From a virus, in the IMG/VR virus record IMGVR_UViG_3300012953_000015, positions 32,001 through 96,000 of that record: a stretch of 64,000 nt of DNA. The stretch is one strand, 5' to 3'. Under the pieces are notes generated by a model. That model made no database searches. It was not told where the DNA came from and saw nothing but the letters and a program-made list of their open reading frames with translations. Positions 1 through 64,000 of the stretch are shown here, one piece after another. The number at the start of each line of letters is the position of its first letter. The stretch's first letter is position 1. Made by a program: the position numbers and the translations under genes.

Positions 1-3000
1 GATAATGGGCAGGATCCTTTAACTGAGATCGAATACCATCATCTTGCTAGTATATTCGATCCCGGAAAAGTAACTACTAGGTTGGTAGAACCTACTACAT
101 CTTCACTTTTTTTGAAAAATAGCTTATTTTTATTTAGGCATATATGGTCTTACATTAAGGATTTCACTTACGAACAAATCACATATCAGCAAGAAAACGT
201 TCAAAATTCTCTTAATAATGTTGGCTCAATCGTCGCTTTCGGTTTCCTAGAACATAGAAGAGGAGGAGATGGCTTTCCGGAAAGTGATCTAATCCGAGCA
301 GATATGCAAGGATCTAATTACGCTCGAGCGTTAAAAATAAGAAAGATTCTTTTTAATGCTAGGGCTCAATCGCTTTTCAGAGATGCGCCAATAGTGAATT
401 CAGCATCAAGCTACAGCTTTGAATCAATGATATCAGAGAACCCATCTGATGCAGATGATATCCAGGATGCTTTTTTGCCTCAGATAAAGGTAACAGTTGG
501 CGAAAATCCAGAAAACACTCGGAACGTGATATATTGCCCTTATTTAGTAGATGATGTTAAATTCGTTACAAATTCTGGTCAAGAAGTTAGGGTAGTAACA
601 GCTAGAGATCTTTTAAAAATAAAAAAAAGGATAGGAGATATCTTGCTATCTACATCTCCAGATACAGAAGCAAGAACTCGCAATCAAGAAAATATCGTTA
701 AAGATGTACATGCATCAGACTCTGCATTTACTATTAGCATTATTGACTCTTTCCTAAGGCGTTTAGTTCCTTTGGAAAGAGATTTTGATCCTAAGGGAGA
801 ACCCGGTTCTCCTATGCCAATAAGACAAGCTCGAGCTAATCCAACCTACAGCCACGGAAGATTAGCAAAGCTAAATGTTTTATTAACTCCGGAAAATATA
901 GTTGCTCACATTGGAAAGAGGAAGTTAGGAAAATACCTTTTCGATCTTTCTCTTAATTACGAATATTACACGACAAATCATAACAGGGTCAGTAACTATG
1001 CTCCTACTGCTAATCAAGGATTCGCTGTTAAAGTCTATGATTCATCCTCGCCTGGTGCAGCAACATCAGCAGCCGGCTTAAGGCAGATAATAGAAGAAGA
1101 TTTTCGAGTAGGTCACGGTGATGGAGATCCTGCAATATTTACTTACTTAGAACAGTCAGAAGCTAGGCTACAAGCTAACAATGGTAGGTATAACAGTTCT
1201 GGTTTTAATATGCTAAGTGAAACCGCTGGTTCAATAAACGTAGCAGCCGGAGGTGATATCCCGAAAGAGATGCTGAGTTTGTTAAACTGTAGCGTTCTTC
1301 GCACCCGCTTTCCAGGGGTTTCAAAAGCAAAAATCAAATTTGCAAGAAAGTTTTATATTCTATTATCAACGTTAGGTCAAATAGCTGGTGACTTCGCCAA
1401 CATGGACCGAGATGGAGAAACGAATGTTCGACTTCCTTATTTTATGGCCCAGAAAAGAAAGGTCAAGGCTCAAACTTCTTCAAACAGCGAAGCTTTTGAA
1501 AATGTGAACCAAGTTAACTTTGGTTCTAATGCAGATTTAGCAGATCTTATATTTCACGACTTTATACAAAGATGCAATAAACTCACAGGCATAGACAGAG
1601 TCGCATATTTACAAGTTCTTGGAGACGATGCCCCCGGTATACCTGAATCACTCGCTGCTCTATTTCGACAAAATAGTATCATGTCAGTAGCAGCTCCTCA
1701 AAATCATGATTGGAAATTCTCTAACTTACCGGTGCAAGAATATCTATTAATAATAGAGTACGTCAGTTCTATTCTTGTTGATGATTATCTAAGATCAATA
1801 ATTCAACAAAGCTTTGTAATAGAACAAGAGATGAGCCAAATTCCACGGAACTTAAACGAAATTGAAAGAGTTTATCGTGATACTCTAGCGCAAGCGATGA
1901 CATATATATTGGACGGGCAGGTAGAATCTTTGGATAATGCCGGCCCAGAGACGCAAGCAAACATTCTCTCAAAGCTTGAAAAGTATTTTTCCAATGTTTC
2001 TGGCGGATCGATAAATTATTTTAATGTAGTAAAAGATTATTTATTTGGTGCTCCTCAAAGTTCATATAGATCTGCGACTGAATCTAATATGGAAGCAACA
2101 GAAACTTTAAATTTGAGGAATTTTAATGGAGATGTTGAAACTCGTTCTTTAGCATCTTCCGTATATGGCATAGGCGCAGGTGGATTGCTATCAGGGACAG
2201 GTTTTGCAGGCGTTTTAATCGATCCCGATAATGCTAGCAGGGTTAATGAAGATGTTCATAGAGAGCTAAAAACTCATATTCTAAAATTGGATAGAGAAAC
2301 TAATATTTTAGTATTATTTTCAGAGTTTATATGCGGTCAACTTTTTTATGGTATAGATCATCCTTTAGGAACTACTGATAATTATGATTTATTTCATTCT
2401 TTTTCAGATTATGAGCCTAATTCACTAGGCATTTTAAATATGCTCTTTAATCCCACCAACGATGATCTAGCCGACGAATACGAAAATCCCGCCATGGACC
2501 GCAGCGATACTGGGGAATTTGTTTCATCTTTTCTCGAGAACCCTTCTCACCTGCCGCATAAGCATCTTACTGAAGTCATATTGGAATACATAGAAATATG
2601 TGATAGCATCATAGAAACTCTTCCTAGGGTTAATTTTGAGTTAAAAAATACAATCAATGATTATCATCTAGGCCAGCATGATGACAGAGACGTTAGATAT
2701 GCCACTGGCAACGGAGAGTACGGAATTGATTCTGCTGGAGCGAATTACACAAATGAATTTGGCCCAAATCAAAATGATCTTGATCTTGCCATCCACGCCG
2801 AGCAAAATGCCCTACTCACCAACCCGACTCAATTCGGTGCCCTTTCGACTATTGATCAGGGCAGCGCTTTTTTTGATGCAGGAAACAATCAAGAAAGATT
2901 AGAAGAACATGCTAACGCTTTCAACAATTATCTTCAAAGGGCTAATGACTATTTTAGAGCAGCTTCAAAGGTCCTGTCAGTGCAACCAACTTTTAGGTTA

Positions 3001-6000
3001 TCTATAGTCAGAAACCGTGCCGTCGGCCATGACGATTCATTTTCTAAAATCAACGCTTTAGGGTTTTTACCTCATATATCTATCCAAACTGAGTATACCC
3101 AGCAATTAGCAAGAGAGATTTGTGAAAAATTTCAGACTGCAAATTCAGATTATTCAGCGGCTTCTGACGCGTCTAGAGATGTTCATCAACGCCCCTTCAT
3201 TATCGGTAATTCTTTTTATGATCGAATCGGCTTAGAGCCGGCTTTTGACGATCATATTAGTCCAAGCCCAAATAACGACTCAAGAAATTCGGCTGCAGGA
3301 AGTTTACACCATTTATCAATACCCCATGGTATATCTCTCGATGAATTCGTAAAAACGATGTATCATGATATGGAAAATGTTTTAAGAGAAGCTGGAAATA
3401 ATGCAAGAGCAGACCGGCTTAACAATAATGTCTTTCCTGCGTTCGATGGCCGGAGGATAACAAATATAATCCCTTTTTATAAGAATAGAGTATCTACTTA
3501 TAAGCAGGCAGGCATCGCAGCTGAAGCAGAGTACGATGAAGTAAGTACTTTTTATGGTTATCCTGTAAACGCTTTTAAAAAGAGAGATCGACAACAAGTA
3601 GAACTGGGCAACGGTCTAAGGGAGTCAACCAGTGGCCATGGCCATGCTTCTAAATCGACCTTGGTAACTAATGATGTTCAAGGTCTCGAATCAGCCAGAC
3701 TTCGTATACAAGAAAGAGACTATGACGAAGGAAATTTAAATCATGATAAGAGATTTTATGATATTGATCGAATAACAAGGAGATTAATCAACCCCAACCC
3801 ACGGCGCCGGGATTTTGAGCCGACTGCAATAAATCAAGATTTTGCAGATTTTATTGCTCGTGAAATTTATCTAAACGATATAGCAGTAATACCTCCGAGT
3901 TGGTATGCAGAACTTCATAAAAAGTTTCCCCCTATTCAAGAAATGGAACTAAAAAAAGATTTGTTTCTTTCGATAGGAGGAGACGGGACGGCAAATATCA
4001 ACCCGCAACTCGCCGTTCCTAATGAAGGCGAAATTTTAAACTCTTTAGGGCTTAGTAAAGACATAAAAGGGATAGTAACTCAAGGCACTGAAGATACCGG
4101 TTTAAGTACATCTTCTACGTATATAGAGGTTAAATACAGGGTTAGAAAAATAAAATATAAGTTTCATCGTGCTCATGGGGCGGCTCCTTTCTTTAATACT
4201 GATAAAATTGGACAAAGCACTCACTTTGTTACATTCAACCCTGAGCCCAATCGAGTTAGAGCATCTACTATAGGTTTTATGCCAGATCGTTTCGGCCCGC
4301 AAGTTGGCCCAACTAGCCCTGTCAATGGTGCATATCAACTAGTGGAAGAAGAAGGGTCAACTACACTTCAACACTATGTATCCAGCAGATCAAAAAGAGC
4401 TTACTGGATGCCCTTATATGAAAAAATGGGCAAGAACTTTGCCGGTGAAGGACTAACCCAACCGAACCCTCCTTACGTCGGTTTTTCTAAATTACGAGAT
4501 TTAAAAATTAATTCTATTCAAGTTTCAAACTTGAAAGTAAGATCTAAAAATTTCGCTTATCAAATGTCTAAGATGTCAAATCTTTTCCAATATATGGAGA
4601 AGTATCAACCTACTTCGACTAACCAGCACTCAGTTGGGATGAAAGCTTTTGATAACATGTTTTATGATGCGCTTACTGGCGGAGGAAGGTTCCATTCCAC
4701 CCTTACTAATGTTTTGACTGATGCCGGTGCCCAGCGTACTACGCATTGGCAGAGTGAGTTTAACGAAACAACCGAAGGCAATAGCAACTTAGAGCTAGTT
4801 TTTCCTCATTGGAGTAGAGACGGTTTTGAAGCAATCAGGAATCCAAATAACATATTTGAAAGAATTTCTCTTTTAAGTAAGCCCGTGACCGAAAAACAAG
4901 TAGATCATCTTGAAATCCCAAACCATCGGGAGCATGCTTACGGAGGTCGAGCTACAGGGTTTATTAGAAGCATTCTAGCGCAATCTCCTGCTACTTTATT
5001 AGAATACTTAAGAACTCCTTACAATGGCAGCAAAAAGTTTTTGACTCACCCAGGTAGTGACTACAGCGAAAATGTTTTATATGATGCGTTTGGCCAAAAA
5101 AACGTTTACACGGAGGGCCGACGTAACTACTGGGCTGATCTAGATTCTCCAGTTTATGGTTATTTTAATGCAAATCAGTCTAGGCGTTTTAACAGTAAAA
5201 CTACCATGGTCTATCAGCCTATCAGATCACCCATGTTTGATCAGCTTGAAAAGGACTCGGCCGGTCGCAATCAGGTTTCCAATACTCGAAAGCGATATAC
5301 CCAGAATCAAAATGCAACTGGCACCGACCTTCCAAGGATCGCGGGAGATACCTCTCAACCTTCTGAGAAAAATTCAAGCGTAATATGGCTAAGGCACGAT
5401 CCTACTAAATTTGAAATATTTTATGCTAAAGCTAAAGCTTTGTGGCTTCAAAATAAACCCGGAATAGGCAATGACTATAAGCCAAACTCTGATTGGGCAG
5501 ATTTCGATCATTCTTTTTCCGACAACATGATGGAAATCCCGGTATTAGATGAAGTTTTCGTTAGGATCAACTCAATGGCTCCTCCAGAGCATGGCAAAAC
5601 AGGACGATTGCGAGTTGGTTATGATACTACAGATACGGAAGCTAAAGGAAATTGGGACAGAGGATATCGTTTTTATGATTATTATCTCGGTCAATCATCT
5701 TTTGACTTATTTCAGAATGGTTTTGCTTATGCCGCGCCATATAAATTAAAAGCTCCACATGCGTTTGCCCCGGATAGTAATGTTAGAGATCACTTATATC
5801 ACAGGAATCAAAAGCTAGGTTCGCTCAATTCACATTCACCAGAAGGAGATGCTTTTTTCCCCGCTCCTGTTAGGTTCGGAGGAAACAACACTTGGTGCGT
5901 TCATTTTCCGGATGACGGCGCTAGAAGCGTATACGGAGCACATTCGAAGCAAAGGTACTCTGAGTATTTCTCTCAACCGTTTCACTCTAGCTCGCCTAGA

Positions 6001-9000
6001 ACTGTTGCTGGGCATCAGCTAAATCTCAGACAAAACTTTATGTATGCTACTAACGGCGGAACTATCAAGTATCGGATTGGCGATAATGGCCAAGATACAA
6101 CAGAAATGTTAGATGTCAACTCTAACTCTGTTCATTTATCCCACGTAGGAAATAAAGTTAGGCCAATACTCGAAAGGGTGAACTACGTTGAAGCTCTTAA
6201 TCCAGTTAATGATTTTTATTCAGATTTTGATTCTGACGTAACTTTTGGAACACAAACAAATCTTTTTAGACATTCAGTTTTTCAATGGGATCAAAATAGC
6301 GGTGGTAAATACCACTTCAGGCCTGGGAGTAATTTGAATAAAAGGGTAGAAGACCACAGAATATTCCAGCATGTTCCATATAAAGATGTTAGAGTCACAG
6401 CAAGGGACGATGATAAAATTACACGTAGGTTTTTTGACTATTCTCCAATGAGGCAATTAGATTTGCAGCATGGTGATCCAACTGTAGTTTACGATCCTGT
6501 ATGGTATTACCCGGGTGATTTGTGGCACACTTCTTATTTCACATCGAAGCCCTTACCACGCGGTAAAATGTTGTTTAATGAAGATCGCTTTGTTCATTCT
6601 CCTTCTTATGCTTTTGCTAATAAATACGAATTTCTTGATTTTCTAGACTATGATAAAAATGCAAGAGTAAAAACTCCTGGTTTTGCAAAAAATTCAGTCT
6701 TTAGCTCTAATCCATTCGATTTTGGAAGAACGACCCATTTGTACTCAGCCGGGTTACAGACCAACAGTGTTGCTGAGCATAACCACGGGCAAGGTTTTAC
6801 CCAAGATACAGTTCCATTCAGTTACTACTCTTTAAATGCCGACGGCATGAATTCTGGTACGTTAATGGCAAACTTTTCAATGATAAGGCAATTAACTAAT
6901 AAATTTGAAACATTGATGGCAGCCGACTCTGTCAATCACGGCGAAACATTTGATCAAGCATTCGGTGCTGATCTTCCTAGAGAACTCCAATCACGTGCAA
7001 GAGCTCTATCGGGATACGAAGCAGATTTCATAATGCAGAAGCAAGATTACGGTAATCCTTCCCTAGATCCTAGGCAAGACCTCACAAACTACTGGAAAGA
7101 ATCTACAGACAAGCAGCTCTATAAATCAGAAGATCCTGAAGGAGTAAAATATAACGTTATGCAAAGGGCTTACTACATATCTAGTCAATTGCCGCTGACT
7201 CATGCTCGTTCTATTTTTATGACTTCTAACGACTCCGTCTCGGAAGAGAATCCATACGGTGAAGATGATGTAGACGTAGACTTTTTTAAATATCTTCCTC
7301 ATCATGCTGGATATACTACTCCACAAGAAAATGAAGCGCAAATAGCGTCCTTTCAAGAATCTAATAACGGTACATATTATGGTTACGAACCCATATCATA
7401 CTCTCCGTTTTCTTTAAAGGATTCTACTTGGGATTCTACTCAATCTGCTTCACCAGAATTTGCTCTTTTTAATAGATCTGAAAGCTTTGAAGAATTAATA
7501 GACTTTGGAAATGAAGGGACTAGTATAAATTTTCCCGAAACACAGTCGATCGACGGTTTACCATTCGACTACAATTTCTTGACAGATCGTGATGATCGTA
7601 TCTTTCAAGTAGTGAGATATCATAGAACAGAGAGAATTTACTTAGTATATCAAGGTGATCAAAGGGACCGGTTGTTTACTCATTGGACTAAATCCGAAGT
7701 TCCAGATACTTTTGATAAATTATCTCCTTTAGAAATTTCTACATTAAGGCCTTTAAGTGAACTGAAAGAGTACACTATTGATGTAAACTTAAAATTAAAT
7801 GCAGAGGCGTATTATGCTCTTCGGGAGGAGAATTATGGCGGTTCTAACCCAAACGATGACAGATTCATAAGCGCTGATAATTCGCACTTTGTGGCCGGAA
7901 AGCCACAAGACCATCACTCCGTTACTCGTACTTCTGATTATACAGGCACGGGTAATGCAAAGCATCTAACATTAAACCATGCTTTAGATAGAAACTTTAT
8001 TAGTAAAAGAACTCGTAATTCTAATTCTAAGTTTGGTTTTAATGATGTAATTTACAATAATTCAATACGCGACGGCGGTCATATTGCTATGTATAAAGGA
8101 TCTACTGACCAAACTGTATTGGATTCGGGAAATATCCGCCCAACCACCGTCTTAGGCAATCCTTGGAGAGAATCTGAGAGGGATATATCTAAGTGCTTTG
8201 ACGATGTTTTGTCACGCGAAAGTGGATCTGATGATGAAAACATAATTGAGGGAACAACTTTCAAAGTACCTCTCTTTTTTGAAGCTCCTATAGGAAAATA
8301 CTTAACAGAAATTTTCAAAAGAGAACCAGAACAAATACAAGAGAGTGATACAAGTCTCTATAGCAATTACCCGGAAAAGCCTTATCCATTTCACCCTTCT
8401 TCTGATAATTCCGGTATGTCACAGCCGGCAATCGGCCGAGATAATTTAACACACGTTAATTTTTCTTCTGATATCGATGCAAGAGTAAAAGCCGAAAAAT
8501 ATTATAAAGCTCTAGAAAATACTCATTATTGGTTACACGAAGCCCACACTGAAAATGCTAGAGTAAGAAGGAATCTTCCGCTCTTAGGACAAGTTAGATT
8601 TCACGAACATGAAGTTATGGGAATGTCTTACGCAAAATTTCATAGAGATATGGCAGAGAGAGTAAGAAATCATAACATCGTTAATGCAAGAAATGCAAGA
8701 GTTACTTTGACTGAAATGAAAACTAGGATCAATAGCTATCAGCACTATGCTCGGTACGTTGTCGCTCAAGATGGCATTCACGAAGGAGCTTTATATTTTC
8801 AACCTAGGTTTGCAAGAAACCCTAGAGATGCTAATATTAATAGCAATTCACCCCATTCTACAGATTTTCTCTTTTACCAAGACGCAAATAACGCATCAAT
8901 AGATTCGGCTGATACTTCTTCCGGTGGTCACCGCACCGATCGTATAAGCTCTATGCATTGGGTCGGTGGAGAATGGAGAACAGATTGGCAGAAGAAAGAA

Positions 9001-11997
9001 GCCACCTTTCTTTTTGAAGATCGTCACTCTCCCTACACCAACGATGGATATGACATACCATTAGCATCTTATCAAATAAATTATTCGCGAATGATAGCTA
9101 AAGGATGGGAAAGTTCTACTCCAGGCGATGTATTAAATTGGACTCAAGATTTCGGCGGCGGAGTAATATCATATGCCGGTGACAATTCAGTGACGCACCG
9201 TTTTCATGGTGTAACTCAAGCCCAAGTTAATTCTCCGAACACTAGAGCTCAAGCAAAAACTAGCTTTTATCCTTATAATATTCCTAGACATGCAGTAGGT
9301 CCATATTCTAAAAAATTTAAAGTTCCTAGTGGAAACGCTACTCCGGAACTCGGTGCTGATCAATTAGATCCCCGTGCACATGGGTATTTTAGACCAGCTA
9401 TTATTAAAGACAACGAAAACACTCTCGTAGCTCGGTACAACTACCTTATTGGTGGTCATTACCCTCACTTAGAAGAGCCTTTATATCCTCTTTTTGGATC
9501 ACAAGGAGACCCTTTATATACGGAAGAGTTTGCATATCATTCCTCCCAAGCCGCAATAGCCGGCAACCACGCGCAGCAATATGGGCAAGCATACTCATTT
9601 GACAAAATTCAAAGAGTTGTTGATGCTGGATCTGCTCGAACAGTACCCGGCCTTTCTGGAAGAGACTATAATGATGAGAGAACTGAGAGGATGATACTGA
9701 CTAGAACACCAATTATTAATTCTTGGTATGAAGAGTTTCCAGTGGTAGATATGACTTGTGCAATTAAAACTAAGACCATAACGAGGTTTCCAAACGTTTA
9801 CTACGATTTAGATTACACTGAAATAGCTAACAATTCCTCGGGTCTTCGCGGCGTCAATTATCTCGAAGAATCTTATCTTGAACCTAAGACAATCAGAAGT
9901 CAAGTTATTAAAGCTACTACTTCTCTTGAAAACAAATATGTAAAGATTTTGCTTTCTTATAAAAAATATATGCAAAAATTTCAAGCTTCTGAATACTATA
10001 TGTCAAAAGTTTATCAAAAAACTTTAAACAAAATACTTGAGCTTCATTCACTAACAGCGGAAAATTTTGAACTGCTTCCAGAACACCTAAAGGAATATGC
10101 TATTAGTCTTCCATTTTTCGTAAATAATGGATTTACTAAAATAACACCGCACGTGTTAAGTAATTTAGCAGCGCTTCATAATGTTGTTACTAATAATCTT
10201 GAATTAGAGCATAGTCATATAAAAATCAAAAAAACTAGTTTCTTTAAAAACGAAGGCGGTACACCAGGTTTAGCTCTCCCAATACCTGGACAAATGTCAA
10301 TTTTACCTAACGTTGATCATCCAAAATACTATAGTGCTGGTAATGAAAATTCTAATTATCATAGCCTTTATTCTTTTCTAGATCTTGAAAAACAGCTCTA
10401 TTCAGCCGGCTTTCTTAAGCCGAACTCTAGGGTTTGCTTTGTTGGCGTAAAATCGGGAGAATTATCTAGGATATTCGATGCAGCAAAGTTGTCTGGAGAT
10501 GGTGATAACCCCACAGAAACGACAGGACTGACTAATTACAGCAACCAACCTTTTGTTTCTGTTGAATTAGAAATGATTGATCCTTTTAGACCATGGTTTG
10601 TTTTTAAGAAAATTAAAAAATTTATTCCTCTAGCTTATGTTACTCAAATAAAAACTGGAGAGTTAAGCAATTCTTTAGAAAACAATCCTGAGACAATTCG
10701 AAATATGCTGAAAGCTATTAAATTAACAAATTTCCCAGACAGGACTAACAACAACGAAGAAGAATTTGATTTTGGTTTCATGATGCGCGATGGTGGTAGT
10801 TTAAATTTTTCTGATGCTTCTTTAATGAACCCATCTGACCCGGATGGAAATCCAGCTGGTAGAATTAATCATATGGATGCTCAGACTTTTCTTGATGATT
10901 TGTCTTTACTTGGTTTAGAGTCTAATGATTTATCCGGTGGCTTACTAGTGAATGTTTTCACAAAAATGTACGCGCGTCAAGTTCTAGGTCTTGAATTCAA
11001 TCACACGATGGTACCAAAAATAGATATAAGACAATTTCTACCTCCGCAAGATGATCCAAAAAATGTAAGTGATCCAACGCTAGGAGAGAAAAATTATAGT
11101 CAAAATATTAAATACAACACCGAGTACATTCTCCGATGCTTAAGCCCCGTGCCCGGAGGTTCGGACGGTAGAGCAGCTGATCGTCGCGTTAGAAGAAAAT
11201 TCCTAAAGTACTTTTTTGATAGACATGAATTAGAAGGAGTTACAACATCCGATGGATATCCTCACTATACTGAGTTTGATCCTCAAACGTCTAGATATGA
11301 AGTTTTAGAAACTGATGATGGACAATTTAGCATTTTTAATAATGATTTGACCAATCTTACTTTAGAAGAATTAAGACTTTTCAACAGTGTTTACTCTAAT
11401 ATGATGAGTGAAAATAATGACTTTTTAAATCAAACGTACTCGACGTCTACTGCAATTGATGATGTTAAAAAAGCACATTTTGGAAATTATTTGAGAATTC
11501 GGTCAAGAGGGATTTTTGATTCAAGAAAAATACTCAGACCTTTTAGTTTTAAAGAACCAATAAATTCAGTCTCTTTGAGAGCAGCAGAAATACTTTCTAA
11601 CTTAAATCAAACTTATAGTAGTCCTACTGACTATTTAGAAGAATATAGCCATGGCTTTAAGTTTGATTTTATTTTTGGCATTAGTTATCGATTAGAAGAT
11701 TTTGAAATTGTCTCTGTTAGAAGTAAGCTAGACGGTATGGATTTCCAATCTTATTCCCCAGATGACCGGAGAATACAAAATCTAATAGAAGATGCAGCAC
11801 AAGCGGGTGGTATAAAACAACTAAATAACGACGAAAGGATGCTCGTCTCAACTCTAGTTCCATATTTAATTGTTGAAGAACCTGAGCCTCCCGTGGTTCA
11901 GGGAGACAGAGTAAAACTGAAACCTAGCCCAAATATGGTTAACCCTCTTACCATGCGAGTGAGAATTGTGAAGACCACCACTGGCGATATAGGATAG
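1..11997 (+). CDS. Giant hypothetical protein (>3990 aa, 5'-truncated), probably virion/baseplate-associated
   Basis: Frame 1 has no stop from base 1 to TAG at 11995-11997, so the TTG at 82 in the ORF track is not the real start. No catalytic motif recognised. Lies directly upstream of baseplate-type genes. Confidence 0.6.
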   Translation, partial: DNGQDPLTEIEYHHLASIFDPGKVTTRLVEPTTSSLFLKNSLFLFRHIWSYIKDFTYEQITYQQENVQNSLNNVGSIVAFGFLEHRRGGDGFPESDLIRADMQGSNYARALKIRKILFNARAQSLFRDAPIVNSASSYSFESMISENPSDADDIQDAFLPQIKVTVGENPENTRNVIYCPYLVDDVKFVTNSGQEVRVVTARDLLKIKKRIGDILLSTSPDTEARTRNQENIVKDVHASDSAFTISIIDSFLRRLVPLERDFDPKGEPGSPMPIRQARANPTYSHGRLAKLNVLLTPENIVAHIGKRKLGKYLFDLSLNYEYYTTNHNRVSNYAPTANQGFAVKVYDSSSPGAATSAAGLRQIIEEDFRVGHGDGDPAIFTYLEQSEARLQANNGRYNSSGFNMLSETAGSINVAAGGDIPKEMLSLLNCSVLRTRFPGVSKAKIKFARKFYILLSTLGQIAGDFANMDRDGETNVRLPYFMAQKRKVKAQTSSNSEAFENVNQVNFGSNADLADLIFHDFIQRCNKLTGIDRVAYLQVLGDDAPGIPESLAALFRQNSIMSVAAPQNHDWKFSNLPVQEYLLIIEYVSSILVDDYLRSIIQQSFVIEQEMSQIPRNLNEIERVYRDTLAQAMTYILDGQVESLDNAGPETQANILSKLEKYFSNVSGGSINYFNVVKDYLFGAPQSSYRSATESNMEATETLNLRNFNGDVETRSLASSVYGIGAGGLLSGTGFAGVLIDPDNASRVNEDVHRELKTHILKLDRETNILVLFSEFICGQLFYGIDHPLGTTDNYDLFHSFSDYEPNSLGILNMLFNPTNDDLADEYENPAMDRSDTGEFVSSFLENPSHLPHKHLTEVILEYIEICDSIIETLPRVNFELKNTINDYHLGQHDDRDVRYATGNGEYGIDSAGANYTNEFGPNQNDLDLAIHAEQNALLTNPTQFGALSTIDQGSAFFDAGNNQERLEEHANAFNNYLQRANDYFRAASKVLSVQPTFRLSIVRNRAVGHDDSFSKINALGFLPHISIQTEYTQQLAREICEKFQTANSDYSAASDASRDVHQRPFIIGNSFYDRIGLEPAFDDHISPSPNNDSRNSAAGSLHHLSIPHGISLDEFVKTMYHDMENVLREAGNNARADRLNNNVFPAFDGRRITNIIPFYKNRVSTYKQAGIAAEAEYDEVSTFYGYPVNAFKKRDRQQVELGNGLRESTSGHGHASKSTLVTNDVQGLESARLRIQERDYDEGNLNHDKRFYDIDRITRRLINPNPRRRDFEPTAINQDFADFIAREIYLNDIAVIPPSWYAELHKKFPPIQEMELKKDLFLSIGGDGTANINPQLAVPNEGEILNSLGLSKDIKGIVTQGTEDTGLSTSSTYIEVKYRVRKIKYKFHRAHGAAPFFNTDKIGQSTHFVTFNPEPNRVRASTIGFMPDRFGPQVGPTSPVNGAYQLVEEEGSTTLQHYVSSRSKRAYWMPLYEKMGKNFAGEGLTQPNPPYVGFSKLRDLKINSIQVSNLKVRSKNFAYQMSKMSNLFQYMEKYQPTSTNQHSVGMKAFDNMFYDALTGGGRFHSTLTNVLTDAGAQRTTHWQSEFNETTEGNSNLELVFPHWSRDGFEAIRNPNNIFERISLLSKPVTEKQVDHLEIPNHREHAYGGRATGFIRSILAQSPATLLEYLRTPYNGSKKFLTHPGSDYSENVLYDAFGQKNVYTEGRRNYWADLDSPVYGYFNANQSRRFNSKTTMVYQPIRSPMFDQLEKDSAGRNQVSNTRKRYTQNQNATGTDLPRIAGDTSQPSEKNSSVIWLRHDPTKFEIFYAKAKALWLQNKPGIGNDYKPNSDWADFDHSFSDNMMEIPVLDEVFVRINSMAPPEHGKTGRLRVGYDTTDTEAKGNWDRGYRFYDYYLGQSSFDLFQNGFAYAAPYKLKAPHAFAPDSNVRDHLYHRNQKLGSLNSHSPEGDAFFPAPVRFGGNNTWCVHFPDDGARSVYGAHSKQRYSEYFSQPFHSSSPRTVAGHQLNLRQNFMYATNGGTIKYRIGDNGQDTTEMLDVNSNSVHLSHVGNKVRPILERVNYVEALNPVNDFYSDFDSDVTFGTQTNLFRHSVFQWDQNSGGKYHFRPGSNLNKRVEDHRIFQHVPYKDVRVTARDDDKITRRFFDYSPMRQLDLQHGDPTVVYDPVWYYPGDLWHTSYFTSKPLPRGKMLFNEDRFVHSPSYAFANKYEFLDFLDYDKNARVKTPGFAKNSVFSSNPFDFGRTTHLYSAGLQTNSVAEHNHGQGFTQDTVPFSYYSLNADGMNSGTLMANFSMIRQLTNKFETLMAADSVNHGETFDQAFGADLPRELQSRARALSGYEADFIMQKQDYGNPSLDPRQDLTNYWKESTDKQLYKSEDPEGVKYNVMQRAYYISSQLPLTHARSIFMTSNDSVSEENPYGEDDVDVDFFKYLPHHAGYTTPQENEAQIASFQESNNGTYYGYEPISYSPFSLKDSTWDSTQSASPEFALFNRSESFEELIDFGNEGTSINFPETQSIDGLPFDYNFLTDRDDRIFQVVRYHRTERIYLVYQGDQRDRLFTHWTKSEVPDTFDKLSPLEISTLRPLSELKEYTIDVNLKLNAEAYYALREENYGGSNPNDDRFISADNSHFVAGKPQDHHSVTRTSDYTGTGNAKHLTLNHALDRNFISKRTRNSNSKFGFNDVIYNNSIRDGGHIAMYKGSTDQTVLDSGNIRPTTVLGNPWRESERDISKCFDDVLSRESGSDDENIIEGTTFKVPLFFEAPIGKYLTEIFKREPEQIQESDTSLYSNYPEKPYPFHPSSDNSGMSQPAIGRDNLTHVNFSSDIDARVKAEKYYKALENTHYWLHEAHTENARVRRNLPLLGQVRFHEHEVMGMSYAKFHRDMAERVRNHNIVNARNARVTLTEMKTRINSYQHYARYVVAQDGIHEGALYFQPRFARNPRDANINSNSPHSTDFLFYQDANNASIDSADTSSGGHRTDRISSMHWVGGEWRTDWQKKEATFLFEDRHSPYTNDGYDIPLASYQINYSRMIAKGWESSTPGDVLNWTQDFGGGVISYAGDNSVTHRFHGVTQAQVNSPNTRAQAKTSFYPYNIPRHAVGPYSKKFKVPSGNATPELGADQLDPRAHGYFRPAIIKDNENTLVARYNYLIGGHYPHLEEPLYPLFGSQGDPLYTEEFAYHSSQAAIAGNHAQQYGQAYSFDKIQRVVDAGSARTVPGLSGRDYNDERTERMILTRTPIINSWYEEFPVVDMTCAIKTKTITRFPNVYYDLDYTEIANNSSGLRGVNYLEESYLEPKTIRSQVIKATTSLENKYVKILLSYKKYMQKFQASEYYMSKVYQKTLNKILELHSLTAENFELLPEHLKEYAISLPFFVNNGFTKITPHVLSNLAALHNVVTNNLELEHSHIKIKKTSFFKNEGGTPGLALPIPGQMSILPNVDHPKYYSAGNENSNYHSLYSFLDLEKQLYSAGFLKPNSRVCFVGVKSGELSRIFDAAKLSGDGDNPTETTGLTNYSNQPFVSVELEMIDPFRPWFVFKKIKKFIPLAYVTQIKTGELSNSLENNPETIRNMLKAIKLTNFPDRTNNNEEEFDFGFMMRDGGSLNFSDASLMNPSDPDGNPAGRINHMDAQTFLDDLSLLGLESNDLSGGLLVNVFTKMYARQVLGLEFNHTMVPKIDIRQFLPPQDDPKNVSDPTLGEKNYSQNIKYNTEYILRCLSPVPGGSDGRAADRRVRRKFLKYFFDRHELEGVTTSDGYPHYTEFDPQTSRYEVLETDDGQFSIFNNDLTNLTLEELRLFNSVYSNMMSENNDFLNQTYSTSTAIDDVKKAHFGNYLRIRSRGIFDSRKILRPFSFKEPINSVSLRAAEILSNLNQTYSSPTDYLEEYSHGFKFDFIFGISYRLEDFEIVSVRSKLDGMDFQSYSPDDRRIQNLIEDAAQAGGIKQLNNDERMLVSTLVPYLIVEEPEPPVVQGDRVKLKPSPNMVNPLTMRVRIVKTTTGDIG

Positions 11998-12011
11998 AGA
12001 GAACGATTTCA

Positions 12012-14213
12012 ATGGATGAAAATCAAAGAGAGATTATCAAAAGAAGAACTAATGATGGGAAAAGTTCTGCTCCTTCTCGAGGGGTAGTAGTTCTTAATGT
12101 TTCTCCTCCTAAGTTTAATACTTTTAAAAAAAATCCTTCCGATGAAGCTACGATCAATAATTTGACTTATAACAACATATACGTTTACAATTTTTACACT
12201 ATGAACGAAAGAAATAAATACAGTTATAAGAATAGCGAATTTGATTTTACTGAAGTAAGAGGAATAGACGGTAAAAAAGTACAAAAGAATGATAATAATA
12301 CTTTGAGAAAAGTTTCCGGTTTTATACCATCTTTCATAAGGCTTTCTTGGGACAATTCTCATTCTTGGTCGCCAGCTAGCGTTGCTAGCCATCACCAAAT
12401 TGAACAATTTAAAAAACTAGTAGGGATTAAAAATTACCCAACACATGATTCAGATATAAATGAATTTAATAGGTTCCCTATAAGAGGACCTCAACCTGAA
12501 AGAGGGGGAGTTACTTTCGAGACTCACCAGCGTGACTATGTAGCGGTTACTAATGAGTATCTAGACATGTTCTCTGATTTGACTATACTCGCTCCACCGG
12601 CTACTAACCCTTGGTTCGCAGAAGAAATTGATGCGTTTCAGTCTATTTCTAGGTTAACGTTTCTGCAAAATGAAGTTATAGGCGGGGGCAACGACCCATA
12701 TAAAAACTTTTTGAATGTCTACGGGCAAAGCGGGCAGCAATTTCTTGACCCTCATCAAAGACTTATCCCTCAAACGCAAATTTCAGAATCAATACCAACA
12801 GTACAAGATTCTGCCATGCTAGAAGATTTACAATATCCTTTCGAGAATCGTACTCCAGATATTACATTAATATTAAATTCAGAAGCCGCTGCAGAAATCT
12901 CTAGGTCATCTTTAAAAAGCTGTGGGAATATTCTTTCTACGCAATCACAGATTAGAAATCTTAGACATTTAATAGAGCATAATGTTAATCAAATAGAGAA
13001 TCAAGCAGGGTATCAGACGCCTCTTGATAAGATTTTAAGCGAATCTACGTATTATAGCGAAACTATATTAGAGCCAAGTGCTCCGAAATATATTTCTGAT
13101 TTTAGAATTGTAGGTTTCGTGATCGAAAAGAGAGAAAAATCTAAATCTCCTTCCGGCGAATTAGGAGCTCCAAATTTAAAAATTAAAGAAAAGTATCCTT
13201 TAATATTTGTTCCTTGTTCTAGAAATCCGGATGAATCTGATCCTTTTATGCCTAATACTTACTTAGACACAGCTTTGAATTACGGTTCTGTGTATTCTTA
13301 TAACATTAGAAGCGTTTTTACCTTTAGTCTAAAGGTTCAATCTGGAAACGAAACAAGGGTAAGACATTATTTAGTTAACTCTGGTTATTCTAGAACTATA
13401 GAAATAGATTGCCTAGAGACAACTCCTCCTCCACCACCTAGAGATTTTGATATATTTTTTGATTACACTCTCAAGAATCAAAGATCTCCAGGCAAGCCTA
13501 GATTAACTTGGTCATTTCCTGTAAACCCGCAGAGGGATACCGCAGGCTTTGCAATTTTTCGTAGAGGAAATATTTATGAACCTTTTAATTTAATAAAAAT
13601 TATAGATTTTAATTTCTCTAACCCTAGTAGAAGAGGAAACGATTATAAGTTTGAAATAAGAGGTTCCGACAAAAATAGCATAATTAAATTCTGTGGTCAA
13701 AATGATACCTTTACTGACTTTGTAGATGAAGGTTTTAAGAACAACCAAAATTACATGTATACTATATGTTCTATAGATGCCCATGGGCAAATATCTAATT
13801 ACGGAACTCAAATTTTGGTAAATTACGATTATAAAAGCGATACCCTTAAAAAAGAGCAAGTTTCTCCTCCTGGATCACCTTTGATTTTTCCTAATTGGTT
13901 TTTAAAAACTAAAGCTTTTCCTGACGTAGCGAGGATCAGTAATTACAGGAGAGCTAATTTAAAGTTTAGGCCAGATTATAAAGAGATTAAAGTCGGGCCT
14001 AATAATGTAAACCAAAAAATTGTAAATGGAATTGACCCCGATGATGGCGGTCATGCGGATAACGCGTATTATCTGCAAATAATAAACCCGGATAGATCTA
14101 ATGATATAGTACTAAAATATCAAATAAACGACATCTTAGAAAAAATGATATCATCTGAAGAATTACAGGAAGTAGCTGATCACCTTGGGGTTTCGTTAGA
14201 AGATTTAGGATAA
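12012..14213 (+). CDS. Virion structural protein with fibronectin type III-like beta domains
   Basis: FN3-like patterns YLDTALNYGSVYSYNIRSV, PPPPPRD..LTWSFP and FVD..NYMYTICSIDAHGQISN; structural gene context. Confidence 0.55.
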   Translation: MDENQREIIKRRTNDGKSSAPSRGVVVLNVSPPKFNTFKKNPSDEATINNLTYNNIYVYNFYTMNERNKYSYKNSEFDFTEVRGIDGKKVQKNDNNTLRKVSGFIPSFIRLSWDNSHSWSPASVASHHQIEQFKKLVGIKNYPTHDSDINEFNRFPIRGPQPERGGVTFETHQRDYVAVTNEYLDMFSDLTILAPPATNPWFAEEIDAFQSISRLTFLQNEVIGGGNDPYKNFLNVYGQSGQQFLDPHQRLIPQTQISESIPTVQDSAMLEDLQYPFENRTPDITLILNSEAAAEISRSSLKSCGNILSTQSQIRNLRHLIEHNVNQIENQAGYQTPLDKILSESTYYSETILEPSAPKYISDFRIVGFVIEKREKSKSPSGELGAPNLKIKEKYPLIFVPCSRNPDESDPFMPNTYLDTALNYGSVYSYNIRSVFTFSLKVQSGNETRVRHYLVNSGYSRTIEIDCLETTPPPPPRDFDIFFDYTLKNQRSPGKPRLTWSFPVNPQRDTAGFAIFRRGNIYEPFNLIKIIDFNFSNPSRRGNDYKFEIRGSDKNSIIKFCGQNDTFTDFVDEGFKNNQNYMYTICSIDAHGQISNYGTQILVNYDYKSDTLKKEQVSPPGSPLIFPNWFLKTKAFPDVARISNYRRANLKFRPDYKEIKVGPNNVNQKIVNGIDPDDGGHADNAYYLQIINPDRSNDIVLKYQINDILEKMISSEELQEVADHLGVSLEDLG

Positions 14214-14238
14214 ATTTTACCGTTTTTTACCGTGGTAT

Positions 14239-14245
14239 ATAATTA
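14239..14245 (+). promoter_or_regulatory. Putative phage late promoter motif ATAWTTA
   Basis: ATAATTA starting 27 nt before ATG 14266; the same motif recurs before many structural genes. Confidence 0.5.
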
Positions 14246-14265
14246 GAAGTAGTTTTGGAGTAGTT

Positions 14266-14982
14266 ATGGGATTTCTCGATCATAGTACAAATAATATTAT
14301 AGTAGATGCTGTTTTAACAGATTTAGGAAGAAAAAGGTTATCGCAAAATAACGGATCTTTTTCTATTGTCAAATTTGCTTTAGGGGATGATGAAGTTGAT
14401 TATGGGCTTATACAAAAGTTTGGTTTAACGATAGGCAGAGAAAAGATTGAAAAAAATACGCCTATTTTTGAAGCCCAAACTAGTTCTTCCCTTGCTTTAA
14501 AGCACAAACTGCTAAGTTTGTCAAGTCAAGTTCAATCAACTTTACCTATTTTATCCCGCGGAGCATCCGGGCCTGTTTTAATTGCAAATAATAGTAATGG
14601 AGAATTGATAACAGTCGCTCAGACTCCAGGAGGAACAAATTCTTTTATAAGTCCAGAACTTCAAGAAACGGTAGTTATGGTAAGGGCTAGTACTAGGTTT
14701 GTAGAATTATTAAACTCTAACAATAACGTGCTAAACCCTGTTTATGCAACTGAAAGAGATAAAATGGGAATCTATAGGATACCTACTTCTTCAACCGCTT
14801 CGGGACGGTCAGTTACTTTTAAAATTAAACCTAAGGTGTCTTTAAATAATAATACTACTATCTACACTAATTTCGGAGATTCTGAAGGAACAATACACAC
14901 AAATATTACAGTTACAGGTCTTTTGTCTGGTTTTCAATTAAATGTTCCCGTTCAAATGCAAAAGCCAAGACCTGCTAACTGA
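14266..14982 (+). CDS. Baseplate/tail-fibre attachment-type structural protein
   Basis: N-terminal DAVLTDLGRKRLS..IVKFALGDDEVDY resembles the LTxxG...A.GD start of tail-collar-type domains; GGAG SD. Confidence 0.5.
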   Translation: MGFLDHSTNNIIVDAVLTDLGRKRLSQNNGSFSIVKFALGDDEVDYGLIQKFGLTIGREKIEKNTPIFEAQTSSSLALKHKLLSLSSQVQSTLPILSRGASGPVLIANNSNGELITVAQTPGGTNSFISPELQETVVMVRASTRFVELLNSNNNVLNPVYATERDKMGIYRIPTSSTASGRSVTFKIKPKVSLNNNTTIYTNFGDSEGTIHTNITVTGLLSGFQLNVPVQMQKPRPAN

Positions 14983-15005
14983 TATTTTAATAAGGAGAAT
15001 TAGCG

Positions 15006-16307
15006 TTGGCTGTTTTTAAATCTTTAATCGGAAACGATATTACACAAACAAGATCAATTTTAAACCAACTAGTTGACATCGTTAGAGAAGACATATCTGG
15101 TTCAAATTCCCGTAAGAGTTATGAAGTTTTCGTCACTTCTTCTGTCGGGCCAGGAGTAACTTCTTCTCTATACCAAACAGTTTTTGATCAAGATTTTAGT
15201 TTGCAAACTGCTAACAGCTTGTTTGATATGACTTTTGGTTTAAGACCAAGTTTGAATTTTTTAACTGATGGTACAGTAGATCCAAAAGTTTTTCTTGGCG
15301 GAGCTGGTATACAAAAAAGAAGGTATAAACCAGAATCCCTCATGCTAAGGGAAAAGCAAGACATATACAGACAGTTTGCTGCAACCCTACTAGGATCTGG
15401 AGAATCAGAATTCGTTGCGCCTTTCGAATCAACTCAAGATGCAAGTAAGATTGATTACGCAGTTTTTATTTCTTTTCACAGACTCTTCGTTAGAGACGGT
15501 ATAAAGAGAGAAACTTTTGCCATGAGGCTAAAACATAGGCTAGGTACTTCTAAAGTAGGAACAAGCTTTCAAGATAATTTGTTTCAAATACAGGGTACTG
15601 AAGAGAGAATATACACTGATTTTGGTTCTACAAATTTCCAGCCTGTAAATGCTGCTGGTAATGTAGGCAATATAGTTAATGCTAATAACACGACTGAAAC
15701 TGTTGGCTTGATTTTTTATGATCATGGTACGGTTGTTTTAAACGCAGCAAAAGTTTTTAATACTACTGATGTTGGTCATGGAATGATATCTGCAATGTCA
15801 AATACTACTAGCCAAGCATCAACAGCTAATAGCGTATACGGAACTACTGGCGTTATTCCGGCTGGCAAGAAACTATTTGGCCCAGAATCAGAATCAGGGG
15901 GTCAACTGGTATTTTCTGAATCTCCTTCAGATGATACTGGAGGTAGGCTATTTCCGTATTTCTTTACTAGCGCTTCTATTGACGATATCTGTGGCCACAT
16001 TGCTTCTACTAGATTTGGAAATGATTCAGGAACAGCAATAACATTTCAGAATAAGACTGAGATAAATTCTCAACTATATTTTATCAGGGCCATGCCAGAC
16101 GAGTTTAATTATTCAACCAACCCATCTTATACTAACGCTAGCGGAAATATTCAAGTTATAAAAGACGATTCTCGCCCGTTTTCTTTTATAACTACTGTAG
16201 GGCTTTATGGAAATTCTGATGAACTACTAGCAGTTGCTAAAACGTCTAGACCTATTGAAAAAAATGATGAAAAAGATCTTACAATTAGGGTTAGGCTAGA
16301 CTTTTAA
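15006..16307 (+). CDS. Baseplate/tail structural protein
   Basis: TTG start with AAGGAG SD; C-terminal FNYSTNPSY...FITTVGLYGNSDELLAVAKTSRP...IRVRLDF. Confidence 0.55.
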   Translation: MAVFKSLIGNDITQTRSILNQLVDIVREDISGSNSRKSYEVFVTSSVGPGVTSSLYQTVFDQDFSLQTANSLFDMTFGLRPSLNFLTDGTVDPKVFLGGAGIQKRRYKPESLMLREKQDIYRQFAATLLGSGESEFVAPFESTQDASKIDYAVFISFHRLFVRDGIKRETFAMRLKHRLGTSKVGTSFQDNLFQIQGTEERIYTDFGSTNFQPVNAAGNVGNIVNANNTTETVGLIFYDHGTVVLNAAKVFNTTDVGHGMISAMSNTTSQASTANSVYGTTGVIPAGKKLFGPESESGGQLVFSESPSDDTGGRLFPYFFTSASIDDICGHIASTRFGNDSGTAITFQNKTEINSQLYFIRAMPDEFNYSTNPSYTNASGNIQVIKDDSRPFSFITTVGLYGNSDELLAVAKTSRPIEKNDEKDLTIRVRLDF

Positions 16308-16321
16308 ATAGGGGAATTTAA

Positions 16322-18886
16322 ATGGCACTTATTCCTTTATTTCCAAGCGATTTTTTCTTTAAATCTATAAAAGTCCACCCAACTCAGCAATTTGTTTCTT
16401 CTTCTGCTGGCGTGACTGGTGATGTTTATCTTTTTGCCGAAAGAAGTAAAGCGATTAGAGATATCTCTAATGATCTTAAAGAATATCATTTTGATTGCTT
16501 ATCTGCTATTGAGTATGATTTCTCTACTGGTTTTAGAGGCTTAGCAGACGAAATAGCAGACACTAGAAGAAATAATATAAGCGATATAGTTTCTAACTAC
16601 ATAAGTAAAGTAAGCGAATTATCCGAGAGTCTAGATTTAAGTAAAAAGTTGATAACTTATCGATTCGATATACCACATAGGTTTAATGATAACTCAATCA
16701 GAAAATCTGTTTTTATTAAAAATTTATTGCCTTATTACCAAAATCATTACGATTATCCTTTAAATTTTGGTTTTACAAATTATCATACTTTAAATTTTTT
16801 CACATCATCAGCTCGTTATCCCTCTAACGTTCCTTCAAATTCTGCTTTAGTTTATCCAACTTCTGTAACTGTAGACTCTAAACCAGCGCGATACTATCCA
16901 TCTGGATCTTTTACTTTTGAGTTTTTTATAAATCCTAGATATACTACTGATACTTCTTCTGATGAATATACACCTGGAACTATTATGCACATGCCGAACT
17001 CATATTGCATATCATTACTTTCGGGTTCAGGAAAAGATGAATTTAATCGACCAAACACTTTTAGGCTAGCTCTTCAACTAAAAGACGCGGCTCAGAAAAA
17101 ACCTAGCCAATTAGTAAACCCTCCTAATGCATTGGCTTCTGGGAGCTTAAGCGATAGAATTTATATATCTGAAGATAATCACCTTACTTTAAACAATTGG
17201 AGTCACTGTGCTATTAGGTGGGGAGGTGAGTCGTTTAATAATTCTACTGGAAGTTTTTTCATAAATGGCAATAATGCTGGAGATATTGTAATTAGCGATT
17301 TAAACGCTTTGCATGCAAACTTTTCAAATTTAAATGATATTCCTGGTGGTTTAGTTGTTGGTAATTGGTATGAATCTTCTAACAGTACTTATAATCATAC
17401 AGGCGGTAGCTTAAGCTCAGCCGGTAGAGCGCAAAGAATTAATTTCATGTTTGATAAGTCCGCTAGCGAAAAATATGGTACTGAATCAATACTTAGCGGA
17501 AGTTCTGATGATACTGTTGAACATAATTTCTCTTTTCCTCTAAACGCGGAACTACAAGAATTGAAGATTTTTTCTAGATGCTTGAATAATTTTGAACTAA
17601 ATTCTTCTAGAAATAATGGATATTACAATTTTGACGATGATAGTTTTCTTTTTTATGTTCCTCCTTATTTTGTTCCATCAAGTTCTAACAGGAACATGTT
17701 AAAGACCGTTACACAAACTATAATATCTAGTAGCCACACCCCTTTTAATACTGATCTTTCTTTCGGGCAAGGAGCTAGATCAATAAACTTAGAAAATTTT
17801 GTTTTAAATTTAGTAAATGGAAGTCAACCAAGGTGTTTCAATTTAGAAGAATCTGTTTCTCCTGCCGGTGGCGATCCAGAAGACTTTGATGCGACTGATT
17901 TTGACTTCATGCCGGCAACTGATGCAATTTACCGCTTGCCTCAAAACAGGAAAAGAAATTTAACTATCCTCCCAAGTGATTTGGGTACTTTAAACCCAAG
18001 TTTTTCTTTTTTAGATAATCAAGTTAGGGAAATTACTTCTGGAAGTTCCGACGCTTTTTTCACCAATGATGCAGGTTTTAAGTTTGATGGTAATGTTAAT
18101 CTTCTGAATATGGTTTCTATAGACGAGACTCACGAAGAATTATCTTTTCTGGAAGATGAAGATAGAAACCCTGATAATATTGCTAATGCTTTATTACCCG
18201 ATCCGGATGTTGCTGTCTTTTTTACCAGCGAAGTTGACGAAAATGGGATGAATATTCCAACTGGAATAACGCGAAACTATAGTGATGTTTATGGAGACCA
18301 ATCTAATCGTATAGATTTAACGATATTGCACAGAACAAAAGATACTAATTCTAATGAAATTACTTTTTTTGATATATCTAACATGTTTTATGGTGATCTT
18401 ATAAAACCATCTTCTTTTAAAATACACGATCCAGAAGTCAGTGGATCTGCTGGAAAAATCAAACTAACATTCAAAGATAATGGTAATGGAAGTCTTTATC
18501 GCTGTGATTCAACAGGCAGTCACCCAACATGGTCTAGCGTAGGTAAAATACTTTACGAAGAGGGCTTAGTATCTATTTTAGATCCAACTATTCCTCCCTA
18601 TGGCAAAAAGTCATTTGATGTAAGCTTTTCAGGGGATAGAAACATTCACATTCTAGAAATGAGAGTACCTATATCTGCAGAAGAAGCTTTAAGCTCTTCT
18701 AATCCAACTTTTTCTAGATTGAAACCAACAGATTTGCCAAGTGATGAAGGCCTTTCATGCAATATGATTACTAACATGAATATTCACGATGAAAATTTAA
18801 ATGTTATTGGTAAAATTAATTTGTCTAGACCGATCGTAAGAAAAGAAAACGATAAGTACGTATTTAAGTTTAAGATTGATTATTAA
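16322..18886 (+). CDS. Baseplate/tail structural protein with a LamG/concanavalin-A-like domain; C-terminus paralogous to 15006-16307
   Basis: LamG-like SFTFEFFINP, WSHCAIRW, FFING, ELQELKIF; C-terminal SSNPTF...ITNMNIHDENLNVIGKINLSRP...FKFKIDY aligns with the previous ORF. Confidence 0.55.
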   Translation: MALIPLFPSDFFFKSIKVHPTQQFVSSSAGVTGDVYLFAERSKAIRDISNDLKEYHFDCLSAIEYDFSTGFRGLADEIADTRRNNISDIVSNYISKVSELSESLDLSKKLITYRFDIPHRFNDNSIRKSVFIKNLLPYYQNHYDYPLNFGFTNYHTLNFFTSSARYPSNVPSNSALVYPTSVTVDSKPARYYPSGSFTFEFFINPRYTTDTSSDEYTPGTIMHMPNSYCISLLSGSGKDEFNRPNTFRLALQLKDAAQKKPSQLVNPPNALASGSLSDRIYISEDNHLTLNNWSHCAIRWGGESFNNSTGSFFINGNNAGDIVISDLNALHANFSNLNDIPGGLVVGNWYESSNSTYNHTGGSLSSAGRAQRINFMFDKSASEKYGTESILSGSSDDTVEHNFSFPLNAELQELKIFSRCLNNFELNSSRNNGYYNFDDDSFLFYVPPYFVPSSSNRNMLKTVTQTIISSSHTPFNTDLSFGQGARSINLENFVLNLVNGSQPRCFNLEESVSPAGGDPEDFDATDFDFMPATDAIYRLPQNRKRNLTILPSDLGTLNPSFSFLDNQVREITSGSSDAFFTNDAGFKFDGNVNLLNMVSIDETHEELSFLEDEDRNPDNIANALLPDPDVAVFFTSEVDENGMNIPTGITRNYSDVYGDQSNRIDLTILHRTKDTNSNEITFFDISNMFYGDLIKPSSFKIHDPEVSGSAGKIKLTFKDNGNGSLYRCDSTGSHPTWSSVGKILYEEGLVSILDPTIPPYGKKSFDVSFSGDRNIHILEMRVPISAEEALSSSNPTFSRLKPTDLPSDEGLSCNMITNMNIHDENLNVIGKINLSRPIVRKENDKYVFKFKIDY

Positions 18887-18901
18887 TTTATATAATTCAT
18901 C

Positions 18902-19429
18902 ATGAAGTTAGGATTAGATATATCTACATCAACGGTAGGTTTTTGTGTTTTACGCGGTGATGACATTGAAGACATCGGGGCTATTGAACTTTCAAAATTA
19001 AAATCTATTTTTGAAAAAGCTCAAGAGTTTAGAAAAAGAATCAAAGAAATAAAAAAAACGCATAAGATAAAAGGTATCTTTATAGAAGAAAATCTACAAG
19101 CTTTTCGCCCGGGCCTTTCAAGCGCAAAAACTATAGTTACTTTGGCAAGGTTTAATGGGATGTGCTCTCTAATAGTCTCAGACATTTTTGAAATGGATCC
19201 TGTCTTTGTAAATGTTAATTCGGCTAGAAAACTAGTTGGCTTCAAAAAACAAAAAAATGGAAAAAATACTAAGGACCAAGTTTTTGATTTTGTTAAAAAT
19301 ATAGAGAAAAATGTATATTGGCCAACTAAGGTAATGACAAGAGGCCCTAGAAAAGGTACTGAAGTTTTTGAGAATTTTTGTTATGATATGGCAGATGCTT
19401 ATGTTATTGTAAAAAGCCAAGCCATGTAG
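18902..19429 (+). CDS. RuvC-like Holliday junction resolvase
   Basis: RNase H-fold acidic motifs LGLDIST, IFIEE and DMADA; 175 aa. Confidence 0.8.
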   Translation: MKLGLDISTSTVGFCVLRGDDIEDIGAIELSKLKSIFEKAQEFRKRIKEIKKTHKIKGIFIEENLQAFRPGLSSAKTIVTLARFNGMCSLIVSDIFEMDPVFVNVNSARKLVGFKKQKNGKNTKDQVFDFVKNIEKNVYWPTKVMTRGPRKGTEVFENFCYDMADAYVIVKSQAM

Positions 19430-19436
19430 GTAAAAA

Positions 19437-20402
19437 TTGTCGATCGCAGAAAAAACTAATTTTTTGAAGCGTTGTTTTAAGGTTGCTAATTTAACTTCGG
19501 ATAAGATAAACGCTGAAGTTCAATGTCCCAATAAATCTTGTAAAACACACGGAACAGGAAAACTTAAATTAATAATAAAGCTAGATACTCAACAATATAA
19601 TTGCTGGGTGTGTGGTACCTCCGGGGTTGGAGTCGCAAAACTAGTTAAAAAGTATTCTTCTTTTTATTATCAAGAATGTCAAAGGTTATTCAAAAGTAAG
19701 GAAAAACTAGACAATATTCAAATAGAAGATAAAACTGAAGAAATATCTTTACCGGATAATTTTATATTACTTGCAGAATCCATGAAATCTTACGATCCAG
19801 ATATTAAAGCTGCTATATCTTATGCAAAAAAAAGAGGCTTAGATGAAAAAAAAATTTGGTACTTTAAGATAGGCGCAACGACTTCTGGAAGATTAAAAAA
19901 AAGAATTATCCTACCCTCTTTTGATGCTGAAGGAAATCTGAATTATTACGTTGCTCGTTCTATCTTTGATAATAAGTTCAAGTATATAAACGCTAAAGTT
20001 CCTAAGAAAAATGTTATTTTTAATGAAATCAATATCGATTGGAAAAAAGAATTAACTTTAGTAGAAGGACCTTTTGATCTAATTAAATCTAACGATAATT
20101 CAACGTGCTTATTAGGTTGTTCTTTAAAAGAAGATCAAGATTTATTTAAGAAGATAGTAAAAAACAACACAGACGTTTGCTTAGCTTTAGATCCTGATGT
20201 AATAGATAAATCTTATAAAATAGCTGATCTTCTTCTTTCTTACGGGATAAACGTTCGTATACTAGATTGCAGTGGTTACGAAGACGTCGGCGAAATGGAA
20301 GATGATATATTTAAAAAAAGGTTAGCAAGCGCGAGAAATTTTGCTAGGGATGATCGGCTTTTAAATTTAATATCATCGATAAAGTCGGGGTCGATGATTT
20401 GA
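19437..20402 (+). CDS. DNA primase (Zn-binding domain + Toprim)
   Basis: CPNKSC...CWVC zinc motif, RIILP..YYVAR, Toprim LVEGPFD, LDPD and DVGE. Confidence 0.85.
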   Translation: MSIAEKTNFLKRCFKVANLTSDKINAEVQCPNKSCKTHGTGKLKLIIKLDTQQYNCWVCGTSGVGVAKLVKKYSSFYYQECQRLFKSKEKLDNIQIEDKTEEISLPDNFILLAESMKSYDPDIKAAISYAKKRGLDEKKIWYFKIGATTSGRLKKRIILPSFDAEGNLNYYVARSIFDNKFKYINAKVPKKNVIFNEINIDWKKELTLVEGPFDLIKSNDNSTCLLGCSLKEDQDLFKKIVKNNTDVCLALDPDVIDKSYKIADLLLSYGINVRILDCSGYEDVGEMEDDIFKKRLASARNFARDDRLLNLISSIKSGSMI

Positions 20403-20411
20403 GGTTAACAT

Positions 20412-23400
20412 ATGGGATTTAGGTGCGCTCATTTTGCTGATATTCACTTTAGAGGATTGACGAGGCATGAAGAGTATAAAGAAGTTTTTTCTAGAATATT
20501 TTTAGAATTAAAAGAAAAGAATTTAGACGCCATTTATATTGGTGGAGACATAGTTCACTCAAAGACACAGGGCATATCCCCAGAGTTGATTGACGTTTTA
20601 GTTTGGTGGTTCAAAGGACTCGCCGAGATAGCTCCACTACACGTCATTCTAGGCAACCACGATGGTTTGATTTTGAACAAAGATCGGCAGGACGCTATAA
20701 CGCCTATAATAGAAGCTATTAATAGCGATAGAATATTTCTCTACAAAGACTCTGGTACCTACGATTTAGAAGATCACGGGATAAGTTGGTGTGTATTTTC
20801 ATGCTTTGATGAAAGTCGTTGGGAGTCAGTTAAACCTAATCCTAAAAATATCAACATAGCTCTTTTTCATGGACCGGTCCAAGGTTCGAAAGTTGATAGT
20901 GACTGGGAAATAGACGAAAACGAACAAATAAACGTAAATTATTTTAAAGATTTTGACTTTGCTTTCTTAGGAGACATTCATAGATCACAATTTTTAGATA
21001 AAGAAAAAAGAATTGCTTATTGTGGTTCTACTATACAGCAAAATTACGGGGAAGATTTAGAAAAAGGTTACATGGTATGGGATATAGAGAGTAAAGATAT
21101 TTTTTCTACCGAATTTATATCAGTGCATAATAAAAAGTCCTTTTATACAATATCCTGGGAAGATAACATCCAAAAGACTTTAGAAAAAGTAGAAATTACC
21201 ATGACCGGAGGTAGGTTTAGGGTAAGATCAAATAAATCAATCCCACAGGCTGAAATTAAGCAGCTTTTTAATGAATTGAGAGAAGTATATAAAGCAACAG
21301 AAATTGTTTTCAAGTGGGACATTGAAGAAAAAAATGATGAAAAAATACAAATAGGAAATACCTCCATAGAAGAAGGAGATCTTTCTAATTCTAATACTCA
21401 CATTAAGCTTATGAATGAGTATACTAAAACTTTTGTTCTCAATGATGATGAAAGAAACATATTAGAAGACATAACAAAAAAGATTTCTTCTGAAGCTGTT
21501 AAAAATGTAAGCAAAAAGAACGTAAAATGGTCAATTAAAAAACTTAAGTTTAACAATACTTTTGGCTATGGAAGCAACAACGTGATTGATTTTGATAAGC
21601 TGAATGGAATCACAGGCATTTTTGGTAAGAATAGGACAGGAAAATCTTCTATACCGGGAACTATAATGTATGGTTTATATAATACAACAGACAGGGGTTC
21701 TATCAAAAATTTGCATATTATAAATTCTAGGAAAGGTTTTTGTAATGTTGAAATTGATATGAATATCAATGGTAAACCATACCGAGTAGAAAGGCAATCA
21801 GTAAAACACACTACTAAATCTGGAATTACTAATGCTTCTACTAGTTTAAATTTATGGAAACTTGATGTCCTAGGGCAAACAGTAGAAGATTTAAGCGGAG
21901 AACAAAGAAGAGAGACAGAGAAAGATCTTAAAAACTTAGTAGGAAATCCGGATGATTTTTTGTTGACATCTTTAGCTAGTCAAGGAGGAATGAACAATTT
22001 TATTCGCAATGGAGCAACAGTTAGAAAAGCTATTTTAACAAAGTTTCTAGACTTAGGTGTTTTTGATAAAATGTTGAATGTTGCAAAATCAGAGTTTTCA
22101 GAATTAAGGGGTTTAATGAAAAGCGCTCCAGACAGAGATTGGTCGACCTTGATAAGAACTCGCAGGATAGAACTTGAATCTCTTACTGAAGAAAGAAAAG
22201 AAGTTGAACAGCAGACTCAAATCATAAGAGATGAAATCCATGGAACTAGCTTATTATTAGCTACTCATGAAAATTCTGAATCTTTTACTGAAGAAGAGAT
22301 AAATTATCAACAAGAAAAAATTGAATCGCTTAAGTTTAAAAATGTAAAATGTAAAGAAGAAATAAAAAAGCACCTAAGTGAAGTTTCTGATATAGAATCT
22401 AAGCTTGCCAAGATATCACATATAAAGTCTCAATTTCCAATACAAGAACTAAAAGAAAAGCTAAATCAACAAAGAGAAATAGAAAATAGCTTACAATCTA
22501 TAGAGCACGATTTAGATAAAGAAAAGACTTTACTCAAAAATCAAAAAAAGTGTGCTAGCACTTTAGAAGTAGTTCCTTGCGGAGATTTATACCCTAAATG
22601 CAAGTTTATAAAAGATAGTCATTTAGCAAAAAACAAAATTCCAGAACAAAAGAATAAAGTTGATGAGATAAAACAAAATTTTAATGTAATTAAGAAAAAT
22701 CTTAAAAGTATCTTGAATGAATCTTTGGAAGATAAAATTAGCAAGTATGAAGAATTTCTTAAAAAAGAGTCAGAATACAAATTAGAAAAAAGCAGAATAA
22801 TAGTTCAGTTAAGAGAATTTGAGACTCAAGACACAAAAATAGCTAATAGTGTATCTGAAGAGTTGAAGAAATTATCAAAAATGAAATTAAATGCGTCTCA
22901 AACTACTGAATCGATTGAAGTAGCTAGGTTGAGAAAACATTTGAAAAACATTCAAGATAAAGCTAGGTTTTTAGATGCAGAAAAACTCAGTGCTAGCGAA
23001 AAGATTGGCTTACTCCAGCAACAACTAACTGATTTTGAAGTGGAAAAAGTAAAATATTCAGAGTTGAAAAAGAAATGGAATGCTTATAACGCTTTCTTAC
23101 AAGCTGTTGATAAAAAAGGTATTCCTTTAAAAATAATGAGCATTAAATTACCTCAGATTAACAAAGAGATTGAAAAGATACTTCACGGAGTTGTAGAATT
23201 TACCGTCGAAATTCAAGCAGAATCAAGCTCAAATTCTCTAGATGTTTTTATAAATTATGGAGACTCTAAGAGGATAATAGAATGCGCATCTGGTATGGAG
23301 AAAATGCTAGCTTCTTTAGCTATTAGGGTAGCGTTAATAAATGTTTCTAATCTTCCAAAATCTGATATGATTATAATAGATGAAGGCTTTGGAACTCTAG

Positions 23401-23561
23401 ACGCAGCTAATGTAGAAGCTTGCAATCGGCTTTTAGTTTCGTTAAAGAGGTGGTTCAGACACATATTTATAATATCCCATATCGATGCTGTCAAAGATAC
23501 AGTAGACAATGTTTTAGACATTAGAAAGAAAGGAAAAAATTCTTTAATTGTTTATGAGTGA
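20412..23561 (+). CDS. Fused SbcD/Mre11 nuclease - SbcC/Rad50 ATPase (T4 gp47-gp46-like)
   Basis: Phosphoesterase motifs ADIH, GGDIVH, GNHD, LFHG, LGDIH; Walker A GKNRTGKS; coiled coil; signature ASGME; Walker B IIIDEGFG; H-loop ISH. Confidence 0.9.
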   Translation: MGFRCAHFADIHFRGLTRHEEYKEVFSRIFLELKEKNLDAIYIGGDIVHSKTQGISPELIDVLVWWFKGLAEIAPLHVILGNHDGLILNKDRQDAITPIIEAINSDRIFLYKDSGTYDLEDHGISWCVFSCFDESRWESVKPNPKNINIALFHGPVQGSKVDSDWEIDENEQINVNYFKDFDFAFLGDIHRSQFLDKEKRIAYCGSTIQQNYGEDLEKGYMVWDIESKDIFSTEFISVHNKKSFYTISWEDNIQKTLEKVEITMTGGRFRVRSNKSIPQAEIKQLFNELREVYKATEIVFKWDIEEKNDEKIQIGNTSIEEGDLSNSNTHIKLMNEYTKTFVLNDDERNILEDITKKISSEAVKNVSKKNVKWSIKKLKFNNTFGYGSNNVIDFDKLNGITGIFGKNRTGKSSIPGTIMYGLYNTTDRGSIKNLHIINSRKGFCNVEIDMNINGKPYRVERQSVKHTTKSGITNASTSLNLWKLDVLGQTVEDLSGEQRRETEKDLKNLVGNPDDFLLTSLASQGGMNNFIRNGATVRKAILTKFLDLGVFDKMLNVAKSEFSELRGLMKSAPDRDWSTLIRTRRIELESLTEERKEVEQQTQIIRDEIHGTSLLLATHENSESFTEEEINYQQEKIESLKFKNVKCKEEIKKHLSEVSDIESKLAKISHIKSQFPIQELKEKLNQQREIENSLQSIEHDLDKEKTLLKNQKKCASTLEVVPCGDLYPKCKFIKDSHLAKNKIPEQKNKVDEIKQNFNVIKKNLKSILNESLEDKISKYEEFLKKESEYKLEKSRIIVQLREFETQDTKIANSVSEELKKLSKMKLNASQTTESIEVARLRKHLKNIQDKARFLDAEKLSASEKIGLLQQQLTDFEVEKVKYSELKKKWNAYNAFLQAVDKKGIPLKIMSIKLPQINKEIEKILHGVVEFTVEIQAESSSNSLDVFINYGDSKRIIECASGMEKMLASLAIRVALINVSNLPKSDMIIIDEGFGTLDAANVEACNRLLVSLKRWFRHIFIISHIDAVKDTVDNVLDIRKKGKNSLIVYE

Positions 23562-23835
23562 ATTTATTGATATTTATATAAACGAGAGAAAAAAATCGAC
23601 TCCTCATGCATGTAATATATGTGGTGGAATCTTACAATCTCTAGAAGATACAATTTCTGCTCATACCCATGGGGGTTGCGTAGATTGCTATGTTAGTTTT
23701 TTAGAACCGGGTATTGGATTAAATGGCAAAGATTGGAAGCCAACAAAGAAAGAAATAAAAACCTGGTTAGAAAAGAAAGAATTATATTTTAAGCCAAGAT
23801 ATCGCTTTTTAGGAGGGAAAAATGTTGAAAGATGA
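23554..23835 (+). CDS. Small Zn-finger-like hypothetical protein
   Basis: CNIC...CVDC pair; ATG at 23554 overlaps the end of the upstream gene (ATGAGTGA). Confidence 0.55.
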   Translation: MSEFIDIYINERKKSTPHACNICGGILQSLEDTISAHTHGGCVDCYVSFLEPGIGLNGKDWKPTKKEIKTWLEKKELYFKPRYRFLGGKNVER

Positions 23836-24190
23836 AGATATTAGAGCGCTAGGTCAAATTTTTAACCACACTTTTGGTTATTCAAGCGATTCTATCAAAG
23901 TAACTTCCAGTTTGCATGGAGATTCTTTAATTTTAAAATACGTGACAGTTTTGCAATTTGGAAGTGAGTCCTCAATGCAAGAGCAAATGCCAAGTCACGA
24001 AAAGGAAGCTAATAAAATTATAGATGATGCTTTAGCTAAGATGAAGAAAGAGTTTAAGGAAATGACAGAAAGGTCAATTTCTGTAAAAGAAGAAGATAGA
24101 GACACTAGTGTAGAACTCATAAGCACTTCTCCTTATGCTCCTAGAAAATTAGCTTATTTTAGAATGAATGCTCACTTCAAGGTAAGTTAA
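23822..24190 (+). CDS. Hypothetical protein coupled to terminase
   Basis: AGGAGG SD; stop overlaps terminase start (TAATG). Confidence 0.65.
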   Translation: MLKDEDIRALGQIFNHTFGYSSDSIKVTSSLHGDSLILKYVTVLQFGSESSMQEQMPSHEKEANKIIDDALAKMKKEFKEMTERSISVKEEDRDTSVELISTSPYAPRKLAYFRMNAHFKVS

Positions 24191-25794
24191 TGCCACCGTC
24201 AACCAAACAAAGGCAGGTTAAAGAAATTATCAAGTGCGGGAAAGATCCCGTACATTTCTTTAATAAATACTGTAAAATTCAGCATGCAACTCGAGGAACT
24301 TTATCTTTTAAAACTTATCCTTTTCAAGATGATTGCGTTAAAGAGTTTGTCGATCACAGGTTCAATGTTATCGTAAAAAGCCGTCAACTTGGTTTATCTA
24401 CGTTGGTTGCAGCTTATGCAGTTTGGTTGGCTATTTTCTACAAAGATAAAAATATTTTAGTAATTGCTACAAAACTTGCAGTTGCTCAAAACTTTATTAG
24501 AAAAGTAAAATTTGCGATAAGATCACTCCCGCCATGGCTATTGATGCCAGAGATAATTTCTAACAATAAACAATCTTTAGAATTTTCCAATGGGTCTATC
24601 ATAAAAGCTGTACCAACTTCGGAAGATGCAGGTCGTTCAGAAGCACTTTCTCTATTGATAGTAGACGAGGCAGCTTTCGTTAGAAACTTTGATGATCTAT
24701 GGATGGGTTTATATCCAACTCTATCAACTGGTGGTCGTGCAATAGTCCTTTCAACCCCGAATGGGGTTGGTGGTCAGTATTATGATATATACACTCAGGC
24801 AGAAAATGGCGATAATGACTTTAATGCAATAAAGCTGCCCTGGGATGTCCACCCTGAACGCGATGAAGATTGGTTTGATAAAGAAACCAAAAATATGACA
24901 AAGAGACAAATAGCTCAAGAGCTGTTATGTGACTTTCAAGCCTCAGGCGAAACTTTTCTAACTCAAAGAGAATTAGAAAAATTAATGATGTCTATAAGAA
25001 ACCCGATTGAACGATGGGGTCCGGGAAACAATGTTTGGGTTTGGAAGTATTCACAACCTGAAAATCGTTACGTTATAAGTGCGGATGTATCTAGGGGAGA
25101 TAGTAGCGATTTTTCTACTTTCCATGTTATCGATACTAACGAATCTGAAGTAGTTTGCGAATTTAGAGGAAAAGTGCCTCCAGATCAATTCGCTATTGTT
25201 TTAATGGAGGCTTCTAAGAGATATAACAAAGCAGTTATATGCCCAGAAAGTAATACTTACGGTTACGCTGTTTTAATGAAATTAAAAGAGCTTAAGTGCC
25301 AAGAAATATACTTTGAGAAAGAAAAAGATAGGATTTCTGCTTTGTATGGAGATGGTTCTATAGGCAAAGCTGGGTTTTCAACTCAAGGCCCTTCTAGATC
25401 TAAAATATTGACTAAATTGGAAGAAGTTGTAAGGAACGGCCAAATTAATGTGTATTCTTCAAGATTATACGAAGAGATGAAAACTTTTGTTTGGAAAGGT
25501 TCAAAGCCTCAAGCGATGAGAGGAAAACATGATGATTTAGTAATGTCTTTAGCTATAGGCCTTTGGTTATATGACACCTCTAATTTTCATTCAAAATCTT
25601 CTTCTGACTTAAACAAAGCGATGCTAGCTGGTTTTGGAACTAGCTCTAATTCATTCCAAGGATCAGTAGGTTCTTCTTTTGGGGCGGCTGAATATTTGAA
25701 AAGCGTAATAGATTCTAATAGGATTATTCCTTATGACGCTGTAGCTAACCATTTTTCTGGAAGTATTGATCCAGAATTTAAGTGGTTAATTTGA
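24190..25794 (+). CDS. terL: Terminase large subunit (T4 gp17-like)
   Basis: YPFQ adenine motif, KSRQLGLST Walker A, IVDEAAF Walker B, STPNG motif III, nuclease ADVSRG and HDDLVMS. Confidence 0.95.
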   Translation: MPPSTKQRQVKEIIKCGKDPVHFFNKYCKIQHATRGTLSFKTYPFQDDCVKEFVDHRFNVIVKSRQLGLSTLVAAYAVWLAIFYKDKNILVIATKLAVAQNFIRKVKFAIRSLPPWLLMPEIISNNKQSLEFSNGSIIKAVPTSEDAGRSEALSLLIVDEAAFVRNFDDLWMGLYPTLSTGGRAIVLSTPNGVGGQYYDIYTQAENGDNDFNAIKLPWDVHPERDEDWFDKETKNMTKRQIAQELLCDFQASGETFLTQRELEKLMMSIRNPIERWGPGNNVWVWKYSQPENRYVISADVSRGDSSDFSTFHVIDTNESEVVCEFRGKVPPDQFAIVLMEASKRYNKAVICPESNTYGYAVLMKLKELKCQEIYFEKEKDRISALYGDGSIGKAGFSTQGPSRSKILTKLEEVVRNGQINVYSSRLYEEMKTFVWKGSKPQAMRGKHDDLVMSLAIGLWLYDTSNFHSKSSSDLNKAMLAGFGTSSNSFQGSVGSSFGAAEYLKSVIDSNRIIPYDAVANHFSGSIDPEFKWLI

Positions 25795-25839
25795 TTTTAA
25801 TATATAATATAATGCGATATTATATTTCGAGTAGGTAAA

Positions 25840-27810
25840 ATGGCAGATAAAGATAAAAATTTATTCAAAAGGTTAACTAGACTTTTTCGTACAGGTCCAG
25901 TTGTTAAGAGGAAAGTTACTAACGACCGCGGAGTACACAAAAAATCTACAGCTGCTGAGCTTTTTAAAACAGCCCACAGCGATATCTATAATTCTACTTT
26001 AAGTGCTTATGGTGCTTTTGATAGAATGGCCAGGTATAGTGACTTTAGTGAAATGGAAGCGACACCAGAATTAGCTTCGGCTTTAGATATATACTCAGAA
26101 GAAACAGTTTCTCCCGATGAACATGGGAGAGTTCTTCATATATATTCAGATGATCAGCAAAAACAAGAGCTTCTTAATAATTTATTTCATGATGTTTTAA
26201 ATGTAGAATTTAACCTTGTTATGTGGGTAAGAAATCTAGTGAAATACGGAGATTTTTTCCTTTTTAATGATATTCATCCTGATTACGGCATTATTAATGC
26301 TTATCCAATTCCAATTACTGAAATTGAGAGAGAAGAAGGATTTGATCCTGACAATCCATCAGCTATAAGGTTTAGGTGGATTACAAAAGGCAATACTATT
26401 CTAGAGAATTGGCAAATATCTCATTTTAGACTACTAGGAAATGATGCTTTCTTACCATACGGTACTTCTGTTCTAGAATCTGCTCGTCGCATTTGGCGTC
26501 AACTAATCTTAATTGAAGATGCAATGCTAGTCTACAGGATTATTCGCGCACCCGAGAGACGAGTTTTCTACATTGACGTTGGTAATGTACCTCCCGAAGA
26601 TGTCTCAAATTACGTAGAGCAAGCTAAGTCTGCTTTAAAGAAAAGCATTGTCACTAGCGAAAAAACAGGTCGCCAAGATCTAAGGTATAATCCGATGGCC
26701 GTTGATGAAGATTATTACATCCCCGTCCGTGGAGGCGATAGCGGAACTAGGATAGATACTCTTGCTGGTGGAACTAACGCAACAGCTATAGAAGACGTTG
26801 AATATATTCAAAAGAAACTCTTCGCTGCTTTGAAGATTCCTAAAGCTTATTTGGGATATGATGAAGATATCGGTTCAAAAGCAACTTTAGCGCAAGAAGA
26901 TATTAGATTCAGTAGAACTATCCAAAGAATTCAGAAAACCGTAATATCTGAACTTAACAAATTAGCCATGATTCATTTGTATTCGCATGGGTATGATGTA
27001 GAAGATTTAGTAGATTTTGATCTTAGATTATCTAACCCATCATCTGTAGCCCAATTACAAAAACTAGAATTAATCAGCACTAGGTTTGATATTGCTGGTA
27101 AAGTTCCCGAAGGTATGCTGGACAAAACTTGGGTTAGAAAGAATGTTCTAGGGTTAACAGACTCTGATATTGAAGGAGTTCTAGAAGGGCTCAAGAAAGA
27201 TAAAGAAGATGATGCTGAGTTAGAGGCTGCCGGTGCAGAAGGCGGCGCCGGCGGTGATGATGATGCTGGAGGCGGAGACGACGAAGGCGGAGGCGGTTTA
27301 TTTGATGCTGATAATATAGAGAGTTCTCCTCTAATGGTTGATACTCCAATCGCCGCAGTTTCAGCATTTTCAGAATCTGATGAATCTGACACAGACGAAT
27401 CTGATTTATCTGAAGATGAAGATCTGATATTGTCTTTAGATGATGAAGATGCTCCAATAAAAGCACAGTCAAAAATGAAAAGCATTTGGGGTCAAGAGAT
27501 AAAATCACCGAAAAGTAAGAAAACTGCTGCTTCATCCGATATGCCTAACTTTGGAAATATGGTGATGAATAAGCGTAGCCAAGATTCTATGAGAAAACCC
27601 TACGGATCTCAAAAAATGAATTCTTTTGAAGCATTCGAAAAAGCAATAGATAAAAAAATCGATGCTTATGAAAATAAACCTGCTATGACTGGTGATATTT
27701 TAAACATTTTAAGAAATATCGATAATTCTAGATTACTTAATAATAAAAAGTCTATTTTGAGCGAGTTAAGAGACTCAAGTGAGCCGAACAAAGAAGACGG
27801 CTCGAGTTAA
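25840..27810 (+). CDS. Portal protein (T4 gp20-like)
   Basis: LIEDAMLVYRIIRAPERRVFYIDVGN, EDYYIP, IDTLAGG, LFAALKIP, EDIRF; acidic C-terminal tail. Confidence 0.95.
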   Translation: MADKDKNLFKRLTRLFRTGPVVKRKVTNDRGVHKKSTAAELFKTAHSDIYNSTLSAYGAFDRMARYSDFSEMEATPELASALDIYSEETVSPDEHGRVLHIYSDDQQKQELLNNLFHDVLNVEFNLVMWVRNLVKYGDFFLFNDIHPDYGIINAYPIPITEIEREEGFDPDNPSAIRFRWITKGNTILENWQISHFRLLGNDAFLPYGTSVLESARRIWRQLILIEDAMLVYRIIRAPERRVFYIDVGNVPPEDVSNYVEQAKSALKKSIVTSEKTGRQDLRYNPMAVDEDYYIPVRGGDSGTRIDTLAGGTNATAIEDVEYIQKKLFAALKIPKAYLGYDEDIGSKATLAQEDIRFSRTIQRIQKTVISELNKLAMIHLYSHGYDVEDLVDFDLRLSNPSSVAQLQKLELISTRFDIAGKVPEGMLDKTWVRKNVLGLTDSDIEGVLEGLKKDKEDDAELEAAGAEGGAGGDDDAGGGDDEGGGGLFDADNIESSPLMVDTPIAAVSAFSESDESDTDESDLSEDEDLILSLDDEDAPIKAQSKMKSIWGQEIKSPKSKKTAASSDMPNFGNMVMNKRSQDSMRKPYGSQKMNSFEAFEKAIDKKIDAYENKPAMTGDILNILRNIDNSRLLNNKKSILSELRDSSEPNKEDGSS

Positions 27811-27829
27811 ATTTGACGAAGGAAGATAA

Positions 27830-28663
27830 ATGAATAAAAGCCATAATAAGAAGAGAAACGTTGGAATAATCTTTGAGCAATTAGTGAGATATGCTAGTAA
27901 AGCAATAGTTGAAAATAACGAAGATGTTGCAAATAAAGTTCTTAAGATTACAAATAAGTTTTTTAGAGAAGGAACCGAATTATATAAAGAGTATAGACTT
28001 TTTAATGCTCTTTACAATACAACACTTCCTTCAGAAAGCTTAGCAACTAGAATAATTTCTGAAGCTAAAAACGCTGCTAGAAATTTTGATCAAAAAAAGT
28101 TGTACAAAGAAAAATCTTCTTTGATTCACGAAATAAATTACTCTTTTGACGATCCGAGTTTTTACAACCAAAGAGTTACTAGCTACAAATCACTAGCAAC
28201 AATTCAGAGGTTATTAAATAGTTGGAGATCAGATGGCATAGATGTAGACAGTCAAGCTATTTATGAATCTAAACTTCACAATTGGTTAATGTCTGAAAAG
28301 AAAACTGTTAATTTGCAAGAGATGAAAACGCAAGACGTTGATAATCTTGCCGTTGGTATTATGACAAGAAAATTCAATGAATATTTTGGAGATAACCTTT
28401 TACCAGAGCAATCTACTTTATTGAAAGAATATATTTTCTCTATAGGTAAAGAAGAAAAGATAACTGAAATTTTTGCAAAAAGAAAAGAAACTTGCCTCGA
28501 TGAACTATCGAATTATAATGTTTCTTGTGAAAGTGGCATAGTCAAAGAAAAGATTGCTTTAGTAGAAGAAAAAATTAGAGATTTACCAACCTCTGACATA
28601 AACGATGATGTTGTTTCTAGATATTTAACTTTAATGAAACTAAGCAATGAGCTAAGGAGTTAA
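27830..28663 (+). CDS. Head morphogenesis-cluster hypothetical protein
   Basis: Helical 277-aa ORF between portal and protease; N-terminal HNKKRNVG. Confidence 0.6.
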   Translation: MNKSHNKKRNVGIIFEQLVRYASKAIVENNEDVANKVLKITNKFFREGTELYKEYRLFNALYNTTLPSESLATRIISEAKNAARNFDQKKLYKEKSSLIHEINYSFDDPSFYNQRVTSYKSLATIQRLLNSWRSDGIDVDSQAIYESKLHNWLMSEKKTVNLQEMKTQDVDNLAVGIMTRKFNEYFGDNLLPEQSTLLKEYIFSIGKEEKITEIFAKRKETCLDELSNYNVSCESGIVKEKIALVEEKIRDLPTSDINDDVVSRYLTLMKLSNELRS

Positions 28664-28664
28664 T

Positions 28665-29273
28665 ATGAGCAGGAAACTATTAACAAACTGGTCACAGTTT
28701 GAATATTCAAAGGAAATGGTAAATGAGTCTCGCCTAGAGAATGATGGTAAGGTGTTATTAAAGGGAATACTTCAAAAAGCAGGTACTTTGAACCAGAATG
28801 GGAGAATCTACCCTAAACCTATATTAGACAGAGAGGTTAGAAATTACCAAAAGTTTATTCAAGAAAACAGAGCTTTAGGAGAATGCGACCATCCGGATAG
28901 TTCTGTCGTTGAACTTAAGAACGCTTCTCATATTATTAGAGAAGCTCATATGGAGGGTGATGTCTGTTACGGAACGGTTGAACTGTTAGATACTCCAGCG
29001 GGTAAAATACTGCAAAGTCTAGTAGAATCAGGCGTAACGTTAGGTATTTCTAGTCGTGGAGTAGGATCAACAAAGAAAAAAGGAGAGCATCAAATTGTTC
29101 AAGATGATTTCCAATTGATATGTTGGGATTTTGTCTCTGAACCTTCTACACCAGGAGCTTTTATGATGAATGAAGGAAAAGATATACAAGAATCAGAAAT
29201 TAATTCATTCTTTAACAAATCTGATCGTATTGATAGAGTTTTTAACGATATCTTGTCCTGGGAGGAAGAATAA
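28665..29273 (+). CDS. Prohead core protease (T4 gp21-like)
   Basis: NQNGRIYP, GECDHP, GISSRGVGS and DFVSEPS motifs. Confidence 0.95.
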   Translation: MSRKLLTNWSQFEYSKEMVNESRLENDGKVLLKGILQKAGTLNQNGRIYPKPILDREVRNYQKFIQENRALGECDHPDSSVVELKNASHIIREAHMEGDVCYGTVELLDTPAGKILQSLVESGVTLGISSRGVGSTKKKGEHQIVQDDFQLICWDFVSEPSTPGAFMMNEGKDIQESEINSFFNKSDRIDRVFNDILSWEEE

Positions 29274-29710
29274 TGCCATTAGATAACCCAAGGTCCGGCG
29301 GCCCAAATCACGTCGCAGAATATCAACTTAGTAGTATTCCTTATGCATTAAATGGTGCTGTTAGTGCAATTGATAACGGTACAACTCTGACGGTAGCTAA
29401 CGATGCCGAGCAGAATCAAACAATTTATGTTGTAGAATTTCCAAGAGTTACTAGATGGATATATATCAGGGCAGCAGGCGCTGCAAAAATTTATTTTTCT
29501 TCTAAGACTGCAGCTAATAAAACTCGTGGACTTTCTTTAGCAGCAAACGAAACCACACCACGGCTTGAGATGAGAGTAAAAAAACTCTACATTCACAACG
29601 ATGATAATGCGGTTGTCCTTAATATCGTGGCTGGTTTAACGACGGTTGACGCTATTGAGTTTGAGGGTCACGTTGAACATTTTATCGATAATAATAATAA
29701 GGTTGGATAA
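29273..29710 (+). CDS. Hypothetical virion protein
   Basis: Start overlaps protease stop (TAATG); beta-rich 145 aa; head cluster. Confidence 0.55.
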   Translation: MPLDNPRSGGPNHVAEYQLSSIPYALNGAVSAIDNGTTLTVANDAEQNQTIYVVEFPRVTRWIYIRAAGAAKIYFSSKTAANKTRGLSLAANETTPRLEMRVKKLYIHNDDNAVVLNIVAGLTTVDAIEFEGHVEHFIDNNNKVG

Positions 29711-29715
29711 CGCCA

Positions 29716-30117
29716 ATGGCTAAAGTGAGTAGAGCAGTTTTGAAGAATCTAGTTAAAGAGTGTCTTGTTGAGATTCTTAGTGAAGGACTAGTCGGGGCTA
29801 GTGAACAGATTCAAGAATCAAAAAGAGTGGCTGCTAAAAAGAAGCCACCGCAAAGAAAAAGAAAGACAGTCAAGAAAGATATTATCCCTGAAACTGTTAG
29901 GGGAGTCACCGATGATCCTTTAATGCAGAGCATTTTTGCTGACACTGCAAGAACAACTTTGCAAGAACAAACCCAAGCTGATCGAAGAAAAGCTCCAATG
30001 GATGCTCAAGCTCGAATGGCAGATGCCGCTGATCCTAACGATGTCTTTAGTGAAGCGGCTCAGAATTGGGAAGCTTTAGCATTTTCTGAAAAGAAACTGC
30101 CCGGGCAGCATAAATAA
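29716..30117 (+). CDS. Hypothetical internal head/prohead core protein
   Basis: N-terminal LKNLVKECLVEILSE amphipathic helix; head cluster. Confidence 0.5.
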   Translation: MAKVSRAVLKNLVKECLVEILSEGLVGASEQIQESKRVAAKKKPPQRKRKTVKKDIIPETVRGVTDDPLMQSIFADTARTTLQEQTQADRRKAPMDAQARMADAADPNDVFSEAAQNWEALAFSEKKLPGQHK

Positions 30118-30146
30118 TAATATAAGCTATTTTATGGAGTCACGTC

Positions 30147-30422
30147 ATGAGAAAGTCACGTAAATCAATTAAGTTAACACCAGGAATTATCCGAAAGATT
30201 ATTGCTGAAGAAAAAGCAAAACTTGAAGAAACCTTAGAGCAAGGAAAAGAAGATTCAGAAAAAGTTGATGCTGAAGAGGTAGAAGCAGGTGAATATGCTG
30301 GTTCTTTAGAGAAAGATTTAGATCACCTAAAAGCCTTGAAAATATCTGAAGCTAAGATGATGAAAACTCTTCTAAAAATTCGTGGTAAGAAAAAGAACTT
30401 AATTAAGAAACTTTCAAAGTAA
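30147..30422 (+). CDS. Small charged prohead core-like protein
   Basis: IIRKIIAEE helix; K/E-rich; GGAG SD. Confidence 0.5.
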   Translation: MRKSRKSIKLTPGIIRKIIAEEKAKLEETLEQGKEDSEKVDAEEVEAGEYAGSLEKDLDHLKALKISEAKMMKTLLKIRGKKKNLIKKLSK

Positions 30423-30441
30423 TATATTAAGGAGCAATTAA

Positions 30442-30915
30442 ATGCCTACACATAAACAGGGCGTAGTCCAAACTCGCGGAGAGCCAAGCGCTCGTTCTCT
30501 TGGAAAAAGAGACGATACAACTTTAAGGGAAGCTTTTTCCGGAAACCCTTTACTTGAACTTACTGATGACAGCGTCAGAGCTCATTTTGAAGAGCTTTGC
30601 TTGAATGGTTCAGTAAACGATGCTGGTCATACATTTGGTACTTTCAATAGAGATTATCCGGATGCACCTGATTTAAACGAAGTTGAGACCGGTGCTGCAG
30701 GTTTGCCGGCTAGTCCGTATGTACCTAACCCAGTATCTCCGGGAGAAGGTTCGGTCGATCCAAGTGACTTAGGAAATCCACCTGATAACTTCGGTAAGAC
30801 TCCTTCATCAACTCCATTTGTAGGGGTTGGAGCATTGGAGAATCCAAAAGCTAACTCTGAGAGGCAAGCACGCCATACCTTAGGTGATTATAAACTCGGC
30901 CAATCTAATAGTTGA
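30442..30915 (+). CDS. Hypothetical head-cluster protein (Pro/Gly-rich)
   Basis: AAGGAG SD; 157-aa ORF. Confidence 0.6.
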   Translation: MPTHKQGVVQTRGEPSARSLGKRDDTTLREAFSGNPLLELTDDSVRAHFEELCLNGSVNDAGHTFGTFNRDYPDAPDLNEVETGAAGLPASPYVPNPVSPGEGSVDPSDLGNPPDNFGKTPSSTPFVGVGALENPKANSERQARHTLGDYKLGQSNS

Positions 30916-30921
30916 ACATAA

Positions 30922-31470
30922 ATGACCGGTCCAGTATCAATACGTAACCAGCCTCCGGGCGCAGTTCCAAATTCTAGAGCTGGACTTGGTTATGGTCAAC
31001 TTGAACCTAGACATCATCTTTCTCGTCAAAGTCAAGGATCTTATCCATACGATGATGATGACGAGCACGATGATGTTGATATATCGGATATAGATATAGA
31101 AACTCAAAAAAAATTAAGAAAAGTTATAAATGGATATCTTGCTAACGATTTTCTTGATGTCAAAGGCACCGATCCGTTTTATTATGCAGCTGGAAACACT
31201 AAGCTTGGAGAAGCAGTTGGTTCTTCTATTAGTCCTATGCCAGGGATGTACAAGAAAAGAATTCAAGTTGGTGGAGGAGCAAATGCTCCAAAAGCAATTA
31301 CACCTGGCAGTTTACAGCAGACAGGCAGTACGATAGGATATAGCCATCCGCATAAAGATATCAATCAAGATATAAATGTGTTACAGCTAGATTCAGAAAA
31401 TGAACTAGATGAGCTCCCAATTATGAGGGTGCGGATGTTGATAAGAAAGATTTTAGAAAAAGAAAGTTAA
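30922..31470 (+). CDS. Hypothetical head-cluster protein
   Basis: 182-aa ORF in operon; C-terminal VRMLIRKILE helix. Confidence 0.55.
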   Translation: MTGPVSIRNQPPGAVPNSRAGLGYGQLEPRHHLSRQSQGSYPYDDDDEHDDVDISDIDIETQKKLRKVINGYLANDFLDVKGTDPFYYAAGNTKLGEAVGSSISPMPGMYKKRIQVGGGANAPKAITPGSLQQTGSTIGYSHPHKDINQDINVLQLDSENELDELPIMRVRMLIRKILEKES

Positions 31471-31520
31471 TTTTTTTAAATAAAATAATTGAGAAATGGT
31501 AAGTTTTGTTTTTTTAGATG

Positions 31521-31527
31521 ATATTTA
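31521..31527 (+). promoter_or_regulatory. Putative late promoter motif ATAWTTA
   Basis: ATATTTA starting 33 nt before the scaffold ATG. Confidence 0.5.
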
Positions 31528-31553
31528 CCATTTAGTAGAACATAGGCGGTATT

Positions 31554-33164
31554 ATGTCAAATAATTTATATGCAGAAGCTATTGCCGAAGCTAAACAGCT
31601 AAGAGAGATGGCAGAGCAAAATGCAAAAAACAAAATAATAGAGGCAGTTACCCCAAGAATTAAGGCTCTTATAGAGGCTCAAATCATGGGCGAACAAGAT
31701 GAACCTTCGGATGATGACGTTACAGGCGTTGACATTGCGATGATGTCTGATGATACAGAAGCAGAAGAAGATTCTCTTGAGTTGCCTACTGATGAACTTA
31801 TACAACCTGATGAACTCGAAAGCGAGACGGAATCTGAAAATACGTCCGTGGTAGTTAATGCATCAGGCGATGTTAATATATCCGTTGCTGAAGGTCGTGG
31901 TGTAAATCACGGATTGAGCAAAAATACTCGTTCAACCACGCTGTCTGGCAAAGTAAATCTTACAGAAAATATAAATTCGGTAAGACGTCGGGCGAAAAGG
32001 ATGGATGCTATGCTTCAAGGCCTCCAGTTCAATAAGCTAAACGAAATGCAACGGAAACTGATAAAAAAAGCATATCAGGAATTGCTTTCTGAAGCTTTGT
32101 TGATGAAGAGGCTGCTCCTAAAGGAGGGAGCAGAAGACCAATTGACTACTTCTTATAAACAAATGATAAAGGAGATTAAGAACATGACAAGAAGAAGCAG
32201 TACCATCTTCCGCCGACTATTTGAAATCGATGAAATGGCAGATGAGATGGACAAAGACGAATTAGACATGGCCGATGATGAAGGAGCCATGAGAGAAGAA
32301 GATGAAGAGGGTGGAGACGAAGCTGGTGGAGACGTTGATGTCGATGCTGCTAGTTCTGCTCTTGAAGACCTAGGTTCAGCATTAGGGCTTGACGTTGAGA
32401 TCGAAGAAGGTGGAGACGACGAGGGTGATGATGAAGGCGATGACGAAGAAGAAATCGACCTAGGTGAATACGATGAAACTTCGCATGATGAGGAAGACGA
32501 AGGCGCTATGCGTGAGTCTGATGAAGATGACGAAGAAGATGAGATGAAAGAAGCTGATGAAGTTTTTGAAATTGACGAAGGTATCCTTCGACGCGAGATC
32601 AAGAGACTTCGACGACTTCGAGAAGCTGAAGGCGTAGACGCAGCCGCACTTGATGATTTCGGTGGTGGTGATGCTGAAGGCGACATGTTCGTTGACGTTG
32701 ATGAGGATGACCTGATTAATGCTCTTGCTGATGAACTTGGCGATGCACCAGTTCCAACAGTCGAATCACGCCGTCGCAGAAGGGCTACTCGCCGCGCAAC
32801 AGCTCAGAACAGAAAATTACAGAATGAGAATAGAAAGTTGAAGAAGCAGCTTTCTGAGATGAACCTTTTTAACGCAAAGCTTTTATATGTGAATAAGTTG
32901 ATGCAGAATCGTAATGTGACACAAAAGCAACAGCGTGCCATTGTCGAGGCGCTTGATAATGCCAAGACCATTAGAGAGGCCAAGTTCCTTTATCAGGGGC
33001 TAGCCAAGTCTTTAGTTAAGCGTACTACTCGTACTATGAACGAGTCAGCAAACAGTCGTAAATTGCTTTCTTCAGCTAGCAAGTCTACTCGAAGCGGCTC
33101 CGCCGCTATCAATGAGGATACAGTCGCTGCAAGATGGGCAACCTTGGCTGGCATTAGAAAATAA
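31554..33164 (+). CDS. Prohead scaffold/core protein (T4 gp22 analogue)
   Basis: Immediately upstream of the capsid gene; coiled coils, long D/E tract, many hydrophobic-x-E sites; C-terminal RWATLAGI. Confidence 0.8.
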   Translation: MSNNLYAEAIAEAKQLREMAEQNAKNKIIEAVTPRIKALIEAQIMGEQDEPSDDDVTGVDIAMMSDDTEAEEDSLELPTDELIQPDELESETESENTSVVVNASGDVNISVAEGRGVNHGLSKNTRSTTLSGKVNLTENINSVRRRAKRMDAMLQGLQFNKLNEMQRKLIKKAYQELLSEALLMKRLLLKEGAEDQLTTSYKQMIKEIKNMTRRSSTIFRRLFEIDEMADEMDKDELDMADDEGAMREEDEEGGDEAGGDVDVDAASSALEDLGSALGLDVEIEEGGDDEGDDEGDDEEEIDLGEYDETSHDEEDEGAMRESDEDDEEDEMKEADEVFEIDEGILRREIKRLRRLREAEGVDAAALDDFGGGDAEGDMFVDVDEDDLINALADELGDAPVPTVESRRRRRATRRATAQNRKLQNENRKLKKQLSEMNLFNAKLLYVNKLMQNRNVTQKQQRAIVEALDNAKTIREAKFLYQGLAKSLVKRTTRTMNESANSRKLLSSASKSTRSGSAAINEDTVAARWATLAGIRK

Positions 33165-33194
33165 TCAACTAATTTATATTTAAGGAGAAAACAA

Positions 33195-35168
33195 ATGAGT
33201 TTTTCATTAAGTCAGTTGACGGAAGGTATCAAGGCACGTAATGTTGGCCAGGGTAACCGTCGACTGTTAGAAAAGTGGGGTCGTACTGGCCTCCTTCGCG
33301 GCCTCGAAGGCACACATCGCGAAAACATGGCCACCCTCCTGGAAAACCAGGCTGGGCAGGTCCTTCGAGAGGCTTCATCTCTCGGTGGTGACGGCGCTGG
33401 ATCTGATATCCGTGGTTTCACCAACATCGCATTCCCAATCGTTCGTCGTGTATTCGGTGGATTGATTGCTAACGAGCTTGTGTCAATCCAGCCGATGAGC
33501 CTTCCTTCTGGTCTGCTCTTCTACCTCGATTACACATACGGTACCGACGTCGGTGGTGACATCGGAACATCTGAGGCTGCATACAGCAAGGGTGATTCGA
33601 TCTACGGTTCACCTGTTAACCCGGGTCGTGGCAACGATGGCGCTGACGCTGTAGGCGGTCAGTATGACTTAGCTGGTACTGGTTATTCAAAGGCACGAGT
33701 TGAAAAGGAAGCAGTTCAGCTTCCAGAAACAGCTCTTAACGCGGGTGGTGGTACTCAGCAGGCTGCTGCATTACTCAAGCTTGGTGCTTTTGGAGCTAAT
33801 GATGCATGGTCAGGTAAGCCTACTGGTGCCAATAAGCCAGCTCTTTTGACGGCTTCTGGTCAGGACTTACGTCTCGTAGACTTCGATCCACAGATTATCG
33901 CTGAGATTGAAGCTGGCGAAGAGTATGCTGCTCTTTTTATCCCATGGTCAACAGGAAACTTTCCTAACTTTGACGCAAGACAGGTTAAAGAGATTACCAT
34001 CAACGCAACTCAGGTTACCGGTTTCGGTGCAGTTCCTGCAACAATCCAGGGTGGTTCTGCAGTTGCTAACGTTAAGCGTTTGAACAGGATTGTCAAGTCT
34101 GATGCAAATGCCGCTCCATTTTCTGGTAAGTCGAGTGCACCAGCAACTGAAGGTGCAGCCGGTCCTATCGATATGGCAGCCGCCGCAGCTACTCACTTCT
34201 TGCTCATGGTCGTTAAGATCAGCGGTACAGTTGCTAATAACCAGCTCACATCTGCTGATACAGCAGCAACTGTCTCGGTTATAGACGTCAGTGGTGTTAA
34301 GGGAGCTACTACAAGCGCTGATGACCTTTCAACAGTTGTTTCACCAGCTTTTGAGTCAGACTTCGCAATCGATGCTGGTGACATTCCAGAGATTGACATC
34401 AAGATTGAGTCAGTATCTGTTGTTGCTCAGACCCGTAAGTTACGCGCTAAGTGGTCACCAGAACTCGCACAGGACTTGAATGCATACCACAGCCTTGACG
34501 CTGAGGTTGAGCTTACTCAGATTCTTTCTGAGCAGGTTGCACTCGAGATTGACCGTGAGATTCTTGGAGACCTTCTCGGAGAGGCTGGCGCAGCTAACTT
34601 CTTCTGGAGCCGTTCACCTGGTAACTTCGTTAACAAGAGAACTGGTGCTGCTATTTCTCGTGGTTCTTCACTTCGCCCTGGACCAGCTTTCACTGGTACA
34701 GTTCGTGAGTGGTATGAGACTCTCGTTGAGACCATCATCGATGTTTCCAATGAGATTCACAGAAAGACGCTCCGTGGTTCTGGTAACTTCATGGTTGTTA
34801 GCCCTGAGGTTGCTACCGTTCTTGAAGCTAGCGTTCTTTACAAGCCAGCTCTTTCCCTCGATGGTGAAGGCCAGGTTGCAATGCCAATGGCTCTTGGAGC
34901 TGAGAAGGTTGGTACCCTTTCAAGCCGTTTCACGGTTTACAAGGACCCATACTTTCCTCGTAACAAGATCCTTGTTGGATTCAAGGGCAGCAGCTACTTA
35001 GAGACAGGATATGTTTACGCTCCGTACGTACCATTGATCGTCACTCCAACTATTTTTGCTCCAGAGGATTTCACCCCAAGAAAGGGTGTCATGACTCGTT
35101 ACGGTAAGAAGATGGTTCGTGCTGACTTCTACGGTACTGTTACATGCTTAGACATGGACATTATCTAA
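33195..35168 (+). CDS. Major capsid protein (T4 gp23-like) with large insertion
   Basis: PIVRRVF...IQPMSLPSGLLFYL, TRKLRAKWSPELAQDLNAYH, EIDREI, GYVYAPYVPL, PRKGVMTRYG; codon bias typical of a highly expressed gene. Confidence 0.97.
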   Translation: MSFSLSQLTEGIKARNVGQGNRRLLEKWGRTGLLRGLEGTHRENMATLLENQAGQVLREASSLGGDGAGSDIRGFTNIAFPIVRRVFGGLIANELVSIQPMSLPSGLLFYLDYTYGTDVGGDIGTSEAAYSKGDSIYGSPVNPGRGNDGADAVGGQYDLAGTGYSKARVEKEAVQLPETALNAGGGTQQAAALLKLGAFGANDAWSGKPTGANKPALLTASGQDLRLVDFDPQIIAEIEAGEEYAALFIPWSTGNFPNFDARQVKEITINATQVTGFGAVPATIQGGSAVANVKRLNRIVKSDANAAPFSGKSSAPATEGAAGPIDMAAAAATHFLLMVVKISGTVANNQLTSADTAATVSVIDVSGVKGATTSADDLSTVVSPAFESDFAIDAGDIPEIDIKIESVSVVAQTRKLRAKWSPELAQDLNAYHSLDAEVELTQILSEQVALEIDREILGDLLGEAGAANFFWSRSPGNFVNKRTGAAISRGSSLRPGPAFTGTVREWYETLVETIIDVSNEIHRKTLRGSGNFMVVSPEVATVLEASVLYKPALSLDGEGQVAMPMALGAEKVGTLSSRFTVYKDPYFPRNKILVGFKGSSYLETGYVYAPYVPLIVTPTIFAPEDFTPRKGVMTRYGKKMVRADFYGTVTCLDMDII

Positions 35169-35191
35169 TAGAGTTATAATACTCTAAGATT

Positions 35192-35222
35192 AAAGGGAGG
35201 CCTTTGGCCTCCCTTTTTTTTT
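35192..35222 (+). terminator. Rho-independent terminator after the capsid gene
   Basis: AAAGGGAGGCC-TTT-GGCCTCCCTTT continuing into a T tract. Confidence 0.9.
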
Positions 35223-35241
35223 ACTTTATTGATTCTCTAAT

Positions 35242-35248
35242 ATATTTA
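35242..35248 (+). promoter_or_regulatory. Putative late promoter motif ATAWTTA
   Basis: ATATTTA just downstream of the capsid terminator, 38 nt before ATG 35280. Confidence 0.55.
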
Positions 35249-35279
35249 ATAAATGATTTAGCCAATTTTGGGAGGATAA

Positions 35280-36842
35280 ATGAAACTCACTGAACTCTAC
35301 GGATACAAACCTCGAAAGAATAATAAGTTAAAAGAAAACAAAAAGCGCCTTAGCTTAGTTAATTTGCTATTTGAAGACGAATCTTTGAAGAAGCAAATCA
35401 AAGCTGTTGATGCTAAGCCAATTACGCTTGTTGTTCTTTACGGCCCTCCTGCTGCCGGTAAAGGAGCTGCTAAGAAAGCTATTGGCGACTTTATTGGATC
35501 AAATGACGAGCAAAATTTTGAAGACTATCTAGACACCCTCACCGATGACGGCGCTTCGCAATTTCAAGAAGAAGATGCCGCAATGACTGATGTCACTAGC
35601 AAAGCTTTAGCTCCCGCAGTTTATAATGAGATTGAAGCAAGAGTCGACAAAGGCGAGTCTTTCGAAGACGTTATTGGTGATTATTTCCATGTTAACGAAA
35701 AGGGAGTTAAGTTTGAACTTAGTTCTATTCTCAGTAAGTCAGCTTTCGAAAAGATCAAAGATGGAGGTGGTTCAGACGAGTTTGCTAAATTCCCAAACAC
35801 AAAAGCATTCTTTACGCAAGCTCGCGGGTTCTCAAAGACCATCGACGGTTTAAGCGATGACATCAATAAGATGCTCGGACCAAATGATGGTAACCCGACT
35901 TTAGGCTTGAGAGCTGGCGCTGCCGCTCGCTACCTTGGGGATATCAAGAAAGAAATGATGTCGATGATGTCTGGCGTTAAAGAAGTTGGTTCAACTGCTT
36001 ACGCTAGCGTCTATCTTGCTGATCAAGCAGGAGAGTCAACAGCAAATACAGATCGAATATCACAGCTTGGCAAATTAAAGGGTGATGAAGATTTTGCAGG
36101 TTTAAAGATCATTGGTATCTATATCCATCAACCAGCTGACAGAACTCGTATAGCAAACCTCCACAGAGCCTCAACAGGTGGCCGACGAGTAGCTCAATCA
36201 GAAGTTGACCGCATCTTTGCCGCTAGTCCTGAAATTGATGCTAATGGAAACATTACTAAAAAAGGCCCGGCACTTGAAGCCATGGAATCAGCTGGATTTG
36301 ATCAAATCCACTTATACTATCCACCTAATCCGTTTGATCCCGAAGGTGTTAAAGTTGATGGCCAAGAAATCGGTAACGCGATTTGCGAGCCACTTGGTTC
36401 TGGAAAAGGTCATTTAGACATTGAGGGCTGCGAAGATGAAGCGGATGGGCCAAAAACAGGCGCGCGGTCCCTTGCCGGTATGGAAAAATACGCAGCAAAG
36501 AGAGCTAACGTAGATGACGAACGAGTTGAGAAAGCTGGTGGTGGTTTACCTGATGATCTTTCTAACGAAGAAAAAGAGAAAGTTGTTGCCGCATTTGAGA
36601 AGATGAAGTTTAGTGGAGTATCTGTAGCCGATTTAGATAAATACATGAGCAAGATTAAACCACCAAAGATTCGTGGAGCAACGAAGCATGGTCAAGTCCC
36701 ATGGAAAGATGATCTTTTTGGTGATGGCACCAACCCAACCGAAAAAGTGACAATAAAAGATGAGTCAGCTAGAACTCGTAAGACAAAAGGCGATGTTCTC
36801 CTCGAACGTTGGTTGAAGAACGCTGGTCTATTAAACGATTAA
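35280..36842 (+). CDS. P-loop kinase-like protein (Zeta-toxin/AAA_33-like), putatively head-packaged
   Basis: LVVLYGPPAAGKG Walker A; IYIHQP...NLHRASTGGRRVAQSEV lid-like motif; terminal extensions resemble head-protein motifs. Confidence 0.65.
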   Translation: MKLTELYGYKPRKNNKLKENKKRLSLVNLLFEDESLKKQIKAVDAKPITLVVLYGPPAAGKGAAKKAIGDFIGSNDEQNFEDYLDTLTDDGASQFQEEDAAMTDVTSKALAPAVYNEIEARVDKGESFEDVIGDYFHVNEKGVKFELSSILSKSAFEKIKDGGGSDEFAKFPNTKAFFTQARGFSKTIDGLSDDINKMLGPNDGNPTLGLRAGAAARYLGDIKKEMMSMMSGVKEVGSTAYASVYLADQAGESTANTDRISQLGKLKGDEDFAGLKIIGIYIHQPADRTRIANLHRASTGGRRVAQSEVDRIFAASPEIDANGNITKKGPALEAMESAGFDQIHLYYPPNPFDPEGVKVDGQEIGNAICEPLGSGKGHLDIEGCEDEADGPKTGARSLAGMEKYAAKRANVDDERVEKAGGGLPDDLSNEEKEKVVAAFEKMKFSGVSVADLDKYMSKIKPPKIRGATKHGQVPWKDDLFGDGTNPTEKVTIKDESARTRKTKGDVLLERWLKNAGLLND

Positions 36843-36899
36843 CACAAGTTTAATTACTATTATACTTCTAATTGAAAAGTCATCAGAGGAGTATTTAAT

Positions 36900-37196
36900 A
36901 TGGCTACAACAAGGACAAAAAAAACAGCTGGAGCTTCAAAGCCAGCTGCGACGAAGACTGCTGCTAAACCAGCCCCGGCAAAGAATGCTGAATTAGACAA
37001 ACTCTCAAAGAGGGTTACTCAACTTGAAAAGCAAGTTGCAGCCCTAGAATCAGCCCCAGCCCCAGTTGCAACCGACAAGGGTTTAAGGCAAGAATTAGTA
37101 AACTTGCGTAATCAATTTCAGCAAGTTGCCACTATATTGCATGAACAAACCGACTCAAGGGTTGTTTCGAAATTAATAAGGCGCCTTTTTCAGTAG
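36900..37196 (+). CDS. Small protein with Lys/Ala/Thr-rich basic N-terminus and coiled coil
   Basis: ATTRTKKTAGASKPAATKTAAKPAPAK followed by heptad repeats; GAGGAG SD. Confidence 0.65.
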   Translation: MATTRTKKTAGASKPAATKTAAKPAPAKNAELDKLSKRVTQLEKQVAALESAPAPVATDKGLRQELVNLRNQFQQVATILHEQTDSRVVSKLIRRLFQ

Positions 37197-37224
37197 GTTT
37201 TTTTTGTAAATTCAATCTCTCTCT

Positions 37225-37231
37225 ATAATTA
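37225..37231 (+). promoter_or_regulatory. Putative late promoter motif for leader RNA copy 1
   Basis: ATAATTA within the duplicated block GTAAATTCAAT...TCTATAATTATTA. Confidence 0.6.
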
Positions 37232-37236
37232 TTAAC

Positions 37237-37309
37237 AGGCCCGGTCCATTATAATCACTTGACACCCACGAGGGATCGGAATCATTGGGAGCAAAGGAGA
37301 AAGATTATG
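37237..37309 (+). ncRNA. Structured 5' leader RNA, copy 1 (predicted nested double pseudoknot)
   Basis: Four helices covary with copy 2: 37241-47/37273-79, 37252-56/37303-07, 37258-61/37269-72 and 37265-68/37286-89. Confidence 0.8.
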
Positions 37310-37885
37310 CCAAAAGTAACGCTTACTGCCGCGAAAGGACTTGTGCAAGAGACAGGTAGCGGCACAATTTCAACCCCTATGGGGATTATCGCACCGCAAC
37401 TAAATAAGACAGCTGTTGCCGGTGGAGGTGCTTTCGCCCCCTTGGCGCTTGTAGCAAATACTCACTACTTGGTAGGAGGCTCACTAAATAACTCAGCACT
37501 CACTGTACCCGCTGGTTCCCCAGGAGACGTTATTATTATTGAGCACACAACCGAAACCGCTGGTGAGCTTACAGTTGCTAACGGGCAAGCTGTTTCTATA
37601 ACTTGCGATGCATCTCAAGTTTCTTTTTCTGCGAACAGTTCTCTAAAAGCGATCGTAACCGCTGCGACAAACGGAGCTGCTCTTCTTGGCATGGCTCTTG
37701 ATGCTATCACTGCGAATGGCACCAACGACAATGTTTTAACCTTGACCGGTGCCACCAATGCCGGTCCTGGAATGGGTACTTACATTTGTTTGACAAGAGA
37801 GGCGACTCTTTGGCGTATTGAGGGTTGGATCTGGGGCTCAGGCGCTCAGACCGGTAACGCACTTGCAACGGCTGCATTTAGCTGA
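37307..37885 (+). CDS. Decoration/head-fibre-like protein, paralogue 1
   Basis: Start moved to ATG 37307 (AGGAG SD at 37295-99); N-terminus MPKVTLTAAKGLVQETGSG is shared with the next two genes; Gly/Ala/Thr-rich. Confidence 0.6.
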   Translation: MPKVTLTAAKGLVQETGSGTISTPMGIIAPQLNKTAVAGGGAFAPLALVANTHYLVGGSLNNSALTVPAGSPGDVIIIEHTTETAGELTVANGQAVSITCDASQVSFSANSSLKAIVTAATNGAALLGMALDAITANGTNDNVLTLTGATNAGPGMGTYICLTREATLWRIEGWIWGSGAQTGNALATAAFS

Positions 37886-37910
37886 TACCTAAAATAAGAC
37901 AAACTTTGTT

Positions 37911-37937
37911 AAACCGCGCCTAGACGGCGCGGTTTTT
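37911..37937 (+). terminator. Rho-independent terminator
   Basis: AAACCGCGCC-TAGAC-GGCGCGGTTTTT. Confidence 0.85.
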
Positions 37938-37963
37938 ATTTATTGTAAATTCAATATTTATCT

Positions 37964-37970
37964 ATAATTA
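37964..37970 (+). promoter_or_regulatory. Putative late promoter motif for leader RNA copy 2
   Basis: ATAATTA at the same offset (+739) as in copy 1. Confidence 0.6.
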
Positions 37971-37975
37971 TTAGT

Positions 37976-38048
37976 AGGCCCGCATCATTTTGATCAGCTG
38001 ACCCTGCCAGCGATGTGGAATCTTGCAGACAAAAGGAGAAAGATCATG
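37976..38048 (+). ncRNA. Structured 5' leader RNA, copy 2
   Basis: Helices 37980-86/38012-18, 37991-95/38042-46, 37997-38000/38008-11 and 38004-07/38025-28. Confidence 0.8.
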
Positions 38049-38441
38049 CCAAACGTAACTTATAGCGGTACACAGGGTATCGTTCAATCATCAGGTACTG
38101 GCGGTTTTACCGTTCAGGGAGTCGGGATCGCACTCGACGTTGAAACAATCACAGGCATTGCTGACGACAATACCACACTCAAGGCTTACGGAGTTTCTAA
38201 GGTTGCAACCGACAACAACGGTAACCGAGAAGTAACCGTTGAGAATCCAGTTGATGTAACTGGTGCAGCCGGCCAGACAAAGCTAATCGTTAAGACAGAC
38301 GGTAACAACGAGGTTGCAGTCAGGTCAGTTGCAACTAACGCAGCCGGCTTGGTTGGTGACAGCCTTAACAACGCTAACGATTATATCTTGTTGATGTGGA
38401 CTGGAACTGACTGGGTTTGCGTAGCGGATGCAACAGCATAA
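38046..38441 (+). CDS. Decoration/head-fibre-like protein, paralogue 2
   Basis: Start moved to ATG 38046 (AGGAG SD); N-terminus MPNVTYSGTQGIVQSSGTG; C-terminal DYILLMWTGTDWV. Confidence 0.6.
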   Translation: MPNVTYSGTQGIVQSSGTGGFTVQGVGIALDVETITGIADDNTTLKAYGVSKVATDNNGNREVTVENPVDVTGAAGQTKLIVKTDGNNEVAVRSVATNAAGLVGDSLNNANDYILLMWTGTDWVCVADATA

Positions 38442-38458
38442 TAGGAGGTAAAGATTAA

Positions 38459-39601
38459 ATGGCTATTCAAGCAAAATATACTCCTACAGCAGGACTACAA
38501 CAAAATAAAGTTGTTGGTAAAATGACAGGTACTTTAGATCTTACCGCTGATGTTGTTTTAACAAATACGGGATTTGGAGAGGAAGCAAAAACTTTTACTT
38601 TGGAAGTAATTGCAGATGCTGCTAACCCGGGTGCCACAGTATTGGCAGCTTTTACCGGTACTCAATCTGCTGTTATTTTAACCATTACCCCAAACAATGG
38701 CGATAACAACGGAAACACTGACGTTGATCTCACAACAGCCCAAATTGCTGAGCTTATTAACTACGGATCAGTTGATGGCGTGGATGTAACATTAACAGAT
38801 GACTTGGGATTGAGAACTTTGCAAAGTGCAGAGGGCGGTGGAGCTCAGCCGGTTGTAAATGCTGGTGAGGGCGATAGCGTAACTGCAACATTTTCTGGCA
38901 CTCACTTAACAGAATTTCATGTTTCAGGTGTTGGAGTCTCGTCAGACCTTGAGACAGTAACCGCGCAGCGAGTAACAATTCAAGCTGTTGCTTCTAATGA
39001 CAATGCTGCAGGAACTTCTTTTCGCCTTACTAACGGTGATGGAGTTGAAACAAGGTTTTTCGTACAGATAGCTGGCGCTCCTGCTCTACCATCTGGTCAT
39101 GTAGCTTTAAATGAGGATGCTGGTGAAAACGTAGCAAATACTGCCACAACTTTGGCGGGTCAAATTAATGCAGTATCAGGTTTCTCAGCTTCTGCTGATG
39201 GAGGCGGATTAATTACTGTTATAAATGATAAGACTGGAGTTTCAGCTCTACCTGTTCAAGGAACATCAACGCTAGTTATATCTGTAACAAAAGCAGGCTC
39301 TGGCACCAATGGTGGAGTTATTAAAACAACCGGCGTTACTATCATCGATGCTATCGCTAATACTGAAATGACTTTAGGGGATTTGACAGCTGCTCAAATT
39401 GGTACAATGAAGTTGATTAAGAGGGCTACTGCTGCTCAAGCAGGAGCTAACGCTGATGTAACGATTGCATCTCACGACGGTGGTGCCGCCGAAGAGAAGC
39501 GTTTTGGAGATGGTCAGCAAGCAACTTTGATCTGGCTAGGCACTCAATGGGCGGATATTGCTCGAGCTGGAGCAAATAGAAATTCTGCTACCGAACCTTA
39601 A
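38459..39601 (+). CDS. Decoration/head-fibre-like protein, paralogue 3 with two inserted domains
   Basis: AKYTPTAGLQQ start, FHVSGVGVSSDLETVT, QIGTMKLIK and ATLIWLGTQW align with paralogue 2. Confidence 0.6.
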   Translation: MAIQAKYTPTAGLQQNKVVGKMTGTLDLTADVVLTNTGFGEEAKTFTLEVIADAANPGATVLAAFTGTQSAVILTITPNNGDNNGNTDVDLTTAQIAELINYGSVDGVDVTLTDDLGLRTLQSAEGGGAQPVVNAGEGDSVTATFSGTHLTEFHVSGVGVSSDLETVTAQRVTIQAVASNDNAAGTSFRLTNGDGVETRFFVQIAGAPALPSGHVALNEDAGENVANTATTLAGQINAVSGFSASADGGGLITVINDKTGVSALPVQGTSTLVISVTKAGSGTNGGVIKTTGVTIIDAIANTEMTLGDLTAAQIGTMKLIKRATAAQAGANADVTIASHDGGAAEEKRFGDGQQATLIWLGTQWADIARAGANRNSATEP

Positions 39602-39627
39602 TTAGAAAATTTCTAATTTAATATCTT

Positions 39628-39678
39628 AAGACATTCTCACTTCTATTCCATATTTAGTTTAGGAGTGAGATATGTCTT
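39628..39678 (+). promoter_or_regulatory. SD/AUG-occluding hairpin with promoter motif in its loop
   Basis: 39628-45 pairs with 39660-78 (18 bp, one bulge, one G-U); loop contains ATATTTA at 39650-56. Confidence 0.7.
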
Positions 39679-40835
39679 CATTTAAAGAAACCCTCAGACC
39701 AACGCCGTTTGGATTTTTCGATGCAGATCCGATTTTTTCATCGGAAGCAGATTCAATGGTGACCTTTGTCAAACGTAAGCTTGGCGATGATATTTTATCA
39801 GTAGAATTAACAAAAAAACAAATTTGGTCGTGCTTTGAAGAATCTTTTTTAGAGTACGGTAGAATCGTTCTAGAAGCTCATGGAAAGTCTCAGTTGACTA
39901 ACTTATTAGGTATCCCAACTGGATCGCTTTCTGGTGCCGAAGCCTTACACCCAAGACAGAATCTAGAGTTTGCTTTAAGAGCAGCTGAGCCTTACGCTGG
40001 AGAAGCAGGCGTTGGAGGATCTTATTCGGTTTTTTCTGGTTCTATTGATATGAAGACAGAAGTTCAAGATTACGACATTTATGAAACCCTTAAAGATGGG
40101 AATGGCGACTTAGTCGTAAGCAGTAGTTTAAACTCTCCAAGAACTAAGTTAAAAATATTAGAAGTTTGCCATTTTTCTCCACAAAATGCATATAGATTCT
40201 TTGATACAACTTCCGCTATCAATTATTTGAATAACGAATTTAGTTTTGAATCTTTCACTCCGGAAACTGTCTTTTATGTTTTACCGGTTTTTGAAGATAT
40301 TTTGCGCGCCGGCCAAATGGATATATCTAACAGGATCAGAAGATCAAACTATTCTTATAAGATTATGGGAGGGAAGCTTAGGATATATCCTATTCCTCAA
40401 AAAGATAAAAAGCTTTGGATAAAATTTTCCTATGCGCCCGACCCTATAAATCCACAAGTTAAAGATGAAACTATATACGGAGTTTCAAATCTTTCAAACG
40501 TTCCTTTTGGAAATTTAAATTATTCTAAAGTTAATGAAATAGGAAGACAGTGGGTTAGGCAATATTCCTTAGCATTATCTAAAGAGCTTTTAGGATTAAT
40601 TCGTTCAAAGTTTTCTTCTGTTCCGCTTCCTGACGGAGATTTAAGCCTCAACGGCTCTGATTTGATATCGCAAGGAAGAGAAGATCAAAGTAGCTTAAGA
40701 GATAAAATGGTTGAACTATTAGATACCTTATCTTATGGTAATTTACTAAAGTCAGAAGCTGAATCTGCTGAAGCTATACAAACAGTTTTAAAATCAGTTC
40801 CTATACCACTTGGCAAAGCGATTACTCTAGGGTAA
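39672..40835 (+). CDS. Neck protein / head-tail adaptor (T4 gp13-like)
   Basis: RKLG..ILSVELT..QI; YSLALSKELLGLIRSKFSSVPLPDGDLSLNG. Confidence 0.85.
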   Translation: MSSFKETLRPTPFGFFDADPIFSSEADSMVTFVKRKLGDDILSVELTKKQIWSCFEESFLEYGRIVLEAHGKSQLTNLLGIPTGSLSGAEALHPRQNLEFALRAAEPYAGEAGVGGSYSVFSGSIDMKTEVQDYDIYETLKDGNGDLVVSSSLNSPRTKLKILEVCHFSPQNAYRFFDTTSAINYLNNEFSFESFTPETVFYVLPVFEDILRAGQMDISNRIRRSNYSYKIMGGKLRIYPIPQKDKKLWIKFSYAPDPINPQVKDETIYGVSNLSNVPFGNLNYSKVNEIGRQWVRQYSLALSKELLGLIRSKFSSVPLPDGDLSLNGSDLISQGREDQSSLRDKMVELLDTLSYGNLLKSEAESAEAIQTVLKSVPIPLGKAITLG

Positions 40836-40839
40836 AAAA

Positions 40840-41505
40840 ATGGCAAGACTTTTTATAACACCAAGAGAGATTGATTTTATATCAGATCTAACAAAAGAAA
40901 TCAATAAAGACGTTATTGGTCAAAAAGTTTTTTATTATAAAATAAGAACAGACCTTACAAATATTCATGAGGTTTACGAAGAAGCAGTTACGAAAGTTTT
41001 TGATCCCCCTGTCGAAGTAGAAGCTAGAGTTAAATGGGATCCAGCTGAAGTTAGAACAAACAAATTCGGAACTGAAACTTTTAGATCTGTTGAAGTCTAT
41101 ATTCACTATAGGGACATTTTGGATAGAGATTTAGAAATTAAAGAAGGTGATTACCTGAGTTACGGAGATATATTTTTTGAAGTGACATCTGCTACTTTTT
41201 CTAATTTAATTTTTGGTCAAATAGAGTATAAAACTGGAATTAAGTTAGTTTGCAAGCAAGCTAGAAAAGGGCAAATTGATGTGTTGCCGAATGGTCCAAC
41301 TGATGAATCTCTTAAAGAATTAGACGAAAAAGCAGTTCAGAAAACATTCGTTCAGCAACGAGGTAAAAGCGAAAATAAATTAGGTGAAACAGGAGATGTA
41401 AGAGCTCTTCAAAAACAAGGAAAAGTTGAGACTATAATTGAAAAAGCAGCAGAAGTTTCAGAAGACAATTCAGGTGTCAGTTCTTCTTTTTATGGAGATG
41501 AATAA
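40840..41505 (+). CDS. Neck/head-closure protein (T4 gp14-like)
   Basis: Position after the gp13-like gene; VYEEA..KVF, KFG, IKEGDYL..FFEV pattern. Confidence 0.7.
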   Translation: MARLFITPREIDFISDLTKEINKDVIGQKVFYYKIRTDLTNIHEVYEEAVTKVFDPPVEVEARVKWDPAEVRTNKFGTETFRSVEVYIHYRDILDRDLEIKEGDYLSYGDIFFEVTSATFSNLIFGQIEYKTGIKLVCKQARKGQIDVLPNGPTDESLKELDEKAVQKTFVQQRGKSENKLGETGDVRALQKQGKVETIIEKAAEVSEDNSGVSSSFYGDE

Positions 41506-41507
41506 CA

Positions 41508-42764
41508 ATGTCTAGTAGATATAACGCGAAAGAGGGAGCTGGAGGAAAAGTTAATTTAGGTTACCAAGAAGGTGAAGAAGTATCAGGACTATTTATTCCT
41601 TCGTGTACTGTAGAAGACGTTGATAGATCTGTTTTTAATTTATTTGAAAAAGATCTCAATTTTACAGTAAAAGGAAACAAAAACCCGGTAAAGATGCCAG
41701 TCATATTTGCTACTGGCGAACGCTTCGCTATTTTGGCAAGAAAAAAGCCTTTAAGAGACTCTACTGATACATTAATATTGCCTCTTATATCAATAATGAG
41801 AACTGGAGTAGAACATCAACCTGGCGTAGCTGAGAATGTTCCTATCGTAATTAAAAAAAGGCTCTCCCCTGAAGATGCAAGGTTTCAAGAATACATTAAC
41901 AAGCAAGGCATTTTAAACGACGATAATTTAGCTAGAGGGAAAAGTTTAAATACCCCAAGCGGAGCTTCAGAAGAAGGTACAAAAAAACTTAAGTCGGGCA
42001 TCTCTTCTGCTGGGATTACTAATCCACTCATAGAAAATTCTCTTGGTACTAATGTTTTTGAAGTTTTTGAGATTCCCCCTATTAAACATTACTTAGCTAG
42101 TTACGAAATAACATTTTGGTGTCAATATACTCAGCAAATGAATCAAGTGATGACAATATTAATGGGAGGATATACTAATAATAATAGAGCTTCTTTTAAA
42201 CTAGAGACAGATAAAGGATATTATTTTAGTGCGTTTGTAGAAGATGGTTTAAATCCTGACGTAAATTTTGATGATTTTACTGAAAATGAAAGAATAGTTA
42301 AATGTACGATTAATATGAAAGTAAACGCTTATTTAGTTGCACCAAGAACTATTGGCCAACCAACTCCAGTAAGAAGATACGTTTCAGCTCCTCATATTAG
42401 TTTTACGATGCATACTACAATGGATCCGGTATCTAAAGATTCCGAATCCCCGGTAAATTCTGGGAACGTCAATGATTATGTGCTAGAAAATCTACAGGGT
42501 GAAAATGATTCTAACCCAAAACAATCGATTGGAGGATCTACGAAGATAAAAAATTCGCAGAACAAGGATTCTTTGGGTACAACTACATTAAATAATAATA
42601 TAGGCAGTTCTGGTGATTTAGTTGAAATCGAAAAAGTCGATCCAACCACCGGACAAAAAAGGGTAATACAAGTCAGAGTTATAGACCAGAATAATAAATC
42701 TGGAGAAACAGTGATTAAAGCTAAAGGTTTCGTAGTAACTCTCGAAGATTTGATTATGAAATAA
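41508..42764 (+). CDS. Tail terminator/sheath stabiliser (T4 gp15-like)
   Basis: PVIFATGERF, LPLISIMRTG, YEITFW...QQMN; lies between neck and sheath genes. Confidence 0.7.
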   Translation: MSSRYNAKEGAGGKVNLGYQEGEEVSGLFIPSCTVEDVDRSVFNLFEKDLNFTVKGNKNPVKMPVIFATGERFAILARKKPLRDSTDTLILPLISIMRTGVEHQPGVAENVPIVIKKRLSPEDARFQEYINKQGILNDDNLARGKSLNTPSGASEEGTKKLKSGISSAGITNPLIENSLGTNVFEVFEIPPIKHYLASYEITFWCQYTQQMNQVMTILMGGYTNNNRASFKLETDKGYYFSAFVEDGLNPDVNFDDFTENERIVKCTINMKVNAYLVAPRTIGQPTPVRRYVSAPHISFTMHTTMDPVSKDSESPVNSGNVNDYVLENLQGENDSNPKQSIGGSTKIKNSQNKDSLGTTTLNNNIGSSGDLVEIEKVDPTTGQKRVIQVRVIDQNNKSGETVIKAKGFVVTLEDLIMK

Positions 42765-42799
42765 ATTAGGTAATCACAAGCAACTAGCATTTTTGTAAA

Positions 42800-42806
42800 A
42801 TAATTA
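42800..42806 (+). promoter_or_regulatory. Putative late promoter motif ATAWTTA
   Basis: ATAATTA starting 47 nt before the sheath 1 ATG. Confidence 0.5.
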
Positions 42807-42846
42807 TAATGTGGTTGCATAGTAAAAATACAGGAGAATCCACAAT

Positions 42847-45800
42847 ATGGCAGAGCAGACATTCAGATCACCAGGATTTTTTGAAAGAGAAATAGACCTA
42901 GCATCAAGGCAACAGGCAGTTTCAGGGGTACCTGGGGGATTAATTGGTACTTCACTCAAGGGACCAGCATTCGTACCTGTTACGATTGGGGATTTTGCGG
43001 ATTTCGTAAATCGCTTTGGTAGCTTAGATTCAACTCGACCGGCATCATACGCGGCATTTGAGTTCTTGAAGAAAAAAAGAGCCTTGACTTTTATGAGAGT
43101 TTTAGGCGCCGGCGCAAACCAGACGGCAGCTGATAGATCAGCCACTCTTTCAAAGGGAATTGTAAAAGGAGCTGGTTTTAGAGTTCATGGTAAGCAAACC
43201 ACGATTAACAGGAAGAATATCGCACATTCAGATGATTCAGAGACTTTTACATCTGTCTCTGTTTTAGATGGTGCTCCTTTCTTAATTACTGGTCAGCATA
43301 AAACAGATGTTCACGGCAAGTCTCTTTGGGCAGCAAACACTCACCCAGTTTTAAATGACAACCCAAGTTTCAATGCCGATGGATACGCTTCAATGTTACG
43401 TGGTGTTGTTTATACCGCAGCTGGATACAGACTCTCAGCTATGGGAGTTGGCGATACATATACATATGGTTCTCTTGATCCAGCTGGCGATGATGCTAAA
43501 GCAGCAACTCAAACTCCAGTCGCAGCTGATGCTAATGGCGGTTTAGTTTTTAACAACAACCTCGCTAACGTCAACGCCGGTATCTCGATGGGTGTAAACT
43601 ATACTGGCGCTGACGTTACTGTTTATACAGCAACGATATTCATGCCAGCTGCAGTTTCAGGCCACTCCGGCGGTGATACAACATATACGATAAATTTTCA
43701 AATCGGATCAGCTGCCGGAGACGAAGCTCCAGCCGTGGCAGGAAATGCAACGACGATAAACTTCGCCATGAATAATGGCGCAACAGCCGATCCTTTTGCA
43801 AAGACCCTTTCGACAGGTGCTCTAGCAGACCAATTAATCTCAATAATCAATGGTACTTTCGCTGGCGGTAGATTCACAGTCGCTGGTGGTTCACTAATTA
43901 CCGCCGGTGGAGATACAACTCTTAACGGTATTAAGAATTTAGTAGCTACAAAGACTAACGATACTGGCGTAAAGCTGGAGGTTCAAGTCAAGGGACAATC
44001 CGGTAACTCAGCAACCATAACGTTCACCAAGCCAGCTGGCGCTTTTAATGCCACTGCTCCAGCTTTGACAGCTTTCTTTGGTGCCGGTGCACCAGCCATG
44101 GCTTTTAGTGGTGGTGATGGTGATGCAGCTACGATGCTCCAGACCGATGGTCTAGTTAATTTGATGGATGCAGCAAACACAATCACAAGTCAGACATTTA
44201 AGTTGCTTCTTATTGGCAAAGATTCTCAGTCTAGCGTCCACCGAACAATTACAGCAAGTTTAGATCCTGAGCATCCCGCTTATATTTCAAAGGTTCTTAA
44301 CACCGATCCTAATCAGTTCACATCTCAAAAGCATCTTCTCTATTTAGATCTTCCAGTTGAAGATGAGGTTGCTCCAGCAGCAAAAGTTTTAGTTGCTCCA
44401 CCTTCTAATCAAGCTATTGGAGATTCTCCTTTCGCTGGAGAGTACGGAAAAGCTTGGTCGTTATTAGGCAGATTAGATACTAGATACAAAACAGCTAGAA
44501 CGCCTTCGATCATTAGCCAGCCTTTTGGTTCAAAAGAGTTTGATCTTTTCCATTTTGAAGCGCTTTCGGATGGTGAGTCTGGAAATGAAGAAGTTAAAGT
44601 CTCTATTGCTAACCTCAAAGCTAGTTTGGATCCAAAAAATAAATTTGGAACATTCGATGTACTAGTCAGAAGATTTAGAGATTTAGATCTTGAACCAGAA
44701 GTTCTAGAAGCTTATCCAGCATGTTCACTCGATCCGGATAGCGAGCAGTTTATTGCTCGAGTGATTGGTGATTATAAGGCACAATATAATTTTGATGCTG
44801 ATTTAGAAGAAGAAAGAAGAGTAGTTGTCAGTGGAAAATACCCAAATCGATCTCTCTACGTTAGAGTAAGGTTGAGCGGAATGTATGAAAGCGGAGAAGT
44901 TCCGGATTCTGCTCTTCCGTTCGGCTTCAGAGGAATTCCAGTTCTTAAGACTTCGGAATCTCTTACAGATTCTGCATTAGTTGCTCTAAAAGATGGTTCT
45001 GATATTTTAGGTAATGCATTTGGTTCAGCAGCTGATTTAATCACTGGAGATAAGACAAGAATCGACACTAGCATCTTAATTGATGAAACAAATCGAAGAG
45101 ATGCATCTTTAGCTTCTCCAGTCTTTCCTCCTCTTCCTTATAGATATAAGGTTACTCGTGGACAAATGATGTCAGGATCTCAAGTTCCTTCTGGGCATCC
45201 AGCTTTAACTGAAAAAGTTGAATCTAAACTTTATTGGGGATTGAAATCTGAAAGGGTTCCATTGACTGGTTCAACTTCTTATTCTATTCTTAACCCTAAT
45301 GCTGGTGGTGTATTTAACGAGCTCATTCATGGCTACACTAAATTTCAAGGTTTAGTTGAGTCTGGTGCTTTACTCACCGGTTCAGCAGTTGATGCTTTTA
45401 ATTCTAACAAATTTACTTTGGCGAAAGTTGCTCTGAACATTACTGGATCTGATCCACTCAATATTGCTAGCAACATAACTGGCTCAGCAAGAGATCACAT
45501 GCTCGAAGCTGTTTATTTAAGAGACGCTAAGGTAGAAGGAAGTAGTTACATTGTAACAGATCCCGCTGGTCCAGTTGGCCGAGTAACTATGGCAACCCTA
45601 GTTTCTTCTTCATCAATTAAGTTTAACAGGTTTACAGTATACAACAAATTTACTGTACCGTTGTACGGAGGTTTTGATGGAGTAAACATGCTAGATTCTG
45701 ATATGAGAAGGTTGAATGATAGAGCTAGCTCAGCCGATGCTCCTCCAGGATTTTTTGGTAAAGCATCAACGGAATTTGATACAAACTTTACGCAGTTAAC

Positions 45801-46755
45801 AGGACTGTACGAAGGTAAGCCAGGAATTGGCCAAAGAAATAGCACAGTTATAACATATAGAGAAGCTGCTAATATTATGACTGACCCAATGACAGTAAGT
45901 CACAACATTCTTGCAATCCCGGGGATAAAAGATTCCTTTGTTACAGATCATACAGCTGATTTAACAAAAGAATATTCGTTAGCAATTTATCTAATGGATA
46001 TTCCTTCTTTTTCTGAAGGAAACACACGATTATTTGGAACTGAAGACAGAACAGCTTTCGTATCTGGTTCAGTTTCATCTCCGGATGTTAGGGAAACAGC
46101 AGAACAATTTTCTTCAAGAGCAGTAGACAATAACTACTCAGCAGCTTATTTTCCAGATATAGTTATAGCTGACGAAGTTAACTCTACTCGAGTTAAAGTC
46201 CCAGCCTCAGTTGCTGCAATGAAGGCTTTATCATTTAGCGATTCTGTTTCTTTCCCATGGTTTGCACCAGCTGGATTTAATCGTGGCGCTTTAGATAACG
46301 TAACTAACGTCGATGTAAGATTGACCGCCGGAGACAGAGACGAACTTTATGATGCTCGAATCAATCCTATCGCAAATTTCCCTGATGGTGGAATTGTTAT
46401 CTTCGGCCAAAAGACGCTACAGATGGCTAAGTCTGCTCTTGATAGAGTAAACGTAAGAAGAATGCTTCTAGAAGTCAAGAGGCTGATTACAAGAATCGCG
46501 CAGAGATTACTATTTGAACCAAACAATTCTGAAACTAGAGCAAGGTTCATTAATTTAGTAACACCTCTCTTGACAACGGTACAAGCTCAAGCTGGTATCG
46601 ATAGTTTTAAGATTGTGATGGATGATACAAACAACTCAACAGAAGATGTTGAAAACAATCGCCTGAACGGTAGAATAGTTGTTGTACCAACTAGGGCAAT
46701 TGAGTTTATCGCGATAGATTTTATAATTACTAATAGCGGAATCTCATTTGAATAA
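42847..46755 (+). CDS. Contractile tail sheath protein 1 (gp18-like)
   Basis: SPGFFEREIDL, KGPAFVP, WFAPAGFNRG, DRVNVRR, FEPN, PTRAIEFIAIDF. Confidence 0.93.
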   Translation: MAEQTFRSPGFFEREIDLASRQQAVSGVPGGLIGTSLKGPAFVPVTIGDFADFVNRFGSLDSTRPASYAAFEFLKKKRALTFMRVLGAGANQTAADRSATLSKGIVKGAGFRVHGKQTTINRKNIAHSDDSETFTSVSVLDGAPFLITGQHKTDVHGKSLWAANTHPVLNDNPSFNADGYASMLRGVVYTAAGYRLSAMGVGDTYTYGSLDPAGDDAKAATQTPVAADANGGLVFNNNLANVNAGISMGVNYTGADVTVYTATIFMPAAVSGHSGGDTTYTINFQIGSAAGDEAPAVAGNATTINFAMNNGATADPFAKTLSTGALADQLISIINGTFAGGRFTVAGGSLITAGGDTTLNGIKNLVATKTNDTGVKLEVQVKGQSGNSATITFTKPAGAFNATAPALTAFFGAGAPAMAFSGGDGDAATMLQTDGLVNLMDAANTITSQTFKLLLIGKDSQSSVHRTITASLDPEHPAYISKVLNTDPNQFTSQKHLLYLDLPVEDEVAPAAKVLVAPPSNQAIGDSPFAGEYGKAWSLLGRLDTRYKTARTPSIISQPFGSKEFDLFHFEALSDGESGNEEVKVSIANLKASLDPKNKFGTFDVLVRRFRDLDLEPEVLEAYPACSLDPDSEQFIARVIGDYKAQYNFDADLEEERRVVVSGKYPNRSLYVRVRLSGMYESGEVPDSALPFGFRGIPVLKTSESLTDSALVALKDGSDILGNAFGSAADLITGDKTRIDTSILIDETNRRDASLASPVFPPLPYRYKVTRGQMMSGSQVPSGHPALTEKVESKLYWGLKSERVPLTGSTSYSILNPNAGGVFNELIHGYTKFQGLVESGALLTGSAVDAFNSNKFTLAKVALNITGSDPLNIASNITGSARDHMLEAVYLRDAKVEGSSYIVTDPAGPVGRVTMATLVSSSSIKFNRFTVYNKFTVPLYGGFDGVNMLDSDMRRLNDRASSADAPPGFFGKASTEFDTNFTQLTGLYEGKPGIGQRNSTVITYREAANIMTDPMTVSHNILAIPGIKDSFVTDHTADLTKEYSLAIYLMDIPSFSEGNTRLFGTEDRTAFVSGSVSSPDVRETAEQFSSRAVDNNYSAAYFPDIVIADEVNSTRVKVPASVAAMKALSFSDSVSFPWFAPAGFNRGALDNVTNVDVRLTAGDRDELYDARINPIANFPDGGIVIFGQKTLQMAKSALDRVNVRRMLLEVKRLITRIAQRLLFEPNNSETRARFINLVTPLLTTVQAQAGIDSFKIVMDDTNNSTEDVENNRLNGRIVVVPTRAIEFIAIDFIITNSGISFE

Positions 46756-46780
46756 GGTAAAAAACAGGAGAAATTAACAG

Positions 46781-49700
46781 ATGGCAGAATTGACATTTAA
46801 AAGTCCAGGGGTAAGTACTCGAGAAATCGACCTTTCAGGCCCATCAAGAACCGGTCCGGTTGGGACTCCAGCCGGCGTAATCGGTACTGCAACAAAGGGT
46901 AGAGCTTTTGTACCCTTAGTTTTTGCTAACCTCTCAGAGTTCGTTGCTGAGTTTGGCTCAGTAGGTTCTGACAAGTTCGGCCCTATGGCATTGAGAGAAT
47001 GGTTTACGAATGCTCGAGCAGGTCTTTATCTTAAGGTCCTTGGGGCTGGAGACGGAAAAGCTAGGTTAGACTCTTTTACTTCTGCAAATGCTAAAGGTGA
47101 AAGACAGCAAGCCGGTTCAGTTTTGAATGCTGGTTTCATTGTTGGAGAAAGGCAAGTTGATCCAGGGACTGGTCGATTAGCTCATAACCCATATGCTGGT
47201 AGCAACGTCGCTCCTGTACAAGCTGTCGGTAAGATTACATTTGGTGGAGTCGGAACAGCTGGTCACATGATTACCCTTACTTCAACTGGCGGAGTCGTAA
47301 AGACATATAAGTTTGTTAATGAAGCAACTTCAGAGACGGGTAACTTAGATGGAACCGCAGTCAAAGTTTCGATCCAGGGAGGCGGCGATGCAGCCTCGAT
47401 GGCTGACCAACTCCAAGACGCGATCAATAATGCGACAAACGGACATGGTTCAGAAGCAGCTGCAACTCGCTTAGTAGCCTCTGCCGTTGATGGAGAAGAT
47501 GCTCAAGTTGCATTAACACAAGCCGCTGGTCAAGCTGGTAATATTAAAATTAGATCACATCAGGCCGCCGTTACTGGTACAGCAGCTGCTAATGTTACCA
47601 TAACTACAGATTTTACCGCTGGAGTTGATGGTCAAGGTGCTCCTGGACAAACTCATGTTCTTGGCTGCTTAATGAGGGAAGTTGCTCACGCTAAAGCGAA
47701 GACAACTATTACAGTTTCTACTCACGGCTCAGCTCTTGCTCCAGCTGGTGGTGACTTCACTAAAATCGTCGGTAAAGGAATTACCTTAACTTCTACTGAC
47801 GGAACAACGAAGCAGTATGTTATTGTTGATAACGCTACAGCCGATAAAGATCCAGTAGCTGGAGGAAATCAAGCTTTCGTTACAGGCGATTTAATTGAAG
47901 CAGCTGATGTTTTAGGAACAGCCGTTACAGTTACATCTACTGATTCGCGAATCGGCGCAGTTGCAGTTGCTATTCCAAACGTAACGTCATCCACCCAGCA
48001 GACTTTATTAGCTCAATTGCTTACTGCTATTAATAGTAGCAATGGCCATAATGCCGGTACAAGCGCAGCAAACTCTACTAAGATAAAAGCGCTTAATGCA
48101 GTAAACGGAACTCTTACTCTAGATCAAGTCAAGTTTGGTCGATCGGGAAACACTGATGTAGTTACCGATATTACATTGTCGGTAGTTACTGTTGGTACTG
48201 CTTTCACTGGTGGTCTCGGAGAGCTTATTTTCCAAGAATCAGGTGTTGGTCTAGATGCAGCAACTCCAGCGACAGGAGTTAAATTCGCTCCAGTTGCAAG
48301 AGGCATATTAATGTTTGCTTCAGGCGTTGTTCCTTCGATGTCGTCTTCAAGAGCTTCGGTATCAAATAACACTGCAATCGGTCAAAGAGCTTCTGAAGAT
48401 TCAAAGAAAGCTACTGCGACAATTACATTGAACGGCGAGATTGCTGCCGGTAAAAAATTCATCTTAGTCGATGCCGCTGGAGTGACTCAAACTTACACTG
48501 CTGGTGCTAACGATCCTGCAAACGGTGCCTTCGATAGAGATGGTGGCAATACCGTTAATGCGGCTTCGATTGCAGGGTGTATTAACCAGGGTGGCGGTCG
48601 AACAATTGGAATAACTGCAGTAGCCACCGGTGCTGTTATCAAGTTGACGCAAGATGCTGCAGGGGTCGCAGGAAATACTGTCATCTTAAGCGATTTAGAT
48701 ACAGCTACGGTATCAGGCGCTTCAGGAACTACTCTACCAGGATTCTTCTCTGGTGGCACAACATCAGTAGCAAGAGTTTCTGCAAATTCTTCTAGGACTT
48801 TCGGAACACTTGAAGGACTAGATAATGGTGGATCAGCTCTTGGTGCAATTGATGTAAAAGACAGCAAACAAGAATTTGTCATGCTTCTTAACGGCCACAA
48901 ACCAACTGGAGCGTATCCAAATGCCCTTACAGCTTCATTTGATCCGCAAGCAACAAATTACTTTGCTAATATACTCAATACAAACCCAGAAGCTTTACAG
49001 GAAGCTGGACACCTTCTTTATACTCACTATGATGTCTTCAGTTCTTATGCTATCCCAGCTGGTACAGACAATCCTTATTTATCTGCTGCAGAGCGAGCTG
49101 CGAATAGCGGAAAATCTGGGCTAACTAACAATACTCAAGAACTAAGAGAAGTTGGATTCTTGATGAGATCACAGTGGGATAGAAATGTTTCAGCTGTTGC
49201 ATATCCAAGCTTAGAAGATTTCTCAGACCGTTTCAGAACTGCAGTTTCTCCAACTATAAGATCACAGAAGTTCGGTGGAGAATCTCAAGATTTATTTAAG
49301 GTTCACTCTTTAGATGATGGATCAGGCGGAAATGCTGAATATAAGATTACTATAGAGAATATCAAGCGTTCTCAAAGCGAAAAAGATAGGTATGGACAGT
49401 TTGATTTGGTTGTTAGAGATTTCAATGACAACGATAGAGAACCAGTTGCTTTAGAAAGATTCTCAGCTCTTTCATTAAACCCTCAATCTGATCGATATAT
49501 CTGCAGGATTATTGGCGATTATAGATTGTTTTATGATTTTGATAAGCGCCCAGGTTCACAAAAGGTTTCATTGACAGGAAAGCACCCTAATGTATCTAAT
49601 TACATCAGGATTGAAGCCTCTACTGCTGTTGATGAGAAGACAATCGACCCGACTGCCCTTCCGTTTGGGTTTAGGGGAGTTCCTAGATTATCTATCAATG

Positions 49701-51247
49701 GAGAGGTTTCTGGTATGTCTCTCTTTTCCGATCCGGATACTTCTAGTGCTTCTTCTATCATTGATTCTACTAACAAAGCTCATGTCAACTTCAGGTTACC
49801 TCCAGTTCCTTTGAGAAGGCATGTAGGCGTTGGCGTTATACCAAAGAGAAGATCAAATTCAGCTTTCTGTTGGGGAATCCAGTTTGAAGCTGACGATGCG
49901 TACTCAGAATCAAATAAGAACTCTGGTCACGCTTCGATGATGCCTTCACTCACCAAATATCTTCCGGATTATGTAACTAACGCCATGAAGCTGCTTGTGA
50001 GAAATGATGCTACGTCTGATAGCAACAATAACAACGAATTTAGCCTCGAAAATATTCAAGTTATTACAAATGCTTCCGATAAGCCTGATTCAAAAGAGTG
50101 GGCAGCAGCTTTATACAGGAGAGGTGGAACTGTTTCGAAAGCTATTGTTGATGTTGATGGAAACCCAGCTGCTACGTCTAGGATGTTAAATTCTACTACT
50201 GATTTAGATTTAGGTTCTGTTAGAAGATTCCTTAAATTTACTACATATGTTCAGGGTGGATTTGATGGTGTCAATATTTTCGATAGACAAAAAGCAGCAC
50301 TTTCAGATGTAGCTGTTAAGAGAGAAATAGATTATCCTGAAGACCAAGGAGGCAAAGCTGGTTCCACTGCGGCAACTTATCTTAAAGCTATAGATGTTTT
50401 AGCTGAGAAGAGCGATGTAGACATTCAGCTTTTAGCGATACCGGGAATAAGACAAACTCTCGTAACTGATAAAGCTATTGAAGCGGTCGAAGACAGGTTC
50501 GATGCTATGTATCTAATGGATACTATAGTTTACGATTCTGATAACTTGCCAATCACTGGTTCAGATCAGAAAGTAAGCGTGACAAACACAGTTAGCAGAT
50601 TTAGCAACAGAGTCTTGGATACAAGTTTTGCAGCTGCGTATTTTCCAGACGTTATATTGCAAGATCCTAGTACAGGAACAAATGTTCAAGCTCCTCCCTC
50701 AGTAGCAGTTTTAGGAGCTTTTTCTCTTAATGACCAGCTAGCTCACCCATGGTTTGCTCCTGCTGGTTTTACAAGAGGCGCTATGGCTAATGTTTTAGAA
50801 ACTCAAGTTAAACTAAATCGAGACAACCTCGATGCTCTTTACGATGCAGATATAAATCCTATTACTTCTTTCCCACATTCTGAAGGAGTTATAGTTTTTG
50901 GTCAGAAAACTTTGCTGAGGACTCAAAGTTCTCTTGATAGAGTTAATGTTCGTAGGCTTCTTATAGAAATAAGAAGAAGAGTAAGGGCTGTTGCAAATAA
51001 TTTTATATTTGAGCCAAACAGAGAAGAAACTTTGGCGAGGTTCTCAGCGTCGGTCAACCCAATACTGCGACAGATTCAGCAGCAGCAGGGTGTCGATAGG
51101 TTCCTCGTTAGAATTGATACTTCTACAACGACTCAAACCGATGTAGAAAATAATACATTAAGGGGCAAGATATTCTTGCAACCAACACGTTCAGTTGAAT
51201 TTATTTCACTTGACTTTGTTATTACAAATGCAGGTGCAGAAATCTAA
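46781..51247 (+). CDS. Contractile tail sheath protein 2 (gp18-like)
   Basis: SPGVSTREIDL, KGRAFVP, WFAPAGFTRG, DRVNVRR, FEPN, PTRSVEFISLDF; three inserted repeat domains. Confidence 0.93.
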   Translation: MAELTFKSPGVSTREIDLSGPSRTGPVGTPAGVIGTATKGRAFVPLVFANLSEFVAEFGSVGSDKFGPMALREWFTNARAGLYLKVLGAGDGKARLDSFTSANAKGERQQAGSVLNAGFIVGERQVDPGTGRLAHNPYAGSNVAPVQAVGKITFGGVGTAGHMITLTSTGGVVKTYKFVNEATSETGNLDGTAVKVSIQGGGDAASMADQLQDAINNATNGHGSEAAATRLVASAVDGEDAQVALTQAAGQAGNIKIRSHQAAVTGTAAANVTITTDFTAGVDGQGAPGQTHVLGCLMREVAHAKAKTTITVSTHGSALAPAGGDFTKIVGKGITLTSTDGTTKQYVIVDNATADKDPVAGGNQAFVTGDLIEAADVLGTAVTVTSTDSRIGAVAVAIPNVTSSTQQTLLAQLLTAINSSNGHNAGTSAANSTKIKALNAVNGTLTLDQVKFGRSGNTDVVTDITLSVVTVGTAFTGGLGELIFQESGVGLDAATPATGVKFAPVARGILMFASGVVPSMSSSRASVSNNTAIGQRASEDSKKATATITLNGEIAAGKKFILVDAAGVTQTYTAGANDPANGAFDRDGGNTVNAASIAGCINQGGGRTIGITAVATGAVIKLTQDAAGVAGNTVILSDLDTATVSGASGTTLPGFFSGGTTSVARVSANSSRTFGTLEGLDNGGSALGAIDVKDSKQEFVMLLNGHKPTGAYPNALTASFDPQATNYFANILNTNPEALQEAGHLLYTHYDVFSSYAIPAGTDNPYLSAAERAANSGKSGLTNNTQELREVGFLMRSQWDRNVSAVAYPSLEDFSDRFRTAVSPTIRSQKFGGESQDLFKVHSLDDGSGGNAEYKITIENIKRSQSEKDRYGQFDLVVRDFNDNDREPVALERFSALSLNPQSDRYICRIIGDYRLFYDFDKRPGSQKVSLTGKHPNVSNYIRIEASTAVDEKTIDPTALPFGFRGVPRLSINGEVSGMSLFSDPDTSSASSIIDSTNKAHVNFRLPPVPLRRHVGVGVIPKRRSNSAFCWGIQFEADDAYSESNKNSGHASMMPSLTKYLPDYVTNAMKLLVRNDATSDSNNNNEFSLENIQVITNASDKPDSKEWAAALYRRGGTVSKAIVDVDGNPAATSRMLNSTTDLDLGSVRRFLKFTTYVQGGFDGVNIFDRQKAALSDVAVKREIDYPEDQGGKAGSTAATYLKAIDVLAEKSDVDIQLLAIPGIRQTLVTDKAIEAVEDRFDAMYLMDTIVYDSDNLPITGSDQKVSVTNTVSRFSNRVLDTSFAAAYFPDVILQDPSTGTNVQAPPSVAVLGAFSLNDQLAHPWFAPAGFTRGAMANVLETQVKLNRDNLDALYDADINPITSFPHSEGVIVFGQKTLLRTQSSLDRVNVRRLLIEIRRRVRAVANNFIFEPNREETLARFSASVNPILRQIQQQQGVDRFLVRIDTSTTTQTDVENNTLRGKIFLQPTRSVEFISLDFVITNAGAEI

Positions 51248-51255
51248 TATAGAGT

Positions 51256-51262
51256 ATATTTA
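51256..51262 (+). promoter_or_regulatory. Putative late promoter motif ATAWTTA
   Basis: ATATTTA starting 28 nt before the tail tube ATG. Confidence 0.5.
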
Positions 51263-51283
51263 AAAGGAGATTAGGAGAAAAAA

Positions 51284-51772
51284 ATGGCCGAAACACTAAA
51301 TGTCTCAAGCATGTTACCGAACAAGTTCGAACCTAAAAGAAAGTTTAGATGGGTCTTCGCAATTGAAGGTGTCGATGCTTACTTAATCAAAACTGCCGCA
51401 AGGCCTACGATGAACACGACGGGTATTGAAATACCTTTTATGAATTCGCATAGGTATATTGCTGGTAAGACAAAGTTTGACCCGATCGCTGTAACTTTAC
51501 ACGATCCAATTGCACCGTCTGGAGCACAGCAAGTTATGGAATGGGTGAGAACACATTTCGAATCAGTATCAGGTAGAGCTGGTTATGCTGATTTCTATAA
51601 GCGAGATTGCCAACTCAAGCTTTTAGATCCTGTTGGGACTGTCGTTGAACTTTGGGATATCAAAGGTTGCTTCCTTGAATCAGCTGGGTTTGGTGACTTA
51701 GATTATGGAACTGAAGATCCTGCTGAGATTTCATTATCAATCAGATTTGATAATTGCGTACTGCAGTACTAG
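51284..51772 (+). CDS. Tail tube protein (gp19-like)
   Basis: FEPKRKFRW, RP..EIPFMN..YIAGK, VMEW, LLDP.G..VE.W.IKGCF, LDY; 162 aa directly after the sheaths. Confidence 0.92.
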   Translation: MAETLNVSSMLPNKFEPKRKFRWVFAIEGVDAYLIKTAARPTMNTTGIEIPFMNSHRYIAGKTKFDPIAVTLHDPIAPSGAQQVMEWVRTHFESVSGRAGYADFYKRDCQLKLLDPVGTVVELWDIKGCFLESAGFGDLDYGTEDPAEISLSIRFDNCVLQY

Positions 51773-51800
51773 ATACTAAAATAAGATAATCTTCTTTTGC

Positions 51801-51837
51801 AAAAATCAAGAAGTCTTTTAGACTTCTTGATTTTTTT
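51801..51837 (+). terminator. Rho-independent terminator after tail tube
   Basis: AAAAATCAAGAAGTC-TTTTA-GACTTCTTGATTTTTTT. Confidence 0.85.
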
Positions 51838-51900
51838 GTTTACTCTGCGAAAATATCAAATAAATTTTATTCTTAAGGCCATTTAATTAAGAGGTATTTT

Positions 51901-52758
51901 ATGAGCGAAAACGAAAACACCCGTGGAGAACTGTTCGGGCATGGTTCTAGTCATGCAAAATCTCAAGGGATTGCAACAAGCAATGTAATGAAAGATGATT
52001 TTGGTTTTGAAGTTCCAATTGAATCTGTCCCACTTCCATCTAAAGGACTAGTTTATGACGCTGACAGTCCTCTTCACGGACAAGAAACTTTAGAGATTAA
52101 AGCTATGACAGCTAAAGATGAAGATATCTTAACATCTAGGGCTCTTATTAAAAAAGGTACGGTTATAACTCACCTTCTCAAGTCATGTTTAATAGACAAA
52201 ACAATAAACCCCGAAGAAATGCTGTCGGGTGACAGAAACGCAATCATGACGGCTCTAAGGGTGACTGGTTACGGTCCGGAGTATGAAGTTGAAGTAGACT
52301 GCCCTGCTTGTGGCGAGAGATCTAAACAAGCTTTCGATCTTACCGACATGCCTATCAATTCTTTGATGGTAGATCCAGTCTCTTCAGGCGCTAACGTTTT
52401 TGAGTTCGTATTACCAACCACTGGTTTACCTGTAAGGTTTAAATTTCTAACCGGTGAAGACGAGCAAGAAATTATGACTTTAGCCGAAAGAAGAAAAAAG
52501 AAAGGTTTTACAGCTGATAACGTAGTTACTCAGAGGTTAAGTTACTCTATACAAGAGATTAATGGAATAAAAGACAAAAATAAGATAAACATGTTTATTA
52601 AAAACATGCCTGCTCGAGATTCTCTAGAATTAAGAAGGTTTATTGACAAAAACGAGCCAGGTATCGATCTTTCCGGTTGGTTAGAATGTCCTCACTGTCA
52701 AGAAACATCGGAGGTTAAGTTGCCCATTGGGGCCTCGTTTTTTTGGCCTGACACCTGA
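51901..52758 (+). CDS. Tail/baseplate-hub assembly chaperone (T4 gp26-like)
   Basis: LPSKG..Y, MTAKDEDIL, two CxxC motifs (CPAC, CPHC), ends FFWPDT; between tube and tape measure. Confidence 0.75.
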   Translation: MSENENTRGELFGHGSSHAKSQGIATSNVMKDDFGFEVPIESVPLPSKGLVYDADSPLHGQETLEIKAMTAKDEDILTSRALIKKGTVITHLLKSCLIDKTINPEEMLSGDRNAIMTALRVTGYGPEYEVEVDCPACGERSKQAFDLTDMPINSLMVDPVSSGANVFEFVLPTTGLPVRFKFLTGEDEQEIMTLAERRKKKGFTADNVVTQRLSYSIQEINGIKDKNKINMFIKNMPARDSLELRRFIDKNEPGIDLSGWLECPHCQETSEVKLPIGASFFWPDT

Positions 52759-53014
52759 TTATAAAGAAGTCTTTTTAGATCAAATATTTTTGTTAATGTA
52801 TTATATGGGATTCGGTTATAGAGAATGCTATATGTTACCAGTTTGGCAAAGGATATGGTTTATAAAAAGAATAAATAAAGAAATATCTAGGACCGCTGAC
52901 AATAATAATGGTAATGCCGCAACTAGAGGAGCTCATCATAACGATCCCTCCTCTAGGGCATTAATGGGACGCCAACGTGCACATGTTCCAGCAAAATTGA
53001 GAAGATTTACATAA
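52727..53014 (+). CDS. gp51-like/gpT-like chaperone extension, possibly reached by frameshift
   Basis: LMYYMGFGYRECYMLPVWQRIWFI pattern; overlaps the upstream ORF in the +1 frame across a T7 run. Confidence 0.6.
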   Translation: MGPRFFGLTPDYKEVFLDQIFLLMYYMGFGYRECYMLPVWQRIWFIKRINKEISRTADNNNGNAATRGAHHNDPSSRALMGRQRAHVPAKLRRFT

Positions 53015-53022
53015 TTAATATT

Positions 53023-53280
53023 ATGCTTAACGAAATAAAATGGAAAGATTTTTTTGCTGATTGCGCTTTATACATCATGAGCGAGCAGGATACATTTAAA
53101 TTAAATGGCGAAAAAGAAATCGTAAATGTCATTGCAGAAAACATTTCAGTTTCTAGAAAGCTTTATAACTCTCTTTGTTCTGAGGCTACGGATATAGAGG
53201 AAATTAAGACTATTATAATTAAAAAGAAAAGAGCATCGAAGATGTTCTTTGAGTCTACCGGCATCCAGTGGCCTTTTTAA
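53023..53280 (+). CDS. Hypothetical protein
   Basis: 85-aa ORF; ATAATTA motif at 53011-17 and no SD, so possibly leaderless. Confidence 0.55.
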   Translation: MLNEIKWKDFFADCALYIMSEQDTFKLNGEKEIVNVIAENISVSRKLYNSLCSEATDIEEIKTIIIKKKRASKMFFESTGIQWPF

Positions 53281-53304
53281 GCTGTTGAGAAATCCTCCAG
53301 CGTA

Positions 53305-53311
53305 ATAATTA
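53305..53311 (+). promoter_or_regulatory. Putative late promoter motif ATAWTTA
   Basis: ATAATTA starting 36 nt before the tape measure ATG. Confidence 0.5.
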
Positions 53312-53340
53312 TTGCTGATGGCTGACTTTGAGGTTTAATA

Positions 53341-56300
53341 ATGGCTGATACATCTGATTTAGGCAAGCAAGCCGAACTACTATCACAGATAAATAGCCTT
53401 CTTGCACAAAGGTGCGATCTTGAAGCTAAAATAGCCAACTCCTGTGGCAAGCAAGGCGCAATGGCCGGCGAAATGGCTGCTGCAACTAACGCTTCTGCTC
53501 AAGGACTTAAAGACCTCGGAGGAGGTTGGTCTGAAGTTAATAGCGCTTTAGATGAGGGTTCTAGAAAACAGAAAGATATCAACAAACAATCTAAAGGTTT
53601 TCTAAAAGGAATGCTTAGCAAATCCAAAGGAATCGTTGGAGCTGCTGCTGGTTTCGGTGTTTTCACTAAAGGTTTAAAGTTTGCAGCCCAAGGCCTTAAG
53701 GGCGTTGCTATGGCCGGCAAATCTATGATAAAAGGCGTTTTCAACATCTCGAAAGCGATATTGAAAATACCATTCAAGATATTTGGCGGGTTGATCGGCA
53801 TGGCGAATAAGAACGCCGGTGCCGGAACAGCATTAAGACAAGCATATGAAGACGTGCGCAAAGAGTTTGGATCTTTTTCGGAAGGTCCAGCTAAAAACGT
53901 TATCGCTGGTTTTAATGACATGCGAAGTTCAGCAGGCAATCTAGCTGGAACAGGTTTGTCAGCATCTAGAGTTTTTGGATACGGGCCTGAAGGCATGGCT
54001 AAGATGATGGGTGCTGTTGCAGACATCGCTAAAGGTCTGGGCCCAGCTATAAACTTACTTGGCGATGAGTTTGGCAAAGTTGCTGAACAAGCTGTCATGT
54101 TCTCCAAAGGGTTAGGTTTGTCCGGGGAACAAATGGGTAAGCTTATGAAGGATGCAAAACTTTCAGGTAAATCCCAAACTGACATGATGACTGAAGTTGG
54201 AAGCATGTCGCTTCAAATGGCTGACAAGTTTGGATTAAGTTCTAAAGACATCGGTCGTGATATAGCTGACATGAAATCAGATTTTGTGTCTTTCGGTAAC
54301 GTATCTACAGCAGAAATGGGAGCTGCTTCTGCTTATGCTAGATCTCTTGGCATGGATATGAAAGATCTCAAGGGCGTCGTCGATAAATTCGATGATTTTG
54401 AGGGAGCAGCTGAAAGCGTTGGACAATTGAATCAGGCTTTTGGTATTCAGCTAGACACTATGAAGATGATGAATGCTGAAAACCCTGCCGAAAGAATTGA
54501 CATGATGCGAAAAGCTTTCTTCGCGGCCGGCAAGTCTATTGAGAACATGACGCGCCAAGAAAAGAAGCTTATGATGCAACAAACCGGCTTGACTGAGTCT
54601 GCTCTCAAGAGCGCTTTTGCTGCTGAAAACCAAGGGGTAGCATACGAAGACTTCGCAGACGCTGCAGCTGAGTCTGAAGAAAATCAATTGTCGCAAGAAG
54701 AAGTCATGCTTAAGTTAGCAAAAGCGATTGAAAAAATCAGTGCTGCTGGCCCAGGGTTTACCGGCATGTTTGACGCATTCAGCAAGGGCTTTATGAAAGC
54801 CGTCATGTACGACGATGACATGAAAGATCTTTTCAGAACAATCAGACAGATGCTTAGAGCGGTTTTTAAGTTAGGAAAAGTTTTTGGAACCTTTTTTGTC
54901 GCGCTTTTAAAAGGCTCTGGGGTAATTAAAGCTCTTAAAGAATTTTTCAACCCCAAAATTATTTCAACTTTTACCAAGACAATAACTCCCATGTTGAAGG
55001 GTTTAGCGAATTTCTTAACTACTGGTAAAGGTAATCCAGAAAAGCTTTTTGATACATTTTTTGGCGCCTTAGATAAAATGTTCAGCGCTCGTGGAACAGC
55101 CGGCAAAAAAGTTGCTACTGCATTTGGAAGATTGATAGAGATGTTAGCAACTCTGTTTGCGAAGCTAGCTGAATGGGCAAAACCAAAAATTATTCCCTAT
55201 TTGAAAGGTTTGATTACAGGGGTTCAGAAATTCTTTTCCGGTTCTGGAATAGGTGCCGGAATAGCAGATGCCCTTGGAAAATTGATGGTTGGTGCATTTG
55301 TAAGCGCTTTTAAATTCGTATTTTCAGCAGCAGGCCAAGGCATAAAAGCTCTTAAGAAAACATTTAAAGCATGGTATGATAAAGACGCTCCTAACGCCAT
55401 CCGCGCAGCCTCGACCGGAGCTAACTTATTGGGCGTAGGTACTAGAATTATGGGTAAGTTCGGTATGGCCCTTAACCCATATGCTGCTCTGGCCATGGCA
55501 GCCTCATCCTTTTCCAAAGGCTTTGAAAACATGGACAAAGCTGTTGACAAAGGCATAACAGGAGTAAATAGAACCCTTTCAGTTGGGGCAGCTTCTTATT
55601 TAGAGTTGCTTACCTTTGGATTAATGCCCGATCACATATCTGCCAAACTAGGGAATTTTGTCGGACAGTTGCTCGATGTCCTAGACGGATTTTTTAAAAA
55701 AATTGGATTAGGGTCGTTTTTTGATGGGTTTAAGCAAGAAGTAGCTGGCGTCATCCAAATATTCAAAGGCATTGGAGATATAGTTAGAGGACTTTTTTCT
55801 GGAGACGCGGCAAAAGTTCAAGAAGGTTTAGAGAGCCTTATGAGCGGTATTTTCGATACGATCGTAGGTAGAGTAAAAATGATTGGTACTGTACTGTTAC
55901 AACTTGTAACTCGAGTACTTCCTTGGGTCGGTAAGCTTTTGATGAAAATACTCGGAACAGTGGTTAAATGGGTAGTCACTGAGTTACCAAAAGCTATAAT
56001 TGGGGCTTTTGTGTTTGTCGGGAAAAAATTGGTTAAAGGCGGCCAGAATTTGATGAGCTTTTTCACTGATAAGAAATTCCGCGGAAAGGTATGGAAACAA
56101 GCAAAAGACTTCGCGGGGTCTATAGTGATGGGTTTGATAAACGGAATAAAGGACTTTATTGTTTACCTTGCAGAGTGGTTGGCCGAGATATGGGTTACAT
56201 TTGCAGACTTTTGGGACATTAATTCCCCATCTGGAAAAATGATGCAAGCCGGGCAAGATCTTGTTGACGGAATAATGGAGACTTTTGCTGCCCTTCCCCA

Positions 56301-57885
56301 ATTGATTCTTAACGTCGCAAGGGAGGCTTGGGATTCTATCAAGGGCGCTTTCGCCGGAGTTGCAGCTTGGGGTGCAGGCTTAGTAAAGTCCATGTTTGCA
56401 CCGTTCGCGACTATGGCGTCAACAATCGGAGGCTATGCCGAGGATGCTTGGGCAGCCGTTAAAAATGCTTTTAATGGCGTTAAAAAGTTTTTTGATTCTG
56501 TCGGTAAGGCTATCATCAATGGCGTCATGGCACCGATCAGGGCTATCAAGCGCAAAATCAGACAGGTGTTTGACGCATTACCTGACGTAATAAAAGATAG
56601 ACTCGTCATGCGCTCACCATCGAAAGTGTTCGCGGAAATTGGTCAAGGCATGAGCGACGGAATGACTCAACAATTTGATAAAGAAGCAATTAGCGGTGTG
56701 GGTAAAACGATGGATGCAACGGTGAAGACAGCTCAAGATGGTTTAAAAGGAGGAAACTATAACACGGGCATCGGCGAAGCTATTGTTAGTGAGATAAAAT
56801 CTCTCGGTCCCATGTTGGCTGCTGCTTCTATGGCTGCTATAGTAGAGATGGGAGAGTCTTTTAAAGATGGCTCGAAGTATATCGGCGCACTTTTTACTGG
56901 TTTGTTCACCGGTGAAATAGGCAACCTCTTAGGCTCAGTTTTTGGAAGTATTCCTGGAAAGATAACCTCCCTGATCTCGGGTGTCTTCCCCATATTGAAA
57001 GATGCTTTTGCGACAATGGGCAAGCTTGTGTACAAGGGCATGAGTTTCTTTATGAAAATGTTCAAGGGAGATAGCATAGTTGACGTTTTCTCCAAGATAA
57101 TGAATACAGTCGGCGCAGTTGCTAAAAGGGTTTTACAGCTTGTCACAAAACAAATGATGAAGTTATCAAAAGTGATTGGAATCATGGGCAAAAAAGGCAT
57201 GGGAATGTCTAAACTCAGTATTTTCTCGAGGCAAAACAAAAACATTTTTAAGTCTCTTGCGATAATGTTTAGGGACATGGTGAAAGTTTTAAGGAGGATA
57301 AAATTCGCTGTTGTTCATGACCTTTTAGAGTCTACTCTTTACTCAGTTCAGATGATTGATAAAACTTTCAAGGTAGTTTCGAGACTTAAGCCATCAGACT
57401 TAAGTAAAGCCCCAATGTTTAAAGCAGATTTTAGACAGAAAGTCCTTGACGGTTACGATCGATTAGGAGAAATGCTGGCTGATATTGGATATATAACTGC
57501 GGAACATCTAGGCAATTTCGACAATCGTCCGACTGAAGCTATGTTTAAAGCAGTCATGGAGACGTCTAGACTTTCCAAGGTTATTAAACAACAATTTGCA
57601 GGTGGTTCCGGAACCGTTGTAAGGGTAGTTGAAGATTTAGTAGACACTTATAACAAAACGTATGAAGCTTTAGAAGATGCCGCGAATCAACCAGCAAACT
57701 TGGCAATAAAGTTGGATAACTTTGCTTCAAAGGTAGGCATCAACAGAGATACATTCACAGTTAAAAATGAAAAGCTTAATTTCGAAGTTAATGTAGCAGT
57801 AGTTCTGAACGTTGATGAGTTAGGAAAGACTTTGACGAATAGAAAGATTATGGGTGCTAGGACCTTGAAGAAAGCATTAGGATAG
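53341..57885 (+). CDS. Tape measure protein
   Basis: 1514 aa, Ala/Gly/Lys/Met-rich and helical with periodic W/F residues; follows tube and chaperones. Confidence 0.88.
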   Translation: MADTSDLGKQAELLSQINSLLAQRCDLEAKIANSCGKQGAMAGEMAAATNASAQGLKDLGGGWSEVNSALDEGSRKQKDINKQSKGFLKGMLSKSKGIVGAAAGFGVFTKGLKFAAQGLKGVAMAGKSMIKGVFNISKAILKIPFKIFGGLIGMANKNAGAGTALRQAYEDVRKEFGSFSEGPAKNVIAGFNDMRSSAGNLAGTGLSASRVFGYGPEGMAKMMGAVADIAKGLGPAINLLGDEFGKVAEQAVMFSKGLGLSGEQMGKLMKDAKLSGKSQTDMMTEVGSMSLQMADKFGLSSKDIGRDIADMKSDFVSFGNVSTAEMGAASAYARSLGMDMKDLKGVVDKFDDFEGAAESVGQLNQAFGIQLDTMKMMNAENPAERIDMMRKAFFAAGKSIENMTRQEKKLMMQQTGLTESALKSAFAAENQGVAYEDFADAAAESEENQLSQEEVMLKLAKAIEKISAAGPGFTGMFDAFSKGFMKAVMYDDDMKDLFRTIRQMLRAVFKLGKVFGTFFVALLKGSGVIKALKEFFNPKIISTFTKTITPMLKGLANFLTTGKGNPEKLFDTFFGALDKMFSARGTAGKKVATAFGRLIEMLATLFAKLAEWAKPKIIPYLKGLITGVQKFFSGSGIGAGIADALGKLMVGAFVSAFKFVFSAAGQGIKALKKTFKAWYDKDAPNAIRAASTGANLLGVGTRIMGKFGMALNPYAALAMAASSFSKGFENMDKAVDKGITGVNRTLSVGAASYLELLTFGLMPDHISAKLGNFVGQLLDVLDGFFKKIGLGSFFDGFKQEVAGVIQIFKGIGDIVRGLFSGDAAKVQEGLESLMSGIFDTIVGRVKMIGTVLLQLVTRVLPWVGKLLMKILGTVVKWVVTELPKAIIGAFVFVGKKLVKGGQNLMSFFTDKKFRGKVWKQAKDFAGSIVMGLINGIKDFIVYLAEWLAEIWVTFADFWDINSPSGKMMQAGQDLVDGIMETFAALPQLILNVAREAWDSIKGAFAGVAAWGAGLVKSMFAPFATMASTIGGYAEDAWAAVKNAFNGVKKFFDSVGKAIINGVMAPIRAIKRKIRQVFDALPDVIKDRLVMRSPSKVFAEIGQGMSDGMTQQFDKEAISGVGKTMDATVKTAQDGLKGGNYNTGIGEAIVSEIKSLGPMLAAASMAAIVEMGESFKDGSKYIGALFTGLFTGEIGNLLGSVFGSIPGKITSLISGVFPILKDAFATMGKLVYKGMSFFMKMFKGDSIVDVFSKIMNTVGAVAKRVLQLVTKQMMKLSKVIGIMGKKGMGMSKLSIFSRQNKNIFKSLAIMFRDMVKVLRRIKFAVVHDLLESTLYSVQMIDKTFKVVSRLKPSDLSKAPMFKADFRQKVLDGYDRLGEMLADIGYITAEHLGNFDNRPTEAMFKAVMETSRLSKVIKQQFAGGSGTVVRVVEDLVDTYNKTYEALEDAANQPANLAIKLDNFASKVGINRDTFTVKNEKLNFEVNVAVVLNVDELGKTLTNRKIMGARTLKKALG

Positions 57886-57895
57886 GAGATTGATC

Positions 57896-58084
57896 ATGAG
57901 TGAAAACAACAAAAAAGATCTCGATGATCTAGATATCGATAAAGTTAAAGAGATATACAATAACATTGTAGAAGATTTTCCTTTTGAAAAATATGAAAAA
58001 TTAGTAGAAGCTTTAAAAGAAGTTATGTCAGACCCTAGAATGAAGAAAGAAGTGAAATTATATTTCAAGGAGAACCCTAAGTAA
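57896..58084 (+). CDS. Small hypothetical protein
   Basis: AGGAG SD at 57884-88 and ATG 57896; stop overlaps the next start (TAATG). Confidence 0.55.
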   Translation: MSENNKKDLDDLDIDKVKEIYNNIVEDFPFEKYEKLVEALKEVMSDPRMKKEVKLYFKENPK

Positions 58085-61000
58085 TGTCTGATGAGAAAAA
58101 AATATACCCTAAAGGTTCTGGCGATTTCAATAATCACAATCCCCCTAACAACGGAAGGGTTTTAACTGATCAAGATGATATTGCTGATTCTACTAAAGCT
58201 ACCCTAAAACAATATTTGAGCAATTTAACAGAGAAGAACAATTATCCCGTTTCAGCCAAAATAGTTACCGACTCTTCAACAAACACTTTAAAAAGTCAAG
58301 ATTCAGAGGTAGATTATTCTGAAAATGTAGAAGAAAAAGTTAATGAATTACGATACGATACAAACGATTCTCAGTTTATTGATTTAAACGAAGATACAGA
58401 AGAAGCAAAGTATTTAAGGGAAATATCAGATTCTGGAAAATTTACTGATTTAAACAATCCTGAGACCACTTTAAAAAGCTTTTTCGACAAGAATCAAAGA
58501 GGTCAAGGACATAATTTATTAAGATCTTTTAAGCATTCTAGAGATTATTTAATTGAGACTTCTGGCGTCGCTCCTTTGACCGATCCTACAGGAAGAGATA
58601 AAGGGGAATTATACAAAACCCCTCCTAATGCTCCTGAAGTTCAAAAAAGGATTTCTGAAGTTTTGAAAACAAATCGATTCTCTCCTTCAGAAGAATCTCC
58701 TTATATAAGAGAAAATGCATATTCTAACCCATCCGCGGCTTTTGGTTCCATCCAGCCTAAATTGGGAGTTTATACTACAAATTCCCCGCTAGGAGATTTA
58801 GCTATAACAGATTTAAGAAAAGTTGCTGCTTCCTTAATGTTAAAACAAACCGGTCACGCTAATGGCAATTCTGATCCTTTCGACGAAAATATGTTTACTG
58901 TAATACCCGGTCCGGACCCCTTAGGCTTTGATCCACGAGTCGACGTTGATCAAATGTTAGCTAGGAACGCTTTTAAAGGTTCTTCTAGACGAGGCCGAAC
59001 TCAAGTAGATATAGGTCTAGATGATGAAGCCGGGGACGGTTTTATGGGAGGAAAAAATCCTCTAGACGGAGATGGAGAATTTATTTCAATAACTGATGGA
59101 AGATCTTTTGGCGCTGCAAACTCGTATCTTGAAACGTTTACTGGTAACCCTTTAGCAGCAATAACTTTTATCCTACAAGGACTCTTAACAGTTTTTGTAA
59201 CTGGAATTGTTATAGGGATATTCCTTAATTTATTGATGGACAATGTTAATCCAGAGAGGGCTGAAGGTCGTGATCCAAGCACGCTTCCTTTTTCAAGATA
59301 CACAGACTCTCCAGCTGCTATGTTATCTGGTCTAGGAGTCCCTCATCTAACTCATCCAATTATTACGTGCATCGCTTATGGATTAGCAGCATTTTTTCGT
59401 ATAGAACCTCCAGACGAAGATTTAGGAAACTTTGTAACTTTGACTGCTTGGTTTGCTAAATCAGCTGTCCTTAATATAGTTGAATTTGTTCCTAGGCTGA
59501 TGGAATCTCAAGGTTTCTTTGTTTCGATTATAAGAAGCGTCATGAGAGATAATTCATCTATTTTAGACATTGATCCTGTAGCTATTCTAGCCGATGTTGC
59601 TTTGTCAACGATTACTGGAGGAATTAGAGGATTATTAAAAAGTTTAGTTAGAGTGTTTTCAGGATTAGCATCATTCAGGTTTTTTATGGCCTGCGCGGTA
59701 GTTGGAGAAAAATGTTTGTTAGATGAGATAAGAGATTTTTCCGGAATAAGGCTTCTTGATAACATACCAGATAATGGCCCTTCAAGAGCGGTGAAATCAA
59801 GAGTGAATAAAACTACAAATGCTCTTGTTTGGAGACACCGAAGCGCTCCAGCTATGTTGAACTTACCAGCTTCCATTCTGGCCGCTAAAGCCGATACAAA
59901 AACCGGTAAAGATGCAATGATAGCTGCAGCTTCTTTGGTAGGGGACGCTGAAGGTGAGAATTTTAGAAGAAGCATGTCTATCAGGAGCAAGAATCGCTTC
60001 ACAGCCGAAGAAGTTAAAAAATTCGAAGACGATTTAGAATCAGAGTATATGCCGTTTTATTTTCATGATTTAAGAACAAACGAGATTATATCTTTCCACG
60101 CTTTTGTTGATAGCATAACGGACTCATTCACAGCCCAATATCAAGACACTCCAGCTTATGGAAGAGTAGATCCTGTGAAGATTTATAAGAGTACGACTCG
60201 AGCGATTAATCTTTCTTTTAATTTGATATCAACTTCACAAGAAGATTTTGATTCAATGTGGTTCAGCGTCAACAAACTTACACAAATGGTTTACCCTCAA
60301 TGGTCTAAAGGTAGAAAAGTATCTGATGCTACTAATAAATTTATTATGCCGTTTTCTCAAATACCAACTGCTAGTCCGATGATAAGGATAAGGTTAGGAG
60401 ACTTTGTTAGATCGAATGGTACGAAATTTGCTTTAGCTAGACTTTTTGGTGCAGGCCAAGGAACAGATATTTTTTCTTACGGTGAAGGCAAATCCGGAGC
60501 AGACATCGAGGAAAAGTCTCAAAAATCCTTAGACGATTTTAAGAAAATATCAGCGCAGTCTTTTAATACGAAAGATGAGAAGAAAGCTTTTGCTGAAAAA
60601 CAAGTGGTTATTTTAAAAAGATCTACTTCTCATGGTTATACTACTTACGAAGATTCTGATATGGGTTTTCTTGCTTCTTTAGTTAGCCCTACCTCACTTC
60701 CTACTCAAACATGGACCCGCGCAGATGCTCTAGTAAAAATTGAAGAAATTCAAGACCGTCCAGACTCTCCCCAAGGAAGAGAAGTAGACTTAGGAAAGTT
60801 AAAAGATGAATCTGCACTTTCTAAGAAACCATACCAATACAAGGTTTCATTTGTTAACGATAAAGATCCTGCTAACCCAAATCAGGACACCAAAAATTAT
60901 ATGCTTGTATTAGCTACAGATTTAAAAGTGATAAAAGAGCAAAAACCTAAGCAAGAAGATGTTCAACTTGACATGGATTTAGAAAAATCATCTCAAGCTT

Positions 61001-61380
61001 TTTTCGCATCTAAAAATAATTCTATAATGAAAGCTTTTGAATCTACTCGCGGTAGAGGGTTAGCCGGTTTTATTACCAGCATGAATTTTGATTATTCTCA
61101 ATCAACATATGAGGTCGGATCTTTGACGAGAAGAGCTCCCATGTTTTTGAAAGTTACCATGACTTTTGCTCCGATTCATGACATTCCACCAGGTATGGAT
61201 GCTGATGGTGGCAATAGAGCTCCTATATATCCAGTTGGAGCAATATCTGCGCATTTAGCTGGAGACGAGTTGGCTAACAGTCCGCAGTTTGGAACTTTGA
61301 ATAAACCAGACGGGGTAAAGGATAAATTTACAGCTGCTCATACAAAATTAGCAGAAATAAATAAGGATAAAAAGAAATGA
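58084..61380 (+). CDS. Baseplate hub / tube-initiator-like protein with hydrophobic segments
   Basis: FHAFVDSITDSF..YGRVDPVKIY..TTRAINLSF and GFITSMNFDY tube-fold-like motifs; lies after the tape measure. Confidence 0.6.
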   Translation: MSDEKKIYPKGSGDFNNHNPPNNGRVLTDQDDIADSTKATLKQYLSNLTEKNNYPVSAKIVTDSSTNTLKSQDSEVDYSENVEEKVNELRYDTNDSQFIDLNEDTEEAKYLREISDSGKFTDLNNPETTLKSFFDKNQRGQGHNLLRSFKHSRDYLIETSGVAPLTDPTGRDKGELYKTPPNAPEVQKRISEVLKTNRFSPSEESPYIRENAYSNPSAAFGSIQPKLGVYTTNSPLGDLAITDLRKVAASLMLKQTGHANGNSDPFDENMFTVIPGPDPLGFDPRVDVDQMLARNAFKGSSRRGRTQVDIGLDDEAGDGFMGGKNPLDGDGEFISITDGRSFGAANSYLETFTGNPLAAITFILQGLLTVFVTGIVIGIFLNLLMDNVNPERAEGRDPSTLPFSRYTDSPAAMLSGLGVPHLTHPIITCIAYGLAAFFRIEPPDEDLGNFVTLTAWFAKSAVLNIVEFVPRLMESQGFFVSIIRSVMRDNSSILDIDPVAILADVALSTITGGIRGLLKSLVRVFSGLASFRFFMACAVVGEKCLLDEIRDFSGIRLLDNIPDNGPSRAVKSRVNKTTNALVWRHRSAPAMLNLPASILAAKADTKTGKDAMIAAASLVGDAEGENFRRSMSIRSKNRFTAEEVKKFEDDLESEYMPFYFHDLRTNEIISFHAFVDSITDSFTAQYQDTPAYGRVDPVKIYKSTTRAINLSFNLISTSQEDFDSMWFSVNKLTQMVYPQWSKGRKVSDATNKFIMPFSQIPTASPMIRIRLGDFVRSNGTKFALARLFGAGQGTDIFSYGEGKSGADIEEKSQKSLDDFKKISAQSFNTKDEKKAFAEKQVVILKRSTSHGYTTYEDSDMGFLASLVSPTSLPTQTWTRADALVKIEEIQDRPDSPQGREVDLGKLKDESALSKKPYQYKVSFVNDKDPANPNQDTKNYMLVLATDLKVIKEQKPKQEDVQLDMDLEKSSQAFFASKNNSIMKAFESTRGRGLAGFITSMNFDYSQSTYEVGSLTRRAPMFLKVTMTFAPIHDIPPGMDADGGNRAPIYPVGAISAHLAGDELANSPQFGTLNKPDGVKDKFTAAHTKLAEINKDKKK

Positions 61381-61664
61381 GAAGATACGCAACAGCGCCG
61401 CTTCTTTCAGGTGGAACTTTTTACGGAACTTTCGTTCCAGGTAAAATATTAAGAGAAGCAGCGCAATCCGGTCAGATCTCAGTTAGGCAAGATTTTCTGA
61501 GAGAAGGTGAGAGGCTGGACACTATTGCTGGTTCTATGTATGGAGATGCTAGATTATGGTGGGTAATAGCCGGTTGTAGCGGTATAGGTTGGTCTCTGCA
61601 AGTACCTGCAGGAACTTCTTTGTTAATACCTACTGATTTAGCTGAAGTAGCTACCTTGGTGTGA
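61377..61664 (+). CDS. LysM-like baseplate wedge protein (gp53/gpX-like)
   Basis: GERLDTIAGSMYGDARLWWVIA...G..LLIP. Confidence 0.8.
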   Translation: MRRYATAPLLSGGTFYGTFVPGKILREAAQSGQISVRQDFLREGERLDTIAGSMYGDARLWWVIAGCSGIGWSLQVPAGTSLLIPTDLAEVATLV

Positions 61665-61665
61665 T

Positions 61666-64000
61666 ATGACTAAAAGAATGGAACCAACGAAACTTGATCT
61701 AGCAATAGACGATTTAAAATCATATTTCGCAATAACAACCCAATCAGATTTTTTTAACGTAATGATTAGTGCTCAAGGAATTGAAGATCCAGCAGCTAAG
61801 ATGAAAACGCTTGGTGCAGCTCAAGAAAAGTTTCAAAAAAGCCAATTTAGTAATTTAACTAAACCAAACGAAAAAGAAAAAGATAGAGGAATTTCAAAGA
61901 TAATAAATATGCTTCAATCGCAGCAGGCTGCCTTTTTCGCGCATGAAATAATTTCAGAAATGAGTCAATATATGACGGGCGATAGCGCGGCTGCTAACGC
62001 TAAAGAATTAAAAAAAATAATAACTGTTGTTTATGAAAATACTGATAAAGAATTCTTAAAATTTGGTAAAGAAAACCCAGGTAGAAAGACATCTATTAAA
62101 GAATTAACGCGTAACCTTAATGTTCCTACAAAGAATAAAAACCCTGAAGAACTGTTGATAAATAAAGCGACAACTAAGCCCACTAAGAAACAGCCAGCTT
62201 TATCAGCTTTTGTAGTTAGGAGTAATTCTTTAAATCCAGCTACTAGAAATTCGTCTGCGCCTGAGTTATTTTTTAGTTCTATTCCTAATATCGAGATGTC
62301 TAGATGCGTTCCTTTTTTAGATATTACTGTTATACCTTCCTCCCCAGCTTTAGACGACAAAGGCCGGCCTCAAACAGTTTCTATTACTCAGTTTTTGTTA
62401 GGCAATGCTACTATCGACGGTTCAGCTAGCAAATCTATTGCTAAAGCTCACGACGTAAATGTAAGAAAAAACATATTCAAGTCACAATCAGAATCGGGAA
62501 AAGACACACGTTCTAAGGCATCTGCTGGCATGGAAATATTTACTTCACCTCAAACAATGGTTAATGCTGATGAATCTTATACTGTAGATTCACCAACCAA
62601 CAGGCAAACTTCCGTGATTGATAGGTTTCGGCCTCTAATGAGTATAAAAGGGTTTAAAGTAAATTTAGTTCCTTCTGCTGGTCTTATGACTTATAAGAAT
62701 GCAGAACTAACTGTTGTTCTGCATGATCGATCTAGACTAGCAGAAGTTACTGAATTGATAAAACCCGATCTTTATGGTAAAACTGAACTTTTGATTACTT
62801 ACGGATGGTCTCATCCAGACGGAAATGTTCCAGGTAACGTTTACGGGAGGTTTTTAGATTCTTTAAAATGCACAGAAAAATATGGAATAGTTAATTCAAA
62901 TTATACTTTCGATCCTGTAGGTCAGGTTAATATCAATATAAAGCTATCTTTAAAAGGTACACCAGCTCTAGATTTGTCAGATATAACTTCAGATTCTGAT
63001 GCTGATAACGCATTGAAAGGAGTTAAAAAATTAGCCACTGCAGTAAGAGCTGCAAGGAAAAAACTCGGCTCTGTAAAAAAGAAAAAAGGAGCTAAGTCAG
63101 TATCAAGCGCTTCAGTTCTAGGGAAGTTATCAGATACTTCTCGTGCTATGAGATTAACTCCAGAAGCTGAAGAGAATCTTGACGAATATATAACTAAGGC
63201 ATCAACTAGTACGAATCCAGATGTGAAATTGCTAGTAGCTGCTTTGAAAAAAATGAAGACTGCAGTATCTGAAGCACAGGAAACCATGGCAACATTATCT
63301 GCTAATAAAGTAGAAAAATTACAATTTAATAGAAAAAATGAGCCTGATACTTTCTCGATGGTTTCTGTAAGGAAAAAAGGCCAAAAGAAGAAGAAGAACG
63401 CTAGCAAGCTATCAAAAACTGAACAAGAAGCTATAATCGATCCTTTTATGGTAGGCTTAAATGGTACTAAGGGAGAAAATTCATACCTCAAAATTGAAAA
63501 AGATGATTCTCGTTATGTATCTCTTGGAAGCTTGCTTCTTCAGTATGTTGGGTATCCTCTTACTAGGACTGGACAGTTTGATGAAGTCCAATTTATTTTT
63601 TATTCTTTCAATGAATATGCTTCGTATGTTAGAGGCATACCAATTTGCTCTTTTCCTATATACTTTCCAGACTTTGAAAAAGAGTTTAAAGCAGTCACAA
63701 AAACTTCTACAAAAATGTCTTTGAATCAGTTTCTTAAGTTTCTAACTTCAAAGTTCGTCTCGAGCCAATCCTCTAGGGCTTATGGCCTTAGAGACGAACT
63801 TTATGAAGAAGATAAAAAAACTGGAAAGCAAGTGCTTAAAGAAAAATATAAAGAAGCAACTATAGTAAAAGGAGAAAAAGATTTAAGGCTAGAAGACGCT
63901 TATGGCGAAGTTGCAGTTTTAAACTTTAAAGTTCCTAGAATACAAATGCACGCTGAGTGTTTAGATGGTAAAACAGGAGATCAGTCGATATACAGAGTTC
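61666..64000 (+). CDS. Baseplate hub-like protein, 3'-truncated (absent from the ORF track)
   Basis: ATG 61666 (MTKRMEPTKLD...) appears open in frame 1 to the window end; contains LHDRSRLAE, LLITYGWSHP and YGIVNSNYTFD..GQVNINIKL; follows the LysM gene. Confidence 0.65.
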   Translation, partial: MTKRMEPTKLDLAIDDLKSYFAITTQSDFFNVMISAQGIEDPAAKMKTLGAAQEKFQKSQFSNLTKPNEKEKDRGISKIINMLQSQQAAFFAHEIISEMSQYMTGDSAAANAKELKKIITVVYENTDKEFLKFGKENPGRKTSIKELTRNLNVPTKNKNPEELLINKATTKPTKKQPALSAFVVRSNSLNPATRNSSAPELFFSSIPNIEMSRCVPFLDITVIPSSPALDDKGRPQTVSITQFLLGNATIDGSASKSIAKAHDVNVRKNIFKSQSESGKDTRSKASAGMEIFTSPQTMVNADESYTVDSPTNRQTSVIDRFRPLMSIKGFKVNLVPSAGLMTYKNAELTVVLHDRSRLAEVTELIKPDLYGKTELLITYGWSHPDGNVPGNVYGRFLDSLKCTEKYGIVNSNYTFDPVGQVNINIKLSLKGTPALDLSDITSDSDADNALKGVKKLATAVRAARKKLGSVKKKKGAKSVSSASVLGKLSDTSRAMRLTPEAEENLDEYITKASTSTNPDVKLLVAALKKMKTAVSEAQETMATLSANKVEKLQFNRKNEPDTFSMVSVRKKGQKKKKNASKLSKTEQEAIIDPFMVGLNGTKGENSYLKIEKDDSRYVSLGSLLLQYVGYPLTRTGQFDEVQFIFYSFNEYASYVRGIPICSFPIYFPDFEKEFKAVTKTSTKMSLNQFLKFLTSKFVSSQSSRAYGLRDELYEEDKKTGKQVLKEKYKEATIVKGEKDLRLEDAYGEVAVLNFKVPRIQMHAECLDGKTGDQSIYRV

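Follow-up and report, generated by a model that had tools for sequence, protein, structure and literature searches.

In an uncultured T4-like phage, two consecutive genes downstream of the capsid gene begin with leaders that look alike, and the locus raises the question of whether these leaders are structured RNAs and what they do to the genes behind them. The window, i.e. the whole stretch of 64,000 nucleotides that was analysed, runs from base 32001 to base 96000 of a virus record of 143 kb. Its major capsid protein (33195-35168) is of the Gp23 type and is 45-48% identical to its nearest relatives in deposited phages, namely an uncultured phage, Flavobacterium phage immuto and Microcystis phage Mel-JY01, and the assignment of the source to an uncultured T4-like phage follows from this protein. 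The leader cassettes come after the capsid gene and before the neck gene (39672, which matches a head-tail adaptor); all their features given below lie on the plus strand. Searches of the genome for RegA and sigma-70 region 2 gave no match, which says little given that the record is about 52% complete.

Two other proteins are encoded upstream of the cassettes. A 520-aa P-loop protein (35280-36842), immediately 3' of the capsid gene, has its own late motif and is without Pfam or PHROG match, and a small protein (36900-37196) combines a lysine/threonine-rich N-terminus with a coiled coil.

The two leader copies

Copy 1 of the leader occupies 37237..37309 and copy 2 37976..38048. They align without gaps at an offset of 739, as claimed in an earlier sequence-only reading of this DNA, and its count of 25 differences over 73 nt, 20 of them within the 40 paired positions, was reproduced base for base. 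All 20 pairs are canonical in both copies; nine have changed on both sides, two on one side only (wobble), and none is broken. The strands of P1 (37241-37247/37273-37279 and 37980-37986/38012-38018) are CCGGUCC/GGAUCGG in copy 1 and CCGCAUC/GAUGUGG in copy 2, those of P3 (37258-37261/37269-37272 and 37997-38000/38008-38011) CUUG/CGAG and GCUG/CAGC, and those of the loop pseudoknot (37265-37268/37286-37289 and 38004-38007/38025-38028) CCCA/UGGG and CUGC/GCAG, all in agreement with that reading. The pairs given there for P2, UAAUC/GAUUA and UGAUC/GAUCA, hold as well, but in copy 1 (37250-37256/37303-37309) the helix is really 7 bp long and covers the whole AUG, while in copy 2 (37991-37995/38042-38046) it includes the A of AUG. 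The 5' tetramer of copy 1 lies at 37237-37240, the conserved junctions at 37280-37285 and 38019-38024, and the SD at 37295-37299 and 38034-38038. TATAAT in copy 1 was considered as a promoter signal and rejected; these bases form the P2 strand and vary together with the strand opposite.

Preservation of all pairs is hard to attribute to chance. With 20 random substitutions among paired positions, none of 2,000,000 trials kept 19 or 20 pairs, and with the changed positions fixed and only the new bases randomised, p was 5.6e-5. By itself, a loose four-helix descriptor fits about 130 sites in this AT-rich genome and is thus non-specific, so the evidence is covariation, not the mere possibility of pairing. 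On its own 143-kb record, a covariance model found copies 1 and 2 only (72.8 and 76.5 bits, both being members of the training set).

Copy 1 precedes a 192-aa gene (37307..37885) and copy 2 a 131-aa gene (38046..38441), and an intrinsic-terminator-like hairpin with a T-rich run (37911..37945) separates the two cassettes. A third gene of 380 aa (38459..39601), probably co-transcribed behind copy 2, follows the 131-aa gene after a 17-nt gap and has its own SD. Its SD-AUG spacer (38453-38457) looks like the 3' strand of P2 and could, with one wobble, form a helix with the 5' strand of P2 in copy 2; it is probably a duplication relic.

The leader had been called duplicated, which is true of the gapless alignment but not in the sense of one recently diverged duplicate. 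Of the 42 core positions, 22 differ between the two RNAs, yet each has 1-4 differences from relatives in other phages; since each is nearer to the copies of other phages, two subtypes stand side by side. About 30 nt upstream are nearly identical between copies 1 and 2, and the relative L001 has a single cassette only. The cassette looks exchangeable, and the closeness of the leader subtypes to other phages, together with the single cassette of L001, indicates that leaders and gene bodies are shuffled as modules.

A covarying RNA family

Relatives of the leader were gathered by sequence patterns fixing only some conserved bases. The patterns matched 31, 71 and more than 119 viral stretches and more than 120 metagenomic stretches, and 195 distinct cores were found in viral and metagenomic contigs; kinship among contigs inflates all these counts, there being about 36 effective sequences at 90% identity. 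Searches without imposed pairing still recover intact P1, P3 and loop pseudoknot. In an alignment of 62 sequences, 97.5% of 930 cells are paired, as against 21-37% in slid registers, and two-sided change is seen in 12 of the 15 pairs. Most pairs show at least three pair types. The covariation first noticed between two copies therefore extends to further homologues, in which the helices are kept and the predicted pairs top the mutual-information ranking; the same ranking gave no additional canonical helix. A separate subtype (L033 2907-3003 and 15 relatives) carries one extra base on each side of P3, a long SD loop and a G-A apposition that closes the P3 loop.

A GTDB scan yielded eight matches in cellular contigs, none with the pairings, and these are therefore chance matches. 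Viral matches to the corresponding pattern serve as a natural control: nearly all of them pair at 6-7, 4 and 4 positions. The GTDB pattern covers one subtype only, so that absence from cells is not proven by it. Rfam 15 gave no gathering-score match in the window, none to E 10 over either core and none to E 5 over leaders in ten other loci, in line with the novelty proposed for both copies. By covariance model, no leader was found near the capsid genes of Flavobacterium phage immuto or LR756508, and neither the leader RNA nor the 131-aa protein was found in cultured phages. The literature that could be searched yielded no description; the 10,006 candidate viral RNAs of PMC10690425 may include it as an unannotated entry. 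On the strength of these sequence comparisons, we regard the RNA as a well-supported, structured and uncatalogued phage family.

P2 and the initiation region

Among 114 members, P2 has at least five consecutive pairs in 106, covering the whole AUG in 77 of these, part of the AUG in 19 and the SD-AUG spacer in 10; it takes in the A of AUG or more in 96. More than 12 sequence versions of P2 occur. Cognate strands average 5.64 bp, compared with 4.92 +/- 0.06 for swapped partners and 2.5 bp for coding sequence. The loop before the P2 3' strand varies between 10 and 40 nt and carries the SD, and P2 stays on the initiation region. The SD core lies outside P2 in 105 of 111 members at the normal spacing of 5-10 nt, and P2 adjoins P3 with a gap of 0-2 nt in 110 of 111. 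This survey bears out the original observation that the leader closes on the start codon of virion spike or decoration-like genes.

P2 and P3 alone amount to +1.0 and -4.7 kcal/mol, P1 and P3 to -10.8 and -12.5. P2 is thus weak without the rest of the fold, and as far as pairing and energies can tell, this layout is that of an expression platform resting on a stable core.

Genes linked to the leader

The two downstream genes had been described as paralogous. Their products do share about 19 N-terminal residues (BLASTP E 2e-4), but neither BLASTP nor profile-profile comparison (probability 0.13%) extends the similarity beyond them, which limits the term to an N-terminal anchor, MPKV..KGLVQ. The 192-aa protein has no Pfam or PHROG match; it has 13 metagenomic homologues, its Atlas neighbours are viral hypothetical proteins, and it is probably a virion accessory protein. 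For the 131-aa protein, a model (pLDDT 73.8) shows a low-confidence N-terminal arm, with the anchor taking up about 25 aa, and a beta-sandwich resembling the N-terminal domain of tailspike TSP4, T4 gp9/gp10 and the Pa223 capsid spike (Foldseek E 1e-4 to 7rej and 7e-4 to 9ny6; VIA to 7rej Z 10.8, rmsd 2.8, 95 aligned). Since the sandwich matches tailspike and capsid-spike domains, the modelled fold supports a virion accessory role; it does not imply a position in the particle. The C-terminal domain encoded by the third gene resembles the 131-aa protein (HHalign probability 78.9%, E 1.6e-5). The third gene thus shares the sandwich with the 131-aa protein, and the 192-aa protein shares only the arm.

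Linkage between leader and anchor gene is evident from both sides. When the protein N-terminus MPKV..KGLVQ was the query, the leader was found to head the operon in 39 of 50 new loci. The remaining 11 comprise three false matches, four loci cut by the locus end and four without leader, so that by covariance model the leader is at the operon head in 39 of 43 evaluable anchor-gene loci. When the element was the starting point, the anchor family followed 64 of 67 elements with full context, the next neighbour family only 10. In locus L277 (2101-3520), three tandem cassettes of terminator, promoter, leader and gene follow the capsid gene. Arrays of two or three such cassettes, each with an anchor gene, are also present in L108, L135 and L145. 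L202 and L215 have an intact leader in front of an anchor reading frame that is cut off by a stop after 20 codons.

A small lysine-rich protein is encoded by the first gene, ahead of the anchor gene, in about 11 of 114 members. Proteins of this type, similar to the one at 36900-37196, occur near 29 of 67 elements, where they flank or directly follow the leader. They were considered as the ligand and rejected, as they split into several clusters and accompany only these 29 elements.

The 5' end and the late promoter

A late-promoter-like motif, nTAnnTA, precedes many structural genes of the same genome. It had been noticed about 6 nt upstream of both copies; the motif is indeed there (37225..37231 and 37964..37970), but its distance to the first A is exactly 5 nt. 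The same spacing is found in 142 of 148 members, and the base just before the element is a pyrimidine in all 148. In T4, late promoters consist of nothing but a TATA box, placed roughly one helical turn before the start (PMC2988020). Given the fixed spacing, the first A of the element is probably transcription +1.

Conservation is pronounced at this end. Of 73 leaders parsed by pairing alone, upstream of independently found genes, 71 carry the 5' tetramer A-R-G-Y and the junction hexamer A-R-N-C-H-U, and the remaining two are mis-parses. The conservation is therefore not an artefact of the patterns. The first A and the third G could pair with the invariant junction U and C, bases that offer no variation for covariation, and such pairing would bring the 5' end to stack onto the inner pseudoknot. 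In energy-minimum folds the 5' bases pair with the Met-Pro codons, an arrangement that was rejected since it is lost in members whose gene begins Met-Ala.

Upstream of the anchor gene in L176 and L208, promoter motif and 5' tetramer are present at the usual spacing; the remaining leader looks decayed or replaced and gives no covariance-model match. In L171, the leader in front of the lysine-rich gene, some 1.4 kb before the anchor gene, has a late motif followed by a short GC-rich stretch with apparent complementarity. It is possibly a different structured leader.

A proposed translational operator

The sequence-only reading had suggested a cis-regulatory RNA that controls synthesis of a virion decoration protein, possibly by autogenous feedback. 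A real, uncatalogued, cis-acting structured leader stands; regulation, feedback and ligand are what we infer from it. With a probability of roughly 0.8, we take the leader to be a cis-acting translational operator that exerts control through P2 in some form. That unassembled spike protein represses its own synthesis via the leader is a narrower proposal, drawn by analogy, to which we give somewhat less than an even chance.

The operator could work as follows. Late transcription would start at the first A of the element, as the fixed spacing suggests. P1, P3 and the loop pseudoknot, helices attested by covariation, make a compact core. The short, weak A/U-rich strand between P1 and P3 pairs, again as covariation attests, with the start codon or the SD-AUG spacer, forming P2 next to P3 and leaving the SD in a loop. 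Being marginal, P2 might be locked once a ligand binds the conserved core; the 30S subunit would still meet the SD but could not place the AUG, comparable to entrapment at the E. coli S15 and S4 operators. In the last and most tentative step, the ligand might be the unassembled spike protein, bound through its conserved, lysine-containing N-terminal anchor, in which case synthesis would stop when the binding sites on the capsid are filled.

Repetition of the leader with each separately promoted gene copy, three times in L277, speaks for an operator. Several observations count against feedback by the spike protein: the modelled 131-aa fold is a tailspike-type beta-sandwich and not a known RNA-binding fold, and the bodies of anchor proteins vary widely. 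The four loci with an anchor gene and no recognisable leader, as well as the roughly 11 of 114 members with the lysine-rich gene first, count against it too. Either way, the leader probably limits the amount of virion spike protein made.

Alternatively, a fold that forms by itself, independently of any ligand, could attenuate translation and guard the 5' end by hiding the first nucleotides from RppH, RNase J or E. Ribosomes would load before P2 closes or while it breathes, so that a stable message yields a low, fixed output of a minor protein. The fixed start, the near-invariant tetramer and hexamer (recovered without sequence constraints) and the potential pairs of the first A and third G all suit such a guard, and pseudoknotted viral RNAs with 5'-end pairing do block bacterial RNase J1 (PMC5760640). 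We still hold this to be unlikely, since a plain hairpin over the AUG would be a simpler attenuator, the capsid message is without the element despite being far more abundant (there are only two copies in the 143-kb record) and the near-obligate tie to one protein family would be left unexplained.

The HDV-type double pseudoknot might also serve as a non-cleaving switch, in which release of the start codon is set by a small ligand or by 5'-end chemistry; this we consider decidedly unlikely. In such a switch the 5'-triphosphate end of the message would be stacked on the inner pseudoknot at the place of HDV G1, with a pocket of invariant bases around it. If true, the leader would represent a new phage-confined class of riboswitch or ribozyme.

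A riboswitch-like sensor, whose junction pocket would bind a small molecule or ion and thereby stabilise P2 and shut off translation, has the compact pseudoknot, the invariant unpaired bases and the weak, variable start-codon helix on its side. Switches of the SAM-II and preQ1-II type have the same layout, a compact pseudoknot with a weak helix at the start region. However, the genes concerned are structural and have no metabolic or signalling link, the GTDB pattern for one subtype found no cellular copy, and there is no similarity to Rfam riboswitches, which makes such a sensor improbable.

Could the leader enhance translation instead? The SD, unpaired in 105 of 111 and normally spaced, would be presented in a loop to recruit the 30S subunit, and P2 would be a positioning helix displaced by initiator tRNA. 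The commonest P2 strand is CAUAA, which is also contained in the anticodon loop of initiator tRNA. This strand, however, is merely complementary to the start region and varies along with it, in several variants the spacer alone is paired, and CAUAA stands outside any anticodon-like hairpin, so that an enhancer is very improbable.

At least as improbable is a ribozyme at the 5' end of the message, be it HDV-like self-cleavage or new chemistry. The analogy draws on the HDV-like strand order, the 7-bp P1, the 7-nt L3, a C within three bases after the pseudoknot in 68 of 73 leaders and the existence of theta ribozymes in phages (PMC10879173). We found the HDV-like strand order, a nested double pseudoknot, just as first described, yet four defining features of HDV-like ribozymes are missing, as the same reading had largely recognised. 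Instead of the purine G1, P1 opens with C in 114 of 114 members of a set that required C, and with C or U in the unconstrained set apart from the two mis-parses. The two-bp P1.1 directly after P1, which stacks P1-P1.1-P4 (defined as in PMC13635239), occurs in 0 of 114. In place of the U20-G25 pair in L3, the first loop base is A in 70 of the 71 correctly parsed leaders of the unconstrained set and never U, and the sixth base varies and covaries with the pseudoknot strand. Finally, an invariant catalytic C opening a short J4/2 is lacking; the equivalent of J4/2 is 10-40 nt long and the candidate C is absent in several members. A new self-cleaving ribozyme is further weakened by the promoter spacing, as the RNA appears to begin at the transcription start with nothing upstream to cut.

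A DNA-level repeat with chance pairings, be it a promoter or a recombination cassette, might be suspected from the exchangeable-looking cassette, the nearly identical 30 nt upstream and the single cassette of L001, but strand-specific G-U wobbles, four covarying helices and the contrast between unpaired cellular and nearly always paired viral matches have largely refuted it already.

Comparison with known systems

Few natural RNAs combine compactness with four covarying helices and invariant junction bases, and those that do often prove to be riboswitches, ribozymes or protein-binding switches. The leader is absent from Rfam and common in an abundant uncultured group of T4-like phages. It links an HDV-like fold to start-codon masking, and at a length of 70-95 nt its structure and function are directly testable. 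If autogenous, the operator would reveal how a large phage keeps the supply of a variable virion spike in step with its capsid.

With HDV-like ribozymes (PMC10879173, PMC13635239), of which theta ribozymes occur in phages (PMC10879173), the leader shares the strand order, the 7-bp P1, the 7-nt L3 and a P2 adjoining P3, and with their minimal forms the lack of P4. It differs in an inner pseudoknot of 4 covarying bp placed 6 nt after P1, where HDV has the 2-bp P1.1 directly after it. It is without the 5' purine of P1, U20 and the invariant catalytic C, begins at the apparent transcription start and holds its SD in the long, variable J4/2-equivalent (10-40 nt). An autogenous leader would also be one of the few RNAs that put an HDV-like topology to non-catalytic use. 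Like xrRNAs (PMC5760640), it is a pseudoknot whose 5'-terminal bases are conserved and may reach into a junction to pair there; unlike them, it has no three-way junction, lies at the start of an mRNA and not in a 3' UTR, and has a start-codon helix.

Closer parallels are found among autogenous operators. A structured 5' leader that overlaps the initiation region of the first gene is present here, as is consistent linkage to one possible repressor gene family (39 of 43 loci; 64 of 67 elements). The translational operator of T4 gene 32 (cited in PMC10690425) is likewise a pseudoknot in a phage 5' leader tied to one gene and under autogenous control. Like the leader, the S4-binding alpha-operon and S15-binding rpsO leaders of E. 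coli are pseudoknotted 5' leaders reaching into the initiation region; in the alpha leader, a double pseudoknot, the start codon is part of the fold, and both operators confer autogenous repression by ribosome entrapment (PMC3616713). The leader, in contrast, is a phage RNA with a different strand order, precedes a virion and not a ribosomal protein, and is similar to no Rfam family. By analogy, it works most plausibly like the S4 and S15 operators without being a member of their families.
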